Positions 1 through 64,000 of a stretch of DNA of 64,000 bases are shown piece by piece (positions within the stretch are counted from its first letter, which is position 1; every line of letters begins with the position of its first letter). The translations under genes were made by a program, and so were the position numbers. Origin of the DNA: Candidatus Aminicenantes bacterium (GTDB lineage Bacteria; Acidobacteriota; Aminicenantia; Aminicenantales; JAFGBC01); the NCBI GenBank assembly GCA_963702005.1, contig OY969696.1:2752001-2816000 (forward strand). The letters run 5' to 3'. Below the pieces are notes generated by a model that worked only from the letters and a program-made list of their open reading frames with translations, was not told the DNA's origin and did no database searches.

Positions 1-800
1 AGGTACTTGTGGAATTTTTGTTTCAAGCCCAACGGGCTTTCCTCGCGATCCTGCCAGAGGCTTCCGCCGCAGGAGAGCTCGAGCCAGTCGGTGAGCCGAA
101 CCCTGATGATGACGTCGAGCAGGAACGCCTGGCCGAGATAGAAGGCCTGTCCGGCCTGGGACACCAGCTGGATGTTGATGGTCGCCCGGTCCTGGAGCCA
201 GGCGGCCATCCGGACGCCGATTTCCTGCTTGAGCTTGTCGCCGGAGAGGTCGAGGTGGGTCCGCTGGTTCGTGTGGTGGAAGAACCACAGGAAAGGCTCG
301 ATGTAGAAGGACTCGAACTCGACCGGGAGGCCGAGGCCGATGTAGTTCCGGTTGGTGTAGAACGGCTTCCCCAGGCGATAGCTCGTGTGGTCCGAGTCGT
401 GGTTGCTGTCGTGGCCGATGACGAGGACCAGGTTGTCGTAAACGGACTGGCGCAGCGAGAAATGCCAATCGTACTGGGTCCGGTTGTGCCCGTCGTCGTG
501 GGTCACCAGTTGAGCCAGGAAGCGCGTCCGGGGCGTGAAGTAGATGACGTTCCGGAACCCATAGCTCCAGCGATCGACCAAGCCGCTCAGGTCGTTGTAG
601 CTGGGGAAGGTCGAGGGGGCTTGGAGATGGCCGAACAGCTCCCCGCGGATGATGATCGTTTTGCGGCTCGATAACAGAGCCCGGTCCGGCTCGGGGCGGT
701 AGATGAAGAGCTCGTACCCGAACAGGGCCGGCCCCAGGAAGAGCAGGGTCCCGAAGAGGAAAGCCGGTCGGAAGGCTCGGACGGCGCTTTTAATATTCAT
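1..800 (-). CDS. Secreted/outer-membrane beta-barrel protein, 3' end runs off the window
   Basis: Not in the ORF track. Hand translation from ATG 800 gives MNIKSAVRAFRPAFLFGTLLFLGPALFGYELFIYRP..., open to position 1. It has a signal-peptide-like N-terminus and alternating aromatic/hydrophobic beta-strands, and its start overlaps the stop of the upstream receptor gene. Confidence 0.7.
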   Translation of the reverse strand, partial: MNIKSAVRAFRPAFLFGTLLFLGPALFGYELFIYRPEPDRALLSSRKTIIIRGELFGHLQAPSTFPSYNDLSGLVDRWSYGFRNVIYFTPRTRFLAQLVTHDDGHNRTQYDWHFSLRQSVYDNLVLVIGHDSNHDSDHTSYRLGKPFYTNRNYIGLGLPVEFESFYIEPFLWFFHHTNQRTHLDLSGDKLKQEIGVRMAAWLQDRATINIQLVSQAGQAFYLGQAFLLDVIIRVRLTDWLELSCGGSLWQDREESPLGLKQKFHKY

Positions 801-3633
801 AGGCCAACCCCAAACGGAAGATGCGCGGCGACTCGATCTCGGTGGCGAAGCGGAGCGGCCAGTCGGGCCCCGTCCACGGGATTTCGCCCGTCGCCAGATG
901 CTGGTTGAAGACGTTGAAGGCGTCCAGGATGAGGCGCAGACGCGAGGCGCCCCAGGCGAAAACCTTCTCGATCCTGACGTCCCAGGTCATGTTGAACTCA
1001 TAGCGGGCGACGCCCCGCGGGTGGGCCATGATCGCGAACGGGCCCTGATTGAACCCTTCGACGATGATCCAGCGGGCGAAGGGCTGGCCGTCGTAGTACT
1101 TGCCCAGGATGGCGATCCTCGTCCCGGCCGGGCCATTGAGGGCCAGGCCGGTCCGGACGACATAGGCCCGGTCGAAACGGACCCGGCCCTTGGCGTTGAT
1201 GAGGTTATTCGGGTTTTCGAAGAGCGATCCGGGAATCCCGTCGTCGTTCTCCCACTCGCTGTTCCCGGGGCTGGTGGTGCCGATCGCTTCGGTGGCCGTG
1301 GCCGCCAGGAAGAAGCCGCCGCGCTCGCCGAAGGGCTTGACGATCGTCAGGTCGAGGCCCCGGTAGCGCGTGACGGGATTGATCGGCTCGCTCGGGTTCG
1401 TCAGCAGGAAAGAATCTTGGCCGAGCGTTTCGGGCCGCTGATTATAGACGGTGAAGGTCAGGTCGTCGTACGTCCCGGGAACCGTGTCGTCTCCGGCCTC
1501 AGAGATTACGACCCGGTCGTAAGCCGAGAAGGGGACCCCGACGTTGACCGATTCGATGAGGTTGTGCGTCTCGCGATAGAAGCCGGCCAGCCCGAGTTGC
1601 CAGCCCCGGCCCAAATCTTGATGAAAGGAAACGGCGTAGGCGTCCGTAAACGGCCGCTTGAGCCCCGGGTCGATCGATCCGAAGGCGGGGCCCTCCCGGC
1701 GCAGAAGGCGGCCCCGCTCGCCCTCCTGGAATTGGCGGTCGCCGTTCTCATCGTTCCAGGCATAGGCCAGGGCGCCCAGCGCGCCCGGATGGCCATAGGT
1801 TAAATAGGAGAGAGGCATCCCGTAATAATAGCGGCCCACCTCGGCCCGCAACGTCGACGCCCCCGCCCCCCAGAGAGGGATGGTGAGGCTCAGGCGGGGA
1901 GAGAGATTCGTCCAGCGAATCCGGTTCTGATCGGACACCCCGATCGATCCCGAGGAGCGAGGGCGCCCGAAGCACGACGAGAAATTCAGCCCGGCCGACA
2001 CCGAAAGAAAACCGGCGAGCTTCGTCCGTTCTTGGACGGCGGCGGTCAGGATAAGCCCGCTTTCCCGGTGGCTGAACGAGGGGCTGTTGAAATCGACGAC
2101 TTCGAGGGCTCCGCCCTTATAAAAGCGGAGGTGCCGCGCTCCCAACACTTTTTCGGTGCTGTCGTTCGCGATCGAGCGGAGCTCGAGGCTGTAATCGAGA
2201 CGGTTGAGATTCTTGGTCTTGGCCGAGAGGAGAGACGTCCCGCGCGCGAACAGGACGAGCGAGCTTCGGACGGACTCGGAGGCCTCTTCGGCCGGGCCGC
2301 TCGGGATATTCCTAAGGATTTCGACCGTATAGTATCCCGATGCCCCGTCCTGAAACCCGTTGACGATGCGGCCGCGGTTAAAGGAGACTCCGGCGCTCAG
2401 GGCATGGCGGTCTCCCAGCCGGCCCTCCCAGACGGCTTGGGCCAAATCATAGGCACGACGCTGGTCCAAGGTCGTCGAGAAGGGAATGTTCCGGCCGGCG
2501 CCGAAGGAAGGCTCCTGGATGTTCTGTCCGGTCCAGAGCAGCTTGAACCGGCCGCCCGGGGCTTGATAGGTGAGCTGGACGAGTCCGGAGGCCAGATAAG
2601 ACCGGTCGGCCTTTTCGCTGTCCGCCAGGTCGCGGGCGAGGTTGAACGAAGTCCAGGATGTGAACAGATACAACTTGTCCTTGACGACCGGGCCCGAGAG
2701 CCGGAAGTTGCCTTCGAGGCCGAAGTCGAGGCTGCTCGCCGCGCTGATCCCTTCCTTGCGAAGCGCGGGAGTAATATTATTGGATCGAAGCAGGCGGTCG
2801 GTGCCGTAGGCGGACAGGGCTCCGTGGAATTCGCTCCCGCCTTCCATCGTCTCGAGGTCCAGGACGCCGCCCGGCGAAGAGATCCAGAGCGGCGGAGTGG
2901 AATTGACGAGGCTCAGGGAGTTCAACCCGAACAGGTCGGGCCAGAGGAGGGGCATCCCGGTCTGGTAGGGGTCGGTCACGTCGACTCCGTTGAGCGTATA
3001 GACCGTCTGCGTCCAGGATCCTCCCCCCCGTGCGCTGAACAGGCCGGGCCGGGTCGCCCACATTCCGCCGACGTCGATCCGGTTCATCGTCGCCGAGTAG
3101 TCCTGGTTCTCGATCGTCGTCCAGACGTCATTACCGGAGGGGAGCCGATCCATCTGGTCCCGGCCGATGAACGTTTGCCGGGAAGAGATCGGGTCTTCGG
3201 GAGTCAGACGTCTCACCGTTATCCCTCCGTCCGCCTTCTTCCCGGAAACGGTGATATCAAGGATATAGGACTGGGGCATCGGGAAGGATATTTCTTTTTC
3301 GGCGGGAAGGCCTTGAAGCGTCGCTCCCTCGACGATGAGGCTGTAGCGTCCGACCGGGAATCCGACGGCTCTGAAGTATCCGTCCTCATCCGTCGTTAAA
3401 GCTGACCGGAAGCTGCCTTCCTTGGCGCTCAGAAGGACGCCGAGGCTCCGGCCCGGGGCGCCGGCCCCGTCCTTCACGCGCCCCCAGATCGATACCGCGT
3501 CATCGGCCCCGGCCGAGGCACAGAGTGAAAGGACGGCCGCGAGGGCCGCCCAGACGCGCGGGTGTTTGCGAATCGATGGTCTCTGAGTATCCATGTGCCG
3601 TATAATCTTTATCATTTTGCCCGGCACTGTCAA
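790..3633 (-). CDS. TonB-dependent receptor-like outer-membrane protein (Oar type, N-terminal carboxypeptidase-regulatory-like domain)
   Basis: 947-aa ORF with a signal peptide, SIWGRVKD..G..., a plug-like NGVDVTDP segment and C-terminal DAFNVFN...PRIFRLGLAYEY. The true start may be ATG 3594. Confidence 0.8.
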   Translation of the reverse strand: MTVPGKMIKIIRHMDTQRPSIRKHPRVWAALAAVLSLCASAGADDAVSIWGRVKDGAGAPGRSLGVLLSAKEGSFRSALTTDEDGYFRAVGFPVGRYSLIVEGATLQGLPAEKEISFPMPQSYILDITVSGKKADGGITVRRLTPEDPISSRQTFIGRDQMDRLPSGNDVWTTIENQDYSATMNRIDVGGMWATRPGLFSARGGGSWTQTVYTLNGVDVTDPYQTGMPLLWPDLFGLNSLSLVNSTPPLWISSPGGVLDLETMEGGSEFHGALSAYGTDRLLRSNNITPALRKEGISAASSLDFGLEGNFRLSGPVVKDKLYLFTSWTSFNLARDLADSEKADRSYLASGLVQLTYQAPGGRFKLLWTGQNIQEPSFGAGRNIPFSTTLDQRRAYDLAQAVWEGRLGDRHALSAGVSFNRGRIVNGFQDGASGYYTVEILRNIPSGPAEEASESVRSSLVLFARGTSLLSAKTKNLNRLDYSLELRSIANDSTEKVLGARHLRFYKGGALEVVDFNSPSFSHRESGLILTAAVQERTKLAGFLSVSAGLNFSSCFGRPRSSGSIGVSDQNRIRWTNLSPRLSLTIPLWGAGASTLRAEVGRYYYGMPLSYLTYGHPGALGALAYAWNDENGDRQFQEGERGRLLRREGPAFGSIDPGLKRPFTDAYAVSFHQDLGRGWQLGLAGFYRETHNLIESVNVGVPFSAYDRVVISEAGDDTVPGTYDDLTFTVYNQRPETLGQDSFLLTNPSEPINPVTRYRGLDLTIVKPFGERGGFFLAATATEAIGTTSPGNSEWENDDGIPGSLFENPNNLINAKGRVRFDRAYVVRTGLALNGPAGTRIAILGKYYDGQPFARWIIVEGFNQGPFAIMAHPRGVARYEFNMTWDVRIEKVFAWGASRLRLILDAFNVFNQHLATGEIPWTGPDWPLRFATEIESPRIFRLGLAYEY

Positions 3634-3644
3634 GATGTTATAAT
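3617..3644 (+). promoter_or_regulatory. Putative sigma70 promoter of lpdA
   Basis: TTGCCC-16 bp-TATAAT with an extended TG, about 25 bp upstream of ATG 3669. Confidence 0.45.
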
Positions 3645-3668
3645 CTTCGCACCCTCAAGGAGACGGCC

Positions 3669-5073
3669 ATGGCGGAACGGTACGAAATCATTATCATCGG
3701 CGCGGGGCCGGGGGGGTATGTCGCCGCCCTCCGCGCCGCCCAGCTCAAGAAAAAAACCCTCCTCATCGAAGAGGACAAGGTCGGCGGGACCTGCATGAAT
3801 TGGGGCTGCATCCCGACCAAGCATTTGCTGCACCTGACCAAGATTTTCGAGGACGTCCGGGCCGCCCGCCATCTCGACGGCCCCCGCGACCAAATCGGCT
3901 GCGACTGGGCCAGGGTCCAGGAGGAGCGGGCCAAGGTCGTTGACAAACTTGTCAAGGGAACTGAGTTCTTGCTTAACAAGAACGGCGTAACGGTCATCAA
4001 GGGCCGGGCCGCGCTGCGCGGACCTGACAAGGTCGCGGTCGCCGCGGCCCAAGGCGAACGGGAATACGAATCCGGCAGGATCGTCCTGGCCACGGGGAGC
4101 CGTTCGGCAGACCTCCCTTTTCTCAAGCCGGACGGCATCAGGGTCATCACGAGCCGCGAGGCGCTCGAGCTGGCGGCCGTCCCTAAAAGTATGATCGTTA
4201 TCGGGGCCGGCGCCATCGGCCTCGAGCTGGCTTCCGTCTACCGTCGAATGGGAACCGACGTCCTCGTCCTCGAGATCCTGCCCGCGATCCTGCCCGGCTC
4301 GGACCGCGAGATCGCCCTGCGCCTGGAGCGGATCCTGACCAAACAGGGCATTAAAATCCAGACCCAGATGAGGATCGAAGAAAGCCGCGTTGAGGAGGAG
4401 GGGGTCGTCCTCAAAGGGATCTGCAGCAAAGGGGGGACGCCGTTCGAATTCGGAGCCGAGAAGGTTCTCGTCGCGGCGGGCCGGAAGCCCAACTCCGAAT
4501 GCCTCTGCTCGGGCCCGCCCCGTCTCGCGCTCACCCGGCAGGGATTCGTCGAAGTCAACGCTAAGCTCGAAACGAATATCCCCGGCGTCTACGCGGTCGG
4601 CGACCTCATCGGCGGCAAGCTCCTGGCCCACAAAGCCTCCCAGGAGGGAATCCTGGCCGTCGAAAATGCCTTCGGCGCCTCCAGGGATATGCGCTACGAC
4701 GCCCTGCCCATGGCCGTCTTCACCGATCCCGAGTTGGCCTCGGTCGGGCTGACCGAGGAGGAAGCCCGAGAGCGCGGCCTGGATGTCCAGGTCGGCAAAT
4801 ACCCGTTTCATGCCAGCGGCCGCGCCCTGACGCTCGAAAGCAGCGAGGGCATGGTGAAAATCCTGGCCGGGAAGGACGACCGTATCATTGGCGCCCACAT
4901 ACTCGCCCCCTACGCCAGCGAGATCATCCCCGAGCTAGACCCTGGCCATCCATAAGGGCTTGGCCCTTCAGGACATCTCGTCGGCGATCGCCATCCATCC
5001 GACGCTTTCGGAAGGCGTTGTGGAAGCCGCCCTCAAGGCTAAGAACGCAGCTTACCACATCCTGAATATCTAG
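3669..5073 (+). CDS. lpdA: Dihydrolipoamide dehydrogenase (E3) with a +1 frameshift at about 4937
   Basis: GAGPGG FAD motif, GGTCMNWGCIP redox disulfide and GAGAIG NAD motif. The listed ORF stops at 4955, but the conserved end TLAIHKG...IHPTLSEGVVEAA...ILNI* continues in another frame to TAG 5071-5073. Confidence 0.9.
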
Positions 5074-5107
5074 GAAGTCGGAAAGCCCCCGCCGTTCTCA
5101 GTCGTTC

Positions 5108-6763
5108 TCAGTGGACGTAGCCCAGAGCCTTGAGCATCTCTTCCGTCTTGCGGTCGATCTTGAATATCTCCTTGGAGTTGAGGATATTCCGGGCGAAATC
5201 GTCGATCGTCTGTTTGAGGCCGGCAACCTCCTTGATCCCCTTTTTATCCTCAAAGACGTTCGCCTGCTCTTCGGGATCCTTAATGAGGTCGAAAAGCTCA
5301 TAGCGCTTTTCTTCGGGCGTCAGGATGAGGTGCCAGGGCCCCTTCTGAATTCCGAACCGGTCTCGGATCGCCTCGGGCCGAAAAGTTTCCTCCATGACGG
5401 CAAAGTTCTTATTGTCCTTGAGACGGAGGAGGTTGCGGCCCTGGTAGGGCGGGAGGTTATTGAAGCGCATGACGTTGGTGATGGTCGGCGCCACGTCGAG
5501 CAAAGTCGTCCAAGGGCTTTTGCGGACGCCCCTTTTTGAGATCGACGGGCTGTAAAGGATGAGCGGGACCTTGAGATAATTGTTGTACAGAAAATGGATG
5601 TGGCCGAAATGGCGTATACCCTGGTTCGTCATGTGCTCGCCCAGACCCTCGCCGTGATCGCCGACGGCGAGGATCCCGGACTTCTCATAGAGTCCAAGGG
5701 CCTTGAGTTTGTCGAGCAGCTTCCCTATCTGGCCGTCCATGTATTCGACTTCGCGCCCGTAGCGGTTCCGGTTGGCGGCTTGGGTCAGGTTAAGCCGGCC
5801 TCGGAAGACGAGCTGGCGGACCGCCGGCCGGCCGTGGTTTACGATGTCGACGGTGGCTCCGCTCCTGGTGATGAAGAAGATATTGTCGCTCCGGCGCAGA
5901 TACCAACCCCGGGAAAAATCCGAGGTGATCGTTTTCTGGTCGAGCGTGGGCGAGAAATCGACCGCGTCGAGCCGGGCCGGATAGCCATACTGGGTCCCGG
6001 CTTCGGAGTTGAAGATATCGAAGCGGAGTTGACTCTTGCCGGAAGGGATCAGGACCGGGACGCTGTAAAGCGAATATTTGTCCAGGCAGTATTCGCCCAG
6101 AAGCTGATCGTTGAGGTAGAGCTTCAGGTCGGGCGGCAGGTCCGGCGGCGCGTAGGGGTCGTGGGGATCCGAGTAGTGAACCCAGAGAAAAAATTTCTCA
6201 TTCTTGTGGGCTTCGAGCCACGGAAAAACGCGGGCGTTGACCTCCTCGGCCGTCAGGTACCAGCGCTCAGCCGGAAATTTGTCGTCGTAGACGTCGAAAC
6301 CGTCGTCCAGGGCGTACCCAGCCTGCAGGACTCCCAGAGAGATGAAGGCGGCCGTTGCGTACCCCCGCTTTTTGAACAGCCGAGCGAGGGAGAGCTTATC
6401 CCTCTCTTGGCGGAATTTCTGGAACACCTGGCCGTTGTTGTAGTACTTGAGGTCGTGGGGGAACTGAGAATAAAAGATGGACGCATGGGAGGCCGCCGTG
6501 ATCGGAATGTGCGAGAAGCAATTCTCGAACAGGATGCCCTGCCGAGCGAGGCCATCGAGGTTGGGGGTTTTGACTTTGCTGGCTCCATAGGAGCTGAGGT
6601 AGTCGGCCCGTTGGGTGTCGAGAGTGATGAGGATGAAATTGTCGGGAGGCGGGGGCTGTTTGCAGCCGGCCGTCATCAGGACGCCGAATAGAACGGCGCA
6701 CAGCCCGGCGACGAAGGCGGACGTCCGCCGCCGAAAAGAATGCTTCAAAGTCTTCTCCGTCAT
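5108..6763 (-). CDS. Sulfatase-like hydrolase/transferase (alkaline phosphatase superfamily), probable lipoprotein
   Basis: NFILITLDTQRADY, HYSDPHDPY, GDHGEG and YELFDL..DP.EQ.N motifs, plus a lipobox-like TAGC after a hydrophobic segment. Confidence 0.8.
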   Translation of the reverse strand: MTEKTLKHSFRRRTSAFVAGLCAVLFGVLMTAGCKQPPPPDNFILITLDTQRADYLSSYGASKVKTPNLDGLARQGILFENCFSHIPITAASHASIFYSQFPHDLKYYNNGQVFQKFRQERDKLSLARLFKKRGYATAAFISLGVLQAGYALDDGFDVYDDKFPAERWYLTAEEVNARVFPWLEAHKNEKFFLWVHYSDPHDPYAPPDLPPDLKLYLNDQLLGEYCLDKYSLYSVPVLIPSGKSQLRFDIFNSEAGTQYGYPARLDAVDFSPTLDQKTITSDFSRGWYLRRSDNIFFITRSGATVDIVNHGRPAVRQLVFRGRLNLTQAANRNRYGREVEYMDGQIGKLLDKLKALGLYEKSGILAVGDHGEGLGEHMTNQGIRHFGHIHFLYNNYLKVPLILYSPSISKRGVRKSPWTTLLDVAPTITNVMRFNNLPPYQGRNLLRLKDNKNFAVMEETFRPEAIRDRFGIQKGPWHLILTPEEKRYELFDLIKDPEEQANVFEDKKGIKEVAGLKQTIDDFARNILNSKEIFKIDRKTEEMLKALGYVH

Positions 6764-6864
6764 GATCTTGATCCTCGCCGGAAACCGGGAGGGACAGCGC
6801 TCTCCCGTCCCGGCACGCAAAAAGGATTTCTATTATCGTGAAATGCGCCGAAAAAGTCAAAATG

Positions 6865-6893
6865 TTGAAACGGCCCGGTCAATCGGTTACAAT
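6865..6893 (+). promoter_or_regulatory. Putative sigma70 promoter of the nuo cluster
   Basis: TTGAAA-17 bp-TACAAT, followed by a GGAG RBS upstream of ATG 6921. Confidence 0.55.
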
Positions 6894-6920
6894 CTGGAGC
6901 ACGGAGAAAATCGCCCGACC

Positions 6921-7274
6921 ATGATCGAGATCTTTCTTGTCTTCGCGGTGTTCGGGGCCCTGGGCGCGGTCATGCTGTCCCTCAACCGTCTCCTCGGACC
7001 CCGCCGGCCCGATCCGGCCAAGACCGGCCGGCCCTTCGAATGCGGCAGCCCCCCCCTCCAAGAGGGGATTCCCCCCGTTCCCGTCCCTTACTACGGCGCG
7101 GCCCTGCTCTTTCTGCTTTTCGACATCGAGGTCGTTTTCTTCTTTCCCTGGGCCCTCATCGTCCGCTCCATGACCGGAATCGCGCTCGCCGGAATGGCCG
7201 CCTTCGTCCTTCCGCTCGGCGCCGGCCTCGCCTTTGCCTGGAAGAAGGGCGGCTTGGACTGGAACGAACGCTGA
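6921..7274 (+). CDS. nuoA: NADH-quinone oxidoreductase subunit A
   Basis: PFECG loop, [16 protein letters not shown]-terminal WKKGGLDW, three TM helices. Confidence 0.92.
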
Positions 7275-7278
7275 CGCC

Positions 7279-7746
7279 ATGAGCACGGCCTCGCCCTTCA
7301 ACATCGTCCTCGGCTGGGCCCGCAAGTTCTCGCTTTTTCACTATCCTTTCGTCACGGCCTGCTGCGGCATGGAATATATGTCGGCCGCCTGCGCCCATTT
7401 CGACCTCGACCGATTCGGGGCCGGCTTGACGCGCTTCTCGCCCCGCCAGGCGGACCTCTTGATCGTGGTCGGGACGGTCACCGAAAAGCTGGCTCCCGTC
7501 CTTAAGACGGTTTATGCTCAGATGCCCGAGCCCAAGTGGGTCATCGCCTTCGGCGCCTGCGCCGTAAGCGGCGGGATCTACGACAATTACGCCGTCATCC
7601 AGGGGATCGACACCGCCATCCCCGTCGACGTCTACATCCCCGGCTGTCCGCCCCGGCCCGAGACCGTCCTGGACGGCCTGCTTAAGCTCCAGGACAAAAT
7701 CCAGAACCAGGACCAGGATTGGCGATGGAAAAAGAGACGATCCTGA
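7279..7746 (+). CDS. nuoB: NADH-quinone oxidoreductase subunit B
   Basis: [25 protein letters not shown] and [14 protein letters not shown] (N2 cluster ligands). Confidence 0.95.
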
Positions 7747-8210
7747 GCGTGCTCCAGTCCGTCCTGGGAGACGGGGTCCTGAGCGCGACCGAGTCCCTGG
7801 GCATGCCCGTTCTCGTCATTCGGGCCGAGGCCCTCCTCCCGCTCGTCCGGGCCGTACGTGAGCATCCCGCTAACCTCGGGGTTCTCCTCGACCTGACCTG
7901 CTTGGACAATCCGGAAGCCCCCCAACGCTTCACCCTCGTCTACCATTTCGCTTCGTTCCTTTCGCGGGCCCGCCTCCGGATCAAGATCCCTCTGGACGGA
8001 TCCGAACCCGCCATCGATTCGCTGACGCCCTTCTGGCCCAACGCCGGCTGGCTGGAGCGCGAAGTCTACGATATGTTCGGAGTCCGCTTTCGCGGCCACT
8101 CGGGCTTGAAGCGGCTCCTTCTCTATGAGGGCTTCGAGGGACATCCCCTCCGCAAAGATTATCCGCTGCGCAGACACCAGCCCCGCGTCCCCGAGACGGA
8201 GAAGCCATGA
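7725..8210 (+). CDS. nuoC: NADH-quinone oxidoreductase subunit C
   Basis: [17 protein letters not shown] and [12 protein letters not shown]. Confidence 0.93.
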
Positions 8211-9529
8211 CGACGCGGCTCCAGACCGAGGCCCGGCCGGAAAGCCTGCTCCTCAACATGGGGCCATCCCATCCGGCCATGCACGGGACGATCCGGATCA
8301 TGCTCGAGCTCGAGGGCGAGCGGGTCCGCAACGCCGAAGTCGAGGTCGGCTTCCTTCACCGCGGTTTCGAAAAGACCTGTGAGAACCGGACCTGGTTCAA
8401 CCTCCTGCCCTATACGGACCGCCTCAACTACGTCTCGCCCCTTCTCAACAACCTCGGCTACGCCCTGGCTGTCGAGAAGCTCGTCGGCGTCGAGGCGCCT
8501 GCCCGGGCCCAACTCATCCGCATCCTGATGGGCGAGCTGTCCCGGATCGCGGACCACCTGACCTGCATCGCCGCCATGGCCATGGAATGCGGGGCCTTCA
8601 CGGTCTTCCTTTATAATATCAAGGCCCGCGAATTCATCTGGGACGTCATCGAAGCCACGACCGGCGCCCGGATGACGACGTCCTACATCCGGATCGGAGG
8701 CGTCCGGTCCGACCTGTCTCCGGGCTGGGGGGAAGCCCTGGCTAAGGCCGCAACCGAGACGCGGAAAGTCCTCAAGGACGTCTCCGGCCTGCTCGATGCG
8801 AACCCGATCTTTCTTAAGCGGACGCGCGACATCGCCGTCATGACTCCGGAACGGGCCCTGGCCTACGGATGGAGCGGACCCTGCCTGCGTTCGACCGGGA
8901 TCGCCTACGACGTCCGCAGAGCCCATCCCTATCTTAGCTATGCCGATTTCGATTTCGAGATCCCGACCGGCGAGCGCGGCGACAATTACGACCGCTACCT
9001 GGTCCGGATGAAGGAGATGGAGCAGAGCCTCCGCATCATCGAGCAAGCCGCCGCGAAACTGAGCGGGACGCCGCCCGCGGTCAGGGCCGGGGGCATCGAG
9101 CCCTCCGCCGCCATCGAGACCTCACGGACCCGCCGGGAACGCCGCCCGATCCGGCTTTCGCCCAATCTCGAGGGGTCGGAGAAACCCGGCTACGGAGAGA
9201 TCCTCGCCGAGGGGCCCTGGGTGGTCCCGGCCAAAGAAGATGCCTACACGTCCATAGAAGGCTTGATCCGCCATTTTCAGTTTTTCATGAAGGGGCACGG
9301 AATCCGCCCGCCCAAGGGCGACGTCTACGGCGCGGTCGAGGGCGGGAACGGCGAGGTCGGATTCTACCTCGTCTCGGACGGGAGCGACACGCCCGCCCGG
9401 GTCCATCTGCGCGCCCCTTGCTTCCATCTCGTGGCCGCCTTGGAAGAGATGGTCCGCGGCCTGTACTTGGCCGATATTATTCCGACCTTCGGGTCTCTGA
9501 ACATGATAGGCGGAGAGCTCGACCGATGA
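8207..9529 (+). CDS. nuoD: NADH-quinone oxidoreductase subunit D
   Basis: LNMGPSHPAMHG, GFLHRGFEK, DRLNY and C-terminal GELDR; no NiFe CxxC motifs. Confidence 0.95.
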   Translation: MTTRLQTEARPESLLLNMGPSHPAMHGTIRIMLELEGERVRNAEVEVGFLHRGFEKTCENRTWFNLLPYTDRLNYVSPLLNNLGYALAVEKLVGVEAPARAQLIRILMGELSRIADHLTCIAAMAMECGAFTVFLYNIKAREFIWDVIEATTGARMTTSYIRIGGVRSDLSPGWGEALAKAATETRKVLKDVSGLLDANPIFLKRTRDIAVMTPERALAYGWSGPCLRSTGIAYDVRRAHPYLSYADFDFEIPTGERGDNYDRYLVRMKEMEQSLRIIEQAAAKLSGTPPAVRAGGIEPSAAIETSRTRRERRPIRLSPNLEGSEKPGYGEILAEGPWVVPAKEDAYTSIEGLIRHFQFFMKGHGIRPPKGDVYGAVEGGNGEVGFYLVSDGSDTPARVHLRAPCFHLVAALEEMVRGLYLADIIPTFGSLNMIGGELDR

Positions 9530-10005
9530 CGAAGACCTGGGACGAGACTATAGCGAGGCGGATCGAGGATGCGGCCGCCCGCTACCCGCGCCGGGAGTCC
9601 GCCCTTTTACCCGCCCTCCACATCGTCCAGGAGACGTTCGGATTCGTCCCTCCGGAGAGCGAAATCCGGGTCGCGGAACTCCTGGGGATCCCCGCCCTGA
9701 GGGTCCGGGAAGCCGTGACCTTTTATTCCCTGTTCGTGCGGAGGCCGCTGGGACGGCACCGGATCCAAGTCTGTCGCAACCTGAGCTGCACACTCCTGGG
9801 CGGCACCCGAATCCTCGACCACCTCCGGCGCAGGCTTAGCCTTAAGCCGGGTGAGACGTCCGCCGACGGACTCTTCACCCTGGAGACGGTCGAATGCTTG
9901 GGCCGCTGTGACGAGTCGCCCGGCTTGATGCTCGACGATCATTTTCACGGTTCCTTGTCCGAGGACAAGATCGACCGGCTCCTCGCTTCGCTGGAGAAGG
10001 ATTGA
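9526..10005 (+). CDS. nuoE: NADH-quinone oxidoreductase subunit E
   Basis: SALLPALHIVQ, VTFYSLF, CRNLSC...ECLGRC (2Fe-2S); ATGA overlap with nuoD. Confidence 0.92.
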   Translation: MTKTWDETIARRIEDAAARYPRRESALLPALHIVQETFGFVPPESEIRVAELLGIPALRVREAVTFYSLFVRRPLGRHRIQVCRNLSCTLLGGTRILDHLRRRLSLKPGETSADGLFTLETVECLGRCDESPGLMLDDHFHGSLSEDKIDRLLASLEKD

Positions 10006-10007
10006 CC

Positions 10008-11273
10008 ATGGCCGACCTGATCCTGACGTCCGGATTCGAGGACAGCGGCCTTCACCGCATCGACGCCTATCTCGCCCGAGGCGGATATCAGGCCGCCGCC
10101 AAAGCTCTCCGGACGATGACCCCCCGGCAGGTCCTCGAAGAAGTCCAAAAAGCGCAGCTGCGGGGCAGGGGAGGGGCGGGTTTCCCGGCCGGGCTCAAGT
10201 GGAGCTTCGTCAAACCGGTTTCGGGCCGTCCGAACTACCTCTGCGTCAACGCCGACGAGGGCGAACCCGGGACTTTCAAGGACGGATCGCTCCTCCGCCG
10301 CAATCCCCATCTCCTTCTCGAGGGGATGGTGATCGCATCCTTCGCCGCAGGGATTGAAACGGGCTTCGTCTACATCCGCGGAGAATACGAGGATGCGGCC
10401 CGGCGGCTCGAGGAGGCCGCGGCCGAAGCGAGATCGCGCGGCTATCTCGGGCCGGATATCCTCGGAACCGGGCACGGCCTCGATGTCATTATCCACCGCG
10501 GAGCCGGTTCCTATATCTGCGGCGAGGAAACGGCCCTCCTCGAATCCCTCGAAGGGAAACGAGGATTTCCCCGGCTCAAGCCGCCCTTTCCGGCCGCGAT
10601 CGGGCTGTACGGATCCCCGACGGTCATCAACAACGTCGAGACGCTCGCCAATATTCCGGCCGTCATCGTCCTGGGAGCGGAGGCCTTTCTGAAGCTGGGG
10701 CTCGCCAAGGACGGCGGGACGCGACTCTTTTCCGTGAGCGGACACGTCAGAAGGCCCGGCCTCTACGAGTGCCCGCTGGGGACGTCTCTCCGCGATCTCA
10801 TCTTCGAGCGGGCGGGCGGGATAGCCGAGGGCCGGCGACTCAAGGCCGTCATCCCGGGCGGGCTGTCGGCCCCGATTCTCAGGGCCGACGAAATTGACAT
10901 CGCGCTGGATTTCGATTCCCTGGCCGCGGTTCGCTCCATGCTCGGGTCGGCCGCCGTCATCGTCATCGACGAGACGACTCCCATGCTCGAGGTCCTGGCG
11001 GCCGTCGTCCGCTTCTTCGCTCACGAATCCTGCGGCCAGTGCACGCCCTGCCGGATCGGGACCTCGTGGCTGGAGCGGATCGTGGAGCGGATGACCGCCG
11101 GCGCCGGCACGGCCGAGGATCCGGATGAGCTCCTGCGGATCGCCCGCGCGATGCAGGGAAAGACGCTCTGCCCGATGGGCGACGCGGCGGCGCTGCCCGT
11201 CCTCGCCCTCGTCACTAAGTTCCGCGCGGAGCTCCTGGCCCCCGCCGCCGGGTCGCGGACCGGAGGCGCCTGA
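10008..11273 (+). CDS. nuoF: NADH-quinone oxidoreductase subunit F
   Basis: LRGRGGAGFPAGLKW, NADEGEPGTFKD, YICGEETALLESLEG and ESCGQCTPCR...C. Confidence 0.95.
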   Translation: MADLILTSGFEDSGLHRIDAYLARGGYQAAAKALRTMTPRQVLEEVQKAQLRGRGGAGFPAGLKWSFVKPVSGRPNYLCVNADEGEPGTFKDGSLLRRNPHLLLEGMVIASFAAGIETGFVYIRGEYEDAARRLEEAAAEARSRGYLGPDILGTGHGLDVIIHRGAGSYICGEETALLESLEGKRGFPRLKPPFPAAIGLYGSPTVINNVETLANIPAVIVLGAEAFLKLGLAKDGGTRLFSVSGHVRRPGLYECPLGTSLRDLIFERAGGIAEGRRLKAVIPGGLSAPILRADEIDIALDFDSLAAVRSMLGSAAVIVIDETTPMLEVLAAVVRFFAHESCGQCTPCRIGTSWLERIVERMTAGAGTAEDPDELLRIARAMQGKTLCPMGDAAALPVLALVTKFRAELLAPAAGSRTGGA

Positions 11274-11275
11274 TC

Positions 11276-12823
11276 ATGCCCAAAATCGTCGTCGACGGGA
11301 TCACGATCGCGGCCGCCGAAGGGGAGACCATCCTCAAGGCCGCCAAGGGGGCCGGCATCGCCATCCCTCATTTCTGTTTCCACCCGGCCTTCCCGCCCGA
11401 GGGGAGTTGCCGGATGTGCGTCATCGAGGTCGAGGGATGCTCCAAGCTCGAGCTCGCCTGCGCGACCGAAGCCAAAGAGGGGATGATCGTCCGGACCGGA
11501 ACGGATCGGGTCCGTGAAGCCCGGCGGGCCGTCCTCGAATTCCTGCTGACCGAGCATCCCCTCGATTGTCCCGTCTGCGATAAGGCCGGAGAGTGCAGGC
11601 TTCAGGATTATTTTCAGGAGCACGGCCTCGGCCCATCCCGCTTCAACGAAGCCAAGACCAAGCGGGCCAAGCTCGTTCCGATCGGAAACGGCCTCCTCCT
11701 CGACCGTGAGCGCTGCATCCTCTGCACAAGATGCGTCCGGTTCCTGGACCGGGTCACCCGGACGCGGGAACTCGGAGTTTTCGAACGGGGGAACCGTTCG
11801 GAAGTCGGAACCCTGGAGGACCGGCCTGTGGCGACGAACTACGCCGGGAACCTCGTCGACGTCTGCCCGGTCGGCGCGATCACGGACCTTGATTTCCGGT
11901 TCACGACCCGGGCTTGGTTCCTCAAGCCGGTCGCATCGTTCTGCCCTCTCTGCGGACGAGGCTGTGAGGTCTGGATCGACGAGCACCCCGGGTTCGCCCG
12001 GACCGCCCGGGCTAAGCGGATCTTCCGGGTTCGTCCCAAGGAGAATCCGGATCGCAACGGTCCCTGGCTCTGCGATACGGGCCGCCGGGCGTTCAGCAGC
12101 CTCGACCGGAATCGAACTGACAAAGTCCTTTGCAACGAAGGCGGCCGGAAGACGATCCTGAGCTGGGACAAGGCGCTTCTCTGGGCCGGCCGCAAGCTCG
12201 CCGAGCTCTCCACGAAGGGCCGGTCGAACCGTATCGCGGTCGTCCTCAACTCCTTCCTTTCCAATGAAGAGCTCTACCTAGCCGGGCGGTTCTTCAGGGA
12301 TTCGCTCCAGGTCGGATACCTGGCCTTCCTGGATCCCCCGCTGGGGATCCCCGACGGATTCCTGCTGACGTCCCGACGGAGTCCCAACCGGCGGGGAGCC
12401 CGCGAGCTCGGCTTCGACCTGGCGCCTCCGGACTGGGACAGGATCGCCGCTACAGCCGAACTCCTCCTCCTTTTCGCGCATCCCTGCCTGGAGGTCGCGG
12501 CCGAGGATCCGATCCACAAGGCCTGGAGCGGCGTTCGGACCAGGATCCTCCTCACGCCCAGAACGTGCGGACTCGAGGCCGGGGCGGACTTGATTCTCCC
12601 GACCGCGCTCACGGCCGAAAAGGCCGGCTCCTGGACGGACATCGCCGGATCGGCGCGCGTTTTCGAGCCCGTCCTCGAGACGCCGGGTGATGGAGTCGCC
12701 GAGTGGCGGATCTTGGCCGGCCTGGCCCAAGAACTCCGGCTCGAGGGTCTGGCCGGGCTGGAGTCGTTCGCTCGGGTCCGGACGGAACTCGTGCGGGCCC
12801 ATCCTTGCTTCGAGGCGATCTGA
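11276..12823 (+). CDS. nuoG: NADH-quinone oxidoreductase subunit G (short, 515 aa)
   Basis: IPHFC..GSCRMC, HPLDCPVCDKAGECRLQ, CILCTRC..CPVGA and CPLCGRGC..C (N7-type cluster). Confidence 0.9.
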   Translation: MPKIVVDGITIAAAEGETILKAAKGAGIAIPHFCFHPAFPPEGSCRMCVIEVEGCSKLELACATEAKEGMIVRTGTDRVREARRAVLEFLLTEHPLDCPVCDKAGECRLQDYFQEHGLGPSRFNEAKTKRAKLVPIGNGLLLDRERCILCTRCVRFLDRVTRTRELGVFERGNRSEVGTLEDRPVATNYAGNLVDVCPVGAITDLDFRFTTRAWFLKPVASFCPLCGRGCEVWIDEHPGFARTARAKRIFRVRPKENPDRNGPWLCDTGRRAFSSLDRNRTDKVLCNEGGRKTILSWDKALLWAGRKLAELSTKGRSNRIAVVLNSFLSNEELYLAGRFFRDSLQVGYLAFLDPPLGIPDGFLLTSRRSPNRRGARELGFDLAPPDWDRIAATAELLLLFAHPCLEVAAEDPIHKAWSGVRTRILLTPRTCGLEAGADLILPTALTAEKAGSWTDIAGSARVFEPVLETPGDGVAEWRILAGLAQELRLEGLAGLESFARVRTELVRAHPCFEAI

Positions 12824-13899
12824 TGGACATCGGAATTGTCCTGGCTAAGATCGTCGCGGCCCTCGTCTGGTTCCTGACCTTAACGCTTTGGCTGACTTGG
12901 GTCGAGAGGAAGGAGAGCGCCGTTATCCAGGACCGGATCGGAGCCAATCGCGCGTCCATCCTGGGAGTCCGCGTATTCGGACTTTTCCAGCCTCTGGCCG
13001 ACGCCGTCAAGATGATTTTCAAGGAGGATTTCGTCCCGGCTTTTTCCAGTAAGCTCCTTCACGCCCTGGCGCCGTTCTTGTCCTTTTTCTTCGTCGCCGT
13101 CACGATCACGGCGGTCCCCTTCGGCGACAGCCTCCGGATAGCCGGCCGGACCGTCGCCCTCCAGGTCGTCGACGTTTCGGTCGGACTCGTCTTTATCCTG
13201 GCCATGCTGTCGATGGGCATCTACGGCATCCTCCTCAGCGGATGGGCGTCGCGGAACCGCTTCTCGCTCCTGGGGGCGATGCGGGGAGCCGCTCAGCTCA
13301 TCTCCTACGAAGTCGCCCTCGGGTTCTCGCTGGTCGGCCTGGTCATGGTCTTTCCCTCTCTCCGCCTCTCAGACATCGTCCATTTCCAGGGCGGCCTCCT
13401 GTTCGGCTTCCTGCCGCGCTGGGGCGTTTTTCTGCAGCCCTTGGGATTCGTCCTGTTTTTCATCGCCGCCCTGGCCGAGACGAAGCGCGTCCCGTTTGAC
13501 CTGCCCGAGGGAGAGTCGGAGATCATCGGCTTCTTCACCGAATACGGAGGCCTCAAGTGGGGCCTGTTCATGATGACGGACTTCATGGAAGTCATCGTCA
13601 TGTCGGCCCTGATGACGACCCTTTTCTTCGGGGGATGGCAGGTCCCCTGGCTGGGCCCCGCCGGCTTCAGTTTCCCCTGGGGCGGGGAGTGGCTGTTGCC
13701 CCGCGGGATCGTCGTCGCCCTCCAGGTCTCGGCTTTCAACCTCAAGGTCGCATTCGGCTGCTGGCTGCAGGTCCTCATCCGCTGGACCTATCCGCGCCTT
13801 CGCTACGATCAGCTCATGGACTTAGGCTGGAAGATCCTCGTCCCGCTCGGCTTCGTCAACATCGGGCTGACGGCCGTCCTGATCGGAGTCCTGGGATGA
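12823..13899 (+). CDS. nuoH: NADH-quinone oxidoreductase subunit H
   Basis: WVERK..A.IQDRIG, QPLADAVK..KED, AETKRVPFDLPEGESE and PRLRYDQLM. Confidence 0.95.
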   Translation: MDIGIVLAKIVAALVWFLTLTLWLTWVERKESAVIQDRIGANRASILGVRVFGLFQPLADAVKMIFKEDFVPAFSSKLLHALAPFLSFFFVAVTITAVPFGDSLRIAGRTVALQVVDVSVGLVFILAMLSMGIYGILLSGWASRNRFSLLGAMRGAAQLISYEVALGFSLVGLVMVFPSLRLSDIVHFQGGLLFGFLPRWGVFLQPLGFVLFFIAALAETKRVPFDLPEGESEIIGFFTEYGGLKWGLFMMTDFMEVIVMSALMTTLFFGGWQVPWLGPAGFSFPWGGEWLLPRGIVVALQVSAFNLKVAFGCWLQVLIRWTYPRLRYDQLMDLGWKILVPLGFVNIGLTAVLIGVLG

Positions 13900-14377
13900 C
13901 CGTGAAGGAGACCGCCCGTTTCGCGTTCGAGGTCCTGCGGGGGGAGCGATCACGGCCCGCCATTTCGCCGTCAACATGGCTTTCCACATTTTCCGCGCCC
14001 TCGGAATCAGAACCCGGCGGCCGGGCGCCGTCACCATCCAGTATCCGGAGGCGCGAAAACCGGTCGCCGGCCGCCACCGGAGCCTTCACCGGCTCATGAC
14101 CCGCCCCGACGGACGGCCGCGCTGCGTCGCCTGCATGCTGTGCGTGACGGTTTGTCCCTCGGAATGCATCTCGATCGAGGCCGGCGAAGATCCCGATCCC
14201 GAAATTCAGAAGGCGCCGGCCCGGTTCGCGATCGACCTCAGCCGCTGCTGCTTTTGCGGGTTCTGTGTCGAAGCCTGTCCCGAAGACGCCATCCGCATGG
14301 ACACGGGAGTCCTGGAATCGAGCCGGCTCGGCCGCGCCGACCTTAAGGTCGAGCTGTGGCCGAATCGCAAGGACTGA
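13896..14377 (+). CDS. nuoI: NADH-quinone oxidoreductase subunit I, frameshifted in a G6 run at 13939-13944
   Basis: VTIQYPE and two CxxCxxCxxxCP motifs in ORF 13976-14377. The coupled ATG 13896 (MTVKETARFAFEVLRG) joins that frame if one G is added. Confidence 0.88.
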
Positions 14378-14429
14378 GCCCCCCGGTCCGCCGGGCGGGA
14401 ATCGGGGTTACATTCGTTCGCTTCGCGGA

Positions 14430-14457
14430 TTGACATTCGACGGCCGAAGATTATAAT
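14430..14457 (+). promoter_or_regulatory. sigma70 promoter of the malic enzyme gene
   Basis: Perfect TTGACA-16 bp-TATAAT, followed by an AAGGAG RBS. Confidence 0.7.
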
Positions 14458-14496
14458 ACTCTTTCTATTTTTTATCTGCGAAGGAGATCGAACGTT

Positions 14497-15846
14497 ATGA
14501 AAAAAGTTACCGTCGAAGAGTTGCTGGCCAAGGCCGAACAGCCATCGAAAGACGCCCCCCGGCTTCATTCCTTCTACAAGGGCAAGGTCGGCGTCAGCAT
14601 CAAGTGCCGCGTCCGCGACTTCAACGACTTTGCCATTTGGTACACGCCCGGCGTCGCGGCCGTCTGCAAGGAGATCGCGGCCGACAAGCAAAAAGCTTAC
14701 GAATACACCAATAAATGGAACAACGTGGCCGTCATCAGCGACGGCACCCGCGTCCTCGGGCTCGGCGACATCGGTCCCGAGGCCGGCCTGCCGGTCATGG
14801 AAGGCAAGGGGCTGCTCTATAAATACCTGGGCGGCGTCGACGCCTTCCCGATCTGCCTGGACGAAAAAGACGCCGATAAGATCATCGAGATCTGCAAGGC
14901 CCTCCAGCCCTCCTTCGGCGGCTTCAACCTGGAGGACATTTCCCAGCCCAAGTGCTTCAAGATCCTCGACACTCTCCGCGCCGAATGCGAGATTCCTGTC
15001 TGGCACGACGACCAGCAGGGAACGGCCTGCGTCACGGTCGCCGGCCTGGTCAACGCCCTCAAGATCGTCAAGAAGGACATCCGCCAAGTCAAGGTGACCG
15101 TGGTCGGGTCCGGCGCCTCGGGCATCAACATCGCGCGCCTGATCATGGCCGCCGGGGCCAACCCCGCGAACATGCTCTCGGTCGACTCCAAGGGGATTCT
15201 CTCGCGCGACCGCGCCGATCGGGACAACCTCCAGGCTAAGTTCAAGGAGAAGTGGGACATCTGCATGCGGACCAACCCGAAGTGCAAGCAGGGCCAGATT
15301 CCCGACGCCATCAAGGGCGTCGATGTCCTCATCTGCTGCTCGACGCCCGGGCCGGGGACCATCAAACCGGAGTGGATCAAGACCATGGCCAAGGACTCCA
15401 TCGTATTCGCCGAAGCCAACCCCATTCCCGAGATCTGGCCGTGGGAAGCCAAGGAAGCCGGCGCCCGGGTCGTGGCCACCGGCCGCTCCGATTTCCCCAA
15501 CCAGGTCAACAATTCCCTCGGCTTCCCGGGCATCTTCCGCGGCGCCCTCGACGTCCGGGCTAAAACGATCACGGACGAAATGTGCATCGCCGCTGCCCTC
15601 GAGCTGGCCAAGGTCGCCGAGGACAAGGGCATCAGCGAGGACTATATCGTCCCCAACATGGACGAATGGGAGGTCTTCCCGCGCGAGGCGGTGGCCGTCG
15701 GCAGCAAGGCCATCGAACAGGGCGTCGCCCGCTTCAACTTCCCGGCCGATGTCCGTTTCAAGATGGCCGAGGAGACGATCCGCAAGGCCCGCACCGAAGT
15801 CCAGTGGATGATGAAGGAAAAGTTCATCCTCGACCCCGATAAATGA
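14497..15846 (+). CDS. NAD(P)-dependent malic enzyme
   Basis: YTPGVA, SDGTRVLGLGDIGP.A.LPVMEGK, NLEDI, HDDQQGT and ATGRSDFPNQVNN.LGFPGIFRG. Confidence 0.93.
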   Translation: MKKVTVEELLAKAEQPSKDAPRLHSFYKGKVGVSIKCRVRDFNDFAIWYTPGVAAVCKEIAADKQKAYEYTNKWNNVAVISDGTRVLGLGDIGPEAGLPVMEGKGLLYKYLGGVDAFPICLDEKDADKIIEICKALQPSFGGFNLEDISQPKCFKILDTLRAECEIPVWHDDQQGTACVTVAGLVNALKIVKKDIRQVKVTVVGSGASGINIARLIMAAGANPANMLSVDSKGILSRDRADRDNLQAKFKEKWDICMRTNPKCKQGQIPDAIKGVDVLICCSTPGPGTIKPEWIKTMAKDSIVFAEANPIPEIWPWEAKEAGARVVATGRSDFPNQVNNSLGFPGIFRGALDVRAKTITDEMCIAAALELAKVAEDKGISEDYIVPNMDEWEVFPREAVAVGSKAIEQGVARFNFPADVRFKMAEETIRKARTEVQWMMKEKFILDPDK

Positions 15847-15871
15847 TCAGAGCCATAGGCCGCTCCCTTCC

Positions 15872-15900
15872 TTGACAAGGAAGGGGGGGTGTGTTATATA
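15872..15900 (+). promoter_or_regulatory. sigma70 promoter of the lipoprotein/L,D-transpeptidase operon
   Basis: TTGACA-17 bp-TATATA with an extended -10 TG. Confidence 0.7.
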
Positions 15901-15906
15901 GACACT

Positions 15907-16203
15907 CATTACGAAGGATAGGTGCAAGAACCGACATGACGACGACAGGTCGAAGCTCACATCGCGCCGGCGAGGTGGGCTCTTCTTCCTGGGGAGATGA
16001 TCTAGCCCCGCCTTAGCCGTTCACCGACGAATCCCGCCTTAACGAAAGACCCGGCCCGCCCCCGAGGCGAGAGCCCGGGCGTAGTCGAAGGTTCAGTCGG
16101 AGAAGGGATGGAGGTGAGAATGGCCCAGAGGCCGCAAACAGCCACAAAATTTAAAATGTTCTCTATTCCCATTCCCATCAAACACTACCAAAAAGGAGGT
16201 AAC
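15907..16203 (+). other. Long (~300 nt) structured 5' leader or candidate ncRNA
   Basis: Lies between a strong promoter and the lipoprotein start. Hairpin at 15954-15981 and a long imperfect hairpin at 16024-16100. Confidence 0.35.
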
Positions 16204-16803
16204 ATGAAACGTTTGATGAAACATCTGGCACTGGCTTTGACGGTTGCGATCCTGTTCGTGAGCTGCGCCAAACAGCCGACCCAGGAGCTCAACAATGCCA
16301 AGGCCGCGATCGAGGCCGTCGTCGCCGAGAAAGGCGATGTCTACGCCCCGGACGAGGTGAAGAAGCTCAATGACGATCTCCAGGCCGCCAACGACGAAAT
16401 CGCCGCCCAGAGCAAGAAGTTCTTCAAGAAGTACGGCACGGCCAAAGAGATGCTGGTCAAGCTCGTAACCGACGCCGACGCCGTCAAGGGGCTCATCCCG
16501 GCCCGGATCGAAGAGGCCAAGAACAACGCCCTGACCGCCCAGAACGAGGCCAAAGCGGCCGTTGACGAGGCTAAGGCCCTTCTCGAGAAAGCCCCCAAGG
16601 GCAAGGGCACCAAGGCCGACATCGAGGCCATGAAGGCCGACCTGACCGCCGCCGAGACCGCCTTGGCCGAGATCCAGACCGCGCTCGACGCCCAGGACTA
16701 CTTTGGCGCCAAGGACAAGGCCGTCTCCATTAAGGACAAGGCCGCGGCCATCAGCGAGCAGGTCAATCAGGCCATCGCCAAGGTCAAGGGCAAGAAGAAG
16801 TAA
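16204..16803 (+). CDS. Ala/Lys-rich all-helical lipoprotein (DUF4398-like), C-terminus KGKKK
   Basis: AAAGGAGGT RBS, signal peptide with lipobox LFVS-C, heptad-rich body. Confidence 0.8.
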   Translation: MKRLMKHLALALTVAILFVSCAKQPTQELNNAKAAIEAVVAEKGDVYAPDEVKKLNDDLQAANDEIAAQSKKFFKKYGTAKEMLVKLVTDADAVKGLIPARIEEAKNNALTAQNEAKAAVDEAKALLEKAPKGKGTKADIEAMKADLTAAETALAEIQTALDAQDYFGAKDKAVSIKDKAAAISEQVNQAIAKVKGKKK

Positions 16804-16816
16804 CGAACTCGAAGCC

Positions 16817-17917
16817 TTGCGCCGAACGCGACTGATCGCAACGCTTGTCGCCGCCTTAATCGCCTTCGGTTGCAGGACAGGACCACCGGTTCCTCCAGAG
16901 GCCGAAGAGGCCTCAAAGCTCGAATTGTGCCTCTGGAGGGCCGGTGCTTCTGTTTTTGCCGCCGAAGATTACGACGGCTTTCTCGAGCGCCTCAGAGCCG
17001 CCCGGGCCGGCCTGGAACGGGAATCGTTTAAGCTCGGCTGGTTCCGTGACTATAAAACCGTCCGGGCCGACTTTCGCGCCGTCTTGACCCTGGGCGAAGA
17101 CGTCCTGGCCCGGGTCGAAAAGCAAAAAAAAGAAAAGGCGGATTCGTTCGAGACTCAGGCCGAGGTCCTGGCCCGAAGGATCATCGAGCTCCAAGAAACC
17201 ACCCTCCGCCTCAACGAGAAAGGCGAGGCCCGCCAATGCCTGGCCCTGGCCGAGTTGGCCATAGCCGAGGCCCGAGCCCGCAACGCTAAAGCCGCCTTCG
17301 AGGCGATCCCCGGCAAGCTCGAATCCGCCCGCGATTTAATCGCCCGCTCCGAGGCCGTCTTGGCCGCCTTCCTGGAGAGGTACGTGGACCCCGCTCAGGT
17401 CAAGATGTGGAAAAGCTGGGTGGGCAGGACCGTCGAGGAGTCCCGGCAAAGAGGAACGACGGCCTTCGTCGTGAACAAGATCGAGCGGACGATGACCGTC
17501 TACAAGGCCGGAAAGCCCTTACGGGTCTTCGACGTCGGCCTGGGGATGAACGGATTCTCGGACAAACTCCATTCGGGGGACAATGCGACCCCGGAAGGTA
17601 TCTATAAAATCATCAAGAAGATCCCCAACAGCCAGTATCGTAGGGCCCTTCTCATTAATTACCCGAACGAAGAGGACCGGGCCCGCTTCGAAAAGGCCAA
17701 GAAAGACGGACGCCTCAATCCCGAGACGGGAATCGGAGGCTTGATCGAGATCCACGGCGGCGGCAAGGACACCCTGACCCGGGGCTGCATCGCCCTCGAG
17801 GACGCGGACATGGACGCCCTCTACGCCCTGGCGGTCGCCGGGACGCCGGTCACCATCGTCGGCTCCCTCGAAACCGACCATCCCATTCTCGCCACCGTCA
17901 AGAAGAAACTCCAATGA
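16817..17917 (+). CDS. L,D-transpeptidase (YkuD domain) lipoprotein with an N-terminal helical stalk
   Basis: Probable TTG start, lipobox AFG-C, TPEGIY and catalytic IEIHGG...TRGCIAL. Confidence 0.85.
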   Translation: MRRTRLIATLVAALIAFGCRTGPPVPPEAEEASKLELCLWRAGASVFAAEDYDGFLERLRAARAGLERESFKLGWFRDYKTVRADFRAVLTLGEDVLARVEKQKKEKADSFETQAEVLARRIIELQETTLRLNEKGEARQCLALAELAIAEARARNAKAAFEAIPGKLESARDLIARSEAVLAAFLERYVDPAQVKMWKSWVGRTVEESRQRGTTAFVVNKIERTMTVYKAGKPLRVFDVGLGMNGFSDKLHSGDNATPEGIYKIIKKIPNSQYRRALLINYPNEEDRARFEKAKKDGRLNPETGIGGLIEIHGGGKDTLTRGCIALEDADMDALYALAVAGTPVTIVGSLETDHPILATVKKKLQ

Positions 17918-18633
17918 ACGAAGGAATCCCAGTTTCGCCCTTCCCGGAAACCACGGCCTTTCCCGTTCCCCACGGCCCCCGGCCTCCTTCCCGCTGGAAG
18001 AAACCCCTCCTGGGCGCGGTCGCCGGCCTGGCCGCCTTGTTCATTATCGCGGAGATCGCCGGAATCATCCTGATGAGCCGGAAGATCGGGGCCGTCGAGC
18101 CGGCCGCCACGGCCGAATTGACCGAAAAGGACATCGCCCGCCTGCCGGCCAAGAAAAAGGATTTGGAGCGGAAGCTGGCCGGCCTGGCGCCGCGCGGCAG
18201 CTACATCGTCATCGACTCCGGACTCAACATCTTGACCCTGCGCAAGGGCGGCGAAATCCAACAGCAGGCCGTCGTCTCCTGCGGCAGCGGCGACATCCTG
18301 CAAGAGCCGAACGGAAAACGAAGCTGGGTATTCGATACGCCGCGGGGTGAGTTCGCCGTCAAGTCCAAGCTCATCGATCCCGATTGGATCAAGCCCGATT
18401 GGGCTTTCATCGAGGAAGGGGAGACCCCTCCTAAGAAGTTCGAGGACCGCGTCGACACCGGGATGCTCGGCGACTATGCCCTCGGCTTCGGCAACGGTTA
18501 TTTCATCCACGGAACCCTTTATACGCGCCTCCTGGGACGGAACGTAACCCACGGCTGCATTCGGGTCGGGGACAAGGACCTGGAAGCCGTTTTCAAGGTC
18601 GTCCCGATAGGCGCCAAGATTTATATCTTTTAA
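17914..18633 (+). CDS. L,D-transpeptidase (YkuD), N-terminal membrane anchor
   Basis: One TM helix, YIVID, TPRGEF and catalytic FIHGT...VTHGCIRV. Confidence 0.88.
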   Translation: MNEGIPVSPFPETTAFPVPHGPRPPSRWKKPLLGAVAGLAALFIIAEIAGIILMSRKIGAVEPAATAELTEKDIARLPAKKKDLERKLAGLAPRGSYIVIDSGLNILTLRKGGEIQQQAVVSCGSGDILQEPNGKRSWVFDTPRGEFAVKSKLIDPDWIKPDWAFIEEGETPPKKFEDRVDTGMLGDYALGFGNGYFIHGTLYTRLLGRNVTHGCIRVGDKDLEAVFKVVPIGAKIYIF

Positions 18634-18635
18634 CA

Positions 18636-19331
18636 ATGCGCGCGCCCAAGCTCGTCTGGCTGTTAATCGTCGGATCGGTCCTCGTCCCGCTCCCGATCAA
18701 AGCCCAAGACGCGGCCGACCGGGCGCGAGAGGTCCGGCGGCTGGAAACGGAGCTTTCCCTCGCCAAATCCCCGGCGTTTTATCTCGCCTTGGACCTCGAG
18801 GCTCGAAAGATCGAGCTTAAGGCGAGAGGAATGGTCCTGCGCGACTGGGCCCTGGATGAAATCCATCAATCCGGTTCAAGGGCCGCCGAGGGCGTCTACT
18901 CCATCTTGAAGAAAGCGGCGCGCTTCATCCCGACCCGCTTAAAAATCACTCCTGAAAAAGAGGGCGAGGAACAGATCGTCAAACCGGACGAGTCCAAGGC
19001 CAAGGAGAATGGGCAGGTCAAAGCCGAGGCGGGCCAGCCGGCGACGGAAACCTATGACCTCCAGGCCCTCGAAATCCGAGACATGCCCAGCAGCTTCGAC
19101 CTGATTCTCGATTCGGGGCTGACGATTCAATGCCGTCCTCATAAAAAGGGTTTAGCTGCCATCCTGGCAAAGACTGGACGGGCCCTCTACCTTCCCCTCA
19201 AAACCTTGGTTCTGGCCGTCAAGAAAAAGCGCTTAGACATTATCGAACTGAGCACCAAGGATAGCAAAGAAGCGCAAGCTCTCTACTGGACAGTATTCGA
19301 AGGCCAGAAATTATTTATCCTAACTAATTAA
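18636..19331 (+). CDS. Secreted protein, possibly a degenerate YkuD-fold protein
   Basis: Signal peptide; FYLALDLEARKIEL...G.Y.I..K resembles the YkuD N-terminal strands; no His/Cys catalytic motif. Confidence 0.55.
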   Translation: MRAPKLVWLLIVGSVLVPLPIKAQDAADRAREVRRLETELSLAKSPAFYLALDLEARKIELKARGMVLRDWALDEIHQSGSRAAEGVYSILKKAARFIPTRLKITPEKEGEEQIVKPDESKAKENGQVKAEAGQPATETYDLQALEIRDMPSSFDLILDSGLTIQCRPHKKGLAAILAKTGRALYLPLKTLVLAVKKKRLDIIELSTKDSKEAQALYWTVFEGQKLFILTN

Positions 19332-19372
19332 TAATAAACACTTAATCATCAATAAAATATTTCTATTTTAAT

Positions 19373-19402
19373 ATTGACAAAACAACACTCAACTTATATA
19401 TT
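19373..19402 (+). promoter_or_regulatory. dnaK promoter with an overlapping HAIR-like (HspR) operator
   Basis: TTGACA(19374)-17 bp-TATATT(19397). ATTGACA-N7-ACTCAAC compares with HAIR CTTGAGT-N7-ACTCAAG. AT-rich upstream region. Confidence 0.65.
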
Positions 19403-19429
19403 AATAATCAACTAAATTAGGAGGAAGAT

Positions 19430-21367
<1,938 letters not shown>

Positions 21368-21434
21368 GCGGGCCCCCGGCGGCGACCGCTCCGGCCGGAT
21401 GGTCCTTCCTGTCCGGACCGGGAGGCCGTGAAGG

Positions 21435-22544
21435 ATGGACAAGGACTATTACAAGACCTTAGGGGTCGAACGGGCGGCCGGAGTCCAGGAGATCAAGAAA
21501 GCCTACCGGAGGCTGGCCCGCAAGTACCATCCCGACCTCAACCCCGGCGACAAGACCGCCGAGGCCCGCTTCAAAGAGATCCAGGAGGCCTACTCGGTCC
21601 TGAGCGATCCCAAGAAAAAAGCCCAGTACGACCAGTTCGGGTTCGTGGGGGATCGTCCTCCCGCCGCAGCTGAACGGCCCGACAGTTCCGGATTCGAGGG
21701 CTTCGACTTCTCCGGCTTCGGGACGACCTCCTTCCGGGACTTCTTCGAGAACCTGTTCGGACGCTCGGCCGGCCAGGCCGCTCCTCAGCGGGAAGGACGA
21801 GGGGAAGACCTCCTTTACACGATGAAGCTCGGGTTCGAGGACGCCGTCCACGGCGTCCAGACCCGGATCAAGCTCAACCGGATGGTCCGCTGCGCGACCT
21901 GCGGAGGCCGGGGCACCGTCCAGCACGCAAGCCGGCGCGCCTGCCCGACCTGCCGGGGGAGCGGCCGGAGCTACTTCCAGCGCGGGGCCATGAAGTTTTC
22001 GGCGAATTGTCCTGACTGCGGCGGGAGCGGCGAGACGGCCGGCGAGGATTGCCGAGACTGCCGGGGCGCCGGACTGGTCGCCAGGTCCGAGCTCATCAAC
22101 GTCCGCATCCCGGCCGGCGTCGATTCGGGATCCAAGGTCCGGATCGCGGGCAAGGGGCACGAGGACCGGCTGGGCGGGCCGGCCGGCGACCTCTACATCC
22201 AGATCGAGGTCAATCCCCATCCTCTGTTCCGGCGCGAGGGACCGAACATCACCGCCAAGATCCCGATCACGGTCCCCGAGGCGACGTTGGGAGGGAAGAT
22301 CGACGTCCCGACCCTTTACGGCCGGACGATGATCCGGATTCCGCCCGGGACGAAATCCGGGCAGCGCTTTCGTCTCAAGGACAAAGGCGCGCCCGTTCCC
22401 GGCCGGAAAGCCGTCGGCGACCAGGTCGTCGAGGTCACGATCGTCCCGCCCCCGTTCGCGGACCAGCGGGTCCGGGAGCTCATGAAGGAGCTCGCGAAGA
22501 TCTCGGGGCCCAATCCGAGGGAATTCCCGGGAGGAGGCGACTGA
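21435..22544 (+). CDS. dnaJ: Chaperone DnaJ (class A)
   Basis: J domain with HPD, G/F region, four CxxCxGxG repeats. Confidence 0.93.
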
Positions 22545-22545
22545 G

Positions 22546-22977
22546 ATGAGGAAGCGCAAGTCGACGAGGAGCCGTAGCGAAGAAAACCAGGCTAGCCAAC
22601 CCTATTATCATATCTCGAGCGTCGCTCTTCGCTTTAACATCCATCCTCAAACGCTGCGCCTCTACGAGCGGGAGGGACTCCTCCGTCCCTCGCGGAGCGA
22701 GGGCAACACGCGTCTCTACACGGAGGAGGACCTCAAACAACTCGAGGTCATTCTCAACCTCATCCGCGAGCTCGGCGTCAACCTGGCCGGCGTCGAGGTC
22801 ATCCTCAACATGAGGGAACGGATGAGGCAAATGGAGATTCAGGTCTCGGAGTTTTTAGAGTATATCCAGACTGTATACTTCGCCGGACGGGAGGACGAGT
22901 TCGAGAACCGGCGCAGGAGCCTGGTCAAGGTTTCGGCGACCGGCATCGTCAAGTCCGGGGAGCCCGAGGGTTCCTGA
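22546..22977 (+). CDS. hspR: HspR-like MerR-family heat-shock repressor
   Basis: IHPQTLRLYEREGLL.PSRSEGNTRLY...LGVNLAGVEVIL, directly after dnaK-dnaJ. Confidence 0.85.
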   Translation: MRKRKSTRSRSEENQASQPYYHISSVALRFNIHPQTLRLYEREGLLRPSRSEGNTRLYTEEDLKQLEVILNLIRELGVNLAGVEVILNMRERMRQMEIQVSEFLEYIQTVYFAGREDEFENRRRSLVKVSATGIVKSGEPEGS

Positions 22978-22999
22978 ACGGGGAGGCCGGAGGCGATCC

Positions 23000-23842
23000 G
23001 TGGATTATCAGGACTTTCTCGATTCCCGAAACCTGCAGCTCTACTTGGACCAGATCGCCAAATTTTCCCTCTTCAGCGAGGAACAGGAGAAGGCGCTGGG
23101 GGAGCAGATCCTGAAGGGCGACAAGGACGCCCTCCGGATGCTCGTCGAGTGCAACCTCCGCTTCGTCGTCTCGATCGTCAAGCGGTACCGGGGGATGGGA
23201 ATCAGCTTCCTGGACCTCATCAACGAGGGCAACGTCGGGCTGATCGAGGCCGCCCGGCGCTTCGACCCCAAGCGGGGGGTCCGGTTCATCTCCTATGCCG
23301 TCTGGTGGATCCGCCAGTCCATCATCCACGCCCTGACCCATTCCTCCCGGATCTACAACATCCCCCAGAAGCTCTCGGACCAGATCTCGCTCATGAAGCG
23401 AAAGAAGGAGAAGCTCAAGGCCGAGCTGGGCCGCGAGCCGGAGCGGGAAGAGATCGCTAAAAGCATGGGAATCTCGGCCGAGGAGATCGAGGACCTCGAG
23501 CTCCTGTCCGAGCGGAACATCTCCTTGAGCGATCGCTACGGCGAGGACGACCTCGAGGTCGAGGAAAAGATCAGCGATCAGGAACGGCCCTCCGTCGAGG
23601 ACCAGGTCATCCATTCCTCGATCCAGAGCCAGATCCGGGAACTCCTGGCCGGGCTGGATGATAAAGAGGCACTTGTGCTAAAATTACGGTTCGGCCTGGA
23701 CGATGACAGGCCGCGGACGCTGCAGGAGATCGGCAAGATTCTCAGCGTGACCCGGGAGCGGGTCCGCCAGATCGAGCAGAAGGCCAAGCGGAAGCTGGCC
23801 CAGTCGAACAAACTCCAGCAGCTCAGAGGGTACCTCAATTGA
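23000..23842 (+). CDS. sigma70-family sigma factor lacking region 1.1 (RpoD/SigA-like group 2/3)
   Basis: LQLYL, NLRFVVSI, DLINEGNVGL..A..RFDP..G.RF.SYA.WWIRQ and RTLQEIG...VTRERVRQIE. Confidence 0.92.
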   Translation: MDYQDFLDSRNLQLYLDQIAKFSLFSEEQEKALGEQILKGDKDALRMLVECNLRFVVSIVKRYRGMGISFLDLINEGNVGLIEAARRFDPKRGVRFISYAVWWIRQSIIHALTHSSRIYNIPQKLSDQISLMKRKKEKLKAELGREPEREEIAKSMGISAEEIEDLELLSERNISLSDRYGEDDLEVEEKISDQERPSVEDQVIHSSIQSQIRELLAGLDDKEALVLKLRFGLDDDRPRTLQEIGKILSVTRERVRQIEQKAKRKLAQSNKLQQLRGYLN

Positions 23843-24591
23843 CGCCCGAAACGATCTGTCCCGTTTGCCAGGGTAACCGCTGGGTCCTGGAGGAGTCCGG
23901 GGGCGCCGTCCGAGCCCGCCGCTGCACCTGCCAGACCGAGCGCCGAGGGCGGGTCCTCATCGAACAAGCCCGGATTCCGCGCCGCTACCAGAATTGTTCC
24001 CTGGCCAATTTCGACGGCCGGAACGATTCCCTCCGCAACGCCAAGAAGATCTCGGAAAAATTCGTCAAGAACTACCCCGTCCAGGAGGTCGGACTCGTCT
24101 TTCTCGGACCCTGCGGGGTGGGGAAGACCCACCTGGGCGTCGCCATCCTCCGCGAGCTCGTTGAGACGAAATCGGTTCCCTGTCTGTTCTATGACTTCCG
24201 TGAGATTATTCGCGACATCCAGAGCACCTTCAGCCCGGACTCGGCCTTGAACGAATCCGACGTCCTGGCCCCGGTCTTCGAAACCAAGGTCCTCGTCCTG
24301 GACGAGCTCGGCGCCAAGCGGACGACGGCCTGGGTCGAGGAGACCGTTTTCTACATCATCAACCAGCGCTACAACGCCAAGAAGTTGACGATCTTCACGT
24401 CGAATTACCCGGACACTGCCGAGGAGGAGGACGACGACCGGCGCGACGCGTTTTATAAAAAAGGGGAAGAGACGCTGATCGACCGGATCGGCGTCCGGCT
24501 CCACTCCAGGATCTACGAGATGTGCAAGATCGTCCGCATCGACGCCGAGGACTACCGCAAGATCGCCAAGCAGGCCAGCTACCGGTTTTAG
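23839..24591 (+). CDS. DnaC/DnaI/IstB-like AAA+ ATPase with an N-terminal Zn-binding motif
   Basis: CPVC...CTC, IPRRY, GPCGVGKTHL, LVLDELG and IINQRY...TSN. Confidence 0.85.
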   Translation: MTPETICPVCQGNRWVLEESGGAVRARRCTCQTERRGRVLIEQARIPRRYQNCSLANFDGRNDSLRNAKKISEKFVKNYPVQEVGLVFLGPCGVGKTHLGVAILRELVETKSVPCLFYDFREIIRDIQSTFSPDSALNESDVLAPVFETKVLVLDELGAKRTTAWVEETVFYIINQRYNAKKLTIFTSNYPDTAEEEDDDRRDAFYKKGEETLIDRIGVRLHSRIYEMCKIVRIDAEDYRKIAKQASYRF

Positions 24592-24632
24592 CGGGGATGC
24601 GCTCGCTGAGTGAATCCTCTTCCTGAGCCTTA

Positions 24633-24661
24633 TTGCTTTTTTAAAATCTCCATGCTATAGT
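24633..24661 (+). promoter_or_regulatory. Promoter of the tRNA gene
   Basis: TTGCTT-17 bp-TATAGT with an extended TG, 13 bp upstream of the tRNA. Confidence 0.55.
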
Positions 24662-24674
24662 CTGCAGCGCCTGC

Positions 24675-25011
24675 TCCTCGGTAGCTCAATCGGCAGAGCG
24701 GGTGGCTGTAATCATCTTGCAGCTTCCACGAGAAATCGTGGTTGAAAAATCGGGTGAATTCAGGGAAGCCTTCCCTCCGCCGGGAGCGGAGAAAGGTAAT
24801 CCTGAGCCAAGCCCCGTCCCGAACAAAGTTCGGGACGGGGAAGGTGCAGAGACTAGAGCCTAGGCTCGTACTCCGGGTATGACCTGGGGGAAGCGCCCGA
24901 CACCCTCCCCTCGATAATGCGAGGCGGGTGAAGAGATAGTCCAAGCCCAGAAGAAATTTTGGGGGCCTTGTAACCACTAGGTTGCAGGTTCGAGTCCTGC
25001 CCGAGGAGCCA
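24675..25011 (+). tRNA. tRNA-Asn(GTT), exons 24675-24709 and 24971-25011, interrupted by a group I intron
   Basis: Joined exons give a canonical 76-nt tRNA: TCCTCGG/CCGAGGA acceptor, G73, encoded CCA, D arm AGCTCAATCGGCAGAGC, anticodon arm GGTGG-CTGTTAA-CCACT and T arm GCAGG-TTCGAGT-CCTGC. Confidence 0.92.
24710..24970 (+). ncRNA. Group I self-splicing intron (261 nt, no ORF) at tRNA position 35/36
   Basis: P1 GGCTGT|AA pairs with TTGCAGCT, giving a U.G at the splice site. Core elements: P AATTCAGGGAA, Q AATCCTGAG, R GCAGAGACTAG, S AAGAGATAGTCC, P3 TCGGGTG/CGCCCGA, GAAA-capped P2 and P9, terminal G. Confidence 0.9.
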
Positions 25012-25029
25012 TTTTTATTCCCGCCTCTA

Positions 25030-26382
25030 TCAGGTCAAAGATGACGGGGCCGTTCCTCCGCCGTCCGGCCTTCTCCCCCGTCGCCCCCGGCGATGCCGTT
25101 TTCGCCTGCTCCGCTCCGATTCCGGGCCGGACGGGACGGATTCCCGCAGAAGAATCTCGAAGCCCTCTCCCGGCCCGGCCGGGCGTCCCGTCCTGATCAG
25201 AAAACAGAGGCGGCCGGCCTGTCCAAAATGACTGCGCTTGGCCAGGGACCAGCGCATCCGGCCTGTCCGCAGGGCGCGGCCCATCGCTCCCAGAATCAAC
25301 AAAATCTGGATGAAGTCGGCTTTGAGTTTCCGGGGCAGGGTCGCTTTCATCCCGGCCCGGTCAAAGGTTTCATAAAGGATGTTGTGGATGTCCCCCGGCT
25401 CGGCTCCGAAGAGCGGCTCGACCCATGGCCAAAAAATGAGCGAGTACATCTCTTCGGCCGCGAGCTTCAGTCCCGCCCGCCGGGACCTATCCTCGACGTC
25501 GAGGAGTCGATCGAGCCGGGCGTACAGAGCGGGGTTGGATTCGTAATCCTCGCCGGCCTTGCCCAGGATGATCCCGAGCAGCCCGCGGGTTCGCAGCGCT
25601 GCGAAGACGGGCCGCGTTTCATAGGCCAGATCTTTGTTGAGCTCCTCATATAAACGCGCTCCCGAGCACGCGGCTAAAAGCTCGCGCTGAGCGGGGATCT
25701 CCCGTTCGGTCGCCTCGTCGACCGTGAACCCGAGACGGCCCGCGTGGCGCAGAACCCGCCAGACCCGGACGGGATCCTCGGCGAAACGCTCGGCCGGATT
25801 CCCAATGACTCGGACGACGCGGCGGGTCAAGTCCTCGACTCCCCCCACGAAATCGATGACGACATCGTCGTCCGGGTCGTAAAACAGGGCGTTGATCGTG
25901 ATGTCGCGCCGGAAGGCGTCCTCGCGGGGCGTCCCGTAGATCAGTTTCGGGTCGATCGGCGCGTCGGGCGAGATCTCCTCGCCCCGGTCGGGGATGCGCC
26001 GGAAAGTCGCCACTTCGATAATCTTCCCCTCCGGGAAACGGACGTGGGCCAGCCGGAAACGGCGGCCGATGATGAAACAGTTGGCAAACCTCTTGCGGAT
26101 CTGTCCCGGCCGGGCGTCGGTGACGATGTCGAAATCCTTGGGGACCCTCCCCAGCATGAGATCCCGGACCGCCCCCCCCGTCAGATAAGCACGAAAGCCG
26201 AAGCGATGGAGGCGCCGGATGATCCCCAGGGCGTCCGGGTCGACCTCCCGGCGCGAGATCGGGTGGTCGGGCTTTTCGATGACCAGGGGCGATTCGGGGC
26301 CGTCCGGAGGGGCGGATTCGGCGTCGCCTGGATCAAGGACAGAAGGGGGGACGTCCCTGGATTGATCATCGCCGTTTGTCAT
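25030..26382 (-). CDS. pcnB: Poly(A) polymerase I
   Basis: GGAVRDL.LG..PKDFDI, PAP-specific IIGRRFRLAHV, RRDITINAL, EDPVR and an Arg-rich tail. Confidence 0.9.
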   Translation of the reverse strand: MTNGDDQSRDVPPSVLDPGDAESAPPDGPESPLVIEKPDHPISRREVDPDALGIIRRLHRFGFRAYLTGGAVRDLMLGRVPKDFDIVTDARPGQIRKRFANCFIIGRRFRLAHVRFPEGKIIEVATFRRIPDRGEEISPDAPIDPKLIYGTPREDAFRRDITINALFYDPDDDVVIDFVGGVEDLTRRVVRVIGNPAERFAEDPVRVWRVLRHAGRLGFTVDEATEREIPAQRELLAACSGARLYEELNKDLAYETRPVFAALRTRGLLGIILGKAGEDYESNPALYARLDRLLDVEDRSRRAGLKLAAEEMYSLIFWPWVEPLFGAEPGDIHNILYETFDRAGMKATLPRKLKADFIQILLILGAMGRALRTGRMRWSLAKRSHFGQAGRLCFLIRTGRPAGPGEGFEILLRESVPSGPESERSRRKRHRRGRRGRRPDGGGTAPSSLT

Positions 26383-26441
26383 CGGAGAGTGAATTGTAGG
26401 GTCTGACTCTTCATTTTGTCAATGAGGGCCAGGAATTTAAA

Positions 26442-26496
26442 TTTAATTTTTTCTTCATACGGCCTTCATCAATTCTTAACGGAGATCTCCTATCAT
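26442..26496 (+). promoter_or_regulatory. Pho-box array and -10 element of the porin-pst operon
   Basis: TTTAAT/CTTCAT/CTTCAT/CTTAAC at 26442, 26453, 26464 and 26475 (exact 11-bp spacing), then TATCAT at 26491. Confidence 0.7.
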
Positions 26497-26527
26497 GCCC
26501 TTGAAATATTCCATGAAAGGAGATTGC

Positions 26528-27604
26528 ATGAACATTCGGAAATCTATCCGAACCGCCTTAGTCCTGGCCGGATTACTGGCTGGATTAGGCAGCGGGCTTC
26601 ACGCCCAGCAGACTTTCGGGACCACGATCTACTTCGACTGGACCCACTTCCTGTCCGACAACGGCCCCAAGACGACCGCGCCGCCCAACACGCCGAGCTT
26701 CAAGAACGACTTCTTCGCTTTCCGCCGGGCCTATTTCACCTACGAAAACAAGATCAACGACAACCTCAAGTTCCGCTTCCGCTTAGACGCCGACAACACG
26801 GCCAACCTGACCTCGGTCGATTCCGCTTTTAAAACGAAGAAGGACGACAAGCTCCGCCCCTTCATCAAGCACCTCTATTTCGAGTACGCCAACCTGATCC
26901 CCCGGTCCGTGTTGAGGGTCGGCATGACCGAGACCCTGACCTTCAAAGCGGCCGAGGATCGCTGGGGTTACCGGAGCGTCGCCAAAACGCTGGTGGACGG
27001 CTACAAGGACATCACGGGCGTCGAAATCGACGCGAGCTCGGCCGAGATCGGCGCCAGCCTGACCGGCTCCCTGATCAAGTACCTCCGCTACGGCTTCATG
27101 GTCAGCAACGGCGCAGGGTATGGCCACGCCGAAACCGACAAATGGAAAAAGCTGTCGTTCCAGGCCCAGCTCGTTCCCGTGGCCGGCCTCTCGATCTACG
27201 GCTACCTGGACACCGAAAAACAAGATAAGGATAAGGACGCCCTGACCTACAAGCTCGACGGCTACTTCGAGATGGTCAAGAACCTGGTCATCGGCGCCGA
27301 ATACTTCGTCTACCGGAACGACCTCTACCTGGTCGGAACCGACCGCTATGACGTTTCGGGCTATTCCGTGTTCGGGCGCTATGCCATCACGCCCGACAAG
27401 CTGAACCTGTTCGCCCGTTACGACTCCTACGAGCCGAATTCCAAGGTCGACAAGGACCAGACGAGCCTGGTTATCGCCGGCCTGGACTGGGCGCCCTGGC
27501 ATTCGAGCATCAAGTTCCAGCCCAACATCTGGATCCAGAGCTACCAGGACTCGGCGAAGAAGAACGACGTCATCTTCAACATGACCTTCTTCATGTCGTT
27601 CTGA
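26528..27604 (+). CDS. Outer-membrane porin, probably phosphate-selective (OprO/OprP-like)
   Basis: AAAGGAG RBS, signal peptide, FRRAYF motif, beta-barrel pattern and C-terminal Phe; first gene of the pst operon. Confidence 0.75.
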   Translation: MNIRKSIRTALVLAGLLAGLGSGLHAQQTFGTTIYFDWTHFLSDNGPKTTAPPNTPSFKNDFFAFRRAYFTYENKINDNLKFRFRLDADNTANLTSVDSAFKTKKDDKLRPFIKHLYFEYANLIPRSVLRVGMTETLTFKAAEDRWGYRSVAKTLVDGYKDITGVEIDASSAEIGASLTGSLIKYLRYGFMVSNGAGYGHAETDKWKKLSFQAQLVPVAGLSIYGYLDTEKQDKDKDALTYKLDGYFEMVKNLVIGAEYFVYRNDLYLVGTDRYDVSGYSVFGRYAITPDKLNLFARYDSYEPNSKVDKDQTSLVIAGLDWAPWHSSIKFQPNIWIQSYQDSAKKNDVIFNMTFFMSF

Positions 27605-27647
27605 GTCGGCGGCTTAGAATCAACAAGGCAGACAAGGAGACATCCAA

Positions 27648-28541
27648 ATGAAAAAAGCAATGCTTCTGATCGCCGGCCTGGCCCTTCTCGGCGCGCTCCT
27701 CCTGGGCGCCCCGGCCAAGAAGATGATCCAGGTCAAAGGATCCGACACCATGGTCAACCTGGTCCAGATCCTGGCCGAAGAATTCATGGCCCAGAACCCG
27801 GGGACGGCCATCGCCGTCCTGGGCGGCGGCTCCGGCACCGGGATCACCGGCCTCATCAACCAGACCTGCGACATCGCCACCCACTCCCGCGAGTGGAAGC
27901 CGAAAGAGATCGATCAGGCCTGGGAGAAGGGCGTGAGCCCCCGGTTCTTCGTGATCGCCGTCGACGGCCTGAGCATCATCGTCAACGAAAAGAACTCCCT
28001 GAAATCCCTGAGCATGGCGCAGGTCGGCGCCCTCTACCGGGGCGAGGTCAAGAACTGGAAATCCATCAGCGGGCCGGATAAGGCCGTCTCCCTCTACGGT
28101 CGCCAATCCAACTCCGGAACCTACGTCTTCATGCAGGAGCACGTCCTGGGCAACAAGAATTACTCGACCGATATGAAAGAGATGAACGGCAACGCCCAGA
28201 TCATCGAGAGCGTCCTCCAGGACGAGGGCAGCATCGGCTACGTCGGCGTCGGCTATCTCTACGACAAGGACGGCAAGATCCGCAAGGGCCTCAAGGTCCT
28301 GACCATCTCCAAGGCCGAGGGCGACGAGGCCTTCTCGCCCCTGGACAAGGCCGCCATCGACACCGGCAAGTACCCGATCGCGCGGCCCCTTTTCGAGGCC
28401 ACGAACGGGAAGCCCTCCGGCGACGTCGCCAAGTTCATCGCCTGGGAGACCGGCCCCGAGGGCCAGGCCGTCGTCGAGCGCGAAGGCTTTTACACGATCG
28501 GCGCTCCTCACAAGGACGCCAACGACAAGAACTTCAAATAA
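27648..28541 (+). CDS. pstS: Phosphate ABC transporter substrate-binding protein
   Basis: KGSDTM, GGGSGTG, RQSNSGT and YPIARPL. Confidence 0.93.
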   Translation: MKKAMLLIAGLALLGALLLGAPAKKMIQVKGSDTMVNLVQILAEEFMAQNPGTAIAVLGGGSGTGITGLINQTCDIATHSREWKPKEIDQAWEKGVSPRFFVIAVDGLSIIVNEKNSLKSLSMAQVGALYRGEVKNWKSISGPDKAVSLYGRQSNSGTYVFMQEHVLGNKNYSTDMKEMNGNAQIIESVLQDEGSIGYVGVGYLYDKDGKIRKGLKVLTISKAEGDEAFSPLDKAAIDTGKYPIARPLFEATNGKPSGDVAKFIAWETGPEGQAVVEREGFYTIGAPHKDANDKNFK

Positions 28542-28612
28542 CTCTCCCAAACCCCACGGGCCGGGGGGCGGCCGCCCCCCGGCCCGTCCTTCCGTTCGGG
28601 TTGGGGGAGTTA
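28539..28612 (+). repeat. Nested inverted repeat between pstS and pstC
   Basis: Perfect 32-bp palindrome at 28556-28587 inside an outer stem TAACTCTCCCAA/TTGGGGGAGTTA. Confidence 0.75.
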
Positions 28613-28634
28613 CAAGGGTGGGGGAGAGGCGCCA

Positions 28635-29546
28635 ATGAACACACGCATCGTCCGCAGGAGGACCCGGAAGTCCAGGCTCAAGGAATCGGTCATCAAGGCC
28701 TTCTTTTTCGCCAATGGGATCATGGCCGTCCTCGTCCTCATCGGAATTTTCGCGCTGCTCGTCCTGACGGCCTTCCCCGCCTTCAAGGAGGTCCGCATCG
28801 GCGAGTTCCTGACCTCGACCCACTGGGATCCGACGTCGCCGGAGAAGGCCGAATACGGGATCCTGTCGATGGTGGCAAGTACCCTATTTGTAACGATCGG
28901 GGCGATGTTCCTCGCCATCCCGGTCGGCTTAGGGGTTGCCGCCTATCTCTCCGATGTCGCCCACTGGCGGGTCCGGGAGATCGTCAAGCCCATCGTCGAG
29001 ATCCTGGCCGGAATCCCCTCGGTCGTCGTCGGATTCCTGGGCATCGTATTATTCGGCCCCCTGATCGCCAAGATCTTCAAGCTCGGCAATGGGCTCAACG
29101 CCCTTAACGGCAGCTTCCTGTTAGCCATCATGGCCCTTCCGACGATCATCAGCCTGTCCGAGGACTCCCTGAACGCGGTCCCGCGTTCCTACACGGAGGC
29201 TTCGCTGGCCTTGGGCGGCTCGCGCTGGCAGACGTTGGTCCGCGTCAAGATCCCGGCGGCCCTGTCCGGCATCATCGCCTCGTTCATGCTCGGACTGGGC
29301 CGGGCCATCGGAGAGACCATGACCGTGCTGATGGCGACCGGGAACGCCCGGTCGTTCCCCCATGGCTTCCTGAGCTCGGTCCGGACCATGACGGCCGGGA
29401 TCGCCATCGAACTCGGGGAGGTCCCGTACTACACGACCCACTACTACGCCTTGTTCGCGATCGGGCTCGTCCTGTTTCTGATGACCTTCCTCGTCAACCT
29501 CGCCGCGGACCTCATCCTCCACAAGTACCAGGAGAGGGAGCAATGA
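28635..29546 (+). CDS. pstC: Phosphate ABC transporter permease
   Basis: EILAGIPSVVVG, EAA loop and RAIGETMTV. Confidence 0.93.
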   Translation: MNTRIVRRRTRKSRLKESVIKAFFFANGIMAVLVLIGIFALLVLTAFPAFKEVRIGEFLTSTHWDPTSPEKAEYGILSMVASTLFVTIGAMFLAIPVGLGVAAYLSDVAHWRVREIVKPIVEILAGIPSVVVGFLGIVLFGPLIAKIFKLGNGLNALNGSFLLAIMALPTIISLSEDSLNAVPRSYTEASLALGGSRWQTLVRVKIPAALSGIIASFMLGLGRAIGETMTVLMATGNARSFPHGFLSSVRTMTAGIAIELGEVPYYTTHYYALFAIGLVLFLMTFLVNLAADLILHKYQEREQ

Positions 29547-30397
29547 AGAAGAAACGGCTCGCTCAAACGCTAGGGTTTCTCCTTCTCCGCGGCTGCCTCT
29601 ATTTCGTCCTAGCGGTCCTTCTTCTCTTCCTCTACGACATCGGAAAGAAGGGCGGCGGATCCATTTCCTGGGAATTCCTGACCCAGTCGCCGCGCCGGGG
29701 CATGACCCAGGGCGGGATTTTCCCCGCCATCATGGGAACCTTCCTGGTGACGATCGTGACGGCGCTGCTGTCCGTGCCGCTCGGGATGTTCGCCGCGATC
29801 TACCTCAACGAGTACGCCCGACAGACGCGCCTGACCCGGATCATCCGGCTGTCCATCCGGAACTTGGCCGGCGTCCCCTCGATCGTCTACGGCCTCTTCG
29901 GCGTCATCCTCTTCGTCAACATCCTGAGGTTCGGGACCTCGATCCTCTCGGCCGGGCTGACCCTGGGCCTGATGACGCTGCCCTGGACGATCACGGCCAG
30001 CGAGGAAGCCCTCAAGACCGTCCCCAATTCCTATCGGGAGGGCGCGCTGGCTCTGGGGGCTACGAAATGGCAATCGGTCCGGACCAACGTCCTGCCCTAT
30101 GCCGTGCCCGGCATGCTGACCGGGACCGTCCTGGGCCTCGCCCGGGCGGCCGGGGAGACCGCGCCCATTCTGTTCACGGGAGCCGCCTTTTACCTGCCCT
30201 ACCTCCCTAAATCCCTGTCCGACCAGTTCATGGCTCTTCCTTATCATCTCTACATCATGTCGACCCAGCACCATGCCATCGACGCCGTCCGGCCGCTTGC
30301 CTACGGGACGGCCCTGGTCTTGATCGTTCTTGTCCTGGGGATGAACATGGCCGCCGTCGTCGTGCGTTACCGTTTCCGGCGCAAGAAAAGAGACTGA
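29543..30397 (+). CDS. pstA: Phosphate ABC transporter permease
   Basis: [13 protein letters not shown] and RAAGETAP. Confidence 0.93.
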
Positions 30398-30399
30398 CC

Positions 30400-31161
30400 A
30401 TGTCCGAACAAGCCAAAATCGAAATCCGCGACCTGAACTTTTATTACGGGTCCAAGCAAGCCCTCAAGATGATCAACCTCGCTTGTCCCGCGAACCGGGT
30501 CACGGCCGTCATCGGGCCGTCCGGCTGCGGAAAGTCGACTTTAATCCGGACCCTGAACCGGATGAACGACGTCATCCCCGGCGTCCGGCTCGAGGGCCGG
30601 ATCCTCCTCGACGGCGAAGATATCAACGTCCCCGAAGTCGACGTCGTCGACCTTCGGCGCCGGGTCGGGATGGTCTTTCAGAAACCGAATCCCTTCCCCA
30701 AGTCCATCTTCGACAACGTCGCCTATGGCCTGCGCATCAACGGCCTTCGGAACCCCCGGAGGATCGAGGAGACCGTCGAAAAGAGCCTGCGCGAGGCGGC
30801 CCTTTGGGACGAGGTCAAGGACAGGCTCCAAGAGAACGCTTTTGCCCTGTCGGGAGGGCAACAGCAGCGGCTGTGCATCGCGCGGGCCCTGGCGGTCGAG
30901 CCCGAGGTCATCCTGTTCGACGAGCCGTGCTCGGCCATCGACCCGATCGCGACGGCCCGGATCGAGGACTTGATTCAGAAGCTGAAAATGAGTTATACAG
31001 TGGTCATCGTGACCCACAACATGCAGCAGGCCGCCCGCGTTTCGGACTTCACCGCATTCATGATGCTGGGCGATCTTATCGAGTTCGACCGGACCGACAA
31101 GATCTTCACGAATCCGGCCAACAAGCTGACCGAGGACTACATCACGGGCCGCTTCGGATGA
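30400..31161 (+). CDS. pstB: Phosphate ABC transporter ATPase
   Basis: [29 protein letters not shown] and C-terminal YITGRFG. Confidence 0.96.
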
Positions 31162-31203
31162 TGGGGAGAGGCCCCGCGCCGGAGCACGGCGGGAGAGGAC
31201 ACC

Positions 31204-31881
31204 ATGGAACGACACTTCGACGAGGAACTCAAAAATCTCAAGGAGAAGCTCCTCCGGATGGCCGGATTGGCAGAGGATTCGATCGCCAAGGCCGTCAGGG
31301 CCCTCAAGGAGCGCGACGAGGCCCTCATCCGCCAGGTCTTTGAACAGGAAGAGAAGACGAACCTCATCGAGATCGAGATCGACGAGATCTGTCTACGTCT
31401 GTTGGCTCTCCGCCAGCCGATGGCCGGAGACCTTCGCTTCATCACCTCGGCCATGAAGATCGGGAGCGAGCTGGAGCGAATCGGCGACCAGGCCGTCAAC
31501 ATCGCCGAGCGGACGGACGAACTCCTCAAAGTCCCCCAGCTTAAGCCCCTCCTCGACATCCCCCGGATGGCCGGCCTGGCCCAGGCCATGGTCGTGGACT
31601 CCATCAACGCCTTCGTCAACCGCGACGCCGATCTGGCCCGCCGCATTTGCGCGCGGGACGACGAAGTCGACCAGATCAACCATCAGATCTTTCGCGAGCT
31701 CCTGACCTACATGATGGAGGACCAGGCAACCATTCCCCGGGCCGTCGATCTCATCCTGATCGGCCGGCATCTGGAACGGATCGCGGACCACGCCACGAAC
31801 ATCAGCGAAGATGTCATCTACCTCGTCAAGGGGAAGTCCATCAAGCACCACATCGAGGAGCGGGGCTGTAAAACCCCTTAG
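31204..31881 (+). CDS. phoU: Phosphate signaling protein PhoU
   Basis: QPMAGDLR, ELERIGD and LERIADHATNI. Confidence 0.95.
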   Translation: MERHFDEELKNLKEKLLRMAGLAEDSIAKAVRALKERDEALIRQVFEQEEKTNLIEIEIDEICLRLLALRQPMAGDLRFITSAMKIGSELERIGDQAVNIAERTDELLKVPQLKPLLDIPRMAGLAQAMVVDSINAFVNRDADLARRICARDDEVDQINHQIFRELLTYMMEDQATIPRAVDLILIGRHLERIADHATNISEDVIYLVKGKSIKHHIEERGCKTP

Positions 31882-31924
31882 ATCGATGCCCCGCCCGGCC
31901 GGCCCTGGGGGGGAGAGGCCGCCG

Positions 31925-32647
31925 CTACCTTTTCGGCAGACGGACTTCGACGCCCGGGATAGCCTTAAGAAGGGGGACGACCCTGGCCAGCGTGTCGTCG
32001 TTTGAGTGATAGGGGTAGACGATGCGGGGCCGGAAGGCCCGAACCGCCTCCGCGGCCATCTCCGCCGACATCGTGTAGGGCGTCATCACCGGCAGGAAGG
32101 CGACCGCGATGTCCTTGAGGCCTTTCAGCTCGGGCGTCGCCTCGGTATCGCCGGCAAGATAGATCCGGCTCCCGGCCAGCGTCAGGATGTAGCCGTTTCC
32201 GCGGCCGCGCGGATGGAAGGGGACGCCGGGGCTCCTCATGCTGACGATGTTATAGGCGGGGACGGCCTCGACCTCAATCCCCTGGACCGTCGTCCGGTCC
32301 CCGTTCTTGAGGACGATCCCCTTGCCCAGCTTTTCGATGCAGGCTTCGGTCAGGATGATATCCGTTCCCGGTTTGCCGATGAGGGCGATCGCCGCCGGAT
32401 CGAAATGATCGGAGTGCTCGTGGCTGACCAGGATGAGATCGGCCTTGGGCAGGGTCGCGTAGTCGCCCTCGCGGCCGACCGGGTCGACGTGGATGACCTT
32501 CCCTTGGAACTCCAGGATGAGCGAGGCATGGCCGATATAGCGGACGGCCAGATCGCCCAGGTTCGTCTTGATAATATCTTTGTCCGGGAGCCGAACGGCT
32601 CCCAAACCCCATGAGGAGAATATGATTAGAGCCAAGATCGTCTTCAT
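31925..32647 (-). CDS. Secreted MBL-fold metallo-hydrolase
   Basis: GHAS, SHEHSDH, AGDT and YPYH motifs; signal peptide. Confidence 0.85.
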   Translation of the reverse strand: MKTILALIIFSSWGLGAVRLPDKDIIKTNLGDLAVRYIGHASLILEFQGKVIHVDPVGREGDYATLPKADLILVSHEHSDHFDPAAIALIGKPGTDIILTEACIEKLGKGIVLKNGDRTTVQGIEVEAVPAYNIVSMRSPGVPFHPRGRGNGYILTLAGSRIYLAGDTEATPELKGLKDIAVAFLPVMTPYTMSAEMAAEAVRAFRPRIVYPYHSNDDTLARVVPLLKAIPGVEVRLPKR

Positions 32648-32711
32648 AGCTTTAATTATAGCTCTTTACTTTTTTCGTTATCCAGACATAATTAGGGAGA
32701 CAGACGTCGCC

Positions 32712-33395
32712 ATGAAACCGCGCATCATTGCCGTCCTGGACGACGAGCCCGATATCGTCGAGCTCGTCCGGCTCCACCTCGAATCGGCCGGGTTCAAGGT
32801 CCAAGGATTCACGGCCCCCGAGTCCTTTTTCCGTTTCCTGGAGCGGACCGTCCCCGACCTCATCATTCTGGACCTGATGCTTCCCGGCACGGACGGTTTC
32901 GAGATCACCAAGTGGCTGCGCCGCCAAGAGCGGCTGGCCGCCATCCCCATTATCATCCTGACGGCCAAAGGGGAGGAAACGGACCGGGTCCTGGGCCTCG
33001 AGCTGGGCGCCGACGACTATATCACGAAGCCCTTTTCGGTCAAGGAGCTCATCGCCCGCGTCAAAGCCCATCTCCGCCGGCGCGAGACGCCCGAGCCCAA
33101 GCGAGCGATCGAGGTCGGCCGGCTTCTCGGCATCGACCCCGTCCGCCATGAGGCGACCGTCCAGGGGAAACCTGTCGAGTTGACGGCGACCGAATTCAAG
33201 ATCCTCGAGCTGCTGGCCGGAAAGAAGGGCCGCGTCTTCAACCGCGACCAGATCCTGGATGCCCTCTGGGGTCATGACAAGATCGTCCTGGACCGGACGG
33301 TGGACGTCCACATCAAGAACCTTCGCGACAAGCTGGGGCCGGCCGCGGCCTTGATCAAAAATATCAGGGGAGTGGGGTATAAACTCGAAGAATGA
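32712..33395 (+). CDS. phoB: OmpR-family response regulator PhoB/PhoP
   Basis: LDDE, LDLMLP, GADDYITKPF and RTVDVHI winged helix; next to phoR and pst. Confidence 0.85.
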   Translation: MKPRIIAVLDDEPDIVELVRLHLESAGFKVQGFTAPESFFRFLERTVPDLIILDLMLPGTDGFEITKWLRRQERLAAIPIIILTAKGEETDRVLGLELGADDYITKPFSVKELIARVKAHLRRRETPEPKRAIEVGRLLGIDPVRHEATVQGKPVELTATEFKILELLAGKKGRVFNRDQILDALWGHDKIVLDRTVDVHIKNLRDKLGPAAALIKNIRGVGYKLEE

Positions 33396-35122
33396 GAAAA
33401 TCTTTTTTCCTAAAAATCTTCGCGGCCTTCCTGGTGGTCGTCGCCGGGCTGTCGAGCCTGATTCTCGTCTATTCCTTTCAGACGATCCGGGCCCGCTGGA
33501 TCGCCCGTGAGGCGGCCCGCCTTGAAGGTCTGGCTCGGGTCCTGGCGCCTCAGGTTCAACCTTTGCTGGGGGAAGAGAGGAGTCAGGACCTCGAAGCCCT
33601 CATCCGCCGGGCATCCGCCGAAGGTCAGGTCCGGGTCACCGTCGTCGATGCCAAGGGCCGTGTCCTGGCCGATTCGACGGCCGACGCCCGGACCATGGAA
33701 ACCCATCATTACCGTCCCGAGATTCTCCAGGCTTTGTCCGGCGAGACCGGCGTCGCCCTCCGCCCGAGTCCGACCATGAAGGAGACCATGCTCTATGTCG
33801 GCGTTCCCCTCAAGGACGATGTCCGGATTGCCGGCGTCCTCCGGGTCAGCCTCTTCCTCAAGGATATCGACCGCCTGCTGTCCGCCCTCCGCTGGCGGAT
33901 TTTCAGGCTGGCGGCGGCCGCCATCCTGGTCCTCCTGGGCGGAGCGTTCGTTTTTTCCAGGCACGTTTCCAAACCTATCCGGGATTTGACGGCGGCCTCG
34001 CACCGAGTCGCGGCCGGCGATTTCCAGGCGAAGGTTTATGTCAGGAACCGGGACGAGCTCAAAGACTTGGCTGAGAGCTTCAATGCCATGACCCTCCGTC
34101 TCAAGACGCTCTTCGCCGAGTTGGAAGCCCAGAAAGAAGAGCTGGGCCAAATTATCGGCTCGATTCGGGAAGGTCTCATGGTCATCGGTCCCGATGACCG
34201 GATTCTTATGGCCAATCGGAGCTGCCAATCCTTGTGCCGGATGGAAGACGTTATCGGCAAGTACTTCTGGGAGGTTGTCCGCCATCCGGGATTCCAGGAG
34301 TTGGTGGCCCTGGTCAAAGGGACCAAAAAGCCCGCGCTGGAAGAGATCCTCGTCAACGACAAGAGTTTTCTGGCCAGTGTCGTCTGGGTGCCGGCCCGGG
34401 AGCGGAGAATCGTGACCTTTCTCGACCTGAGCGAGGTCCGTAACCTGGAAAGAATCAAGAAGGATTTCATCACCAATGTTTCCCACGAACTGCGGACCCC
34501 GCTAACATCCATCAAGGGCTTCGCCGAAGGCCTGAATCCCGGGAACGATGAAACCAGCCGCCGCGCCGTCGGGATCATCCGGAAAAACACGGACCGGCTC
34601 ATCGCCATCGTTCAAGATCTCATTGTCCTCTCCGGACTCGAGGAAAAAGGGACGGCCCTCGAGAGGGAGCCCGTCGCCATGCGCGGCCTCCTCGCCCGGG
34701 TCCTGAACGACTTTCAGCCTCGGGCTCGGGACAAGGGGATCGCCCTCGACCTCCACGCCGAGGAGGGTCTTCCCGAGATCCCGGCCGACTCGTTCCGGCT
34801 CGAGCAGCTTTTTCAAAACCTAATCGACAATGCCCTCAAGTTCACGGACAAAGGCCGGGTCGCCGTCGCGGTCCGCCGGGAAGGACGCTTCCTCGCCGTC
34901 GAAGTCCGGGACTCCGGGATCGGAATTCCCGAGGAGCATCTGCCTCACATCTTCGAGCGGTTCTACGTCGTCGACAAAGCGAGGGACAAGAGGTTAGGCG
35001 GGACGGGCTTGGGCCTGGCCATCGTCAAGCACATCGTCCTCCGCCACGGGGGGACGATCGAGGTCGAAAGCCAACCGGGCCGCGGGACGGCCTTCACGGT
35101 CCGCCTGCCTCTCGCGGCCTAA
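33392..35122 (+). CDS. phoR: Sensor histidine kinase PhoR
   Basis: Two TM helices, HAMP, PAS, H box [10 protein letters not shown], and N/G1/F/G2 boxes ([12 protein letters not shown]). Confidence 0.88.
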
Positions 35123-35172
35123 TCGCTATCGGCCGCTGAGGGTTCGTCGGGTCGGGGGCGGCAGGCGGACCC

Positions 35173-35919
35173 TCAGCGGACGATGACGGACGCGTCCGGG
35201 TTCAGGGGGTTGATCCGGGCGGCAAGCGAAAACAGGAACGGGTAGCTCTCCTTCAAATGGCGGACATGATCTATCCAGATGGCCGTCATCTGGGAATAAG
35301 CCCTCTTCAAGTCCCCGCCCAGATGCTGGAGGTCGCTCTCGGGGAGTTCCCCGAACAAGGTGTTACGGAAGGAGAGTTCCTCGGCCAGATGAAAAACGGC
35401 CCAAAGAAGGTCCGTGAACGACTCATGCTCGAGGAGGCTGGGATTCTCGAGGAGGCCGACCAGGAAGTCCCGTTTAGCGGATAGGAATCCGCCGAGGTCG
35501 GCCAGCTTCCCCCGGTCGGGAATGATCTCGTAGGCAAAAGTCCGGGCCGCCTCGGCCGCTCGGGAGAAATCCTTCCGTCCCCACGGGGGGACGATCCGGA
35601 CTCGGCCTTCAAGCTCGGCGGCGTTGGCGGCGAAGGTCAAGGACCTCTTCAGAAGTTCCAGTCCGACTTCGCTGAAAAAGGCCCCGATCACCATGTTGAG
35701 CTTGTCGAGTTTGGACCGCTTCTCGCGCTGGGCCAGGAGCCGCTCGAGGAGAAGAACGACGAGGAGGACGTTCAGGAATAGAAAGCCGATGTCCATGAGC
35801 GTGTAAAAAACGATGTGGCGGAGGTCACGGAAGATGAGATAATGGACGAGATAGGTTGTGAGCGAAGCTCCAACCAGGATCGCCGACAGAATCCAGAGCC
35901 AAGCATCTTTGCGTTTCAT
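35173..35919 (-). CDS. Conserved hypothetical membrane protein (two N-terminal TM helices)
   Basis: Coding-like ORF with KLNMVIGAFFSEVG and LLENPSLLEHESFTDLLWAVFHL, seen in uncharacterised anaerobe proteins. Confidence 0.7.
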   Translation of the reverse strand: MKRKDAWLWILSAILVGASLTTYLVHYLIFRDLRHIVFYTLMDIGFLFLNVLLVVLLLERLLAQREKRSKLDKLNMVIGAFFSEVGLELLKRSLTFAANAAELEGRVRIVPPWGRKDFSRAAEAARTFAYEIIPDRGKLADLGGFLSAKRDFLVGLLENPSLLEHESFTDLLWAVFHLAEELSFRNTLFGELPESDLQHLGGDLKRAYSQMTAIWIDHVRHLKESYPFLFSLAARINPLNPDASVIVR

Positions 35920-36077
35920 CCCAATCACTCGCTTTCCGAACTATCATACCAGCGGCACCCAGAGAATTCAAAAAGACCGGGCGTTCCAGTATAACAAATG
36001 GGTCATGAACATCAAGGACCTACAGAGGACGAGGCTCAACGGCCGGGGACATCGGATCGGCAACTAAATCCCTTCGG

Positions 36078-36107
36078 TTGACAGTCCCGGCCGCGACGTC
36101 GTAAAAT
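36078..36107 (+). promoter_or_regulatory. Putative sigma70 promoter
   Basis: TTGACA-18 bp-TAAAAT upstream of ATG 36152. Confidence 0.5.
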
Positions 36108-36151
36108 ATTGAAAAAAGAAGGGATGAACGGGGTTCGAACCCGGTCGCCTG

Positions 36152-37087
36152 ATGAGTCTTGAAAAAGCGGTCGAGTATCTGCTGGCCAGGGGCCATCTCC
36201 CCATCCTGTACTGGCTCAAGAAAGACATCCTCTGCGTCCCAGCCGACCGCGAACTCAAGAACCTGGAGAAATACGGAGCCAGGATTCGCATCCTGGAGGA
36301 ACAACTCCCGGACGGCTCGTGGAGGGAAAAGAGGGCCTCGGGGCCATCCGTCCGGGCATCGGGCCCGCCCACCTCGCCCGAGGTCCTGACCCTCCAGAAC
36401 GTCTGCCGGCTTTATGATTTCGCCTGCGATGCCGAAACGGCCGGCCTTCGGAACGCCGTCCATTTCCTGTTAGGCACTCAATCCCGGGACGGCTGCTTCC
36501 GAGCCGGGACAAACGAGGATTACCCCTTGACCTTCCATGCCTTGAACCTCGAGATCCTGTGCCGGTTCGGATTCGACGGAGACGCGAGGGTCGAAAAAGG
36601 CTTTCGCTGGCTGCTCCGTCAAGGACGGGGGAAAGGCGAATGGCTGGCGTCACGCAACCGACTCGATGCCAAAAAGCCGATCGGGCCGACAGGGGATAAG
36701 ACGCTTTTCTGGGCCGGGATGACCCTCCGCGCCCTGAGCGTCTCTCCGTCCCGTAGCGGGCAAAAAGAAGCTCAACGCCTCGGCGAGTGGCTTCAGGTAC
36801 GCCTTCTGAAACCCGACGTTTCGCCCGATCCTCTCGCCAAGAGCTCCTGGCTCGAGATCAGCTATCCCTTCTGGTCGGCCGGACTTCTCAGCAACTTGGA
36901 CACCCTATCCCGGATCGGGTTCAAGGCAGATCGGGTCAACATCCGGAAAGGGCTGGGCTGGCTTCTGCGCCAGCAGCGCCCCGAGGGCTATTGGGAGTCG
37001 ACCCGGACTCGGGGAACGGCCGAAGACCACCTCTGGACGACGCTGGCCGTGCTGCGCGTGTTCAAAGCCTACGGGCTCCTCAAGTAA
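36152..37087 (+). CDS. Prenyltransferase/squalene-cyclase-repeat alpha-alpha barrel protein
   Basis: Repeated QW-type motifs QLPDGSW, QSRDGCF and WLLRQQRPEGYW. Confidence 0.7.
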   Translation: MSLEKAVEYLLARGHLPILYWLKKDILCVPADRELKNLEKYGARIRILEEQLPDGSWREKRASGPSVRASGPPTSPEVLTLQNVCRLYDFACDAETAGLRNAVHFLLGTQSRDGCFRAGTNEDYPLTFHALNLEILCRFGFDGDARVEKGFRWLLRQGRGKGEWLASRNRLDAKKPIGPTGDKTLFWAGMTLRALSVSPSRSGQKEAQRLGEWLQVRLLKPDVSPDPLAKSSWLEISYPFWSAGLLSNLDTLSRIGFKADRVNIRKGLGWLLRQQRPEGYWESTRTRGTAEDHLWTTLAVLRVFKAYGLLK

Positions 37088-37092
37088 GAAAA

Positions 37093-37572
37093 ATGAGATA
37101 TATCCTCGGCCTCGGCTCCAACCTCGGAAACAAGCGAAGGAATCTGGCCGAAGCCGTCCGCCTTCTAAAGGCGCGGGGCGCCCGCGTCCTCAAGGTCTCC
37201 TCCCTCTACAGGACCCAGCCGGTCGGCGTCCTCGACCAGCCCTGGTTCATCAACATGGCCCTTGTGGCCGAATCCCGTCTGCCGCCGCCCCGTTTTCTCG
37301 AAATCCTCCAGGCGATCGAGCGCGAGATGAAAAGGCCGCGGGAACGCGACAAGAGCCCGCGCCTGATCGACCTCGACATCCTCCTGGCCGGACGCCGGAT
37401 CGTCCGGACCGGGCGGCTCATCATCCCTCATCCCAGGCTGGCCGATCGTAATTTCGTCCTCGTCCCGCTTGCGGAAATCGCCCCGCGGGCCGTCCATCCC
37501 GTCCTGGGGAAAACCGTCCGGACCCTTCTCCGGGAGTCGAAGGACCAGTCTCAAGTTATCGGGGCGGCTTAG
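37093..37572 (+). CDS. folK: HPPK (2-amino-4-hydroxy-6-hydroxymethyldihydropteridine pyrophosphokinase)
   Basis: LGLGSNLG, SSLYRTQP, PRLIDLDIL and PHPRL..RNFVLVPL. Confidence 0.93.
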   Translation: MRYILGLGSNLGNKRRNLAEAVRLLKARGARVLKVSSLYRTQPVGVLDQPWFINMALVAESRLPPPRFLEILQAIEREMKRPRERDKSPRLIDLDILLAGRRIVRTGRLIIPHPRLADRNFVLVPLAEIAPRAVHPVLGKTVRTLLRESKDQSQVIGAA

Positions 37573-37600
37573 GACATCCTCATTTTGGCGGCGAGTTGCG

Positions 37601-40204
37601 TTACTGGGCGGCCGCCTCGAACAAACTGTTGAACAGCAGCTTAAAAGTCCCGTAGGGCTGGGCCCTGAACTGGACGGGAATCCCGAGCAGGACAACCCGG
37701 CCTTTGCCGAAGGGAACATCGAGGACGGCCGACTTTCGGGCGATCAGCCTCTCGCCGTGAATCCAGCCGCTCATCAGGAGATTGTCCGTGGCGAACCGGG
37801 CGGCGCTTTTCGGCTCCTTCTTGGCGTCGAAAGCCGGCAGGATCTCGAAAGCGCAGCTCTCCGAGAAGACGACGGCCCCTTCCTTGGGCATTCCGTAGGC
37901 GAGGGGTTGGGTCGCATCGAACTCGGCCCTCAGGATGGATCCGCTGCAGACAAAGTCATCGCGCTTGACGCCGTCCAGGACGTTCCGGGCCGACAGGCCG
38001 AACTGAGCAAGCGCGAACTTGCACATGGAATTGAGAAAAACGAGCGTCCCGCCCTGGTCGGCGAAGAGCTTCAGGTTCCGAACCCCGTTCACGGTCAGCC
38101 CGCCGACATACTGAGGGGGCATCGTCCCCTTGGCGAACCCGTCCAGCAGGAATTCCGGACTCCACATGTCGGGGATGATGATGACGTCGTGGTTGGCGTT
38201 CAGGTTTCCGGCCTTGACGTCGGCATCATGGATGGAGACGTAGGGGATCTCGAACTGGTCCAGGATGTATTTCGTCCAGCCCATGTCTTCGGAGGCGACC
38301 CAGGACTCATAGAGCGCCGCTCTGGGCTTCTTGAGGGTCCAGGTTTCGACGGAGGGCGGCTCGCCGAGACCAGTGATCGGGAGGGCCAGGTCGCGGGCCA
38401 GTTTCTCCATGAAAGGCGGAGACAGCTTGGCGCCCGAGGCGATCCAGGTCCCCTCGGGGAAATCCCGTCCTTGGGCCTTGAACGGCTTCTTGGCCCAGCG
38501 GACCTCCCCTCCGGCCTGGAAGATCCGGGCGGCCGCGATGAAGGAGGCGTTCCGCTCGTGGCCGATGGCGTAGGCCCGCCGGCCCGAACCGAGGATGCCG
38601 CCGGGAGCCGGCTTAATCTCGTCCTGTTTGTCCTTGGCGGCGTCGACCGGCGTGCTGGCGGGAACGGCCTTGACCCCGAATTGGTAGGGGAGAGTCCAGC
38701 CCATCATGTCGTAGGATTCAAACGGCGCCCCTTCGAATTTTCTCGTGGAGACGATGCCCTGCCAGAGGTCGGGATACTTCCGCAGATCGGGATATTTCTG
38801 CTCCTCGAAGACGTTCTTGAAGAACAGCCCGAACGGCTGGTCCATCGGGACGATCGTGGTCCCGGCGGGGTAGCTGATGCCGTCCGAGACGAAGCCCTCG
38901 CGGCTCTTATAGACGTCGATGCCGAGCAGGATCATCCGATTGAGAAGCAGCGCCATCGCCCCCGGGTCCAGCTGGTCCTGGGGAATGATCCAGGCGTAGG
39001 GGGGCTCTTTCCGGAATCTGTCGATGACGTCCGATCCCATCTTGTATTTGTTGAAGAGCAGCTCGGACCTGTATTTGGAGGCCGTGTCCAGGACGGATTT
39101 TGAGGCCGTCAGGCAGTAATCGACGGCGTCCTTGAGCCTCCACCAGCCGCCCTTCCAGGGGTTGGGGTAGAAGGCCGACATGGTCAGGTCCCGGTATTCT
39201 TTGGGATAATCCTCGACCGTGTAGAAATGGGGCGTCGCGTACTCGTAGAGGGCGGTCTCGGTCAAGATCGAAATGATGTTGTGGGAATCATGGACCTGGG
39301 TCATATAGCCGGGATACCAGGTGTCGAAGACGATCCGGGAGATGGCTCCTTCCTTGCCCTCGCCGTCGAAAGCGGCCCCCATGGCCGAACCGATCAGGTT
39401 TTGCCAGCGGACGATGAGGGGATGGACATTGGGGTTGGTCGGCTCCGAGTTAGGCGGCGTCCAGATCCGGGCCGGAAAAGGGGCCGTCTGATGATGGTTG
39501 TAGAGGATGACGGGCGCCCAGTCCTTGTCGACGAGGCGCGCCAGGTTCTGGGTTTCGACCAGGTTGGCAATGTAGGAGTCGCGGTTGTTGTCATGGCCCG
39601 CGTATTTGTGGTAGAGGCGGGGCATCCGGGCCACCTCATAGGGCGTTCCTAAATTCGACGCGTACCATTCGGCCAGCATATTCATCCCGTCCGGGTTGGC
39701 GTAGACGAGGACCAGGATGACGTCCTTGAGGATGCGGAGGGTCGTCGGGTCGGTCCCGGCGACGAGGTCGTAGGTCAGCTGGATATTGTGCTGAGCGGGG
39801 GCGCACTCGTCGGCGTGAAGGCCGCCGTCGATGTAAACGACGGCCTTGCCCTCGGCGGCCAGTTTTTCGGCCGCCGCCCGGTCAAGCCCTTCGACCAGGG
39901 ATAGCTGCCGCATGATACCTTTGAAATGGTCCAGGGCGGCCAGGTTCTCGGGCGCCGAGATGACCGCGTAAATCATGTCCAGGCCCATCGAGGTCTTGCC
40001 GGCCTCGAAGAGCTTGATACGGTCCGAGCGGGCGGCGACGGCCTTCCAGTAGGCGACGGCTTGGTCGTAGTTCGCCAGGTGGTAGTCCTCGCCTACCTTG
40101 AAGCCGAGAACCTCCTCGGGCTTGGGGATGTTCTGGCCGCGGGCCAGGGTGACAGCTAAGATGCACAAGCCAAGGATCGCGATAGTCCGAACGTGTCCTC
40201 TCAT
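37601..40204 (-). CDS. Secreted M14 zinc carboxypeptidase-family protein
   Basis: Signal peptide, GLHADE (HxxE), NPDG, DNNRD, HHQ and a C-terminal GATase-like domain. Confidence 0.85.
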   Translation of the reverse strand: MRGHVRTIAILGLCILAVTLARGQNIPKPEEVLGFKVGEDYHLANYDQAVAYWKAVAARSDRIKLFEAGKTSMGLDMIYAVISAPENLAALDHFKGIMRQLSLVEGLDRAAAEKLAAEGKAVVYIDGGLHADECAPAQHNIQLTYDLVAGTDPTTLRILKDVILVLVYANPDGMNMLAEWYASNLGTPYEVARMPRLYHKYAGHDNNRDSYIANLVETQNLARLVDKDWAPVILYNHHQTAPFPARIWTPPNSEPTNPNVHPLIVRWQNLIGSAMGAAFDGEGKEGAISRIVFDTWYPGYMTQVHDSHNIISILTETALYEYATPHFYTVEDYPKEYRDLTMSAFYPNPWKGGWWRLKDAVDYCLTASKSVLDTASKYRSELLFNKYKMGSDVIDRFRKEPPYAWIIPQDQLDPGAMALLLNRMILLGIDVYKSREGFVSDGISYPAGTTIVPMDQPFGLFFKNVFEEQKYPDLRKYPDLWQGIVSTRKFEGAPFESYDMMGWTLPYQFGVKAVPASTPVDAAKDKQDEIKPAPGGILGSGRRAYAIGHERNASFIAAARIFQAGGEVRWAKKPFKAQGRDFPEGTWIASGAKLSPPFMEKLARDLALPITGLGEPPSVETWTLKKPRAALYESWVASEDMGWTKYILDQFEIPYVSIHDADVKAGNLNANHDVIIIPDMWSPEFLLDGFAKGTMPPQYVGGLTVNGVRNLKLFADQGGTLVFLNSMCKFALAQFGLSARNVLDGVKRDDFVCSGSILRAEFDATQPLAYGMPKEGAVVFSESCAFEILPAFDAKKEPKSAARFATDNLLMSGWIHGERLIARKSAVLDVPFGKGRVVLLGIPVQFRAQPYGTFKLLFNSLFEAAAQ

Positions 40205-40242
40205 GGGTTGATCATTCCTTTCCCTTGGGATTTAATCCGACC

Positions 40243-40656
40243 TCAAAACGCGTTCACGATATGGCGCAGGGCGGGGCGCGCTGCGTCCTCGCCGCAGTCG
40301 TCGATTGCGACAGCGCCGTCGACGACTACGACGTCGAACCGGCAGGGGACGCCCTTGATCCGATGGCGGACGAGATAGGCCTGGGCGATCCGCCGCAGCT
40401 GCCGCTGTTTGGCGGCGGTCACCGCTTCCTCGGGAAAGCCGAAGGCTCGGCTCATCCGGGCCTTGACCTCGACGAAAACGAGGACGGCTCCGTCATAGGC
40501 GACGATATCGATTTCGCCCCGCTGGAAGCGATAGCCCGTTTCGACGATCCGGAAGCGCTTGCCGCGCAGATAAGCGATGGCCGCCTTCTCGCCGAGCTTG
40601 CCCAAGGCATGGGGGGAGAGCCGCTTCGTTCCGTCTCGGCCGGACTCGTTGGCCAT
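40243..40656 (-). CDS. YraN-family (UPF0102) nuclease-fold protein
   Basis: GEIDIV, FVEVKAR, RFDVV and HIVNAF. Confidence 0.88.
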   Translation of the reverse strand: MANESGRDGTKRLSPHALGKLGEKAAIAYLRGKRFRIVETGYRFQRGEIDIVAYDGAVLVFVEVKARMSRAFGFPEEAVTAAKQRQLRRIAQAYLVRHRIKGVPCRFDVVVVDGAVAIDDCGEDAARPALRHIVNAF

Positions 40657-40675
40657 GGAAGCTCCGTCATCTCTC

Positions 40676-42085
40676 TCAAAGCTTGACGATTTTCCAGCGG
40701 ACTCCGTCTCGCGTATCCTCCAGGACGACGCCGCGGCCGAGGAGCTCGGAGCGGATCTCGTCGGCCCGCTTGAAGTCCCGGGCTCGGCGCGCCCGCTCGC
40801 GTTCTTCGACCAGGGCTGCGATCTCGGCGGAGAGCGGCTCGTCCTTGGTTTCGGGCATCAGGGCCAGGACCCGGTCGAAGGAGCGTAGGCCGGCCCGGAG
40901 AAGATCGGCCTCCGCCCGGCCGACCTTGTCCCGGGCGATCAGGCTGTTCGCCTCTCGGATGAGCTCGAACAGCGCGGTCAAACCGGTCGCGATATTGAGG
41001 TCGTCGGACAGTCCGTCCCTGAACTTCCGGTCGGCTTCGGCGACAAAACGCGGGATGTCCCCGCTCCCGGCCTCGGGGAATGAGCGGTGGTCGAGCTCGT
41101 AGGCGAAATCCAGGACGCGCTGGACCGCGGCCTTGGCCTGGTCGGCCGCCTCAAACGTGAAGTTGAGGACTTTTCGGTAATGGGTCCCGATGAGCAGGAA
41201 GCGGACGGCCGCGGCCGGGATTCCCCGCCCGAGAAGGTCGTCCAGCGTATACTGATTCCCCTTGGATTTGGCCATCTTCTCGCCGTCCACGATGAGGTGG
41301 TGGCAGTGAAGCCAGTAGCGGACGAAGGGCTTCCCCGTGAACGCCTCGGACTGGGCGATTTCGTTTTCGTGATGGGGGAAGATGTTGTCGACGCCGCCGC
41401 AGTGGATGTCGAACGTCTCGCCCAGGTACTTCGAGCTCATGGCCGAGCACTCGATGTGCCAGCCGGGCCGGCCCGGCCCGATCTCGGTCTCCCAGGACGG
41501 CTCGCCCGGCTTGGGGGCCTTCCAGAGGGCGAAGTCCTGGGCGTTCTCTTTTTCATATTCATCGGCTTCGATCCGAGCCCCGATCCGGGAGGTCGTCTGG
41601 AGCTCCTCGCGCTTGATCTTGGACAGCTTCCCGTAGCCGGGGAACTTGGCGATGCTGAAATAGATCGAGCCGTCCTTGCGGTAGGCGAATCCCTTGTCGA
41701 GAAGTCCCTTGATGATCCGGGCCATCTCGGGGATGTGTTCGGTCGCGAGAGGATAGCGGTCGGCGGGCGCGATCCGGAGGGTCTTGATCCCCGCGAAGAA
41801 GGATTTGATATAGGGGTCCGTGAATTCGCCGATGGAGACGCCCCGGGCGCCGGCGTCGCGGATGATCTTGTCGTCGACGTCGGTAATGTTCATGACGTGC
41901 TGGACCCGGAACCCCAAGAAGCCAAGGAAGCGCTTGAGGAGATCCTCGAAAACATAGGCCCGGTAGTTCCCGATGTGGGCGGTGTTGTAGACGGTCGGGC
42001 CGCAGGTGTAGAGCCGGACCTCGCCCGGCAGCAGGGGCTCGAAGGGGACGACCTCGCCCCGCAGCGTGTCGAAGAGCCGGATCAT
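40676..42085 (-). CDS. cysS: Cysteine--tRNA ligase
   Basis: CGPTVY..HIGN, GRPGWHIECS, FPHHENE and KMAKS. Confidence 0.97.
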   Translation of the reverse strand: MIRLFDTLRGEVVPFEPLLPGEVRLYTCGPTVYNTAHIGNYRAYVFEDLLKRFLGFLGFRVQHVMNITDVDDKIIRDAGARGVSIGEFTDPYIKSFFAGIKTLRIAPADRYPLATEHIPEMARIIKGLLDKGFAYRKDGSIYFSIAKFPGYGKLSKIKREELQTTSRIGARIEADEYEKENAQDFALWKAPKPGEPSWETEIGPGRPGWHIECSAMSSKYLGETFDIHCGGVDNIFPHHENEIAQSEAFTGKPFVRYWLHCHHLIVDGEKMAKSKGNQYTLDDLLGRGIPAAAVRFLLIGTHYRKVLNFTFEAADQAKAAVQRVLDFAYELDHRSFPEAGSGDIPRFVAEADRKFRDGLSDDLNIATGLTALFELIREANSLIARDKVGRAEADLLRAGLRSFDRVLALMPETKDEPLSAEIAALVEERERARRARDFKRADEIRSELLGRGVVLEDTRDGVRWKIVKL

Positions 42086-42139
42086 GATGCCCTATTATGG
42101 AACCGCGCGGGCGGCGCCGTCAATAAATCCTTAATGTCT

Positions 42140-43607
42140 TCAGTCGTCCTCGGAGCGGTTGCGCCGCCGGATAACATCCCAGAGGCCGGCGTCATGAATA
42201 CCCAGCTTGGCCGGGTCGAAAGACAGAGGCCGGCCGCCCCGCTTCTGGGCTTCGTAGTCCTTCAAGGTGGCGAGCCCGGCCTTGGTCAGTAGGAGGATAG
42301 CGATGACATTCAGCCAGGCCATCAGGCCGACGCCGATGTCGCCCAGCCCCCAGGCCAGCCGGATCGTACGGATGGCGCCATAGAACGTCATAGCCAGCAG
42401 GAAGACCCTAGCCAGTTGGATGGCGAGGCGGCTTTTCTTCTGGAACAGGTAGGCGACGTTGGACTCCGTGTAGAAGGCGTAGGCCATCAGCGTCGTGAAG
42501 GCGAAAAGGAAGAGGGCGATAGCGACGAAATGGCCGCCGAATCCTTGGATCAACGTATCGATTCCGCCGCTGCGTCCACACAGGGCTGGCTTCGATGCCG
42601 GGCAGGTTGTTGACCAGGAAGCCCCCCTTGCCGTCGGCGACGTTGTAGGTCCCGGTCATCAGGATCATGAAGCCGGTGGCGCTGCAGACGAACAGGGTAT
42701 CCACATAGACCGAAAAGGCCTGGACCAGCCCCTGCTGCGCGGGATGGCGGACTTCCGCGGCGGCCGCCGCCTGAGGCCCCGTCCCCTGGCCGGCCTCGTT
42801 GGAGAAGATGCCCCGCTTGACTCCCCAGATAATGGCCGAGCCGACGATACCGCCGAACATGGCGTTCTTACCGACCGCCGAACTGAAAATAAGCGCCAGG
42901 ATGGAGGGCAGGCGTTTGATGTCGAGAATGATGATGATGATCGCCATTAGGACATAGCCGATGGCCATGAAGGGGACCATCAGCTCGGCGGCCTTGCCGA
43001 TGCGCTTGACGCCGCCGAAGATGATCAGCCCCAGCAAGGCGGTCACGGCGATGCCCGAGATCGTCGGTGTCAAACGAGGATAAACATTCTGGAAAGCGAC
43101 GGCGATGCTGTTGGCTTGGATGCCGGGAAGGAGAATGCCGCAGGAGATAATGGTGATAACGGCGAAGATGACGGCATACCATTTTTGGCCCAGCCCTTTT
43201 TCAATGTAATAAGAGGGCCCGCCGCGGTAAACGCCGCCGATCTCCTCCTTCCAGACCTGGGCCAGGGCCGATTCGACGTAGGCGGAGCCGGCGCCCAGGA
43301 AGGCGATCATCCACATCCAGAACAGGGCGCCCGGCCCGCCGACGCCGATGGCCGTTGCGACGCCGGCGATGTTGCCCGTCCCGACCCGGCCCCCCAAGGC
43401 CATGGCGAACCCCTGGAACGAGGACACTCCCGACTTGGAGGAGGTGCCGACCCAGAGTTGTTTGACCATATCCTTGATCAGCCGGACTTGGAGAAATCGG
43501 GTTCGGATTGAGAAATAGATGCCCGCACCCAGGCAGAGCACAACCAAGGGGATGCTCCAGACATAGCTGTTGACGAGGTCGACGAGTTTTTGCAGGTCCA
43601 AGCTCAA
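42140..43607 (-). CDS. Alanine/glycine:cation symporter (AlsT/AgcS) with a frameshift at about 42570
   Basis: GTGNIAGVA, GGPGALFWMW, RGGP.YY and FSNEAGQG. The C-terminal LFAFTT...D.GVGLMAWLN portion lies in ORF 42140-42553. Confidence 0.88.
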
Positions 43608-43737
43608 CCTCCTCGGGCCGGATTTAAGGGGAAACGCGTCGTCGAATGCGTCGTCCGTTCATTCATCATGCAGGAAGGTTCTATTCTAAGGAGATCGCCG
43701 GATCCGGTCAAATGAATAGATCCGGCTCGTCCCGAGC

Positions 43738-45927
43738 TCAAGGCCAGATTGAAAGCGATATCTTGAGGACGCCCCGCTCCTCCAGCGGGATGAACCGGCT
43801 GGTCGGGTTCCAACGCCGTTCCCAGTTCTTGTTGTAGACGACGTAGATCACGTTCCCGGGGGAGATCTGCCAGCGCAGCCGGGCGCTCCAGCCCAGTTCA
43901 CGCGAGATATCGTCGTACTGGATATAGTTCATGAAGCCGATGTCCGGGGAGAGGAAAAAATCGGCCTTAGCCTGATAGACGTTCTCGCTGAAACGGCCCT
44001 GGGGGAGCCGACCCCGGACGAGGTTGGCATCCAAGGACAGGCTCAGGTAGCCGCGGTGCTTGAAGGTCAAGCCGATTTGGGTATCGTTGTAATGCCCCGA
44101 ATAGAATTCCCCGAAGCCGGTATTCAGGTCGAGGACGACCGGCCGGTGGCTGGCCGTGCTGAGCTCGAGGCGGGCGCTCGTAAAATCATAGGATCCGGAC
44201 GGCAGGACGACGCCCCGGGCGACCTCGAAGTCGTAGGGGAGGATGTCGCGATTAAGGTTGATCGAGAAACCGACCTGTTCGCCGCTTTCCGTCCTCAAGC
44301 TGAGAGGAGACGCCTGCAGCTCGCTTGTTTCAAGCCTCCCGGCCAAGTCCCAATAGAAATCGCCGCTGGCCTCGAAGAAGAGCTGCCGGATGAGTCCATC
44401 GAGAAAACCCGCGCCCGGCCGCGGCTGATATCCGACCCGGGCGAAGAACGTCTGGATGCCGCGCCGCATCATGTAGCCCATCCCCGGATCCATGGCTTCC
44501 CCGTAATAGGCGTAGGTCGTCTGGATGTCCCAGAGGTCGTTCGGATAGTTGGCCCGGAATCCGAAGCCGTGGTGGCGTCCATCCTTTAGATCGTTCCAAT
44601 TGTAAGCCATCCAAGCGGCCAGCCAGAGATTCTTGTCGCCGCGGAACTTGGAGGTCGAGTAGGCGAAGTCCATTCCGAACAGGGAATTCCGCCCTCCGCC
44701 GGGGCTTCCGTTCGTAAAGATCCAGCCGACCTTGCTTTCGGCAAAGATGTCCTGGGTCATCCGGGCGGCCATGAAGTTCCGGCCCGGAAGGTCCCCGAAC
44801 GAGTCGGTTTGGACGTCGAGGACGGCCAGGTTCGTCATGCCGATCTTGCCGTAGAGCTTGCTGCCGAAGATGACCGGGACCTGCCGTCCCCCATAGAGGC
44901 CGATCGATCGGCTGATGAAGGGGGTGAAGCTCACGCTCGAGCTGAAGTTGAAGATCTCGGACCCCTCCAGGAAGAACATCCGTTTTTCGGGAAAGAACAG
45001 GGGGAAGCGGGTCAGGTTGATTCTGCGCTCATCGGCCTCGGTCTCGGCGAAATCCATGTTATAGCTGACCACCCCCACGAAATTGGGGGTGAAATTTTTG
45101 TAGATGTCGAACCCCCCGTCGAGCTCCCGTTTCGAAGCCGCCCGACCCGTCTCGAGACCGCTCCTCAGATTGCTCGCCAAGCCGTAGGGCTTGAAAGTGA
45201 TTCCCAGGCCCTGCCGGACGCCTTCGATTCCCGCCAGGGTGGCGGCCTCCATCGGATTGTAAAAGACGCTGTCCCGGTTGGTCCCGGAGAGACGGATGAT
45301 CTCCTGCTTACGGGCGATCGTCCGTTCGACGTTGATGCCCCAGACGGTCAGACCCGGTTTGAAGGACAGGGTTTTGAACGGAATCCGGAATTCCGCGCTC
45401 CAGCCGTTTTCAAGGATCCGGCTGCGGGCGTCCCAGATGCCGTCCCAGTTAAGGCTGGCTTGACCGCCCGAGGCCAGGCCTTCGCCGCGCGCGCCGCGCG
45501 GGTTGACGAAGAAGACATAGGCGTTCCGTTTGTCCTGGAAAGGGTCGAGCAGGACGCGGACGAGGTCATCGCTGGGCAGCCCCTGCGGACCTCCATACGG
45601 GTGGTGGGTATCCCCGCCTCCGCTGTCATGGGCCATCGTGCGGGCCGCGATCCGGGCCGGCTCGCCGTCGGCGCAGAAAACGCCGACGTAGAGGTTCGCA
45701 TCGTCGAAGAGAATCCGGATCTCGGTCCGTTCGGTCGGATCCTCGTTGGGCCGGGGTTCGACCATCCGGAAGTCGGAAAAGGGGAGGGCCGAGGCCCAGA
45801 CGGAATCGGACAGGAGGCCGTCGATCTTGGGGCCGGTCTCGACTCGGACGGCCCGCAAGCCGGCCGCGAAGCCTGAGGGGGCCAGCAAGAGCGCCAGGCT
45901 CAGGACTGAGAGCATAATTCGTTTCAT
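43738..45927 (-). CDS. DUF5916 / CBM9-like domain outer-membrane protein
   Basis: Signal peptide, PKIDG.L....W, WSAEFRIPF..L.F and NLTRFPLFFPEKR.FFLEG. Confidence 0.8.
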   Translation of the reverse strand: MKRIMLSVLSLALLLAPSGFAAGLRAVRVETGPKIDGLLSDSVWASALPFSDFRMVEPRPNEDPTERTEIRILFDDANLYVGVFCADGEPARIAARTMAHDSGGGDTHHPYGGPQGLPSDDLVRVLLDPFQDKRNAYVFFVNPRGARGEGLASGGQASLNWDGIWDARSRILENGWSAEFRIPFKTLSFKPGLTVWGINVERTIARKQEIIRLSGTNRDSVFYNPMEAATLAGIEGVRQGLGITFKPYGLASNLRSGLETGRAASKRELDGGFDIYKNFTPNFVGVVSYNMDFAETEADERRINLTRFPLFFPEKRMFFLEGSEIFNFSSSVSFTPFISRSIGLYGGRQVPVIFGSKLYGKIGMTNLAVLDVQTDSFGDLPGRNFMAARMTQDIFAESKVGWIFTNGSPGGGRNSLFGMDFAYSTSKFRGDKNLWLAAWMAYNWNDLKDGRHHGFGFRANYPNDLWDIQTTYAYYGEAMDPGMGYMMRRGIQTFFARVGYQPRPGAGFLDGLIRQLFFEASGDFYWDLAGRLETSELQASPLSLRTESGEQVGFSINLNRDILPYDFEVARGVVLPSGSYDFTSARLELSTASHRPVVLDLNTGFGEFYSGHYNDTQIGLTFKHRGYLSLSLDANLVRGRLPQGRFSENVYQAKADFFLSPDIGFMNYIQYDDISRELGWSARLRWQISPGNVIYVVYNKNWERRWNPTSRFIPLEERGVLKISLSIWP

Positions 45928-46036
45928 ATCGGCCTTTCTGGAAAACAGGTTCAATCGACCGACCGGCCGGCAAAAGCCGATCTATTCTAATATGCCCGGG
46001 GCGTTTTTTCAACGAACCCGGCCCGCAGATTCCGAA

Positions 46037-46237
46037 ATTGACCAGCCCCCGGGCGGCTTCTCATCCATGGCCCGGACGGTCGGATACCCCGCCGCGACCG
46101 GAGTCCGCCTCCTTCTCGAAGGCCGCATCCGAAGCAAGGGCGTCCTCATCCCGATCCAACCCGAAATCTACGGCCCCGTTTTAGACGAGCTTCGGAACCT
46201 CGGCATCATCTTCAAGAAACGGCGGGAGCAGGCTTGA
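46037..46237 (+). pseudogene. C-terminal remnant of saccharopine dehydrogenase
   Basis: SSMARTVGYPAATGVRLLLEG.I..KGVLIP..PEIYGPVLDEL..LGI.F matches the saccharopine dehydrogenase C-terminus; the rest of the gene is absent. Confidence 0.65.
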
Positions 46238-46309
46238 TCGGGCAAGTCCATTTTCAGCATAATTAATTTATTATTAATTAGTTACAGAAATCCCTCCGGG
46301 CGAGCGCAA

Positions 46310-46339
46310 TTGACAATCTCCACCCGATAGTGCTATAAA
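46310..46339 (+). promoter_or_regulatory. hrcA promoter with an overlapping CIRCE-like operator
   Basis: TTGACA-18 bp-TATAAA. TTGACAATC-N9-TAGTGCTAT compares with CIRCE TTAGCACTC-N9-GAGTGCTAA. Confidence 0.65.
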
Positions 46340-46355
46340 AGATTAAGATTTCAGC

Positions 46356-47399
46356 ATGAAAAACGCGACGCTCAAGGAAAAGGACAAGCAGGTTCTCAAC
46401 CTGATCGTCGAGAACTACCTCAAGGTCGGCAGGCCGGTCAGTTCGGGGCTCCTCTCTCAGAAAAAAAAGATCCCCGATTCGCCGGCCACCCTCCGCAACA
46501 TCATGGTCAAGCTCGAAGACCTGGGCTTCCTCCACCAGCCCCATACCTCGGCCGGCCGCGTCCCCACCGACAAAGGGCTCCGCTTCTACGTCAACCACCT
46601 CTTCGCGACCGTCCTCCATGACGGCGGACAGACGAGTCCCTTCGGGGACGAGTTCGCCCGGGAAAAGGGCGACTTCGACTCGCTCTTGACCAAGGCCTCC
46701 AAGGTCCTGGCCGAGCAGTCGGACAACCTCGCCTTCGTCATCTCGCCCCGCATCTCCAAGATTCAATTCCGCTATCTCCGCTTCATCAAGGTCGGCGAGG
46801 ACCGGGTCCTGGTCATCCTGGTCACGACCTTCAACATGGTCTTGACCGAGGTCATCAAAACCGACATCTATTTCAGTCAGACCGAACTCGACAACGCCTC
46901 CGAGTACGCCAATCAGAACTTCCGGGGAAAGAACCTTCTCACCATCCGGGATCATCTGTTCCGGGAGCTGCCGACCTACCGCCGCCGCTACGAGCTCATC
47001 GTCAACAAGCTCATCAGCTTCCTTAAAACTTATTTTCTTCAGGAGGAAAAAGAAAGCCGGATCTTCTTCCAGGGCGCGGCTCGGCTCATCGACAAGCCCG
47101 AGCTGTTCGACATGGAACGGCTCAAGGTCCTCTTCCAGAACTTCGAGGAGCGGGCCAAACTGGCCAGCCTCCTGTCCGAATTCATCACCCTGGACCGGGT
47201 CAAGGTCCTGATCGGCTCCGAATCGAACGTCCCCGACATCGAGGACTGCTCGCTCATCCTCTCTCACTACGGAACCGGGAACCAGGTCCTGGGCTCTCTG
47301 GGCGTCCTCGGGCCCAAACGGATCCCGTATGAGCGGATCATCCCGCTCGTCGACGGCATCGCCAAGCAGCTGAGCCAGACGATCAGCCACCATTCTTAG
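46356..47399 (+). CDS. hrcA: Heat-inducible transcription repressor HrcA
   Basis: SPATLRNIM..LE..G.L.QPHTSAGRVPT.KG.R.YV and LGVLGPKR..Y. Confidence 0.95.
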   Translation: MKNATLKEKDKQVLNLIVENYLKVGRPVSSGLLSQKKKIPDSPATLRNIMVKLEDLGFLHQPHTSAGRVPTDKGLRFYVNHLFATVLHDGGQTSPFGDEFAREKGDFDSLLTKASKVLAEQSDNLAFVISPRISKIQFRYLRFIKVGEDRVLVILVTTFNMVLTEVIKTDIYFSQTELDNASEYANQNFRGKNLLTIRDHLFRELPTYRRRYELIVNKLISFLKTYFLQEEKESRIFFQGAARLIDKPELFDMERLKVLFQNFEERAKLASLLSEFITLDRVKVLIGSESNVPDIEDCSLILSHYGTGNQVLGSLGVLGPKRIPYERIIPLVDGIAKQLSQTISHHS

Positions 47400-47409
47400 A
47401 GAGGACGGC

Positions 47410-48117
47410 ATGACCAAGAAGAAGCCCCATCCCAAGCCGGAGGCCGACGGCGCTCCTTCGTCCCCGGCGTCGCCGCCCCCTCCTCAGGAGCCGACTCCTT
47501 CCGCCCCGGCGCCGGAAGCGGCACCGCCCGCCCCCAAACCCGCCGAAGGAACGCCGGCCGGCCCTGCCGCCGGCCAGCCCGAAAAAGAGGGCGTCGAGGT
47601 CGTGCCGCTTGCGGGCGATGAATACGAGGAGCTCGGCAAGGCCTTCGCGTCCCTCGAGCACGATTTCCTTCGCCTGAAACAGGAACATCACGAGCTCAAG
47701 GATAAATATCTCCGCAAGCTGGCCGAGATGGACAACCTCCGCAAAAGGGTCGAGCGCGAGAAGGCCGAGTTTCAGAGCTTCGCCCTGAATACCGTCCTCA
47801 GGGACATCCTCGCGGTCGTCGATAACTTCGCCCGAGCCCTGACCGGGACGGCCGGCCAGGACGGGAAGAGCTTCCAGGAGGGGATGGAGCTCATTCACAG
47901 GCAGCTCATGGATTTTCTGATTAAAAACGGCGTCTCGCCGATCGAGGCTGTAGGAAAGGTCTTCGACCCGACCCTCCACCAGGCGTTCGACAGCGAGGAG
48001 GTCGAAGAGATCGCAGAACCGGTCGTCGTCGAGGAGATGCAAAAAGGGTACCTTCTCCACGGCCGGCTTCTGCGGCCCGCCCTGGTCAAGGTCCGGGTTC
48101 CCAAGAAGGGGGGATAA
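47410..48117 (+). CDS. grpE: Nucleotide exchange factor GrpE with a Pro-rich N-terminal extension
   Basis: AEMDNLRKR, FDPTLHQA and QKGY..GRLLRPALVKV. Confidence 0.93.
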   Translation: MTKKKPHPKPEADGAPSSPASPPPPQEPTPSAPAPEAAPPAPKPAEGTPAGPAAGQPEKEGVEVVPLAGDEYEELGKAFASLEHDFLRLKQEHHELKDKYLRKLAEMDNLRKRVEREKAEFQSFALNTVLRDILAVVDNFARALTGTAGQDGKSFQEGMELIHRQLMDFLIKNGVSPIEAVGKVFDPTLHQAFDSEEVEEIAEPVVVEEMQKGYLLHGRLLRPALVKVRVPKKGG

Positions 48118-48122
48118 CGACG

Positions 48123-49718
48123 ATGGGACACATCATCGGCATCGATCTGGGCACGACCTTTTCCTGCGTAGCCTACCTTGAAGGTCAGCGACCGCTCGTC
48201 ATTCCCAACCTCGAGGGGGCGCGGACGACGCCTTCGGTCGTGAGCTTCACGACCTCGGGCGAACGGCTGGTCGGGAACCTCGCCCTCCGCCAGGCCATCA
48301 CCAACCCGGAACACACCGTCTTCGCCGTCAAGCGGCTCATCGGCCGGAAGTTCGAATCCCCGGAGATCGGCGAGGCCCGCAAGAAGGTCGGGTTCGGACT
48401 GGGGGCGGCCGCCAACGGCGACGTCCAGATCCTGATCGACGAAAAGGCCATCACTCCCCAGGAAATCTCGGGGATCATCCTCGACTACCTCCGCCGCTGC
48501 GCCGAACAGTTCTTCGGGGAGCAGATCAACGAAGCCGTCGTGACCGTGCCCGCCCACTTCAACGACCTGCAGCGCCAGGCAACCAAGGACGCCGCTCAGA
48601 TCGCGGGCCTGGAGGTCCTCCGGGTTATCAACGAGCCGACCGCGGCCAGCCTCGCTTACGGCCTCGACGTCAAGAAGAACGTGACGATCGCCGTCTTCGA
48701 CATGGGCGGAGGGACCTTCGACATCACCCTGCTCGAGATCCAGGACGGCGTCTTTCACGTCCTGTCCACGAACGGCGACACCTACCTGGGCGGCGAGGAC
48801 TTCGACAACCGAATCGTCGAATGGCTCGTCGAGGAGTTCTGGAAGGAGCAGCGCGTCGACCTGACCCAGGACAAGCTGGCCTTGCAACGGATCAAGGAAG
48901 CGGCCGAACGGGCCAAGCGCGAGCTGTCCTTCACCCTGGAAAGCGAGATCAACCTCCCCTTCATCTGCTCGGCCAAGTCGAGCTCTCTCCACATCAAAAG
49001 GCTCCTGACCCGGGCCAAGATCGAGGAGCTGACCGAGGACCTCGTCAAGAAGACCCTGCCCTGCATCGACCGGGCTCTCGACGACGCCCGGCTGTCCCTG
49101 AATCAGATCCACGACATCATTCTCGTCGGCGGCCAGACCCGGATGCCCCTGATCAAAAAGACGATCGCCAATTTCTTCGGAAAGCCGCCCATCGAAGACA
49201 TCAACCCCGATGAGATCGTGGCCATGGGAGCGGCCATCCAGTCCGGGATCCTGGGCGGAAAAATGGAGGACCTCGTCCTCCTCCTCGACGTGACGGCCTT
49301 CTCGCTCGGGATCGAGACCGAGAACGATTCGTTCGAGACCATCATCGAGAGAAACACGACGATTCCGACCAAAATCACCAAGCCCTTTACGACCGTCGAG
49401 CATAACCAGCGCCAAGTCCGGCTTCACGTCCTCCAAGGCGAGAGCCCGGCCGCCCACGAGAACAAGTCCCTGGCGACCTTTTATCTGACGGGGATCGAGC
49501 CGGCCCCTGCCGGAGTCCCCCAAGTCGACGTGACCTTCGAGATCGACGCCGACGGTCTGGTCCGGGTTCACGCCCGAGACAAAGTCTCGGGAAGCGAACA
49601 GCGCCTCGAGGTCAGGCCGTCCTCGGGCCTGACCCGATCCGAACTCCAGACGATCATCGAACAGCACAAGATCCAGGAGCCGAGCGGAACGAAAGATGGA
49701 AAAAAAGGACTACTATAA
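48123..49718 (+). CDS. dnaK: DnaK/Hsp70 paralog lacking the alpha-helical lid (531 aa)
   Basis: [25 protein letters not shown] linker and SBD-beta; ends after helix A and overlaps the dnaJ start. Confidence 0.9.
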
Positions 49719-50829
49719 TATTCTGGGCGTCCGCCGGGAAGCCTCGCCCGACGAAATCAAGAAAGCCTACCGGCAGGCGGCCCTCCGCCATCATCCGGAC
49801 CGGAACCCCGGGAACAAGGACGCGGAGGAACGCTTCAAGGAAGCGGCCCAGGCCTACAGCGTCCTGGCCGACCCGGAAAAAAGGGCCGTCTACGACCGGT
49901 TCGGCGCCGACGGCCTGCGCGGCGAGGGCTTCGGCGGATTCCAGGGTTTCGACTCGTCGATCTTCGGCGATTTCGAGGATATCCTGGGCAATTTTTTCGG
50001 GTTCAGCTTCGGGGATCTGTTCGGGACGGGTTCGGGGCGGAGACGGGCGACGGCCCAGCGAGGCCGGGACCTGGCTCTCGAGCTCGAACTGACGCTCGAA
50101 GAGGCCGCCCACGGAGTCGAGAAGGAAATCCAGCTTGCCCGGGCCGAGCTCTGCCCGGCCTGCCGGGGGAGCAAGGCGGCGCCCGGGACCCGGAAATCGT
50201 CTTGCCCTCACTGCCAGGGGAGGGGACAGGTTCGCTATCAACAGGGCTTCTTCGTCGTCTCCCGGACCTGTTCGCGCTGCGGCGGGACGGGCGAAATTGT
50301 CGCGACGCCCTGCGCCGAGTGCAAGGGGACCGGCAGCCGCCGCCAAAAAAGGGCTCTGACCATCCGGATCCCGGCCGGGGTCGCCGACGGAACCCGGCTC
50401 CGGCTCCAGGGAGAGGGCGAGGCGGGCGACCGGGAAGACTTCCAGGGCGATCTCTATGTCGTGACCAGGGTTCGCAAGCATCCCTTTTTTGAGCGGGACG
50501 ACCTGAACCTGACCTGCAGGATCGAGATCGTCTTCAGCCAGGCGGCGTTGGGGATCATGGTCGAGATCCCGACCCTGGAAGGAAACGAAACCCTCAAGAT
50601 CCCGTCCGGGACCCAGCCCGGCGAGGTGTTCAGGATCAAGGGCAAGGGTCTTCGGGACCTTGACGGCCGCCGCAAGGGGGACCTGTTCGTCAAGGTCGAC
50701 GTGCGCGTCCCCGAGGACTTGACCAAGGACCAGAAATCGCTGCTCCGCCAGTTCGCGGAATCCCGCGGCGAAACGCTCGAAGGAGTCGAGAAGGGCCCGG
50801 CCCAAAAGGCCAAGCACATCTTCCATTAG
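49696..50829 (+). CDS. dnaJ: Chaperone DnaJ (class A)
   Basis: HPD J domain, G/F region and four CxxCxG repeats. Confidence 0.94.
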
Positions 50830-50845
50830 GAATGAGGTCCGCCCT

Positions 50846-51589
50846 TTGACGTCCAATCACTTCTTCGTCCTCAAGGACAACATCGCTTGGCCCGAGGCCT
50901 TCCTGGGGGGGGATCAACACCGCCATTTGAGCATCGTCCTCCGCTCCCGCCCCGGCGATGAAGTCTGGCTCTTCGACGAGAACGGCGCCCGCTACCGGGG
51001 CCGGGTTGAAGCCGTTGAAAAGGAGCGGACGGTCATCGGCCTCGTCGAAATCCTTCCCGCTTCGGCGGAGCCGCGCGTCAAGATCGTGCTGGCCCAGGCC
51101 CTGCTCAAACAGAAGCCCATGGACTTCATCATCTCCAAGGCGACCGAGCTGGGCGCGGCCGGAATCGTGCCCGTCGCGGCCGGCCGTTCGGTCATCAAGC
51201 TCGACGGCGGCTGGGAACGCAAGGCGGCCCGCTGGACGAGAATCGCCCGGGAAGCGGCCAAGCAGAGCCGCCGGGCCTCCCTCCCTTCGATCGGTCCTCC
51301 GCGCTCGATCGCCGAGCTGGGGGACCCGGCCGAAGCGGGGGAGGAGCGGTTCGTCCTGTCCGAAAAGGGCGATCCCCCTCTCAAGACAAGGCTGCTCGCG
51401 ATCCTGGGGAAGGGCCTGCCGGACCGGGCCGTGATCGCGGTCGGTCCCGAGGGAGGCTGGACCGAGTCCGAAGAGAAGTCTCTCGGTTCGGGCGGATTTG
51501 AGCCCGTGAGCCTGGGCGGCCGGATCCTCAGGGCGGAGACGGCGTCGCTGGTGGCGATCGCCTTGATCGATCATCTCTGGAATCTCTGA
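50846..51589 (+). CDS. rsmE: 16S rRNA m3U1498 methyltransferase
   Basis: HL.IVLR, KATELG, EAAKQS.R, VGPEGG and LG.RILRAETA. Confidence 0.93.
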   Translation: MTSNHFFVLKDNIAWPEAFLGGDQHRHLSIVLRSRPGDEVWLFDENGARYRGRVEAVEKERTVIGLVEILPASAEPRVKIVLAQALLKQKPMDFIISKATELGAAGIVPVAAGRSVIKLDGGWERKAARWTRIAREAAKQSRRASLPSIGPPRSIAELGDPAEAGEERFVLSEKGDPPLKTRLLAILGKGLPDRAVIAVGPEGGWTESEEKSLGSGGFEPVSLGGRILRAETASLVAIALIDHLWNL

Positions 51590-51590
51590 C

Positions 51591-52529
51591 ATGTTTTTAC
51601 AAGGGCAGAAAGTCGGAAAGTACGAGATCATCCGCTCCCTGGGGAGCGGCGGGTTCGGGTCCGTGTTCCTGGCCCGCGACACATGGCTCGACATCAAGGT
51701 CGCCATCAAGGTCCCCCACAAGCAGTCGGCCGAGCTGTTCAAGCTCCTCAAGGAGCCGCGCCTCCAGGCCGCCCTTAACCATCCCAACATCGTCCGGATG
51801 CTGGCCGCCGAGAAAGAGAACAAGGTCTTCTTCATGGTCATGGAATACGTCAAGGGTCCGACCCTGGAAAAGATCCTCGAAAAGGAAAAGGTCCTCGAGG
51901 CCGATACGTCCGTCGACTACATCAAGCAAGTCTGCTACGGGATCGACCACGCCCACAAGAACAAGATCATCCATCGCGACCTCAGGCCCTCCAACATCAT
52001 CATTTCCGAGGAGGGGACGGCCAAGATCACGGACTTCGGGACCTCGGCCTGGCTCCAGAACGTCCCCTACGCTTCGACGCGGATCGGATCGCCCCCCTAC
52101 ATGGCGCCCGAGCAGTTCCTGGGCAAGGCGACCTACGCCTCCGACATCTATTCTATCGGCTGCATTTTTTACGAGATGATCACGGGCCGGCCGCCCATCT
52201 TCGACCCCGATCCGTTCAAGATCCTGGAAAAGGCCCAAGAGGGGAAAATCACGCCGCCCCGAATCAAGAACAGCCGGGTTCCGAAGGAAATCGACGAAAT
52301 CATCATGCGCTGCCTGGCCTCCAAGACCGAGGACCGCTACCCCCGGGCCTCCGACATCGTCAAGGCTCTATCAGCCCTCAAGGGCAAGCAGACGCCCGGG
52401 TCGGAGATCGACGACATCCTCTCCCGGATTCGGGCCCGGGAACGGACGAACGCCGATTTGTGCTGGAACTGCCGACGGCCGCTGCCCCTCAAATCCCGGC
52501 AGTGCCCCCACTGCGGCGAGACGATCTGA
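51591..52529 (+). CDS. Cytoplasmic Hanks-type Ser/Thr kinase with a C-terminal zinc ribbon
   Basis: LGSGGFG, VAIK, HRDLRPSN, DFG, YMAPE and CWNC...CPHC; no TM helix. Confidence 0.92.
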   Translation: MFLQGQKVGKYEIIRSLGSGGFGSVFLARDTWLDIKVAIKVPHKQSAELFKLLKEPRLQAALNHPNIVRMLAAEKENKVFFMVMEYVKGPTLEKILEKEKVLEADTSVDYIKQVCYGIDHAHKNKIIHRDLRPSNIIISEEGTAKITDFGTSAWLQNVPYASTRIGSPPYMAPEQFLGKATYASDIYSIGCIFYEMITGRPPIFDPDPFKILEKAQEGKITPPRIKNSRVPKEIDEIIMRCLASKTEDRYPRASDIVKALSALKGKQTPGSEIDDILSRIRARERTNADLCWNCRRPLPLKSRQCPHCGETI

Positions 52530-52604
52530 GGACCGGGACCGGCCGGGCTGGAATCGACCGCCAGTCCGGCGTATAATAGACGCGCAGAAGAGGCGGACAG
52601 ATCG

Positions 52605-54557
52605 ATGGGACGTTCGATTCTTTCCCTAAGCCAGGCGGCCGGCGGCACGCCGCCGAAAAGGCCCGGAGGGATCTTTTTCGACGTCCACTGCCATGCCTTC
52701 AACCTCAGCCATGCCGGTCTCCTGTCCTTTCTCAACCGGTTCTTCCTCAACAACACGCTGACCTTCGAGGATGTTCTCCGGATGAGGCTCTTCCGGATCC
52801 TGAAAAAGTTTCTGAAAAGCCGCGAAAACGGGAGGCGCCTCCGGCTGAAGCGGATCATCCTCATCGGCGTCGGCGTTGCGATTCTATGTCTCCTTGGGTT
52901 GGGACTCGTCGGACTCAACGGCCTCCTGGCCGCGGCGCGGCTCCCGCTCCTGGGGAGAATCTTGATCGCCTCTCTGGCGGCGCTGCTGATCGTTGCCCTT
53001 CTACCCCTGATTCTCATTCTCCTCATCTGGCGCAAGAAACGGGCCCTGACAAAGGGCGCCGCCCGCGTCGTCAACCTTCTCTCCCTCATCGAGAACGACC
53101 TCGGGCGACAGTTTCTACTCTTGGAATTGGACATCCTCCGCTCGGATGAGCGGTCCCGCGGCCTCGTCGCGCGGCTGGAGACCAGGCCGGACAGCCGCTC
53201 CCTCTGCAAAAGCATCGGGGAGGAGTGGAGGAAAATCTGCCGCAGCCGTTTCCGCATCGGAGGCCGGGAATATCGAAAAGTTTTTTTGACGCCGCTGATG
53301 ATGGATTTCAATTACAAGGGTTTCATATTCCCCCGGAAGGAATATCCCCAGATCCAATATCGCCTTGCTCCCAGGAAGTCCATCATCGACCAGCTCATCG
53401 ACCTTCAATTCGGCATTCGCGATTATTGGAAGCGCAGCCCGTTCCAAGCGCTGGAGATCCATCCCTTCATGGGCCTCAACACCCGGAACTACGGTCTCGG
53501 CGCGGTCGGCGGCGTCCGTCTCGACCCGGAAGGTTGGGCGCGGAGCCGGGTCTCCCTCCGGAATCGCGTTTTCTACATCGAGGACCGGCATCTCCTGGCC
53601 CTCGTCCGGAAGCCCGAAGGAGGCCAGGCCAAGCGCTTGCTGAGCCTGGCCGCCGGCGCGGAGGATCGAAAAATCATCCTGAAGCTCATCGCTAGCTTCG
53701 ATTCCGATTTCAGCCCCAAAAACAGCCTGGCCGTCATGCTGGACAAGTATTTCAGAGACTATCAGGACCGCTACGATCGGATCAGGGAATCGTTCGAGGC
53801 TTTCCGGGACGGGCCGGCTCCGCGGGCGCGGCTGTCCGCCCGGACGCCGGATAAAACCGACACCCGAACCATCGGCCGAGGCTTTTTCGCCGGTATCAAA
53901 GTCTATCCGCCGCTCGGCTTCGACCCTTGGCCGGATCCGGCCGAAGCCGACGTCCTCAGCGGTCCCCGCGAAAGAAGCACAATGCGAAGGCGCTACGCGT
54001 TCGAGCGCCGCAAAGTGGAATTTCTCTACGCCTTCTGCCAGAAGAAGGGGATCCCGGTCACGACGCACTGCGGGGACTCGGGATTTCAGGTCGAGGATCG
54101 GGAGCGATCATTAGCGTTCACCTGTCCTGACCGCTGGGCGAACGCGCTCCACGAATTCCCGAACCTGAAGCTCAATTTCGCTCATTTCGGAACCCAGGCG
54201 GAGGCCGGTCCCCGCCTTTGGATGCAGAGGATCATCGACCTCATGCGCGACTTCCCGAACGTCTATGCCGACTTTTCCTACCGGGGGGTCGATCCCGGCT
54301 ACTACGACCGCCTGGCGGCCGTCCTCAGGGCCCTGCCCGTCGGCCAGGCCGGCATCGTCAAAACGCGAATCCTGTTCGGGACGGATTTCCTGATCAACCT
54401 CATCGATACGGGGTCCTATCAGGACTACCTGGGGACCTTCGTCGACACGAAGGCCCTAAGCCCCGAAGACAAGGTTCTGTTCAGCGAAATCAACCCGGCC
54501 CGATTCCTTTTTGGAGAGTCGGGGGGCCGCCGGATCCGGCTCCGTCCGGAAAAATGA
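52605..54557 (+). CDS. Amidohydrolase_2-family metallo-hydrolase with a membrane hairpin insertion
   Basis: DVHCH, GIKVYPPLG, PVTTHC, FAHFG, NVYADFS and LFGTD; two hydrophobic helices near residues 85-140. Confidence 0.75.
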   Translation: MGRSILSLSQAAGGTPPKRPGGIFFDVHCHAFNLSHAGLLSFLNRFFLNNTLTFEDVLRMRLFRILKKFLKSRENGRRLRLKRIILIGVGVAILCLLGLGLVGLNGLLAAARLPLLGRILIASLAALLIVALLPLILILLIWRKKRALTKGAARVVNLLSLIENDLGRQFLLLELDILRSDERSRGLVARLETRPDSRSLCKSIGEEWRKICRSRFRIGGREYRKVFLTPLMMDFNYKGFIFPRKEYPQIQYRLAPRKSIIDQLIDLQFGIRDYWKRSPFQALEIHPFMGLNTRNYGLGAVGGVRLDPEGWARSRVSLRNRVFYIEDRHLLALVRKPEGGQAKRLLSLAAGAEDRKIILKLIASFDSDFSPKNSLAVMLDKYFRDYQDRYDRIRESFEAFRDGPAPRARLSARTPDKTDTRTIGRGFFAGIKVYPPLGFDPWPDPAEADVLSGPRERSTMRRRYAFERRKVEFLYAFCQKKGIPVTTHCGDSGFQVEDRERSLAFTCPDRWANALHEFPNLKLNFAHFGTQAEAGPRLWMQRIIDLMRDFPNVYADFSYRGVDPGYYDRLAAVLRALPVGQAGIVKTRILFGTDFLINLIDTGSYQDYLGTFVDTKALSPEDKVLFSEINPARFLFGESGGRRIRLRPEK

Positions 54558-54769
54558 AGATCGAATCGCCATCAGGTTCACCCGACTCATAGTCGGGAGA
54601 GAGCCCGTGGAATAAAGGGGGACGAAAATGGCTGTTTTCATCAGTTGTTTGGGCCCTTAAACGAGAAAAGGGCGGGGGTTTGACTTTCGGCCGAGGATGG
54701 GGTTAACATGAGTCGTGGTTCAGGTGGACATCCCCATTTCACGATTCGGCCGGAGCGAAGGAGTCGTCC

Positions 54770-55696
54770 ATGAGCCCTTTTAATCCCGAGGCGAAGGTCT
54801 GGATGAACGGGACATTCGTCCTCTGGAAAAACGCCAATATCCACGTCGCCTCCCACGTCATCCACTACGGCACATCCATCTTTGAAGGTTTTCGGGCCTA
54901 CGACACGCCGCGCGGCACGGCCCTGTTTCGTCTCGACGCCCATACCCGCCGTTTATATAATTCCTGCAAAATCTACAGGATGAAGATTCCCTACGGTGAA
55001 GAGGACTTCAACCGAGCCGTCGTCGAAACCGTCAAGGTCAACGGCTTCCGTTCCGGTTACGTTCGTCCTCTCGTTTACCGCGGCTACGGCGCGCTGGGCG
55101 TGGACCCGTCCCCCAACCCGGTCGATTGCGCCATCCTCGTCTGGGAATGGGGCAATTATCTGGGCGAGGGCTCCCTCGAGCAGGGCGTCGACGTCAAGGT
55201 CTCGACCTGGCAGCGGATGGCGCCGAACACCTTCCCGGCGCTGGCCAAGGCCGGCGCCAACTACATGAATTCCCAGCTTATCAAAATGGAAGCTCTCCTC
55301 GACGGCTACGCGGAAGGGATCGCCCTCAACGTCCGCGGCCATGTCAGCGAAGGAAGCGGCGAAAACATCTTCCTCGTCCAGGATGGGACGGTCTATACGC
55401 CGCCCCTGTCGTCCTCGGTCCTGCCCGGGATCACCCGCGACTCGGTCATGACGATCCTCCGCGAGCGGGGCGTTCCCCTCGTCCAGGACACGATCCCGCG
55501 CGAGATGCTCTACATCGCCGACGAGGTTTTTTTCACCGGGTCGGCCGCCGAGATCACGCCCATCCGCTCCATCGACAAGATCCAGGTCGGGAAGGGAGGC
55601 CGGGGCCCGGTCACCAAACTGGTCCAGGATGAGTTTTTCGGATACATCAACGGTAAGAAGCCGGACGTCCACGGCTGGCTGACCTTCGTCGCCTGA
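54770..55696 (+). CDS. ilvE: Branched-chain amino acid aminotransferase
   Basis: [28 protein letters not shown] and LPGITR. Confidence 0.95.
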
Positions 55697-55726
55697 GGCC
55701 GCCCGCCCGGGAAAGGAGTCGTGGCC

Positions 55727-56896
55727 ATGGAAATCGACGAGTTGCTGAAGATCGCCATCGAACGGGACGCCTCCGACCTCCACTGCAAGGCCGGCAATTA
55801 CCCGATGATCCGCGTCCACGGAACGCTCATCCCCTTGACGACGTTTCCCCGCCTCAGTCCCGAGGACACCCAGGATCTGGCCGGACAGATGATGACGGAC
55901 TACCAGAAGGCCCGGCTTCAGACCGAGATGGACATCGACCTCGCCTACAGCCTCCAGGGCTTCGGCCGGTTCCGCGGCAACATCTATCTCCAGCGCGGGT
56001 CGCTGGCCGTCTCGCTCCGGATCATTCCGCTCGAGATCAAGGCCATCAAAGACCTCCTGCTGCCGTCCGCCCTGGAGAAGATCTGCCTCTACCAGCGGGG
56101 CCTCGTCCTCGTCACCGGGACGACCGGCAGCGGCAAGTCGACGACCCTGGCCTCGATGATCGATTTCATCAACATCCATCGCAAGGAAAACATCATCACG
56201 ATCGAGGACCCGATCGAGTACCTCCATAAGGACAAGAAGAGCACGATCAGTCAGCGCGAGGTCGGGATGGACGTCATCAGCTTCTCCCGAGGCCTGCGGG
56301 CAACCCTGCGCGAGGACCCCGACGTCATCCTGGTCGGCGAGATGCGGGACCTGGACACGATCGAGACGGCCATCCTGGCCGCCGAGACGGGCCACCTCGT
56401 CTTCAGCACCCTCCACACCCTGGACGCCCCGGAGAGCATCAACCGGATCGTCTCCGTCTTCCCGCCCCACCACCAGCGCCAGGTCCGGCTCCAGCTCTCG
56501 AGCATCCTCAAGTCCGTCATCTCGATGCGCCTCATCCCCCGGGTCGACGGCACAGGCCGCGTCCCGGCCGTCGAGGTCATGATCACGACGCCCTACATCT
56601 CGGAGTGCGTCCAGGACAAGGAGAAGACAACCCTCATCCGCGACGCGATCGCCGGCGGCGTCTCCCAGTACGGCATGCAGACCTTCGACCAATCCATCTA
56701 CCAGCTCTACCGGGACGGCTACATCTCGTTCGAGCAGGGCCTCCGCTACTCCTCGAACCCCGACCACTTCAAGCTCAAGGTCATGGGGATTCAGTCGACC
56801 CTGGATATCGCCCTCGAGTCCATGGAGCAGGGCATGTCTCCGATCGAGCGCAAGGAAGGGCCGGCCATCGTCCCGATCGGGGAGGACGAAGCCTAA
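55727..56896 (+). CDS. pilT: PilT/PilU-family type IV pilus retraction ATPase
   Basis: ASDLH, GTTGSGKST, TIEDPIE, LREDPDVILVGEMRD, AETGHLVFSTLHT and GMQTFDQ. Confidence 0.88.
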   Translation: MEIDELLKIAIERDASDLHCKAGNYPMIRVHGTLIPLTTFPRLSPEDTQDLAGQMMTDYQKARLQTEMDIDLAYSLQGFGRFRGNIYLQRGSLAVSLRIIPLEIKAIKDLLLPSALEKICLYQRGLVLVTGTTGSGKSTTLASMIDFINIHRKENIITIEDPIEYLHKDKKSTISQREVGMDVISFSRGLRATLREDPDVILVGEMRDLDTIETAILAAETGHLVFSTLHTLDAPESINRIVSVFPPHHQRQVRLQLSSILKSVISMRLIPRVDGTGRVPAVEVMITTPYISECVQDKEKTTLIRDAIAGGVSQYGMQTFDQSIYQLYRDGYISFEQGLRYSSNPDHFKLKVMGIQSTLDIALESMEQGMSPIERKEGPAIVPIGEDEA

Positions 56897-56929
56897 ACGG
56901 CGTCTCCAAGACCTAAGAACGGAACTCCC

Positions 56930-59566
<2,637 letters not shown>

Positions 59567-59640
59567 GCGTCCTCCCCAAGATCACCCCTAAAGGGGATTG
59601 CCAAAGACGGCCGGTTTGAGCAAGAATAGAAGCGAGTCCG

Positions 59641-60237
59641 ATGGACGAGAAGTCGAACCGAATCCCTCTTGCGGCAGTGCTGGCCTTCGGCTTTCTCCTC
59701 TGGGGGATCGCCGCGCGGCCGGCGGCGGCCGCCCGAATCGAGCATCCTCTCAAAAAGATCTACGATCCCATCGTCAGCGCCAGCGCCTACAAGCACAGCA
59801 TACCGGTCGACCTCATCCACTCCATCATCCTGGCCGAATCCAACTATGACGCGGGCGCCGTTTCGGCTAAAGGGGCAATAGGCCTTATGCAGCTCATGCC
59901 CGAAACGGCCCGTGCTTACGGAGTCGCCAATCCCTTCGACCCGGCCCAGAACATCGAGGGCGGGGTCAAGTACATCAAGGACCTTACCAAGCTTTTCGAT
60001 CGCTCGACGAGCAAGGTCCTGGCCGCCTACAACGCGGGGCAGGAAGCCATCAAGAAATACGGAGGCATCCCCCCCTACCGCGAGACGCTGACATACATCC
60101 GGCGGGTCATGGGCGTGGGCGGCTACCGGAAGTCCGTCATCTCGACCCGGACTCCCATCTATAAGTATTATGACGTGACCGGCTGCCCCGTCCTGACCAA
60201 CGATTATATGCTCTACCTGGCCAACAAATCCCGCTGA
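59641..60237 (+). CDS. Lytic transglycosylase (SLT domain)
   Basis: AESNY, SAKGAIGLMQLMP and AAYNAG. Confidence 0.9.
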   Translation: MDEKSNRIPLAAVLAFGFLLWGIAARPAAAARIEHPLKKIYDPIVSASAYKHSIPVDLIHSIILAESNYDAGAVSAKGAIGLMQLMPETARAYGVANPFDPAQNIEGGVKYIKDLTKLFDRSTSKVLAAYNAGQEAIKKYGGIPPYRETLTYIRRVMGVGGYRKSVISTRTPIYKYYDVTGCPVLTNDYMLYLANKSR

Positions 60238-60253
60238 AGCGGGAGCCGTCCCC

Positions 60254-61189
60254 TTAGCCCGCGTATCCCTTGATGACGATGTTCCGCGGCACGATCTCGA
60301 ACACGGCCGGGAGCTCTCCCAGTTGTTCGCCGTCCAGTTCGAGAAGGACGGGCTCCGGGTCTTCGGATACTGCCTCGATCCGGCGTCCCCGTACGAGGCT
60401 GATCTTAGGATGGGAGAGATGGCTGCCGTTGATGAGCTTCCAGCCGTGGCGGCAAAATTCGAGGAACCTCATCCCTTTGACCAGGACGAGATCGAATAGG
60501 CCGTCATCGAGACGGGCCTGGGGGGCGACCTTCATCCCTTTCCCGAAGATCCGGCCGTTGGCCACCGCGCCGATCAGGTATTCGTCGGCGGGAAAGGTTT
60601 GGTTGTCGACCCGGACGTGGAGTCGTTTGTTCCGGTAGCGCATCATCGTCGTCACCAGGCATCTGACGTAGGACGAGGCGCGCCGTTCCATCCTATTCCG
60701 ATTGACTTTAGCGACGACCTCTCCGCCCACGCCGAAGTCGGCGATGTTGAGGAAATAGCGCTCTTCGTCCCGGCCCGCCCGCGTTCGGTACGTCACCTTC
60801 CCGACGTCGATCGGCGCCGCGGGCCCCTCGGCGATGACCCGGAGGGCGCCCTTGAGGTTCATCGGGATGCTCAGGCTCCGGGCGAAATCGCAACCGGTCC
60901 CGGAGGGGACGATGCCCAGCGCGGCCTCGGGATTGATGGGCCGGCGGTCCTCGAAGAATCCGTTCCCGATCTCGTTGAGGGTCCCATCGCCGCCGACGCC
61001 GATGACGAGCTCGGTGCCGCTCTTGAGGGCGGAACGGGTGATCTCGATGGCCTCCAGGGGTCCGCCCGTGAACTCGCAACGGTATTCCTTGAGGAATCCC
61101 CGGAAGGCCTCCTTGATCTGGGCCCAGCGCTTCCGAGTCCGGCCCTGGTTCGATTCAGGATTGACTATGACCTGGGTCTTGAGGCGCAT
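60254..61189 (-). CDS. Diacylglycerol kinase-family (YegS/DagK) lipid kinase
   Basis: IVNPES, GGDGTLNE, PSGTGCDFAR, DDGLFD and DGE. Confidence 0.88.
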   Translation of the reverse strand: MRLKTQVIVNPESNQGRTRKRWAQIKEAFRGFLKEYRCEFTGGPLEAIEITRSALKSGTELVIGVGGDGTLNEIGNGFFEDRRPINPEAALGIVPSGTGCDFARSLSIPMNLKGALRVIAEGPAAPIDVGKVTYRTRAGRDEERYFLNIADFGVGGEVVAKVNRNRMERRASSYVRCLVTTMMRYRNKRLHVRVDNQTFPADEYLIGAVANGRIFGKGMKVAPQARLDDGLFDLVLVKGMRFLEFCRHGWKLINGSHLSHPKISLVRGRRIEAVSEDPEPVLLELDGEQLGELPAVFEIVPRNIVIKGYAG

Positions 61190-61679
61190 TGCCGGCTCCC
61201 GGAGGGATGGCGGTCTTTCGTCCGAAGAGAGAGACGCCGATGATCCCGCCCAGCGCGCCGAAGGCGGCAAAGAGAACGGCCGAGATGATCAGCCCGATTA
61301 GAAACCAGGCCATGGACGGCCCTCCCGCGGTGCTCCGCTCGAACCAGGAATCCCAGCCCGAGGGCATGTCCTGGGCGTACTTGGCGATCCGTTCCATCAG
61401 CCCCTTGACGAATTCGGCATTGATCGCCCTCATCGGAAGGCTGACCAGGGCTTCCACGAAGGCCGCCACCACGCCCGTCAGCATGCCGACGATGGCGCCG
61501 TCCCCGGGCTTCAGGCTCCGCGGGGAATCTTTAGCCGTGAGGTGGACGGCCAGGACGGCTCCGCCGATGATCCACAGACAGCAGAGGCAGCTCAGGATCG
61601 GAACGCCGGACAGGACGCCCGCGACCGCGCCGCCGATCAGGGCGGGTACCAGCATTTCCGGCCTTTGAGTGTCGGTCAT
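61155..61679 (-). CDS. Gly-rich integral membrane protein of unknown function
   Basis: Four hydrophobic segments and a CLCC motif; coupled to the lipid kinase gene. Confidence 0.7.
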   Translation of the reverse strand: MTDTQRPEMLVPALIGGAVAGVLSGVPILSCLCCLWIIGGAVLAVHLTAKDSPRSLKPGDGAIVGMLTGVVAAFVEALVSLPMRAINAEFVKGLMERIAKYAQDMPSGWDSWFERSTAGGPSMAWFLIGLIISAVLFAAFGALGGIIGVSLFGRKTAIPPGAGNAPQDPGHSQS

Positions 61680-61721
61680 CGTCTGTCCTCCTAACCTGCG
61701 GGTCTTTACCGCTCGACTATT

Positions 61722-62237
61722 TTAGGATGAGTGAAGGTCCGATTTCAACCCCGACCTTCGTTTTCCCCGTTGTCGAACCTGGCTCCAGGCGTCGACAAGG
61801 CCGGTTATGAAATAGAGGGGGAGCATGGTCCCCCAAATGACGGCCAGGCTGAACCGGAGCCAGGGAGATGAGTCCCAGAGGCGGACGACGGTCCCGGCGA
61901 CATCCACGGCGACGGGGATGGAGATGAGAAGGAAGGTTCGCACGCTCGGAAGTCGGACCTCCCGGAATCCCCGCCGGAAGGGATAGATGATGAGCCCGGC
62001 GGCGAACCCGGCATAGACGCCGAGACAGCGTGCGCAGACCGCCATCGGAAACCCGGCGAGCCGGAAACAGCGGGACGGAATCTGATGGCAGAACGGGGCG
62101 AACAGGATATAAAAGAAGCCGCTCAACTGAGGATGGCGAACCTTAAGGAGCGGGGCTAATCCGACGGCTCCGAGAATGCAAACGATTCCCACCCAGGATA
62201 GCGTATAGACGGTGATAATGGCCGCTTTTCGGTCCAC
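61722..62237 (-). CDS. DUF2085 membrane protein
   Basis: CHQIPSR...MAVCARCLGVYAG motif. Confidence 0.8.
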   Translation of the reverse strand: MDRKAAIITVYTLSWVGIVCILGAVGLAPLLKVRHPQLSGFFYILFAPFCHQIPSRCFRLAGFPMAVCARCLGVYAGFAAGLIIYPFRRGFREVRLPSVRTFLLISIPVAVDVAGTVVRLWDSSPWLRFSLAVIWGTMLPLYFITGLVDAWSQVRQRGKRRSGLKSDLHSS

Positions 62238-62238
62238 G

Positions 62239-63399
62239 TCAGCGGACCTTCCGCCAACGGAGGTAGGCCAAAAATCCGGCCAGCGCCAGGGCGTTAGCCG
62301 TTGGCAGGCACAGCCTCATTAAAGTTCCGTAAAGCGCCCGGCCGGTAAGGTCGAAAAGAAAAAGGGGCATCAGGGCAAAGCCGGCGGCCAGACCGACGCG
62401 GCCGGCCCGGGGGAATCGGCCGCAATCTCGGACGAGAAGGATGACGGCCGGGAGCCCCGCCAATAAGGTATAGTCCCAGCCGAGCGGGGATACCAGCGGG
62501 GTCAATAAAAGGAGCAGAAAAATCTCGAGAACGAGGGCCTTGGCCAGGAAACGGCCCCTGAGGACAAGGAGGAGGAAACCGAGGGCCAGGCCCCCGACCG
62601 CCCCGAGTCCCAGCGCGAAAGCTAATGAGTGATTCTCGATGTGCTTGGCCGCGCAGGCGAAAACCGAAATGTTGTCCTGAGACGTCAAGAGCTGCGGCGT
62701 CGAGACCGTCAGGCTCCGGATCCATTCCCGGACGACCAGAAGGTTGCCCCGGAATCCGTAATAGAGCCCGGGGAGAAGAAAAGACACGAAAAGGCAGGCG
62801 GTCCCGGCCGCCAAGGCCCTGAATTTCTTGCGCAGGAGGAAATAGGGCAGGAAGACAAGCGTGTAGGGTTTGAGGGCCGTCGCCAGTCCCCAGAGACAGC
62901 CGGCGGCCGTTTCGAAGCGCGGCCGCCCGTCGGCCTCGGCCCGGGCCAAAAACCGGGCCGCCAGCAGCATAAGAAGGAGGATGGAGACGTTGATTTGGCC
63001 CAACTCGAGCTCACGGAGGAGATACTTGCTCATGATAAGTACGGGAAGGATTCGGAGCGTCCAGGGCGCAGCGCCGTCGCCGACGACGAGGCGAAGGGCC
63101 AGATGAATCAAAGCGCCGACGGCCAGGAGGCTGAGAAACAGCCACACCGCTTTGGCCTGGGCCGGAGGGAAGACGGTCAGGGGGAGATACAAAAACGCGG
63201 CGGCGGGCGGGTATTTGAACTGGAAGTGGCCGTCCTCGCTCCGGTAGAGCGTCTCGCCCAGAGGAATCCTCCGGGCGGCCCGGACGTTGACCTCGAAGTC
63301 GACCATGCGGTTGTCGAGAACGCCCAGGACCAGGCAGGCCAAAGACAGCAGGAGGGCCAGACCGACCGCCGCCCACCAGGGAACGCTCCGGGCCTTCAT
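62239..63399 (-). CDS. GT87/DUF2029 GT-C membrane glycosyltransferase
   Basis: DF.V, F.YPP, LGQI and LK.Y motifs; multiple TM helices. Confidence 0.8.
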   Translation of the reverse strand: MKARSVPWWAAVGLALLLSLACLVLGVLDNRMVDFEVNVRAARRIPLGETLYRSEDGHFQFKYPPAAAFLYLPLTVFPPAQAKAVWLFLSLLAVGALIHLALRLVVGDGAAPWTLRILPVLIMSKYLLRELELGQINVSILLLMLLAARFLARAEADGRPRFETAAGCLWGLATALKPYTLVFLPYFLLRKKFRALAAGTACLFVSFLLPGLYYGFRGNLLVVREWIRSLTVSTPQLLTSQDNISVFACAAKHIENHSLAFALGLGAVGGLALGFLLLVLRGRFLAKALVLEIFLLLLLTPLVSPLGWDYTLLAGLPAVILLVRDCGRFPRAGRVGLAAGFALMPLFLFDLTGRALYGTLMRLCLPTANALALAGFLAYLRWRKVR

Positions 63400-63409
63400 G
63401 GAAGGTTTC

Positions 63410-63439
63410 AGGCTACTCAAGGACGCCCTCGATTGTCAA
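63410..63439 (-). promoter_or_regulatory. Putative promoter of the GT87 cluster, abutting the IS end
   Basis: Minus-strand TTGACA-18 bp-TAGCCT. Confidence 0.4.
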
Positions 63440-63444
63440 CCCCT

Positions 63445-64000
63445 TGAACTCGTTCACTACATTAGTGACGCCTGGGGCTGAGCATGAGCTTTCAGCCAGT
63501 TTTGATAATATTCATACGGGGTAAGGTAATCAAGCGCCTGGTGGGGGCGGATATAGTTATAGGTCTTATTCCAATGCTCCAGCTGATGGTTGTGATCCTC
63601 CAAGCGGAGGGCGATATCCTCGACCTCATAGAACTCCTCCCGATGGGTCCGGTTCGACCGTTCCACATAAGCCTGGAGCTTCGGGGATCGAGGCGGGGTC
63701 TCAAAGAGCTTGATGCCCCGCTTCTGGCAGGCCTCCTCGAAGTGCTTCTTGAACTCCGCGCCACCATCAATCTGGATGGCCCGGACCGGGAAGGGAAACT
63801 TGCGCTCGAGATACTCCAGGACCAGGGAGGCCGTGAAGCTGGTCGCCCGTCGATAAGCGCGGGCGACATCCCAGCGCGAGATCAGATCCCGGGCCGTGAA
63901 CTGCCAGCGCCGATCTTTACTCTCCAGTCGGATCTGGAGGGTATCCAGCTGGACCAGATCGCCCGGCGCGTTCACCCGATAGCCCGGCGGCTTGCGGATA
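63445..64000 (-). mobile_element. IS481-like insertion sequence, right end only
   Basis: Transposase plus a putative end ...CACTAATGTAGTGAACGAGTTCA 12 bp past the stop; the other end is outside the window. Confidence 0.65.
63457..64000 (-). CDS. Transposase, integrase core (DDE), 5' partial
   Basis: PGDLVQLDT, IQIDGGAEF, VERSNRT and YNYIRPHQAL...TP; the frame is open to the window end. Confidence 0.9.
   Translation of the reverse strand, partial: IRKPPGYRVNAPGDLVQLDTLQIRLESKDRRWQFTARDLISRWDVARAYRRATSFTASLVLEYLERKFPFPVRAIQIDGGAEFKKHFEEACQKRGIKLFETPPRSPKLQAYVERSNRTHREEFYEVEDIALRLEDHNHQLEHWNKTYNYIRPHQALDYLTPYEYYQNWLKAHAQPQASLM

What the first reader, a model, noticed from the sequence alone, without database searches (positions are those of the whole stretch)
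24675..25011. tRNA-Asn(GUU) split inside its anticodon (35/36) by a 261-nt group I ribozyme
Seen in the sequence: exon 1 (24675-24709, 35 nt, ends ...GGCTGT) and exon 2 (24971-25011, starts TAACCAC...) join into a perfect 76-nt tRNA with loop CT-GTT-AA, U1-A72 and G73, which fit Asn identity. The insert has a full group I core. P1 (24704-24711/24717-24724) places a U.G wobble exactly at the 5' splice site. Also present are P2 with a GAAA loop, P3 (24750-24756/24894-24900), the P/Q/R/S elements, a 13-bp P6a (24812-24840), P7 GACTA/TAGTC, P8, P9 with a GAAA loop, P9.0 and omega-G at 24970. Established knowledge: the classical bacterial tRNA group I introns are in Leu(UAA), fMet, Ile(CAU) and Arg(CCU) at other anticodon-loop positions. 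From memory, 35/36 Asn/Asp introns have been reported mainly in Patescibacteria (verify). This host has respiratory and diderm genes and is clearly not a reduced CPR genome. Inference: standard tools would miss the gene or miscall it as Tyr/Thr, and Asn decoding may depend on self-splicing.
Basis: partly seen in the sequence, partly recalled or inferred. Interest (0 to 1): 0.88.

Follow-up and report, generated by a model that had tools for sequence, protein, structure and literature searches.

The report
Self-splicing intron splits only tRNA-Asn gene
The genome's single asparagine tRNA gene is interrupted inside its anticodon by a well-preserved group I ribozyme that must cut itself out before the tRNA can work; the same kind of intron at the same spot turns out to be common in many bacterial groups, so it is real but not rare.

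Summary
Rfam's group I model hits 24700-24963 at 99.5 bits (cut-off 50). Joining 24675-24709 to 24971-25011 gives a 76-nt tRNA-Asn(GUU). Intron-less alleles in relatives join at exactly 24709|24971.

It is the only tRNA-Asn gene and the only group I hit in a one-contig 4.31-Mb genome. Asn decoding therefore needs splicing. Default ARAGORN misses the gene.

In 16 homologues, 95.5% of cells pair and 32 of 103 pairs show compensatory change.

By my hand tally, 21 of 60 same-order relatives carry the intron and 27 lack it. Named contigs point to Aminicenantales.

Longer relatives carry an HNH-like endonuclease ORF in the P1 loop. The window's copy has lost it.

A 2020 preprint raises tRNA intron classes from 4 to 21, but its table is an image I could not read.

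Verdict: a genuine new member of a known kind, of modest interest.

The parts
24633..24661 (+). Promoter-like TTGCTT (24633-38), 17-nt spacer, TGcTATAGT (-10 at 24656-61), about 13 nt before the tRNA 5' end.
   Evidence: Read by eye. The tool's stricter sigma-70 scan did not call it, so this is inference only.
24675..24709 (+). Exon 1 of tRNA-Asn(GUU): acceptor 5' strand, D arm, 5' strand of the anticodon stem and C32-U33-G34-U35.
   Evidence: ARAGORN on the spliced and unspliced sequence. Intron-less alleles end their match here.
24710..24970 (+). Group I intron, 261 nt, without an ORF. Omega-G is at 24970.
   Evidence: RF00028 at 99.5 bits. Same-site introns in 18 relatives' loci. Precisely absent in the syntenic locus of same-genus G002.
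24704..24724 (+). P1. Exon GGCUGU (24704-09) pairs with the internal guide GCAGCU (24719-24), with U24709.G24719 at the 5' splice site. A 7th pair is 24710/24718. The loop is only 5-9 nt; this is where relatives carry an endonuclease ORF.
   Evidence: The six pairs are invariant in 16 of 16. The 7th pair is AU in 11, GC in 4 and AA in 1.
24726..24741 (+). P2, 6 bp with a GAAA tetraloop.
   Evidence: 2 of 6 pairs show compensatory change and 100% of cells pair.
24750..24756 (+). P3 5' strand (pairs with 24894-24900).
   Evidence: 7 bp, one pair UA in 13 and CG in 3. Aligned to P3 of RF00028.
24760..24805 (+). P4 (24760-65/24800-05), P5 (24768-72/24793-97) and P5a (24775-80/24786-91).
   Evidence: Compensatory changes lie in P5a. 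The two distal P5 pairs that I drew from the window are unpaired in 11 of 16.
24806..24845 (+). P6 (2 bp) and P6a (13 bp, 24812-24/24828-40, AAA loop).
   Evidence: 7 of 13 pairs have changes on both sides.
24851..24855 (+). P7 5' strand GACUA (pairs with UAGUC 24937-24941). This is the guanosine-binding helix by homology.
   Evidence: Invariant in 16 of 16, so there is no covariation evidence. It matches the consensus R and S elements in the RF00028 alignment.
24856..24889 (+). Two extra hairpins between P7 and P3' (24856-67 and 24871-89), in the position of P7.1/P7.2.
   Evidence: Entered as a 38-nt insertion relative to RF00028. Helix 12 has 6 of 7 pairs with changes on both sides; helix 11 has 1 of 4.
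24894..24900 (+). P3 3' strand.
24901..24930 (+). P8 (24901-05/24926-30) and P8a (24909-13/24920-24).
   Evidence: P8 is invariant. P8a has 4 of 5 pairs with changes on both sides.
24937..24941 (+). P7 3' strand UAGUC.
24943..24970 (+). P9.0-like AAG/CUU (24943-45/24967-69), P9 (24946-52/24957-63, GAAA loop) and omega-G at 24970.
   Evidence: The last base of the intron is G in all 19 (window plus 18 relatives) and in all 35 scan loci.
24971..25011 (+). Exon 2: U36-A37-A38, 3' strand of the anticodon stem, variable loop, T arm, acceptor 3' strand, G73 and an encoded CCA.
   Evidence: 100% identical to exon 2 of the intron-less alleles of G002 and G003.

Best explanation
What it is. 24710-24970 is an intact group I ribozyme without an ORF. 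Its core resembles the bacterial tRNA-intron (IC3) type. It lies between U35 and U36 of the single tRNA-Asn(GUU) gene of a 4.31-Mb genome. Named sister contigs place that genome in the Aminicenantes lineage of Acidobacteriota.

Inferred mechanism, from family membership. The precursor is transcribed from just upstream. The internal guide GCAGCU pairs with exon bases GGCUGU to form P1. A free guanosine bound in P7 attacks after U24709 (the U.G wobble). Omega-G24970 then takes the guanosine site, and the 3' OH of exon 1 attacks after it. This joins CUGU to UAAC and restores the anticodon loop CU-GUU-AA. No other tRNA-Asn gene exists, so every Asn codon depends on this reaction.

Origin. The element is an endonuclease-less descendant of a mobile intron lineage. 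Fuller members carry an HNH-like homing endonuclease ORF in the P1 loop. The lineage is patchily present in the host's order. The pattern fits mostly vertical descent with repeated precise loss and some transfer. Same-site introns occur in many other phyla.
For: Shown by tools:
- RF00028 at 99.5 bits over the full model. It is the only such hit in the genome.
- The join gives tRNA-Asn(gtt).
- 52 other tRNA genes are found, none of them Asn. Both exons occur once in the genome.
- Intron-less alleles abut at query 70|332, which is window 24709|24971. The same-genus G002 is collinear on both sides, with its match ending exactly at 24709.
- Structure is conserved with compensation: 95.5% of cells pair, and 32 of 103 pairs have compensatory change against 16.1 in shuffles (0 of 500 reach it). 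Slid controls give 32-48%. RNAalifold alone recovers P1-P9.
- Selection: the intron is 93% identical to that of same-genus G001. One blastn segment that includes the intron is 84% identical, and the upstream flank is 67-74%.
- Endonuclease in relatives. The ORF has CxxC...EFHH...CANCHREVH motifs in L020, L105, L024, L057 and L104. All 5 of 5 hit Pfam HNH below its cut-off, best E 6.5e-4. The best PDB profile hits are a group II maturase HNH region and McrA, E 0.012 and 0.033. An AlphaFold model has pLDDT 83.8, and its top Foldseek rows are HNH nucleases.
- Decay series: L070 is frameshifted, L016, L018 and L093 are internally deleted, L014 keeps only a ribosome-binding-site and start stub, and the window keeps nothing.
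- Family labels cluster on the intron tree: 6 changes against 11.2 in shuffles, as low in 0 of 200. One family is rejected as a single clade, p-AU 0.0039.

Weak hint of activity in a relative. Two RNA-library contigs of one run pass from the intron's 3' end back into the guide/P2 region (tables 5c, 7 and 8). That is what circularised group I introns would give; Azoarcus circles are described in PMC13168695 (passages read).
Against: - No direct evidence of splicing for this organism. The RNA data are contigs of relatives at 85-95% likeness, no skip joint was listed, and RNA libraries can hold DNA.
- P1, P7, P8 and most of P3 and P4 never vary. Those helices rest on homology, not covariation.
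- P10 is at best 2 bp in the window (read).
- The promoter was not called by the scan, and no terminator was found.
- The HNH assignment is below every curated threshold: Pfam 20.2 against 21.4 bits, NCBIfam none, Foldseek best E 0.068.
- The IC3 label rests on the shared core 16-mer and on recall. No subgroup models were available.
- The f4 clade test was chosen after I had seen an earlier tree.
Confidence: 0.85

Rival explanations
1. The intron is real, but in the cell it needs a host protein (a chaperone or maturase-like cofactor). It would be spliced, but not self-splicing in the strict sense.
For: P10 is weak in the window. There are extra peripheral hairpins. The review PMC3984707 (passages read) notes that many group I introns rely on protein factors.
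Against: All core helices and both GAAA tetraloops are present. The classical small tRNA introns self-splice in vitro (Azoarcus, PMC13168695, passages read). The exons are held together by the anticodon stem, so P10 may be dispensable. That rests only on the title of Zaug et al. 1993 as listed in the reference list of PMC3984707; I did not read that paper.
Confidence: 0.1
2. The gene is dead. The intron no longer splices and the split gene is a pseudogene, with Asn decoded by some other means.
For: None positive. Only the absence of direct RNA evidence for this organism.
Against: No other tRNA-Asn gene or exon copy exists in a one-contig genome. The ribozyme is more conserved than its flanks. 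Helices are kept by compensatory change. The exons are identical to those of intron-less functional alleles.
Confidence: 0.02
3. The intron entered this genus recently by endonuclease-driven homing from another lineage, rather than being inherited from the common ancestor of the order.
For: Same-genus G002 lacks it at the orthologous locus. Eight genera (g1-g5, g7, g16, g19) hold both intron-plus and intron-minus species. Endonuclease-bearing copies exist in the order, for example L020. The f4 introns are not one clade, p-AU 0.0039.
Against: Family labels cluster on the intron tree, 6 changes against 11.2 in shuffles. The window's intron has no trace of the ORF. Its nearest relative is that of the same genus, at 93%. 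Loss and gain cannot be told apart on an unrooted count.
Confidence: 0.25
4. It is an assembly or binning artefact, with foreign intron sequence joined into a tRNA gene.
For: None.
Against: The same structure occurs at the same site in 18 fully read relatives' loci and in 35 named public contigs. Synteny is conserved on both sides.
Confidence: 0.01

Closest known systems
[quoted passage not shown]
   Same: A small (about 200-260 nt) bacterial intron without an ORF in a tRNA anticodon loop. P1 is built from anticodon-loop and anticodon-stem bases with U.G at the splice site. It has omega-G. That the J6/7-P7 core sequence is similar rests on my recall of the Azoarcus intron and comes from no call. 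[quoted passage not shown]
   Different: A different tRNA and site (after position 35, not 36). About 40 extra nt form two hairpins between P7 and P3'. There is a long P6a. No biochemical data exist.
Cyanobacterial and plastid tRNA-Leu(UAA) intron (Leu.3Ug)
   Same: It lies inside the anticodon itself, so the anticodon is only formed by splicing. It is patchily distributed among relatives. It shares the core motif: 16 of 120 genome loci and 21 of 119 viral loci in my scans are called Leu(taa) by ARAGORN.
   Different: The site is 34/35 rather than 35/36. In my sample most have a minimal P7-to-P7' distance, median 40 nt against 81 here.
Synechocystis tRNA-fMet intron with its intron-encoded endonuclease (Bonocora and Shub 2001, seen only as a reference in PMC3984707)
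   Same: A tRNA anticodon-loop group I intron lineage that includes endonuclease-encoding and ORF-less members and is sporadically distributed.
   Different: The site is 33/34. That its endonuclease belongs to a different protein family from the HNH-like ORF seen here is recalled, not checked.
The 17 'new' classes of split bacterial tRNA genes in Williams 2020 (bioRxiv 10.1101/2020.01.27.920355)
   Same: The same discovery logic (RF00028 plus ARAGORN with introns, then the U-1/omega-G rule). A class 'Asn.4Ug' would describe this element exactly.
   Different: I could not confirm that Asn is listed, because Table 1 and Fig. 3 are images and supplements are closed. The preprint's text gives no structure, endonuclease or lineage analysis for such a class.

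Membership tests
Group I intron (Rfam RF00028) | Covariance-model score above the curated gathering score | tested here: met
   99.5 bits against 50, E 1.5e-24, model positions 1-253 of 253. 2.4e-26 in the whole-genome search.
Group I intron (Rfam RF00028) | P1 formed by the 5' exon and an internal guide, with U.G at the 5' splice site | tested here: met
   U24709.G24719. UG in 16 of 16 aligned homologues. The intron is preceded by T in all 35 scan loci.
Group I intron (Rfam RF00028) | Omega-G as the last intron base | tested here: met
   G24970. G in 19 of 19 and in 35 of 35.
Group I intron (Rfam RF00028) | Conserved core P3-P8 and P4-P6 with the P3/P7 pseudoknot | tested here: met
   All helices are present. 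95.5% of cells pair and 32 pairs show compensatory change. P7 is invariant, so it is supported by homology only.
Group I intron (Rfam RF00028) | Guanosine-initiated self-splicing that yields ligated exons | not testable with these tools
   Indirect only. Intron-less alleles match the predicted ligation product exactly. RNA-library contigs of a relative hint at intron circles.
Subgroup IC3 (bacterial tRNA introns) | Match to a subgroup-specific model or the defining peripheral pattern | not tested
   No subgroup models were on hand. The core 16-mer is shared with the Leu(UAA) and Arg(CCU) classes, which the Williams text says are IC3.
Subgroup IC3 (bacterial tRNA introns) | No helices between P7 and P3' (that P7.1/P7.2 are a subgroup IA trait is recalled from Michel and Westhof 1990) | tested here: not met
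   Two hairpins at 24856-67 and 24871-89 are supported by covariation. Similar P7-to-P7' lengths occur in the Gln(CUG), Arg(CCU) and cyanobacterial Asn introns of my sample, so this is a common extension and not proof of another subgroup.
Asn '4Ug' class of split tRNA genes (naming scheme of Williams 2020) | Intron after the 4th anticodon-loop base of tRNA-Asn, with U-1 and omega-G | tested here: met
   CUGU|...G|UAA.
Asn '4Ug' class of split tRNA genes (naming scheme of Williams 2020) | The class is actually listed in the preprint | not testable with these tools
   Table 1 and Fig. 3 are images. 'Asn' occurs 0 times in the text.
Mobile (homing) group I intron | Intron-encoded homing endonuclease | tested here: not met
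   The window's P1 loop is 5-9 nt. The only long frame, 24702-24863 (53 aa), is the tail frame of the relatives' ORF without the HNH part. Relatives L020 and L105 have intact ORFs.
HNH endonuclease (Pfam PF01844), for the relatives' ORF | Score above the Pfam gathering score | tested here: not met
   Best 20.2 bits against 21.4. All 5 of 5 members match weakly. Motifs, the PDB profile hits and the fold hits all point to HNH, but none is significant alone.

The most novel reading that the evidence does not exclude
The same-site tRNA-Asn introns form a large lineage, mobilised by an HNH-like endonuclease, that has not been described in print. In it, the endonuclease ORF sits in the P1 loop and reads through the internal guide and P2. 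Across a whole bacterial class, and in cultured cyanobacteria such as Tychonema and Microcoleus strains, the only tRNA-Asn is made by a ribozyme. If so, GTP- and Mg2+-dependent splicing could act as a checkpoint on Asn decoding. Ribosomes translating the ORF could also compete directly with P1 formation.
Probability: 0.25. Interest if true: 0.55.

Novelty: new member of a known kind. Interest (0 to 1): 0.35.

Why it matters
Annotation. A default tRNA scan leaves this complete genome without any tRNA-Asn, and the same will hold for many relatives. That can be misread as incompleteness or as odd decoding.

Biology. An essential decoding function is wholly dependent on RNA catalysis here. Within one order, the full life cycle of a homing intron can be read in natural alleles:
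- endonuclease-bearing;
- frameshifted;
- internally deleted;
- ORF-less;
- precisely lost;
- one 3' remnant.

Practical use. The class also occurs in named, apparently cultured cyanobacterial strains (titles), so splicing and homing could be tested at the bench.

It does not change what is known about how group I introns work.

Tried and rejected
Closed or failed tools

Literature
- 'group I intron' with 'tRNA-Asn' and with 'tRNAAsn' gave only organelle, phage or unrelated papers.
- 'group I intron' with 'Aminicenantes' found 0 papers. 'Asn.4Ug' found 0 papers.
- 'tFind' with 'group I intron' found only the preprint and a tmRNA database paper.
- 'candidate phyla radiation' found PMC8172020. 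It says some CPR tRNAs have group I introns but names no isotype (passages read).
- PMC11809585 holds the term only in its reference list.
- PMC5733544 reports short cyanobacterial 'introns' in Arg, Gly and Lys, not Asn (passages read).
- So I found no explicit printed description of a tRNA-Asn group I intron. The image table of the Williams preprint and its closed supplements may hold one.

Promoter and terminator
- The scan found nothing on the + strand upstream and no terminator.

RNA evidence
- Read laying on four RNA-library runs listed no skip joint across the intron.
- The runs hold only relatives' contigs (10, 3, 5 and 14 laid), mostly under 95% alike.
- Contigs that join exon-1-like to exon-2-like sequence have other organisms' T arms. 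They cannot tell a spliced tRNA from an intron-less gene.
- Run shares of 0.09-0.18 were not used as evidence of habitat.

Whole-genome ARAGORN with introns allowed
- It gave 37 split calls. Only the Asn call coincides with the genome's single RF00028 hit.
- I did not check the other 36. I take them for the 'ghost exon' calls that the preprint warns of.

Extra hairpins as a unique feature
- Rejected. Comparable P7-to-P7' lengths occur in other classes. I did not check where their extra bases lie.

- The 35 of 120 is therefore not a frequency in nature.
- ARAGORN isotype calls other than Asn were not verified. Labels such as Tyr(ata), Phe(aaa) and Ser(aga) are probably shifted splice sites.

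Tallies and tests
- The plus/minus tally was made by hand. Ten genomes had no clear tRNA-Asn match: G007, G009, G012, G027, G032, G034, G035, G036, G042 and G043. Two gave both signals: G026 and G031.
- Alignment A1 used 16 of the 19 sequences. I left out L016, L018 and L020, which have long P1-loop inserts, and L019, which is cut by its contig end.
- The trees dropped 5 scan loci that are the same contigs as relatives' loci (L043, L050, L094, L119, L140).
Full report
**1. The observation**

- Exon 1 is 24675-24709 and ends GGCTGT.
- A 261-nt insert runs from 24710 to 24970 and ends in G.
- Exon 2 is 24971-25011. It begins TAACCAC and ends in an encoded CCA.

Default ARAGORN finds no tRNA anywhere in the 64-kb window. 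When a script joins the two exons, ARAGORN calls a canonical 76-nt tRNA-Asn(gtt). With introns allowed, it calls tRNA-Asn(gtt) with a 261-nt intron at position 36 on the genomic sequence.

Rfam's group I intron model RF00028 matches 24700-24963 on the + strand at 99.5 bits. The gathering score is 50, E is 1.5e-24, and the whole model is covered (1-253 of 253). It is the only family above threshold in the window.

The single sequence folds to -124.2 kcal/mol, z = -5.99 against 200 shuffles. Its minimum-energy structure already shows P1, P2, P3, P4, P5/5a, P6/6a, P8 and P9.

**2. Exactness of the boundaries**

A BLAST of 24640-25040 against 60 relatives of the same order found both kinds of allele. 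In intron-less genomes the two exon matches abut on the same contig at query 70|332, which is window 24709|24971.

For the same-genus genome G002 the contig is collinear with the window on both sides:
- Positions 1-3244 match window 21465-24709 at 78%.
- Positions 3245-3285 match 24971-25011 at 100%.
- Further downstream it matches 25078-26291.

This is the orthologous locus with a precise absence of the 261 nt. G003, from another family, is likewise intron-less and syntenic upstream.

**3. Structure and selection**

Twenty loci came from the relatives search. Nineteen (the window's own plus 18 relatives) carry a tRNA-Asn with an intron at the same site, 245-550 nt long. L019 is cut by its contig end.

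I aligned 16 of them, leaving out three with long P1-loop inserts.
- RNAalifold predicts 97 pairs, 30 of them with compensatory change.
- A hand-drawn group I structure including the P3/P7 pseudoknot has 103 pairs.
- On that structure 95.5% of cells pair.
- 32 pairs have changes on both sides, against 16.1 in shuffles; 0 of 500 shuffles reach 32.
- Only 32-48% of cells pair when the partners are slid by 1-3 columns.

Compensatory support is concentrated in P2, P5a, P6a, P8a, P9 and one of two extra hairpins. P1, P7, P8 and most of P3 and P4 never vary, so they rest on homology.

The two extra hairpins lie between the 5' strand of P7 and the 3' strand of P3, at 24856-67 and 24871-89. Infernal treats them as a 38-nt insertion. 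The second has 6 of 7 pairs with changes on both sides. This is the position of P7.1/P7.2, which I recall as a subgroup IA trait.

The distance from P7 to P7' is 77-96 nt in these introns and 39-44 nt in minimal ones. Similar long distances occur in the introns ARAGORN calls Gln(CUG) (median 83.5) and Arg(CCU) (median 76), and in the cyanobacterial Asn introns of my sample. I therefore do not treat this as special.

The intron is 93% identical to that of the same-genus genome G001. One blastn segment that includes it is 84% identical, and the upstream flank is 67-74%. This fits purifying selection on the RNA.

**4. Dependence of Asn decoding on splicing**

The genome is one contig of 4,309,361 bases with 60.4% G+C.
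- ARAGORN finds 52 tRNA genes for 19 amino acids and selenocysteine, but none for Asn.
- RF00028 has this single hit in the genome.
- Each exon occurs once, and the next best matches are 19 nt or shorter.

The split gene is thus the only source of tRNA-Asn. That it is spliced follows by inference; it was not observed.

By eye, a promoter-like TTGCTT-17-TGcTATAGT lies at 24633-24661. The tool's scan did not call it.

**5. How common it is**

My hand tally of the 60 relatives:

| State | Genomes |
|---|---|
| Intron-plus | 21 |
| Intron-minus | 27 |
| Both signals (G026, G031) | 2 |
| No clear tRNA-Asn match | 10 |

Intron-plus genomes occur in families f1-f7. Family f9 has 0 plus and 5 minus. 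Eight genera contain both states.

In an even sample of 300 other genomes of the phylum, intron-like DNA (E at most 1e-10) was found in 3: two of the same order and one of the same class but another order.

Named species-representative contigs that coincide with relatives' contigs carry the titles Candidatus Aminicenantes, Aminicenantales or Saccharicenans. I take the order's name from these.

ARAGORN with introns allowed finds a split tRNA around the motif in 99 of them, and 35 of these are tRNA-Asn(gtt). All 35 read ...CUGU | intron ...G | UAAC.... Their record labels are:

| Record label | Loci |
|---|---|
| Cyanobacteria (Microcoleus, Tychonema and others) | 9 |
| 'Eubacteriales' (all fall inside the Aminicenantales intron clade) | 6 |
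| Aminicenantes | 4 |
| 'Deltaproteobacteria' | 4 |
| WWE3 / Patescibacteria | 3 |
| DPANN archaea | 3 |
| Elusimicrobia | 1 |
| Omnitrophota | 1 |
| Anaerolineales | 1 |
| Gemmatales | 1 |
| 'Gammaproteobacteria' | 1 |
| Unclassified | 1 |

None of 119 viral loci from a parallel scan has a split tRNA-Asn.

The sample is truncated and seeded with this intron's own motif. It shows breadth, not frequency. It does not support 'mainly Patescibacteria'.

On a tree of 161 tRNA introns the Asn label needs 5 changes, against 40.7 in shuffles. The window's intron lies in a starred 28-row clade that is all Asn: the Aminicenantales type plus one Elusimicrobia row.

**6. Where it comes from**

The long same-site introns carry an ORF in the P1 loop.
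- In L020 (same order, 550 nt) and L105 it is intact, at 181 and 166 codons.
- It shows CxxC ... EFHH ... C-A-N-C-H-R-E-V-H motifs.
- Its 3' part reads through the internal guide and P2 into the ribozyme core.

Five such ORFs from five lineages align at 53-74% identity to the first sequence.
- All five hit Pfam HNH, but below its cut-off (best 20.2 against 21.4 bits, E 6.5e-4).
- NCBIfam gives nothing.
- A profile search of PDB sequences gives the HNH region of a group II intron maturase and McrA, at E 0.012 and 0.033.
- An AlphaFold2 model has mean pLDDT 83.8.
- Its top Foldseek rows are HNH nucleases (Cap5, Gme HNH, ZRANB3 HNH, Cas9), but the best E is 0.068.

I therefore call it HNH-like. 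It is likely but not proven.

The alleles form a decay series:
- L070 is frameshifted.
- L016, L018 and L093 keep only the two ends of the ORF.
- L014 keeps a ribosome-binding site and start codon.
- The window keeps nothing. Its 53-codon frame 24702-24863 is the tail frame of that ORF.

On a tree of the 19 introns with known family codes, families cluster: 6 changes against 11.2 in shuffles, as low in 0 of 200. Family f4 is rejected as one clade, p-AU 0.0039. The f4 genus g19 intron sits with the two f5 introns, one of which bears the endonuclease, outside the branch (bootstrap 86, SH-aLRT 97) that unites the other 16. I named that group after seeing an earlier tree.

The picture fits the known life cycle of homing introns: invasion, loss of the endonuclease, then precise loss of the intron. 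Descent is mostly vertical, with at least one probable transfer.

**7. RNA evidence**

Runs holding the stretch are mostly wetland, sediment and soil metagenomes. Six RNA runs hold small shares of the words.

Laying contigs of four RNA-library runs at 85% likeness or more shows relatives' introns and exons. It shows no skip joint.

In one oligo-dT library, two contigs begin with sequence like the intron's 3' end (P9, then ...CUUG-U) and continue into the guide and P2 region (tables 5c, 7 and 8). That is what a circularised intron would give. Azoarcus forms such circles by omega-G attack 3 and 5 nt from the 5' end (PMC13168695, passages read).

These are contigs of a relative from one study, so this is a hint only.

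**8. What is in print**

The Williams 2020 preprint (whole text read) says that a database lists four bacterial tRNA classes, all IC3. It also says a survey of 80,413 bacterial genomes raises this to 21 classes. The classes appear only in an image table, and 'Asn' occurs nowhere in the text.

The tRNAscan-SE 2.0 paper says group I introns cause missing tRNA calls (passages read). PMC8172020 says the same for CPR genomes (passages read).

Searches pairing group I intron with tRNA-Asn, tRNAAsn or Aminicenantes, and a search for 'Asn.4Ug' alone, found no description.

**9. Verdict**

This is a real, well-conserved, endonuclease-less group I intron in the sole tRNA-Asn gene.
- The mechanism is inferred from family membership and not yet shown.
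- It belongs to a broad class that is poorly documented and probably already catalogued.
- It is useful for annotation and as a natural series of homing-intron decay.
- It is not a surprise to a specialist.

Noticed in passing
L020:1212-1754 (+), L105:4424-4921 (-), L024:5047-5394 (-), L057:1061-1534 (+), L104:2435-2806 (+): Same-site tRNA-Asn introns of 500-570 nt carry an HNH-like ORF in the P1 loop. Its 3' end reads through the internal guide and P2 into the ribozyme core. L070 is frameshifted, L016, L018 and L093 are internally deleted, and L014 keeps only a ribosome-binding-site and start stub.
   Followed up: partly
L262 (G031:C10) about 1840-1960 (-) and 4830-4905 (-): One relative has an intact intron-less tRNA-Asn. 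About 2.9 kb away it has a remnant made of the intron's 3' end (P7', P9, omega-G) fused to a full exon 2, with no ribozyme core or exon 1. It may be a trace of gene replacement or of an element integrated at the tRNA.
   Followed up: partly
window 24717-24719 and 24944-24973, run X16 (tables 5c, 7 and 8): Two RNA-library contigs of a relative run from the intron's 3' end back into the guide/P2 region, with different numbers of bases between. This is as expected of circular intron forms.
   Followed up: no
L028, L034, L104 (records labelled Pacearchaeota or Nanoarchaeota) and L057 (Omnitrophota): Contigs labelled as DPANN archaea carry tRNA-Asn group I introns at the same site. They group with an Omnitrophota intron, apart from the main Asn clade. 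This could be mis-binning, as Williams 2020 suspected for one such genome, or real archaeal hosts.
   Followed up: no
L070, L087, L105 (records labelled Deltaproteobacteria): These carry an Aminicenantales-type intron and near-identical exons inside the Aminicenantales intron clade. The cause is either wrong labels or transfer between phyla.
   Followed up: no
window 25033-26382 (-), 23839-24588 (+), 23000-23839 (+), 22546-22974 (+): Neighbours of the tRNA gene by Pfam are a PolyA_pol/CCA-adding-type nucleotidyltransferase immediately downstream on the other strand, an IstB/DnaC-like ATPase, a sigma-70 family factor and a MerR-family regulator. The upstream genes are syntenic in several families of the order.
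   Followed up: partly
window 24702-24863 (+): A 53-codon open frame across P1 to P7 is the same frame as the tail of the relatives' endonuclease ORF. It has no HNH part and is most simply a by-product of the conserved RNA sequence.
   Followed up: partly
L261 (G002:C99) about 3286-4323: The same-genus intron-less genome has about 1 kb of extra DNA directly 3' of its tRNA-Asn that the window lacks.
   Followed up: no
Viral-contig loci L142-L260: 48 of 119 viral contigs with the core motif have an ARAGORN split-tRNA call around it: Leu(taa) 21, 'Tyr(ata)' 12 and others. None is Asn. The isotypes other than Leu are unverified and may reflect shifted splice sites.
   Followed up: no
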